This document shows positions 1 to 19,147 of a stretch of DNA of 19,147 nucleotides, piece by piece. A program made the position numbers and the translations under genes. The notes under the pieces were generated by a model. The model saw only the letters and a list, made by a program, of their open reading frames with translations, did no database searches and was not told the DNA's origin. Positions within the stretch are counted from its first letter, which is position 1. Each line of letters starts with the position of its first letter. This DNA comes from Bdellovibrionota bacterium (GTDB lineage Bacteria; Bdellovibrionota_C; UBA2361; JBGSMV01), in the NCBI GenBank assembly GCA_044356455.1, contig JBIKWF010000087.1, positions 1 to 19,147 on the forward strand, given 5' to 3'.

Positions 1-56
1 CCACGCTCATTAGGAAGGAAGAGTATCGGTGGGCTCCTTCAGGTTGGTGAAAGAAC
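1..56. repeat. Diverged direct repeat, copy 1 (may extend beyond the left edge of the window)
   Basis: 49/56 identical by manual ungapped alignment to 6175-6230 (CCACGCTCATTAGG..GGAAGAGTATCG.TGGGC.CCTTCAGG...). Confidence 0.85.
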
Positions 57-534
57 TAATTCCACACTTGAGGAAAGCCTTTGTATCAATATTACTCGAT
101 GCCTGGTCAAACAATTATGTGAATACGAGTAGCGAGGCACTAGGAATGGCATTCTCAACCGCCCAGAGCGCTGTTCAAAAGAATTAGCCTGCTGAAACCA
201 CTTTTCTATACCGCATATAATTCTGGAAGCTACGTAGTTGAAACGGGTTGCCGTTTCATGAAGTCCTATGACCAAATGTGCATTGGGGACTTGTGTCCTC
301 GGTGCGGCGCCGGCTGTCGACGGTGCTGCAAGAATGCAGTTTTTTATGGGTGCTGCGAGCCCTTGAGGCCTGCGTAGTTGCGTTCTTTTCCTTTGTGCTC
401 ATTATCGCTATAACTTCCTTCTTATGCTTCATCAGCAAACGACCATAAATCCTGATTTCGACCGAGCAATGCGCCTTGTTCGAATACATCGTTGAAGCGA
501 AAGCGTAGAGGCCGACATAACTAACGGCAAGTTT

Positions 535-1365
535 GTGGTCTGGTTTTCGGAAGGACCGCTTCAATATCGTGGCCCGTTTACCTTTCCCGACGCGAGTCAT
601 GCGGGAAATGCCGTGAAAGAACTGAACCAGAGCCATGCCAGATCTTCAGTAAAGGTTCTTTCGCTCGGAGCGATGGCTTTGCTGTCAGCGGTCTACAAGC
701 ATGGAGGGGCGGTGCTCTCACTCGCTCCTTGGCGAGAAAGAGCGGATGCTCAGGGCAAGTTTGGGGACTGTGACATTCACTGGGTCCAAAGCGATTTACT
801 CCCTCCCGAAGCCATTGCGCTGCCGAAGGGCACGACGGTGGGAGTACTGCTTAAATCGGTGTGTTCAGATTATGCAGAGCTCGCAGGAGTGCCACTCGAG
901 GAAACGGGATGCCCAGGCACGTTAAATGATTTTGCCTCAATCGCAATGAGCCACGGGTTACAAGAATTAGGCGTGGGCGAGCGCGCGCTGTCTCCAAGGC
1001 GTACACCTTCTTGGCTCGCTGCAGCCGCGGGACTAGCCCTTGCCGCAGCGGGGGTGTTTCAACTATCTCAACGTGGAGGTGATCGCAGCGAAACGGAATT
1101 AGAACAGAGCTTGGGTGCGCTTCGCATGCCGCCAGTTAGGCATGAGAAACCTGGTATTACTCAGGCGGGATATGGGCGAACAATCCCGCGTGCGTCGGAC
1201 GATGCCGCAGGCCTCGCAATCGCAGATTCGCTTCGTGATGAGCATTCCCAAATGCCTCGGCAACATCCTTTCTGGTATCTTCCGTCATATCCTCAAGGAG
1301 TTGATGCAGAGTCGAGACTTCAGGTGAAAATTACTCCACTTACAATTGAGCGAAAACAAGATTAG
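535..1365 (+). CDS. Hypothetical single-pass membrane protein with an embedded flagellin N-terminal-like motif
   Basis: 276-aa ORF with GTG start (start uncertain). Hydrophobic segment WLAAAAGLALAAAGVFQL, followed by RASDDAAGLAIADSLR at 1189-1236. Confidence 0.65.
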   Translation: MVWFSEGPLQYRGPFTFPDASHAGNAVKELNQSHARSSVKVLSLGAMALLSAVYKHGGAVLSLAPWRERADAQGKFGDCDIHWVQSDLLPPEAIALPKGTTVGVLLKSVCSDYAELAGVPLEETGCPGTLNDFASIAMSHGLQELGVGERALSPRRTPSWLAAAAGLALAAAGVFQLSQRGGDRSETELEQSLGALRMPPVRHEKPGITQAGYGRTIPRASDDAAGLAIADSLRDEHSQMPRQHPFWYLPSYPQGVDAESRLQVKITPLTIERKQD

Positions 1366-1465
1366 CCCCCTCCTTCTTTCTATCCTGGCCTCATCGCGTA
1401 TTCACACGCACAAGGAAGGCAAACTAGAATTACCAGGGAGCCTCGTCCAAAATAGAGGACTTCCG

Positions 1466-1766
1466 TTAGTGCCACCCACTTTTTTGAATCGTAAGCAGTT
1501 ATCGGGCAATCGCGAAAGAAGTTTCCAGTTCGGACTGATCTAATTGTGCTGCATGAGTGGGACTGCCTGATTCCACCCACAGGGTTTTCAAGGGAGGTTG
1601 CCTGGAGGGGGAGTTAGTTTGTTTGCTCTTGGAAGAGGAGCCGGTCCGATAGAGAGAGGAATTATACCTCGGCTGACGGGTACGTGACTTTCGTAAATTC
1701 AATTGCTTATCGAGACATTCTCGTTTGGCCCGTGTTGGCAAATGCAAATAAAGTGGGTGGCACTAA
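1466..1766. mobile_element. Non-autonomous MITE/REP-doublet-like element, family A, copy 1
   Basis: Perfect 17-bp terminal inverted repeats TTAGTGCCACCCACTTT (1466-1482) / AAAGTGGGTGGCACTAA (1750-1766). Differs from 5709-6010 by 9 substitutions and 1 indel. No recognisable transposase ORF. Confidence 0.8.
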
Positions 1767-1834
1767 GTAGTGGGCTCGTACTCCCAATCTATTTTGGGGC
1801 CAGTAGGAGGATGGAGGGGCGCCGGCCGAAATAA

Positions 1835-2263
1835 CTACCAGGAGCTCTCACCGATGACGTCAGACCCCTTTCTCGTTGTGTTTTGCGTGGCCTGCCCGAA
1901 GTTTGCATCAGTGGGCGATGGAGGGGAAACATACCGCTTCTTGCAGTCCTGAAGTTTCGATTCCTTACCAGAATCGGCAACGCAGAGCGCCTCGTTTAGC
2001 TCCTCGCAGGTCAATCGACGTGGTGAATTATCTTCATCTTCATCTTCATCGCCGTCTCCAGGTGCCCATCCGGGGGTAGTGGGCGTCAATGGTCCGTCGG
2101 GCCCACAGCGACAGGTACACAGATACTCTAGAGCAACCTCTGCGCTATCATTCCCAACAAAAATTTTTGAGGGAGGGGTTCGTTGTTGGCAGAGAGCTCG
2201 TTGAGGGGATGAAGCCATGAAGACGCACAGCGTCGCAGCAAGCACTCTCAAGATTTTTGCCAT
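1835..2263 (-). CDS. Small Cys-rich putative secreted protein
   Basis: ATG at 2263 preceded by GGGGA. Signal-peptide-like N-terminus MAKILRVLAATLCVFMASS, a CxCxC motif plus three further downstream Cys, and an acidic DEDEDED tract. The longer upstream start (2473) lies inside a repeat element. Confidence 0.6.
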   Translation of the reverse strand: MAKILRVLAATLCVFMASSPQRALCQQRTPPSKIFVGNDSAEVALEYLCTCRCGPDGPLTPTTPGWAPGDGDEDEDEDNSPRRLTCEELNEALCVADSGKESKLQDCKKRYVSPPSPTDANFGQATQNTTRKGSDVIGESSW

Positions 2264-2420
2264 AGTTAATCCCCGTAAACGGTCACAACCCGCAGTTCCG
2301 AGCTTTATGTCGGTGGCCGACCACTTATTCGATAAGTGAATCCTCGGTACGGTTGGCGAAGATCTTGAGCGTCCTCTCCCTTCAAACTTAGTCCACCGCA
2401 GGAGGCACTGGTTCGGAGGC

Positions 2421-2517
2421 ACTGGTTCACCCCAACTCTCTCTTTGCGGATCCGCAAAGCCCCCCCCCGGCAATGTATTCAGTCACTTAGATCCAAAAAT
2501 AGTTGGGGTGCACCAGT
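2421..2517. repeat. REP-doublet/MITE-like element, family B, copy 1
   Basis: IRs ACTGGTTCACCCCAACT / AGTTGGGGTGCACCAGT (1 mismatch), internal perfect palindrome CTTTGCGGATCCGCAAAG (2442-2459) and a poly-C run. Near-identical to 5510-5609. Confidence 0.8.
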
Positions 2518-2874
2518 TAGTGCTCTCCGTAGGGCCGGGGAGTCCATCATTTCCCGGTTCGTAACGCAACGGAAGACCCAACGCCAAAACGTTATCGTCC
2601 AAAATAACCATACCAAAACTCCTTCCTCGAGCTCACGCTCGATAAGTGAACCTTTACACACAACACCCCTCACCCGCGTCGCTACCCGACTCCCACGCAG
2701 AATTCGAGCGAGTTAGGTGAGCGAAGCGGATGATGGATGTTCTACCTTCCACCGAAACAGGATTTTTCAAAGAGCAAAGACCGAAATTTGAAAGCGGGAG
2801 GCTTGAGAGCAGAGAACCGTGACGCGCGAGCGTCGGCTTGTGCAAACCGTCCCGCGATTAACGGCTTATGGATG

Positions 2875-3654
2875 CTACTGGAGTAGGTCCTTGTAGATGC
2901 GATCCGGATTCGGCACCATCGCCGCAAAATGACCGTCTGCATCTACGTGAGCGAGCTCAAATGAGGTCCCTTTGGCAGATCTCGTGACAGAATTGGCTTC
3001 CACGAACTGAGGAGGGGCGCCGGGCTCTGATACTTCGAGCCACACCGGGCCGCGTAGCTCTTCTCCAACCCGAAGCTCTTGCTTTACCCACAGTGGGAAG
3101 GTTGCGAGATGTTCCTTCGTAAAGACAAGCGAGAGCTCGTCGTTTTCGAAGGTAAAGCGGCCTTCGCATGCCGTGATTCTCCCTTCGATTGACGGGAGCC
3201 TCGAATTCAACTCCCGACGATACGGATCCATTAGGAGCACTTGTACTCCCAACGGAGCCCAGGTGTGAAGCCGAGCCAATCGCTTCGCGGGGATTGATCT
3301 AAACTGTTCAACGAGCAGAACGTTCACCCAGAGACTCACGATGCGCTCGCGACGGAAAGCGATAAATTGTCCCCAACTATCCACGCAATTCAAGAAATCT
3401 GAATCCGCACCACCGCACGTTAGCTCGAAGAGGGAGACGGAACCAAGTAGCGTAACTTCGAACAGTCCGCCTTTGGTTGTTTCAATCTCCACGGTTAAAC
3501 CCGCCGGAAGTTCTTGCTCGAGTAGCTCCGGTGCCATGTTTGAAGAGCTAAGGAGATTCATAAGGAATGGTTTTCCTGGCTCAAGCAAGTCGGGGAACGG
3601 CAGGTGTTCAGGCCACCCACCTTTAGCCGCCGGAGGATCCCAGTCGATCAACAT
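2875..3654 (-). CDS. Hypothetical protein
   Basis: Long ORF with globular-looking composition from MLIDWDPP (ATG 3654). Alternative start at 3786. No family motif recognised. Confidence 0.6.
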   Translation of the reverse strand: MLIDWDPPAAKGGWPEHLPFPDLLEPGKPFLMNLLSSSNMAPELLEQELPAGLTVEIETTKGGLFEVTLLGSVSLFELTCGGADSDFLNCVDSWGQFIAFRRERIVSLWVNVLLVEQFRSIPAKRLARLHTWAPLGVQVLLMDPYRRELNSRLPSIEGRITACEGRFTFENDELSLVFTKEHLATFPLWVKQELRVGEELRGPVWLEVSEPGAPPQFVEANSVTRSAKGTSFELAHVDADGHFAAMVPNPDRIYKDLLQ

Positions 3655-4263
3655 AGTGGGGATCCCCGTCTGGTTCGCAGCCTGACCTTCAGTTCGACCC
3701 CTGAAAGTACCCGTCGCACACCTGCTGCCTCTCCTCGCCGCCACCCTTACCTCAACAGGTACGTGGTTAAATTCCAGATACAACATCGGTAATCCCTTCT
3801 GAGAGCTTTGCTCTCAAATCTCGAACACCGGCAAACCTCAGAGAGAACCTTTCTCTCAAGCCTCCTCACTTATTGATAACGCGCCACCTGTAAGGGACGC
3901 AGAACCGTTAAGTGCCAGCGACTACCGCATCTACCCACACAGCGATGCTTCAAGATAACGTATCTCTCGGTACGATCACGGGTGCGGTGGCGCTACTCAC
4001 CCCGCGTAACGAGAAAGATGGTGACGGTAGTCACAAGAATCTTCGAAGAATGCGTAGGCACAACGCGAAGAGGCGCGCTCACCGCTCAGCTCCTCAACAA
4101 CGCCAGCGCCGCAGTCGCTGGTCTGCTCCAAATATTTTGATGGCTTTTGACTATCGATCGAGCCAAGCAATGACGTCACTTTCTCACGAGACGTGTGGTG
4201 AAAGTTGACAATATCCTTCGTCGATTGCTTCCTCTTAGCCCCATTGCTTAGTGATCGAACTGT

Positions 4264-5418
4264 CTAGCTATTGAAGGCCTTTCCTGCAAGAAATTCTTGC
4301 AACCCGACGACTTCAATTCCCTCACTTAAGAGATACCGCTTGTTCCCCGGATAAAGCACAAATAGTTTTTTGAGCTTGAGGTCTGTTTTGGCGGAACGCA
4401 TCGACGGAGTTAGATGGGGAGCTGAGCTAAACTTAAACTCGATTCCAGTTCGCTCACGGCCAAATGGCAAAAACAAATCAAGTTCAGCCCCTGTGTGCGT
4501 ACGCCAGAAAAACACCTCTTCCGGCCGCTTCTGAAGCGCTCGAATAACCTCTTCGAGTGCGTATCCCTCCCAAGAAGCACCCAGAAAGTGACTGCGCTCA
4601 ATCTCCGCCTTTGACCTAAGCGCCAATAGCTCGTGTAGTAAGCCGCTGTCGCGAAGATAAATTTTAGATGCCCTTACTTGGCGTTTGCCGATATTCTCGT
4701 GCCATGGTTGAAGTTGGCGAACCATAAATGTTTCAGTCAGGATATCGACGTAATTTCTGATGTTTGTATCTGAAAGACCGAACGATCGACCGAGTTCGCT
4801 ATAGTTCATTATCTGCCCGTGCAATCCAGCCAGCATGGTCCAAAACCTCAACATAGATGGCGCGGGGATTCTGATTCCTAACGATGGAATATCTCGCTCA
4901 AGAAATGTCGCAATATAATCCCTGCGCCACTTACAACTGATCGGCTCCGAAGTTGCTAAGATACTACCGGGGTATCCCCCGCGTGCCCAATGCTGACTTC
5001 TAAATCGTGGCGGCAGCTCCTTGAGGCTAAATGGCGGCACCTCTATGTAGCTAATCCGGCCGGCGAGAGTTTCTGATGCTTGGCCGATTAGATCGCGCGA
5101 TGCGCTTCCCAGCACCAGGAATCGTGCTCTGCAAGGCTTGCGATCTGCCAAGACCCTTAACGTTTCGAACAATTTTGGTGCGCGTTGAATCTCGTCAATT
5201 ACTACAGTTCCTTTAAGCGGTTCTAAAGCCAGCATCGGATCTGCGAGCCTTGCAGCATCGCGACTATCTTCTAGATCAAAGTACGAGGCGGATTTCGATT
5301 TTACCACCTGCCTTGCCAAGGTCGTTTTTCCAACCTGCCTAGCCCCCAAAAGCGCCACAATTGGGCTGTCCGTCAGGCTAGCTGCAATGCGCGTGAGAAG
5401 TAGCTTTCTCGAAATCAT
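4264..5418 (-). CDS. AAA+ superfamily ATP-binding protein (AAA_14 + DUF4143-type)
   Basis: Walker A GARQVGKTT, Walker B VVIDEIQ, motifs LGSAS, ETLAGRI and GGYP, central HTH-like NYSELGRSFGLSDTNIRNY, KIYLRDSGL, and C-terminal ELDL...IEFK (PD-(D/E)xK-like). Confidence 0.92.
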   Translation of the reverse strand: MISRKLLLTRIAASLTDSPIVALLGARQVGKTTLARQVVKSKSASYFDLEDSRDAARLADPMLALEPLKGTVVIDEIQRAPKLFETLRVLADRKPCRARFLVLGSASRDLIGQASETLAGRISYIEVPPFSLKELPPRFRSQHWARGGYPGSILATSEPISCKWRRDYIATFLERDIPSLGIRIPAPSMLRFWTMLAGLHGQIMNYSELGRSFGLSDTNIRNYVDILTETFMVRQLQPWHENIGKRQVRASKIYLRDSGLLHELLALRSKAEIERSHFLGASWEGYALEEVIRALQKRPEEVFFWRTHTGAELDLFLPFGRERTGIEFKFSSAPHLTPSMRSAKTDLKLKKLFVLYPGNKRYLLSEGIEVVGLQEFLAGKAFNS

Positions 5419-5432
5419 GCGTTTTATATACC

Positions 5433-5465
5433 ATGAAATATCGATGTCAGCCAGCGAGATTTCAT
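5433..5465. promoter_or_regulatory. Palindromic putative operator upstream of the AAA+ ATPase gene
   Basis: ATGAAATATCGATG-N5-CAGCGAGATTTCAT (12/14 complementary). Overlaps a minus-strand TGGTATATA extended -10-like box that ends 6 nt before the ATG. Confidence 0.5.
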
Positions 5466-5509
5466 TACGTCTCTATTGGTGAATTGTCAGCTCGGTCATT
5501 TGGTGCACA

Positions 5510-5609
5510 AACTGGTGCACCCCAACTCTCTCTCTGTGCGGATCCGCAAAGCCCCCCCCCAGCAATGTATTCAGTCACTTAGATCCAAAATAGTTGGGGT
5601 GCACCAGTT
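5510..5609. repeat. REP-doublet/MITE-like element, family B, copy 2
   Basis: Perfect 18-bp IRs AACTGGTGCACCCCAACT / AGTTGGGGTGCACCAGTT. Same interior as 2421-2517. Confidence 0.82.
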
Positions 5610-5704
5610 AGTGCTCCCCCCAACTTTTTGAGGCTTTTAGGGAAAGCCTCCAGGGACACCCACCTATTGCCCACGTCCAATTCGGACTGAAGTAGGGGAG
5701 GACT
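5608..5704. repeat. Degenerate third IR-bounded unit between B2 and A2
   Basis: Starts TTAGTGCTCCCCCCAACTTTTTGA (resembles both the A and B ends), contains hairpin GAGGCTTT-TAGGG-AAAGCCTC, and ends AGTAGGGGAGGACT (imperfect inverse of its left end). Confidence 0.5.
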
Positions 5705-5708
5705 CCCA

Positions 5709-6010
5709 TTAGTGCCACCCACTTTTTTGAATCGTAAGCAGTTATCGGGCATTCGTGAAAGAAGTTTCCAGTTCGGACTGAACAAATTGTGCTGCATGAG
5801 TGGGACTGCCTGATTCCACCCACAGGGTTTTCAAGGGAGGTTGCCTGGAGGGGGAGTTAGTTTGCTTGCTCTTGGAAGAGGAGCCGGTCCGATACAGAGA
5901 GGAATTATACCTCGTCTGACGGGTACGTGACTTTCGTAAATTCAATTGCCTTATCGAGACATTGTCGTTTGGCCCGTGTTGGCAAATGCAATTAAAGTGG
6001 GTGGCACTAA
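5709..6010. mobile_element. Non-autonomous MITE/REP-doublet-like element, family A, copy 2
   Basis: Same perfect 17-bp TIRs (5709-5725, 5994-6010). About 97% identical to 1466-1766, in the same orientation. Confidence 0.8.
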
Positions 6011-6174
6011 GTAGTGATCTCGCGAAAAAAAGGAGCCACACATTACCTATTTCATTCGGCAGGTGGGGAGCTGCCTTGTAGAGATAGAACTTGAAGTATT
6101 CGACTACTATCATTGTCACGAAGTACTTTCACGACTTCGAGTCGAAGTTCCAGATGCGATTTCTCATATCACCA

Positions 6175-6230
6175 CCACGCTCATTAGGCGGGAAGAGTAT
6201 CGCTGGGCCCCTTCAGGCTGCTGAAGGAAC
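6175..6230. repeat. Diverged direct repeat, copy 2, overlapping the HAD gene stop codon
   Basis: 49/56 identical to 1-56. Contains hairpin CCTTCAG-GCTG-CTGAAGG. Confidence 0.85.
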
Positions 6231-7034
6231 AAGACTTTTCTGGGGCACAATAAAGGCTCGCTCGCGTGAATCAAAATCTAAGCTTGCAAGCCACGCTTTC
6301 GTGGTAAGCAGATTCCGATGACTTTGGGCAACCTTAGACGAAGCCTCAGGACTAAGTGCTTTTAGTCCTTTGATGTGCACAGGCCAGCAACCTGCCTCAG
6401 ACATCGCCAAGATGCCGCGGTCGCTGTCTTCAAGCCCTATACATTGATCCATGGGAATCTCAATGCGTCTTTGAGCCTCGCGCACGATTTCGACTTTGTT
6501 GCGTTTCTCTTTCGGTATGTCGCAGGCCGCAACTACAAGTTGGGGCGGAACCAAATCCGCAAGCCGCGTGAGGCGAAGTATAGGTTCGGCCTCGTTTTTC
6601 TTGGAGGCAGTCGCCACCACAAAGGGAACTTCACGCTCTTGGAGAAAGCGCACGAGCTCTTCAGCGCCCTCTTGCCGCAGCCAATCCGCGCGAGCCTCTG
6701 GTGCATCTGGAAGATTGCGAGAGACAAGAAGATTTCTCGTTTCACGAATCTTTTGCACTAACCTTCTGGCATCCTCAATTCCAAGATCGGTGTTCCTAAG
6801 TACTACGCCGATTACCACCTCGACGACTTCCTCCGCGGTAGCCCCCAGCGTCGGCAAAAATTCATGCGATTCATGGTTGGGGAATCCGTGCTCTTTGCAG
6901 GCAACTGGCCAGAGCTTGTTTCTGAGCCACTCAATCGTATCAAGCGTGCCGTTCAAATCAGAGATAACACCGCGAATCTTCAGCGGTTCTTCACTTGAGC
7001 GGGCGGGAGAATTAGCAGAAGGAGAAGGGTTCAT
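6213..7034 (-). CDS. HAD-superfamily hydrolase (beta-PGM/CbbY-like phosphatase)
   Basis: Motif I-like ISDLNGTL, motif II VATAS, motif III Lys candidate (RNKVEI), motif IV GLEDSDRGILAMSEAG. ATG 7034 preferred over TTG 7070. Confidence 0.85.
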   Translation of the reverse strand: MNPSPSANSPARSSEEPLKIRGVISDLNGTLDTIEWLRNKLWPVACKEHGFPNHESHEFLPTLGATAEEVVEVVIGVVLRNTDLGIEDARRLVQKIRETRNLLVSRNLPDAPEARADWLRQEGAEELVRFLQEREVPFVVATASKKNEAEPILRLTRLADLVPPQLVVAACDIPKEKRNKVEIVREAQRRIEIPMDQCIGLEDSDRGILAMSEAGCWPVHIKGLKALSPEASSKVAQSHRNLLTTKAWLASLDFDSRERAFIVPQKSLVPSAA

Positions 7035-7119
7035 AGCAAGGACGGTATTCGATTCTCGTATCCTAATCAATTTCGGCTAGGGAGGTTGGATCGGCTACAC
7101 TGTGTACGGGTATTCGCCT

Positions 7120-7401
7120 ATGCACGCATCACGAGATCAATTCCAATGCCTCGCCAAGGTTGAAAACCCCCTTGGTCTTCACGCCCGTCCTGCTGCCGAG
7201 ATTGCGACCTTCATAAAGTCATTGGAAGGGGTTTCAGTTAAACTGCGATGCGGAGAAAGTGAAGCGGAGGGGGACAGCATTCTTCAGATTTTATTTCTTT
7301 GCGCACAGCAGGGTGCTGAAGTTCAAATTATAGCCACCGGTAAGAACGCACGCGAAGCTGCTCAGGGAGTCCGAGACATCATTCAGGGCCAAGCGGGATA
7401 G
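7120..7401 (+). CDS. ptsH: HPr family phosphocarrier protein
   Basis: NPLGLHARPAA (His15 site) and GDSILQILFL (Ser46-equivalent site); about 93 aa. Confidence 0.93.
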   Translation: MHASRDQFQCLAKVENPLGLHARPAAEIATFIKSLEGVSVKLRCGESEAEGDSILQILFLCAQQGAEVQIIATGKNAREAAQGVRDIIQGQAG

Positions 7402-7625
7402 AAAGCCTTCCTAACTGGGGGAGAGCACGTAAATCGTATCCGGGGGGAAGGCAACAGAAGGGCGTGCACAAGGTAAAATCGGGCATGAGCTGACATATAC
7501 TCCCCTACGGATGAAGCGTGGGTAAGTATCCAGCGAGCTTCGACGATAGTCCAGTCGCTCTAGGCATGCTCTCTCGTTCAGTTCTTTCGCCCTCGGAAGG
7601 TAACCATATGCTGTCCTACTGTGCG

Positions 7626-10600
7626 CTACTCTTTGCGCCCAATGAGGGCTCGAGTGACAGCCTGAATATCAATCTTGCCGCTGCCTAGTAGTGGGAGTGA
7701 AGCCTGCAGCGATATCTCGCGCGGGATAGCGAGCTCTGGTAAGCCGCGTTCTCTAAGAGCAGCCATTACCGTTTCACGAGTTGCCAATTTCGAATTTGTT
7801 ACAAGGACGAGACGCTCTCCTTTTCTTTCATCAGGTACGCTTACCACGGCATTGAGTGACCCGGGCCAGGCGCTTTCGAGAGCCTGCTCTACCGCAGTCA
7901 AAGAGACCATCTCTCCTCCTATCTTGGCGAAGCGCTTCGCACGGCCCTTGATTGCCACGAAACCTTGCTCATCAATCGAAACGATATCGCCCGTGTCGTA
8001 CCATTGGTCCTTCAAAGGTTGGAGCACGCCGGGGTTCTCAATCTTTAAGTAGCCCTTCATGACATTCGGGCCCTTAACCCATAGCCGGCCACCTTCGGGG
8101 ATGCCAGGTATAGGCTCGAGCTTACTCTCGATGCCTGGCAGAAGTCTGCCCACCGTCCCGCGCTTATGGTGAAAGGGACTATTTACAGCAAGCGCAGGGG
8201 CCGTCTCCGTTGCTCCATACCCTTCAAAAATTCTGATACCAAAACGCTCTTGATAGACCTGACGAATTGCATCGGAAAGTCTCTCGGCACCGGAGAACAC
8301 GTAGCGCACGGAGAAAAAATCGTAAGGATGGGCCTTCTTGGCATATCCCGAGAGAAAGGTGGGAGTTCCAAAGAGAATAGTAGCTGCCTCGTCATACACC
8401 AACTCTGGAATTGCTCGGTAGTGAAGAGGGGAGGGATAGAGGAACACAGGAGTTCCTTTCAGGATTGGCATTAAGGTTGCTCCCGTAAGGCCAAAGGAAT
8501 GAAACATAGGAAGTGCGTTGAAGACGCGGTCAGTTGGCAACAGGGGAATAGTTGAGGTTACCTGGTCGACGTTTGCTAAGAGATTTGCATGACTTAAGAC
8601 CACGCCTTTGGGGGTCCCCTCCGAGCCTGAGGTAAAAAGAATAACTGCGGAGTCTTGCTCAGTGCCTGGGATAAAGTCGTCGCCTAGTATCCACGCGCGC
8701 AGGAATCTCGCGTAAAATGCACAAACTCCAGTCACTTTAGTGAACCACGAGATGCTCTTCCCAAGATCTTCAAGGTAAACGGGACTTACCCCGATACTCG
8801 AGAGCTGAGCTATCCGCTCTTCAAGTTTGGCCATAGCAACGAATCGTCTCGAAGTGACGACGCAGGTCAGTTTGGATAATTTGCAGGTCGCTTCAAGCTG
8901 CTCAGCCGTGTGAGAAAAATTAAGCATGGCGGGAACTCGGCCTGCCCAATGTGCGGCGAAGAAGAGGGTAAGAGCCGGAACTCCGCTGGGGAGCAAAACA
9001 CCGAGCGCAGTCTCGTCTGACTTTGGCTCAGGCAGAGCCCGAGACAGAATAAAGCTTTTCAGGAGGAGGCTACGAATCGAGACAGACCCACCGAGTGGAT
9101 CTTTCGCAATAATTGTGGAGTCCCCAACCGCAACTCCCGCGCGTCTCAAAGCGTGCAAGAGGGTTGGTCCTCTTTGGTTTGTCTCAAAAATCAGATTGGT
9201 CATTACGTCATGAAGAGCAGCGCCTAACTTCTCACGTCGCACTTTGCCGCGCGCTGCGTCTGGAACGGCGAGCTGCGTGGGCGGACATACCGTCATTGAA
9301 AGTTTTGGAAATAGCTGAGCTCTGAAGAGCCCAGTTACCTTTGAGAAAATCGTGTACTGAAAACCTTCAAGACGAATCGGAACGAGCGGAGCCTTTGCTT
9401 TATCGGCAATAAGAGCCGGCCCCTCGTACACCTTCATGAGAGATCCAGTGAGAGAGATGCGTCCTTCCGGGAAAATTACGACATGCGTATTTTGCTTGAG
9501 TCTATCAATCAAAATACGCACGGCCATAGGGTTAGCAGGGTCGATTGCGATAAGATCAAGGGTCAGCATGACAGGCCGCATCCACCACTTCTTTGAAATC
9601 GCGGTATTCACCGCGAAAGTGGCGCGACCGGGGAGGTAAGCCGCAAGCATGACCGCGTCGAGAAATGAGAGATGGTTTGCAACTATCAAAGCGCGAGGAC
9701 CAACCGAGGAGAAATGCTCAAGTCCCCTTACCTGAGCTCGAAAGGCAGTTTTAAATAGTAGTCGCAGAACACCCTTAAGAAGAGCCGCTGGCAAAAGCAG
9801 AATCGTATAGGCCGCGACTAGAATATTAAGAGCTGCAAGGGCAAGCAGGATGCCACCTATTGAGACCCCCGCACTTGAAGCTGCAGCGAGAGCGAGACTT
9901 CCCACCACCATCAGGAAGGCATTTAAGACGTTATTTGCTGCAATGATGCGGGATCTTTCCGTGTCAGAAGTGAGATGCTGAAGGAGCCCATAGAGGGGGA
10001 CAATGAAGATACCTGCAGACATCGAGAGAGTAAAAAGCGAAAGCCCGATGCCCAATCCCCGCGCTGAGAAAAAGAAACTGAGACTTGTGCCGACTCCTTC
10101 TAGGGGAGTTTGCAAGAGCCAGTAAAAAGCAAACATGGAGGCCGCCATTACGAGAGACGCAAGAGGAACCCAGGTTGCTTCAATTTTTCCTTTAAGCAGG
10201 CGATTGCAGAGAACCGAGCCGAGACCAACTCCGACCGAAAAAATCCCAAAAAAGATACTTACGAAATACTCAGGCGCGAGAAGGAGATCCTTTACTACGA
10301 GAGAGAAGAGCGAGATGAGAAGAGCCCCCAAAGTCCAGAACCAAGAGATTCCAAGGGCGACCCTCCAGAGCGTTTGGTCTTTATAAAGTCGTGCAAGCAG
10401 TCCCCACGTGCTGTCCCTCTTAATGTCTTTTGCTGAGGCTGCAGGAGGAGCAGAAGGGATAGCGCAGCTTGCTCCCAAACCAATCGCAGCAACAGTAAGT
10501 CCAAAGAGAGAAACGTAGAGTTCCCCTCCAGGAAGCATTATCAAGAGACTACCCAAAATCGTTCCAAAAAGGATTGCGATATTAGTACCCGCTTCAATGA

Positions 10601-11036
10601 GCCCGTTTGCGGCAATCAGCTCTTCGGTTTTTAAATGTTGGGGAGGAAGAGAGAACTTAACGGGTCCAAAGAATGAGGAGTGAACTCCTAAAGAAAATAC
10701 GGCAAGGGCAGCAAGCAGGAGGTGATGGCTAAGGAGTCCTACCGCAGCGACAAGTACAATCAGTACCTCAGCGACTTTTATGAGCTTGACCAGTTTATCC
10801 TTGTGAGTGGTGTCAGCAAGAAATCCTCCCCAGGCAGAGAAGGTAAAAAAGGGCAGCATAAAAAGAGCGAGCAGCAGGAAAATTGCAGTTTCAGGTGGGA
10901 TGTCGCCGCTAAGCCCCTTGAAGGCGATGAGCATCTCAACGCCCCTCCGAATCAGGCTATCGTTGAATGCCCCGGTAAATTGAGTAACGAAATAGGGAAG
11001 AAAGCGGCGCGATGTAAGAAGTGAGGCAGAGTTCAT
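7626..11036 (-). CDS. aas: Fused MFS lysophospholipid transporter (LplT-like) / 2-acyl-GPE acyltransferase / acyl-ACP synthetase
   Basis: N-terminal MFS (RRFLPYFVTQFTGAFND, FFGPVKFSLPPQHL), PlsC motifs NHLSFLD and FPEGRIS, and AMP-binding motifs FTSGSEGTPKG, EGYGATE, WYDTGD, GRAKRFAKIGGE. ATG 11036 has an AAGGA RBS (alternative start 11069). Confidence 0.95.
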   Translation of the reverse strand: MNSASLLTSRRFLPYFVTQFTGAFNDSLIRRGVEMLIAFKGLSGDIPPETAIFLLLALFMLPFFTFSAWGGFLADTTHKDKLVKLIKVAEVLIVLVAAVGLLSHHLLLAALAVFSLGVHSSFFGPVKFSLPPQHLKTEELIAANGLIEAGTNIAILFGTILGSLLIMLPGGELYVSLFGLTVAAIGLGASCAIPSAPPAASAKDIKRDSTWGLLARLYKDQTLWRVALGISWFWTLGALLISLFSLVVKDLLLAPEYFVSIFFGIFSVGVGLGSVLCNRLLKGKIEATWVPLASLVMAASMFAFYWLLQTPLEGVGTSLSFFFSARGLGIGLSLFTLSMSAGIFIVPLYGLLQHLTSDTERSRIIAANNVLNAFLMVVGSLALAAASSAGVSIGGILLALAALNILVAAYTILLLPAALLKGVLRLLFKTAFRAQVRGLEHFSSVGPRALIVANHLSFLDAVMLAAYLPGRATFAVNTAISKKWWMRPVMLTLDLIAIDPANPMAVRILIDRLKQNTHVVIFPEGRISLTGSLMKVYEGPALIADKAKAPLVPIRLEGFQYTIFSKVTGLFRAQLFPKLSMTVCPPTQLAVPDAARGKVRREKLGAALHDVMTNLIFETNQRGPTLLHALRRAGVAVGDSTIIAKDPLGGSVSIRSLLLKSFILSRALPEPKSDETALGVLLPSGVPALTLFFAAHWAGRVPAMLNFSHTAEQLEATCKLSKLTCVVTSRRFVAMAKLEERIAQLSSIGVSPVYLEDLGKSISWFTKVTGVCAFYARFLRAWILGDDFIPGTEQDSAVILFTSGSEGTPKGVVLSHANLLANVDQVTSTIPLLPTDRVFNALPMFHSFGLTGATLMPILKGTPVFLYPSPLHYRAIPELVYDEAATILFGTPTFLSGYAKKAHPYDFFSVRYVFSGAERLSDAIRQVYQERFGIRIFEGYGATETAPALAVNSPFHHKRGTVGRLLPGIESKLEPIPGIPEGGRLWVKGPNVMKGYLKIENPGVLQPLKDQWYDTGDIVSIDEQGFVAIKGRAKRFAKIGGEMVSLTAVEQALESAWPGSLNAVVSVPDERKGERLVLVTNSKLATRETVMAALRERGLPELAIPREISLQASLPLLGSGKIDIQAVTRALIGRKE

Positions 11037-11096
11037 ACTTCCTTTCTGTTGGTCTAGGTGTTTCGACATTGGGTAACGGGGGTCGAGAGGTCTCGC

Positions 11097-11128
11097 CTGC
11101 AGTCCGCCCCTATATAGACGGACTGCAG
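11097..11128. other. Intergenic stem-loop between the membrane-protein gene and aas
   Basis: CTGCAGTCCG-N12-CGGACTGCAG, a perfect 10-bp stem with no U-tract on either strand. Confidence 0.5.
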
Positions 11129-11187
11129 AGTAACTATCTAAAGGACATTGTCATTTTTGGATAGCGCCCTGCTACCCTATCCATATG

Positions 11188-12468
11188 TTAGGGCTGAATT
11201 GGGGAAGCAACGGGGATATCCGAAGAGGTTTTAGGAGCCTCCAACTTCGACTTGAGCCCTTTTGTTGCTTTTTCAAGAAAGGGTGCGGCAAAAACCAGAG
11301 CAATTCCTGTAAGCATTAATGCTGACCAGCGGTAGTCGTAAACAACGTCCATAAGGGCCGATACGATCGTCCGAGATCCAATTCCGAAAGTAATCAATCC
11401 AATGGCAGCGAGGCCTATGCTTCTTGTCTGAAGCGCGAAATATATCGCGCATGCGGGTAGAAGTAATGCCAATGAGCCAGCCACTGCAGAGGGAGCGTTC
11501 ATATATAACACGCTCCCAATTGCCATCGTAGCAAAAGCAATCTTGGCCTGAGTGGAATGCAGCGTTTTCCCTGAGGCAAACAAGTATGCTGAAGGAATCA
11601 AATATGAAAGTGCCTGTGCGCCCCAGGCCCCCATCACGCGATTGAGGCCGCTCACTAACACAGCGATGCCAAAACCAAAGAGGAGGTCCGTAGCGATTCG
11701 AACACTGCTGCGCTCTTTCTCGCCGATGGGGGAAACGAATAAATACAACATCGAACTGAAAAGCCCCATAATCGCAAAGAAAAGCGGCTCCGAGAATCCG
11801 TAAAACGCGCCACGTCCAACCATGATAGCGAGAAGGGAAAGTAACACCCCCCTGGCCCACTTGGCTTCAAGGGTTGAGTAATGACTGTTCCTTGTAAAGA
11901 GCGCACGCTCACAGAAGAAAGCGAGGACTGCGGAGACGACTAATATGGTTCCTGCAAGCAAGCCGCTTCTTTCTGGGAAACATAGGAGCGCACCAAGTGA
12001 CAAAAGCAGCGCGGTGTATCCCAGTGGGTTTTTAGGGACGAACACTTTCGCAACAAGTGCCGAGAAGGGCGCGATTACTAGGGTCGCGATAACCCCACCT
12101 GCGAGCGCGGTCATCAGTCCGACGTTCTCGATGCGAAGTGCGGAAGGAACCAAGGCGCTATTGCCACCAAATGCGTTGCAAATGACAGCGCCGAGCTGGC
12201 TCCAGAACACGGGGACCAATCCTAAATACATCATTAAAAGAATTCGCGCGCTGCGCTGATCGCCCTTTCGATAGGAGATCATAAGGCCAAGTGCGGCACA
12301 AAGCGCCAGTATCCCTGAGAATGAGAAAAACCGCTCGACGGCGTCGACTTTTCCAAGCCCCTCGACCATGAGTACGATTGCTCCTATTCCAGTGGATAGT
12401 GCTCCTATTGCTTGGAGCACTTTGACGGTTCCTTCTGGCTTCGTTTTGTTTGCTAGGGTCTTTTCCAT
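11188..12468 (-). CDS. Polytopic integral membrane protein, PspA-associated
   Basis: 426 aa made almost entirely of hydrophobic helices (more than 10 apparent TM segments). AAGGAGG RBS. Starts 29 bp after the pspA-like stop. Confidence 0.85.
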   Translation of the reverse strand: MEKTLANKTKPEGTVKVLQAIGALSTGIGAIVLMVEGLGKVDAVERFFSFSGILALCAALGLMISYRKGDQRSARILLMMYLGLVPVFWSQLGAVICNAFGGNSALVPSALRIENVGLMTALAGGVIATLVIAPFSALVAKVFVPKNPLGYTALLLSLGALLCFPERSGLLAGTILVVSAVLAFFCERALFTRNSHYSTLEAKWARGVLLSLLAIMVGRGAFYGFSEPLFFAIMGLFSSMLYLFVSPIGEKERSSVRIATDLLFGFGIAVLVSGLNRVMGAWGAQALSYLIPSAYLFASGKTLHSTQAKIAFATMAIGSVLYMNAPSAVAGSLALLLPACAIYFALQTRSIGLAAIGLITFGIGSRTIVSALMDVVYDYRWSALMLTGIALVFAAPFLEKATKGLKSKLEAPKTSSDIPVASPIQP

Positions 12469-12497
12469 ATGGCCTCCTTTCGATTTAGGGCAGATGA

Positions 12498-13118
12498 TTA
12501 TTTAAGAAGTTCTTGCAGCTCAGCCTCTAGGGAGGCGCGCTGTTCTGAATCGCTATAGTGAGCTTCGAAGGTGTCGATCGTCGGTTCTGAGGGAGGAGAG
12601 ATGCCCAGTGAGTCCTCCCAGCGACTCAGCATCTCTGAAACGTCAAGCCCCGAAACTTCAGCGGTAGAGGTATGGGCGTCTTGAATCTCGGTGCGTGCTT
12701 TGAGTTCGCGGTGCTTTAGCGTCAGGCTCTTCTGTAGGTTTTGTAGTTCAGTGATGCTGGCGTGAAGTTTTCGGTGAGATGCCTCGGAGATTTCACGTTG
12801 TTTGCCGAGGGCTTCTCGCGTCGCCTTTGCCGCATGGGCTCTCCGCAAACATTCCATCGCAGCATCTTTCTTGCCCTCTGAGCCCTCCTTCTTGGCCCGT
12901 GCAATCCAGGCGCGCTCCTCGGAATCCGCCTTAGCGATATCCTCCTCCGTCTTTTGGAGTGAGCGAGTGAGTGAGCCAAAGGCGATTTGTGCCTGGCGAA
13001 CTTTCTGGTCGAGGTCCTGAAGCGATACCGCGACGAGCGAATCATGATTCTGAAGTTTGGTGACTACCGCGTCTATGGAGCTGTAGGCCGTGACATAAAG
13101 TTTTCTAAATAAGCGCAT
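12498..13118 (-). CDS. pspA: PspA/IM30 family protein
   Basis: 206-aa all-helical coiled coil. Amphipathic N-terminus MRLFRKL..., motif WIARAKKEGSEGKKDAAMECLRR, and C-terminal LEAELQELLK typical of PspA/Vipp1. CAGGAGG RBS. Confidence 0.85.
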   Translation of the reverse strand: MRLFRKLYVTAYSSIDAVVTKLQNHDSLVAVSLQDLDQKVRQAQIAFGSLTRSLQKTEEDIAKADSEERAWIARAKKEGSEGKKDAAMECLRRAHAAKATREALGKQREISEASHRKLHASITELQNLQKSLTLKHRELKARTEIQDAHTSTAEVSGLDVSEMLSRWEDSLGISPPSEPTIDTFEAHYSDSEQRASLEAELQELLK

Positions 13119-13275
13119 AATTCCTCCTGGAAACGAATGACGTTATAGAAGGAGTATGGACAAAAAAGCGTGGCGCGTAGACTCTTAAGTCGTAACGCTG
13201 TAACAGCTTGCAATATGGCACGAGTATTTGCCCGTATTTACAAGGCTTAGGTGCACTTACACTAAGAGCTAATGC

Positions 13276-13292
13276 GTGTTACAATGTAACAC
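13276..13292. promoter_or_regulatory. 17-bp palindromic operator overlapping extended -10-like boxes
   Basis: GTGTTACA-A-TGTAACAC directly abuts the ATG at 13293. Contains TGtTACAAT (+) and TGtTACATT (-). Confidence 0.65.
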
Positions 13293-14069
13293 ATGCAGAC
13301 CTTTCCTCTCTATTTGCCACTCGGGTGCCTGGCGGCTCACACGCAAGCGGGCGTGGGAGGATTTAGACAACGCGAAGTGAAGTTCTTCTCCGAGCTTTTT
13401 TCGAACTGGGTCAACCTTGGTGGCGTGGGAGCGATGCACTCTTTGCACAACACGCAGGTCGCTCGCTATTTGACTGGGTTGGTGGAGGATGCTCAGGCGA
13501 AACCACTTGGCAGATCTCATCCTCCCCATTACCGACTGACGAGGTTGGGAATGTTTTCTCTCCTCTCTCAAGTTACCCTCTGCTCCTACTTGTCGGCACC
13601 GAAGGATTGTCTCCTCGTGTGGTATTTTCTTCGCAGCTACGCAGCGCAGCTCAGACGCATTATCCGCGGTGCTGGCAGCGAATTTTCGCGCGCTCATGCC
13701 CTTGAGCTGGAGCAGCTCTTGGATGTGAAACTCTTTCTTACTCGGCAGCTGCAGTTTGTTGAGCAGGAAATAATTCGATTAACTGAACGCATCGACACAA
13801 CGCATGCCATGCAGCGTGACTTTGCACGATTGCGAATCGAGGGCAGGTCTGCTGCGGAGTGTATTGCGCATGTTGCCAAGTTTTATCCCTATGAGCTTAA
13901 CGCCCAGCGATCCTTTGATGAGCTGCTCTTGACCATTCCGCCCGAGGTAATGGAATGGGAACTAACCGAGGGGGCAAGTATTAAAGCTGAGATGGTCTTT
14001 AGGCCGATTCTTGAGGAATTACGGCGGTTCAATGATCATTTGCGAAGCCTTAAGGGAGAGCCAGTTTAG
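13293..14069 (+). CDS. Hypothetical protein, putative winged-helix transcriptional regulator with coiled-coil C-terminus
   Basis: 258 aa, divergent from the pspA-like gene. LHNTQVARYLTGLVE...HYRLTRLG resembles a wHTH recognition helix plus wing. Heptad-like segment LQFVEQEIIRLTERI. Confidence 0.7.
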   Translation: MQTFPLYLPLGCLAAHTQAGVGGFRQREVKFFSELFSNWVNLGGVGAMHSLHNTQVARYLTGLVEDAQAKPLGRSHPPHYRLTRLGMFSLLSQVTLCSYLSAPKDCLLVWYFLRSYAAQLRRIIRGAGSEFSRAHALELEQLLDVKLFLTRQLQFVEQEIIRLTERIDTTHAMQRDFARLRIEGRSAAECIAHVAKFYPYELNAQRSFDELLLTIPPEVMEWELTEGASIKAEMVFRPILEELRRFNDHLRSLKGEPV

Positions 14070-14180
14070 GATCTGTCAGTAGAAAGTTCTCGCCACTACA
14101 TGTTGTACTGGCAACGGGACAGCCTACCCACGCATTGTGTCCAAATTTAAGATTTATGTTTCTAAAGGACACACTCCTAG

Positions 14181-14309
14181 GGAGCCTGTGAAAAACTTCG
14201 ATACTTTATTATTTCTCTCTGTGATCTCTGTGTCCTCTGTGGTTTTTCAACAATTCAAACTAACCACAGAGGGCACAGAGTTCACAGAGTGGAATTTTGC
14301 AGAGGTTCC
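14181..14309. mobile_element. IS5-like MITE, copy 1, carrying a 9-mer-periodic hairpin
   Basis: Ends GGAGCCTGTGAAAA / TTTTGCAGAGGTTCC flanked by CTAG / TTAG. Internal 28-bp stem (14217-14244 with 14262-14289). Homologous to 18864-18983. Confidence 0.78.
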
Positions 14310-15101
14310 TTAGCTCGAGGCTGATTCATACCGGCGAAGCCCTCGTCGCCAGAAGAAGGAAATGAGCGCGATTCCCACTGCGGTAAAGGCGAGGAGGAGG
14401 AGTACTCCGGGCCACTCTGATTGATTAAACAAGAACCGCACGGGCATGGTACTTGCGAGTAGGACGGGAACCGCAAAAGTAAAAAAGCGCCTGAGGGTAG
14501 TCTGGTAAACGAAATCTGGCCAACGACTGATATCCTGGAGCTGCATCCGAAGAAAGTTAACTCCAGTGCTGTCGACAAGCCAAAAGGCGCTCATAAGAAG
14601 TGCAATCTCGATGGCAACCACTAATGCAAGACTGCAGAGCACCATGACAGGTAGCGCTCCCCAGGCTAAGGGTGTGAGTCCAAGCTGCATGCCGAAATAG
14701 ATGAGTAACCCAAGAGGGATGAAAAAGAGCATCAGGGAGCCGACCCGAATAAACCTAAAAAAGGTTATGAATATCGGATTTGCGGGTCTGAGCAGCGTAA
14801 AGTCAAGCGACCCTGTGCGAACGTCCACAGAAAATATCCAGAACGATTCGCTGAGAAAAGTCATATGCAACTGGTCGACCGCGAGCATAAAGCTTGCGAA
14901 GAAAAGGAAATGCTCCCGCGTCCAGCCATTCAGGGGGCCTACTTGAGAAAAGGTAAAGTCGATAGTCAGCAGGGTAACCGAGTAAAAGAAGACATCAAGC
15001 AAGATCAGAAGGAAAAAATGGACTCGAAAGGCCATCGCTCGTTCGATGTTGAGGGCCAGATACTGCCGGTAGATTCTGGCATAGTAGAGAATTCGATTCA
15101 T
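14310..15101 (-). CDS. ABC-2 family transporter permease
   Basis: Hydrophobic, with motifs VRTGSLDFTLLRPANP, ISRWPDFVY and FFTFAVPV. ATG 15101 overlaps the upstream stop (ATGA). Confidence 0.9.
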   Translation of the reverse strand: MNRILYYARIYRQYLALNIERAMAFRVHFFLLILLDVFFYSVTLLTIDFTFSQVGPLNGWTREHFLFFASFMLAVDQLHMTFLSESFWIFSVDVRTGSLDFTLLRPANPIFITFFRFIRVGSLMLFFIPLGLLIYFGMQLGLTPLAWGALPVMVLCSLALVVAIEIALLMSAFWLVDSTGVNFLRMQLQDISRWPDFVYQTTLRRFFTFAVPVLLASTMPVRFLFNQSEWPGVLLLLAFTAVGIALISFFWRRGLRRYESASS

Positions 15102-15898
15102 ATGCCAGCCGCCGAATAAAGCCTCACTCCTTTTCGCCATACTCCAAGCGCTAAGCACAGGGCTACCAGGGTCCACAGCAGCGTGATGGCACCTGCAAAG
15201 GGGAGAGATCCCTGATAAGTCCCTGCGAGCACTTGGACTGGGACATAGGTCAAATAGGGAAAGGGCGTGAACTCAAGCGCTCGCTGTAAGGGGACCGGGA
15301 AGAGGTCCAGCGGAATTACGGCCCCCGACAGAAAACGTGCAACGATAACAAAAATGACTCGCAGCACCCAGCTCTCCTCCAGCCAGAATGCAGAGGAAGA
15401 GAGTAAAAACCACACAAAGAACCAGAGAACGCTCACCAGGGCAGTAAGAGTGAATCCCGCAAGCATGGCCCCCGAGTGAGCGAGGGGGAAGATGCCCATG
15501 TATGCCATCAAACTTAGCAAGACGATGGTGGTCGCAATGTTTAAGATCTGAGCGGCGCCGAAAGAGCCTAGGTGATAACTAATAAAGCCGAAGGGGTAGA
15601 GCAAAAATGCGGAGATTCTGCCCAGTCGAATTTCGTCTGAAATGTTTCGATTCGCGTATGACTGCGCGAGGAGTGCTACCACAAGAACAAGGGATTGGTA
15701 GCGTAGCATTTCTTGGAAGGAATACCCGCCAACGGGAGCTCCAGAACGGGCAAAGAAAATTGCCCACCACACATTTATCTTTATGCCGAAAAACACCACG
15801 GCAGGCCCAATTACGAGCAATAGAAAATTGAGCTTGTAGGCAAGCTGCGAGGTAAGCTCAATCCGAACGGTATACAGCCACTTTTTAAGCCAGGCCAT
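15098..15898 (-). CDS. ABC-2 family transporter permease
   Basis: Motifs ISDEIRLGRISAFLLYP, FLSGAVIPLDLFP and FTPFPYLTYVP. ATG 15898 overlaps the end of the ATPase gene. Confidence 0.9.
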   Translation of the reverse strand: MAWLKKWLYTVRIELTSQLAYKLNFLLLVIGPAVVFFGIKINVWWAIFFARSGAPVGGYSFQEMLRYQSLVLVVALLAQSYANRNISDEIRLGRISAFLLYPFGFISYHLGSFGAAQILNIATTIVLLSLMAYMGIFPLAHSGAMLAGFTLTALVSVLWFFVWFLLSSSAFWLEESWVLRVIFVIVARFLSGAVIPLDLFPVPLQRALEFTPFPYLTYVPVQVLAGTYQGSLPFAGAITLLWTLVALCLALGVWRKGVRLYSAAGI

Positions 15899-16892
15899 GC
15901 GTTCCCTCGGCAAGCAGCTCAGGGTTCGACAGGATAGCGTGCATAACACGCTCGATGGGAAGCTTCTCGGTGCTAAAGTTGGTTACCGGAAGGCGCGCAA
16001 AAATATCAGAGGCGATGCTTGTTAACTCGCCTTCGGGAACCTGCAGCTCCACATGTTGCCGGTCTTCGCTCCACGAAGGTTTGTAGGACGCGAATTGGGA
16101 TTCACTTTCAGGAACTGGCCTTGAAAAGGAAATGCTCAGAAAGGTGTCGTGGCCCAGTGCAGTCTCGAAACTGCGTAGGCTACCGTCGAAGCGTTTAGAA
16201 CCGCCCATGATAAGAACTATTCTGTCGCAAAGGGCCTCAACGTCGGCCATGTAGTGCGAGGTCAGGAGGATAGTGGTTTTATAGGTGCGGTGATACTTTA
16301 GTATAAATTCGCGAATGGCCCGCTGAGCTACGACGTCAAGCCCGATCGTGGGTTCATCGAGGAAGAGCACTCTCGGTCCGTGGAGTAGGGCAGCCATGAG
16401 CTCTAGCTTCATTCGTTCGCCGAGGGAGAGCTTGCGCACGTGAGTTTTGAGGACTGCAGTGACGCCAAGAAGAGTTGCAAGCTCATCAAGGCGCGCCTTA
16501 AAAAGAGCAGAAGGAATCTCGTAATAGCTTTTCAGAAGTTCAAACGAGTCGAGGGCTGGGATATCCCACCAAAGCTGGGATTTTTGTCCCATCACGAGTG
16601 CAACTTGTTTTCGAAAATCAATAGCGCGAGCCGCAGGCTCAAATCCAAGGACGCGAATCGTCCCTGTACTGGGAACTATGAGTCCTGTGAGTAGCTTCAT
16701 GAGCGTGGTCTTTCCGGCTCCATTGGGGCCAAGCAGACCAACCAGTTCGCCAGGTTGCACTAAAAGTGAAAAGTCTTTGACTGCCGCGACGGTCGTCCAC
16801 TCTCGGTGAAAGAAGCTCTTCAGGGACCCGAGAATTCCTGGTTCCTTTTGGTAGAGACGAAAGTTTTTGGTGAGCAAGCTGCATTCAATCAT
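15885..16892 (-). CDS. ABC-2 type transporter ATP-binding protein
   Basis: Walker A GPNGAGKTT, Q-loop MGQKSQLWWD, signature LSLGERMK, Walker B LFLDEPTIGLD, H-loop LTSHYM. Confidence 0.95.
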   Translation of the reverse strand: MIECSLLTKNFRLYQKEPGILGSLKSFFHREWTTVAAVKDFSLLVQPGELVGLLGPNGAGKTTLMKLLTGLIVPSTGTIRVLGFEPAARAIDFRKQVALVMGQKSQLWWDIPALDSFELLKSYYEIPSALFKARLDELATLLGVTAVLKTHVRKLSLGERMKLELMAALLHGPRVLFLDEPTIGLDVVAQRAIREFILKYHRTYKTTILLTSHYMADVEALCDRIVLIMGGSKRFDGSLRSFETALGHDTFLSISFSRPVPESESQFASYKPSWSEDRQHVELQVPEGELTSIASDIFARLPVTNFSTEKLPIERVMHAILSNPELLAEGTHGLA

Positions 16893-16999
16893 AGTGAGGT
16901 ACCATGGAGCCTAGCAGAATTGAGGCGGGGCGGGGAGCAGCGGTTTCACCCTGCGCAGTCACTCGCTTTGGGAATAGAGAATAGGGTACAAGGAGTTCT

Positions 17000-17920
17000 A
17001 TGCCTGAACTCCCAGAAGTAGAATCTACCGTACGTTTTCTTCGCGAGCGTGTAATCGGGGAGGTTTTGTCTTCGATTCATGTCCACTGGGCTCGCTCTCT
17101 ATCTCCACTTTCGCTTGCCGGGTATGCAAACCTGCTAAGGGGCAGTGCCATCGAGAGGGTCGAGAGACGGGGTAAGTATATTGTGATGGAGGTCGCTTCC
17201 GGCAGCAGCAGGCGCGGATCTCGCTTTTATGTTCTGGTTCATCTTCGCATGAGCGGCAATCTCGATGTGGTCCCTCACGGAGTGCCGCTCCATAGCCATG
17301 ACCGCGTGGTATTTGGCTTTGAGAGCGGCCGAGAACTGCGCTTCAACGATACGCGTAAGTTTGGGCGTGTGTATGTAGTGAGCGACCCACAAAAGGTCGT
17401 TGGGGCACTTGGCGTAGAGCCTCTAAGCTCAGAGTTCACTCCACGGTCGCTGGGAGTGATACTCGAGAAGAAGAAGCGAGCGCTTAAGCCTCTGCTTCTT
17501 GACCAAACGCTGATAGCCGGGATTGGTAATATCTATGCAGATGAGGCGCTTTGGAGAGCAGGTCTGCACCCCCTGACCGTAGGTTACAAGGTAGAGCCTA
17601 GTAAGTGCGAGCTGCTGCATCGGGTTATTCAAGAGATTCTACATGAGGCTATCGACTCTCAGGGGACTGATTTTGGTGACGGGGTCGTCGAGATGGGAAA
17701 CTACGCGCCTGCCGTGTATGGGCGCGGAGACGAACCCTGTAAGCGCTGTGGGACTCGGATCGTTCGAATGGTGGTGGGGCAGCGCGGGACTCACTTCTGT
17801 CCCAGGTGCCAGCCGCAGCCACGGGGAACAAAGCAAAAGCTGCGCAGGTCGAATCCCGGATCGCCTCAGACGGTAGCTAGGCTAGTCTCGGCGAGTAGCC
17901 GCCGAAAAAAGAGGAGATGA
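17000..17920 (+). CDS. mutM: Formamidopyrimidine-DNA glycosylase (Fpg)
   Basis: N-terminal PELPEVE, RRGKY, HLRMSG, DTRKFG, H2TH motif LLDQTLIAGIGNIYADE, and zinc finger CKRC...RGTHFCPRCQ. AAGGAG RBS. Confidence 0.97.
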   Translation: MPELPEVESTVRFLRERVIGEVLSSIHVHWARSLSPLSLAGYANLLRGSAIERVERRGKYIVMEVASGSSRRGSRFYVLVHLRMSGNLDVVPHGVPLHSHDRVVFGFESGRELRFNDTRKFGRVYVVSDPQKVVGALGVEPLSSEFTPRSLGVILEKKKRALKPLLLDQTLIAGIGNIYADEALWRAGLHPLTVGYKVEPSKCELLHRVIQEILHEAIDSQGTDFGDGVVEMGNYAPAVYGRGDEPCKRCGTRIVRMVVGQRGTHFCPRCQPQPRGTKQKLRRSNPGSPQTVARLVSASSRRKKRR

Positions 17921-18092
17921 GTTGGAAGAAGGCCTCAGCGAATCGGGCAAGAAAAGTTATAATATGGTCAAGGACGGGGACGGGGGCCGTGTATCCGAAA
18001 TAAAGGGAAATGACTCGCAAGACAGTGAGAAGCGCAAAGAATTTCAGCGCGAACCAAAGATGTGACCCGAAATCTTCGTCTAAGTAACCCAT
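17877..18092 (-). CDS. Small hypothetical membrane protein
   Basis: 71 aa from ATG 18092 (CAGGA upstream), with one TM-like and one amphipathic/hydrophobic segment. 3' end overlaps mutM by 44 bp. Confidence 0.6.
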   Translation of the reverse strand: MGYLDEDFGSHLWFALKFFALLTVLRVISLYFGYTAPVPVLDHIITFLARFAEAFFQLISSFFGGYSPRLA

Positions 18093-18359
18093 GAGAATTT
18101 CCTGAACGCTTCCTTTGCTGCAGCGTCTAGAGCCCACAGCGACCGTGTCTTCCGATGGAATAAGTTTACCCCAGACTGCGCCTTCGCGCTCTAGCCGTCT
18201 TGTCTCATAGAGCCCCTCAGGCTGTGAGGCTGGCCTGCTCTTCGGGACTTACTCCTTAAGTTCTCGAGAATGGAGTCTGCCCTTATGTGGTTAAAGGCAC
18301 GAGTCACAGTGGAATCGTCGAAGCTAACCACCTAAAATCACAGAGGTAATCTTCGTCCT

Positions 18360-18386
18360 TAAGCTTTCCTCTCAGCCGACCGACAA
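18360..18386 (+). promoter_or_regulatory. Putative sigma-28 (FliA) promoter
   Basis: TAAGCTTT-N11-ACCGACAA versus consensus TAAAGTTT-N11-GCCGATAA. Correct spacing, 57 bp upstream of ATG 18444. Confidence 0.55.
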
Positions 18387-18443
18387 GAGATGCTAGGGGA
18401 AGGTGTTCCCCTTGGATCATAATTGTGTGTGTGGAGTAGGGTC

Positions 18444-18806
18444 ATGACCCTTAAGGTAGTGCAGGGATTGGTTGGTTCGCTTTCAAGCGCTCCAGTTTCT
18501 GCCGGAAAAGCGACGCCTCGCGAGACTGCCGAGTCTCTCGCGCAGACCTTTAAGGGGGTTGTCGCGGCTGCTTCTGCCGTTACGGCTGCAAGTGAGGCAG
18601 TAGTCACTACAATTCGTGGATCCACTCGCACTGCCCAATCGACGGAACTCCGATCGCCTGATGAAGCAGAGAAACTCGCGCGCAAGGTCGCGAAGAGTAT
18701 TCAGGGGAGCGAGGCGTCAACTTCAAAGGGTGAGGCGCTAGAAGCTCATTCTGGTCTTGATGTGGTAAGTCGCTCCGGAAAGGGCAGCGGCGACCTTCTC
18801 CTCTAG
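18444..18806 (+). CDS. Hypothetical Ala/Ser-rich protein, possibly in the flagellar regulon
   Basis: ATG 18444 with GGAG RBS; 120 aa. Low-complexity N-half and helical C-terminus LRSPDEAEKLARKVAKSI...ALEAHSGLD. Confidence 0.7.
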   Translation: MTLKVVQGLVGSLSSAPVSAGKATPRETAESLAQTFKGVVAAASAVTAASEAVVTTIRGSTRTAQSTELRSPDEAEKLARKVAKSIQGSEASTSKGEALEAHSGLDVVSRSGKGSGDLLL

Positions 18807-18863
18807 TGTCAGTAATCTCATCAGCGCGAGAACTTTGCTTTGTAGCTGTTTCAACTCTGTTAG

Positions 18864-18983
18864 GGAGCCTCTGAAAATCCCGGATATTTTATTTTTTCTC
18901 TCTGTGTCCTCTGTGGTCTTTCAACAATTTCAATCAACCACAGAGGACACAGAGTTCACAGAGTGGACTTTTTCAGAGGTTCC
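18864..18983. mobile_element. IS5-like MITE, copy 2
   Basis: 14-bp TIRs GGAGCCTCTGAAAA / TTTTCAGAGGTTCC (1 mismatch), flanked by direct TTAG (18860-18863, 18984-18987). Internal CTCTGTGTCCTCTGTGGT / ACCACAGAGGACACAGAG stem. Confidence 0.82.
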
Positions 18984-18993
18984 TTAGGTTGTT

Positions 18994-19067
18994 CCTCCGC
19001 GTACTCAGCGTCCTTCGCGTTATGCAAGACTTTTCAAGTAACGCGAAGGACGCTGAGTACGCGGAGG
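18994..19067. repeat. Perfect 29-bp inverted repeat (REP-like hairpin)
   Basis: CCTCCGCGTACTCAGCGTCCTTCGCGTTA, a 16-nt loop, then the exact reverse complement. Followed by TTTTCAGATACTCC-TTAG (degenerate MITE right end). Confidence 0.85.
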
Positions 19068-19147
19068 GGGGAGATTTTCAGATACTCCTTAGCTTGCCGT
19101 GACCGCGAAAAAAGAAAAAAGGCTCGGAACATCAAGCGATGCTCCGA

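Follow-up and report, generated by a model that had tools for sequence, protein, structure and literature searches.

The window analysed here is a stretch of 19,147 nucleotides that makes up the entire contig C23 of a fragmented 4.7-Mb genome (G000, 93% complete) of a Bdellovibrionota bacterium. Near its start, the initial annotation described a 276-aa orphan with a flagellin motif. This open reading frame (535..1365, GTG start at 535) and the peptide quoted from it are present, and the start is identical in both recorded assemblies. However, the frame continues upstream to an ATG at 424, unbroken but for one TGA (493..495, codon 24), to give 313 codons on the forward strand (424..1365). The TGA is polymorphic and reads GGA (Gly) in another lake strain (X4), and the alignment with P0008, the only homolog, begins at residue 1 of the 313-codon frame and runs across the TGA codon. 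Thus, the true gene has 313 codons (P0009, in which X marks the internal stop), the allele found in the window is truncated or broken, and the length of 276 aa has to be given up. Its codon usage (0.10-0.12) is like that of the adjoining genes (0.08-0.15). The product is a single-pass membrane protein of a two-member family without a name.

The N-terminal soluble domain of ~196 aa (424..1011), for which no family was found, is common to P0008, with 30% identity over residues 38-236. It is followed by a predicted transmembrane segment (residues 197-215; 1012..1068), which, as the initial annotation had it, is the sole hydrophobic segment upstream of the motif. The segment is Ala-rich and borderline (Kyte-Doolittle 1.61; 1.84 for the P0008 equivalent), and the charge bias around it is weakly N-in, tail-out. 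It holds AAGLALA (1021-1045), which resembles the AAGLAIA of the motif at 6/7 positions, probably by low-complexity chance. Further downstream, SETELEQSLGALRMP (1087..1131) is a segment of the host family rather than of flagellin and pairs with EQQDLSGLRMP of P0008. The SETELEQSLGAL helix had been taken for the L..SLERL-type helix that precedes the flagellin motif, but it lies 15 residues too far upstream for this. It scores 15 against the C148 flagellin of the same genome, at best 29 against two paralogs (8/600 null trials) and 31 against P0008, and since the motif-free P0008 has it, the helix belongs to the host family. The proposed sigma-28 -10 site (GCCGACA at 511; 511..518) likewise falls away, as it lies inside the coding frame at codons 30-32; Asp31, encoded within it, is common to P0008. 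With what we take to be the sigma-28 consensus, a full sigma-28-like pattern occurs upstream of just 2 of the 23 host flagellins, and no promoter motif common to the 313-codon gene and the flagellin genes was found.

Among 1.84 billion representatives, the only homolog is P0008 (MBN8549745.1; 288 aa, E 4.8e-7). It shares the N-terminal domain, the transmembrane segment and the LRMP segment (30% identity over ~200 residues), but it has a Ser/Gln-rich tail without either flagellin piece and lies in another gene neighbourhood. A search for homologs that keep both the transmembrane segment and the motif, as the initial annotation had suggested, thus yielded a single homolog with the segment and without the motif, which speaks against a conserved function. 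The record encoding P0008 (L042) is classed as Bdellovibrionota_B, class UBA2361, in PMC8103865, and the window's bacterium probably belongs there too. When 124 genomes of the class were searched with a two-sequence profile, the family turned up in two of them, namely the window's own and G048 of its order; with the queries used, it was found neither in a same-genus genome (91% complete) nor in three same-family genomes. Only the two members were recovered from a 5.8-billion set searched with the ORF query and with alignment A1 (8000 similar-length candidates scored each). A metagenome scan of 220 stretches gave nothing related; four metagenome pattern matches were discarded as chance, with no ORF holding the motif, and viral contigs gave 0 matches to the 16-mer pattern described below. 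The predicted fold of the protein (pLDDT 38.6) found nothing under E 0.001 with Foldseek, and the best match (Z 6.4, small helical bundles) was uninformative. The PDB profile search gave E 0.33 or worse, and the Atlas no usable match. A match to the anti-sigma factor NF052375 was rejected (14.9 bits against a cut-off of 100; P0008 unmatched).

The tail of the protein contains two pieces of flagellin. Piece 1 (1174..1236) corresponds to residues 35-55 of P0010, a host flagellin of the short major type (G000:C148; B. subtilis Hag 33-53), that is, the D0-D1 linker and the start of helix ND1a. Here 18/21 residues are identical, and the 16-mer RASDDAAGLAIADSLR (1189-1236; P0010 residues 40-55) is an exact match to both C148 flagellin copies. 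DDAAGLAIA is present, and positions 36, 37 and 39 are changed; the flagellin-invariant Arg37 is replaced by Thr and position 39 by Pro, neither of which is seen among 24 flagellins. The profile check of the initial annotation was borne out in part: residues 214-240 of the 276-aa form (251-277 of 313) match Flagellin_N positions 31-57 with E 4.3e-4, but cover only 27/139 positions, and the score of 20.8 bits stays below the cut-off of 26.6. The suggested DNA comparison with the host flagellins likewise confirmed the protein core (16/16) and gave no sign of a recent copy, as the 16-mer shares only 4/16 and 3/16 codons with the two C148 copies. By comparison, only 2/253 host paralog pairs are 16/16 identical, and these share 15 and 11 codons. 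In a genome-wide control over 6787 open frames, 438 pairs had at least 12 identical residues, 46 of them isolated. The 16-mer was the sole isolated exact match of at least 12 residues with saturated codons and no longer homology; the remaining isolated matches were DNA repeats or motifs of long-range homologs. The 16-residue match is therefore genuine, and recent copying of an assembled host gene does not account for it.

Piece 2, ESRLQVKITPLTIER (1309..1353), matches ESRLQVAINSLTVAR of P0010 (residues 221-235; helix CD1, Hag 239-253) with 10/15 identical residues, and ends three residues before the stop. It has 3 identical codons and 27/45 identical nucleotides, and a Pro inside the helix. 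This piece was first spotted by eye and then tested against nulls. Its score of 46 against whole flagellin at any position was reached by 0/3000 shuffles (maximum 33) and 0/3000 real 42-mers (maximum 37), and the match to P0010 ranked top among 52 flagellin frames. The 23-codon linker between the pieces (1237..1305) has no flagellin similarity in any of the six frames (best scores 11-17, null mean 18). The tail therefore reads flagellin 35-55, an unrelated linker of 23 residues, flagellin 221-235 and stop, with the pieces in frame and colinear. Two candidate third pieces were rejected: an out-of-frame LGNILS in the linker scored only 17.2 (null mean 18.1), and further downstream, a match at ~1427-1459 (25.6, null 95% 23.4) runs with its last two codons into the repeat element. 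After the stop, no significant flagellin similarity was found.

The tail thus has two pieces of a flagellin (PF00669 and PF00700) in their original order. Unlike a flagellin, which is soluble with Flagellin_N at its N-terminus, the 313-codon protein carries them C-terminal to a transmembrane segment, lacks the D0 helices and most of D1, and falls below both Pfam cut-offs. It is not a flagellin and could not build a filament. The claim that the rest of the protein is not flagellin-like was correct in that there is no Flagellin_C domain (no Pfam match, only the 15-residue CD1 piece), but it overlooked piece 2. With two colinear pieces, the central claim, that a non-flagellin membrane protein has captured a flagellin fragment, stands firmer than it was made. 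The tail of this rare membrane protein, in one species, holds a real two-piece flagellin remnant, for which any function is a candidate one.

The 16-mer pattern is a class-wide consensus, with matches in 27 of the 124 genomes. The 29 other loci from the 16-mer search were all true flagellins (30 of the 46 listed places fetched). With the 63-aa tail as query, the 124 genomes gave only piece 1 in flagellin-length frames and no second two-piece protein, and no comparable partial Flagellin_N match was found in five relatives. Recent copying from an assembled host flagellin is excluded, and none of 54 short flagellins from the class qualified as a DNA donor (best 64/99 nt, mean 55.7); a search for an 81-nt match in 91 genomes of the order gave only partial matches of 25-47 nt. 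At 26/33 residues, the host copy is tied with one flagellin each from G048 and G096, which leaves more than one candidate donor lineage. The identical peptide pair is also present in flagellins from another family (L098, L035), so a gene other than the host's own could have been the donor.

The strain comparison covered window positions 1-4000 and contigs of 4 of the 24 listed runs. At position 493, one X4 contig (depth 7.1) has G and an X2 contig (depth 4.2) has the window letter. Judged by this stop allele, part of the population can now do without the gene. The second assembly contains the whole ORF with three residues different, the identical three of which appear in X4. X2 and X4 contigs bridge each junction around the motif (277-1133, 1104-1772 and 1155-1495), with no single one of them reaching from the membrane segment to the motif. 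An assembly chimera, which the initial annotation had named as a possible refutation, is therefore excluded. Contigs of two runs traverse the motif unbroken, so an identical second copy is not evident there at this low depth. The six listed strain differences in the gene comprise three missense changes, one stop/Gly and two synonymous changes, which over 706 nonsynonymous and 230 synonymous sites is near the neutral 3:1 (n=6).

Several other features were noted in the window. Downstream of the gene lies a repeat element with 20-nt inverted ends (1455..1778; second copy at 5698-6022), and a second kind of short repeat with inverted ends occurs at 2421-2528 and 5502-5619. Copies of both kinds are 96% identical; one arm word occurs 9 times in the genome and the other 3 times. 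On the reverse strand, 1835-2473 is a Cys-rich ORF with a hydrophobic leader-like stretch, an acidic run and no family found, and 2875-3786 encodes a 303-aa orphan for which neither a family nor a counterpart in five relatives was found. Contigs of X24, the only RNA run compared, cover window 1-4000 just at 1913-2226, within the Cys-rich ORF, with a 6-nt deletion in the acidic run; this coverage carries no information on the 313-codon gene. At the contig start, positions 1-56 repeat 6175-6230, a 56-nt copy (88% identical) of the end of a HAD-family gene and its downstream region. Within 11188-14069 lies a weak PspA/IM30-like gene (E 4.6e-5, below cut-off), flanked by two proteins that match no family, one a membrane protein of 426 aa and the other divergent and 258 aa long.

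The host shows a large flagellin expansion, with 24 Flagellin_N matches over the cut-off, 23 of them with the DD motif (~260-620 aa). Five relatives (G001-G004 and G048) have 12-28 matches per genome. The host also encodes FlhA, FlgH, two FliD, FliW adjoining CsrA and a second CsrA. Besides the best FlhA-like match on C110, there are two further FHIPEP-family loci (G000:C184:9642-11657 and G000:C7:17051-18784), which are possibly non-flagellar type III export gates.

FliW couples the flagellin level to CsrA. In the B. subtilis study, FliW protects Hag 11-34, 50-72 and 240-260, FlhA-C protects Hag 61-72, 236-249 and 275-300, and the first 60 flagellin residues suffice for FliW binding (PMC6070490). 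Piece 2 falls in the FliW-protected CD1 stretch 240-260 and overlaps the FlhA-protected 236-249, with 5/15 residues changed relative to the host flagellin, and the host has FliW beside CsrA as in that switch. Piece 1, however, lies mostly between the FliW-protected stretches 11-34 and 50-72, with edge contact only; moreover, the B. subtilis ligand is whole cytoplasmic flagellin, and binding here is putative. In the filament, CD1 takes part in both 5-start and 11-start contacts, and Hag Ala47 is located at the 11-start interface (PMC5643327 and PMC3605589). Because of these CD1 contacts and because Ala47 is located in piece 1, flagellin itself is a second candidate partner. Going by antiparallel geometry rather than coordinates, the two pieces would be staggered in the monomer and would not form the native hairpin. 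We take piece 1 to lie in the flg22 region, with presumed limits for the epitope. It overlaps two known segments in their C-terminal portions, the FliC 26-47 export signal (PMC6337784) and the flg22 epitope (PMC11608315; Ile38 numbering). Unlike both, piece 1 is not N-terminal, follows a membrane anchor and has a first half that is missing or changed; behind the anchor, a role as an export signal is unlikely. A literature search, in which subscription papers were thinly represented and entries were judged by their listing and the opening of the abstract, returned no case of flagellin pieces in unrelated proteins or of FliW mimics.

We propose, with a confidence a little short of even, that the gene is chimeric and that its tail is a collapsed flagellin, which was maintained at the protein level as a look-alike and is dispensable today. 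DNA from a short major-type flagellin of the class would have taken the place of the variable C-terminal tail in a rare single-pass membrane protein, either in one fusion followed by deletions or in two grafts; what is seen today is two colinear in-frame pieces. Both pieces would then have been kept at the protein level while synonymous sites and flanks drifted, and the tail may have served as a membrane-tethered flagellin look-alike that bound a normal flagellin partner. In favour of this reading are the divergence of the pieces from host flagellin (pS 0.86-0.87, pN 0.10-0.23), the failure to find a donor at DNA level, the in-frame and ordered arrangement of the pieces around an unrelated linker, the fit of piece 2 to the FliW- and FlhA-protected stretches, the absence of SNPs from either piece in the covering contigs (0, not significant), the flagellar partners encoded by the host, and a simulation of neutral decay from an unsampled donor, in which a perfect 16-run persisted in only 2-4% at an equal number of changes. 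Against it, 10% neutral decay from such a donor matches the overall identity (28.6 vs 28/36), the only homolog lacks both pieces, the family is confined to 2/124 genomes, the stop at codon 24 segregates, and the gene is without an RNA contig in the single RNA run compared. The loss of Arg37, the Pro in piece 2, the near-neutral strain differences, the failure to find the family in the same-genus and same-family genomes, the weak charge bias towards a tail outside the cytoplasm and the position of piece 1 mostly off the FliW-protected stretches count against it as well.

Within the look-alike reading, FliW is the best-named candidate partner, a choice that would be right only with a rather small chance. 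The corresponding model, in which selection favoured a membrane-tethered two-piece mini-flagellin for its binding to FliW (or the export gate), is unlikely. It would be a self-mimic regulator made of pieces of the cell's own structural protein, through which a membrane protein could tune the FliW-CsrA switch in a bacterium with 23 flagellins to manage. Its main obstacle is that a weakly predicted periplasmic tail would be out of reach of FliW and FlhA.

A close rival, only slightly less probable, is that the pieces do nothing: a flagellin gene of an unsampled lineage or a lost paralog was fused to the tail, collapsed by deletions and is now decaying. Transfer into a variable island may have brought in the gene as a whole. 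The patchy family, its motif-free homolog, the stop allele and the near-neutral strain differences all fit neutral decay, as do the Pro and Thr residues, which no flagellin shows at these positions, and the overall identity expected at 10% decay. The orphan neighbour missing from five relatives and the repeat elements beside the gene point the same way, and the 12-28 Flagellin_N matches per related genome would supply raw material. Because the 16-mer is a class-wide consensus, a foreign donor explains the saturated codons without selection after capture; saturated synonymous sites could also predate capture and have arisen on the flagellin branch. However, a neutral remnant needs several frame-keeping events and a linker that is non-flagellin in every frame, it leaves the perfect 16-run as a rare outcome, no donor was found, and no identical second copy is evident (low depth).

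Convergent mimicry, in which flagellin-like motifs arose by point changes without DNA capture, is improbable. The codons are no closer to any flagellin than those of random paralogs (0.29 vs 0.34), and the P0008 tail has IP and ADSR at roughly corresponding places; yet the score of this tail against flagellin does not rise above the null level (24, null mean 20), and 16 identical residues with a second colinear piece are far simpler by descent. Still less probable is an outward decoy for an external flagellin sensor or binder, such as a flg22-type receptor, a protease or a phage. The overlap of piece 1 with the presumed flg22 region, the tail weakly predicted outside the cytoplasm and the two extra FHIPEP-family loci, which suggest contact with other cells, would agree with it. 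However, with an inner-membrane anchor the tail would end up in the periplasm, the epitope is changed in its RIN part, piece 2 lies outside flg22, and the organism was found in lake-water runs. A chance match or assembly chimera, to which the sub-threshold Pfam score and a window that is a whole 19-kb contig of a fragmented genome might point, has a negligible probability and is refuted by the two assemblies, the junction-bridging contigs, the uniqueness in the genome-wide control and the 0/6000 null trials for piece 2.

The reach of the finding is limited to one species, with one motif-free homolog and a stop allele in the population. If the pieces are neutral, the locus would be a clear snapshot of how a collapsed paralog turns into a new gene tail, in a lineage whose genomes each carry 12-28 flagellin-family copies. 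If they are functional, the look-alike would feed into flagellin homeostasis in a novel way, and it would provide a natural minimal map of the features that a flagellin partner requires.
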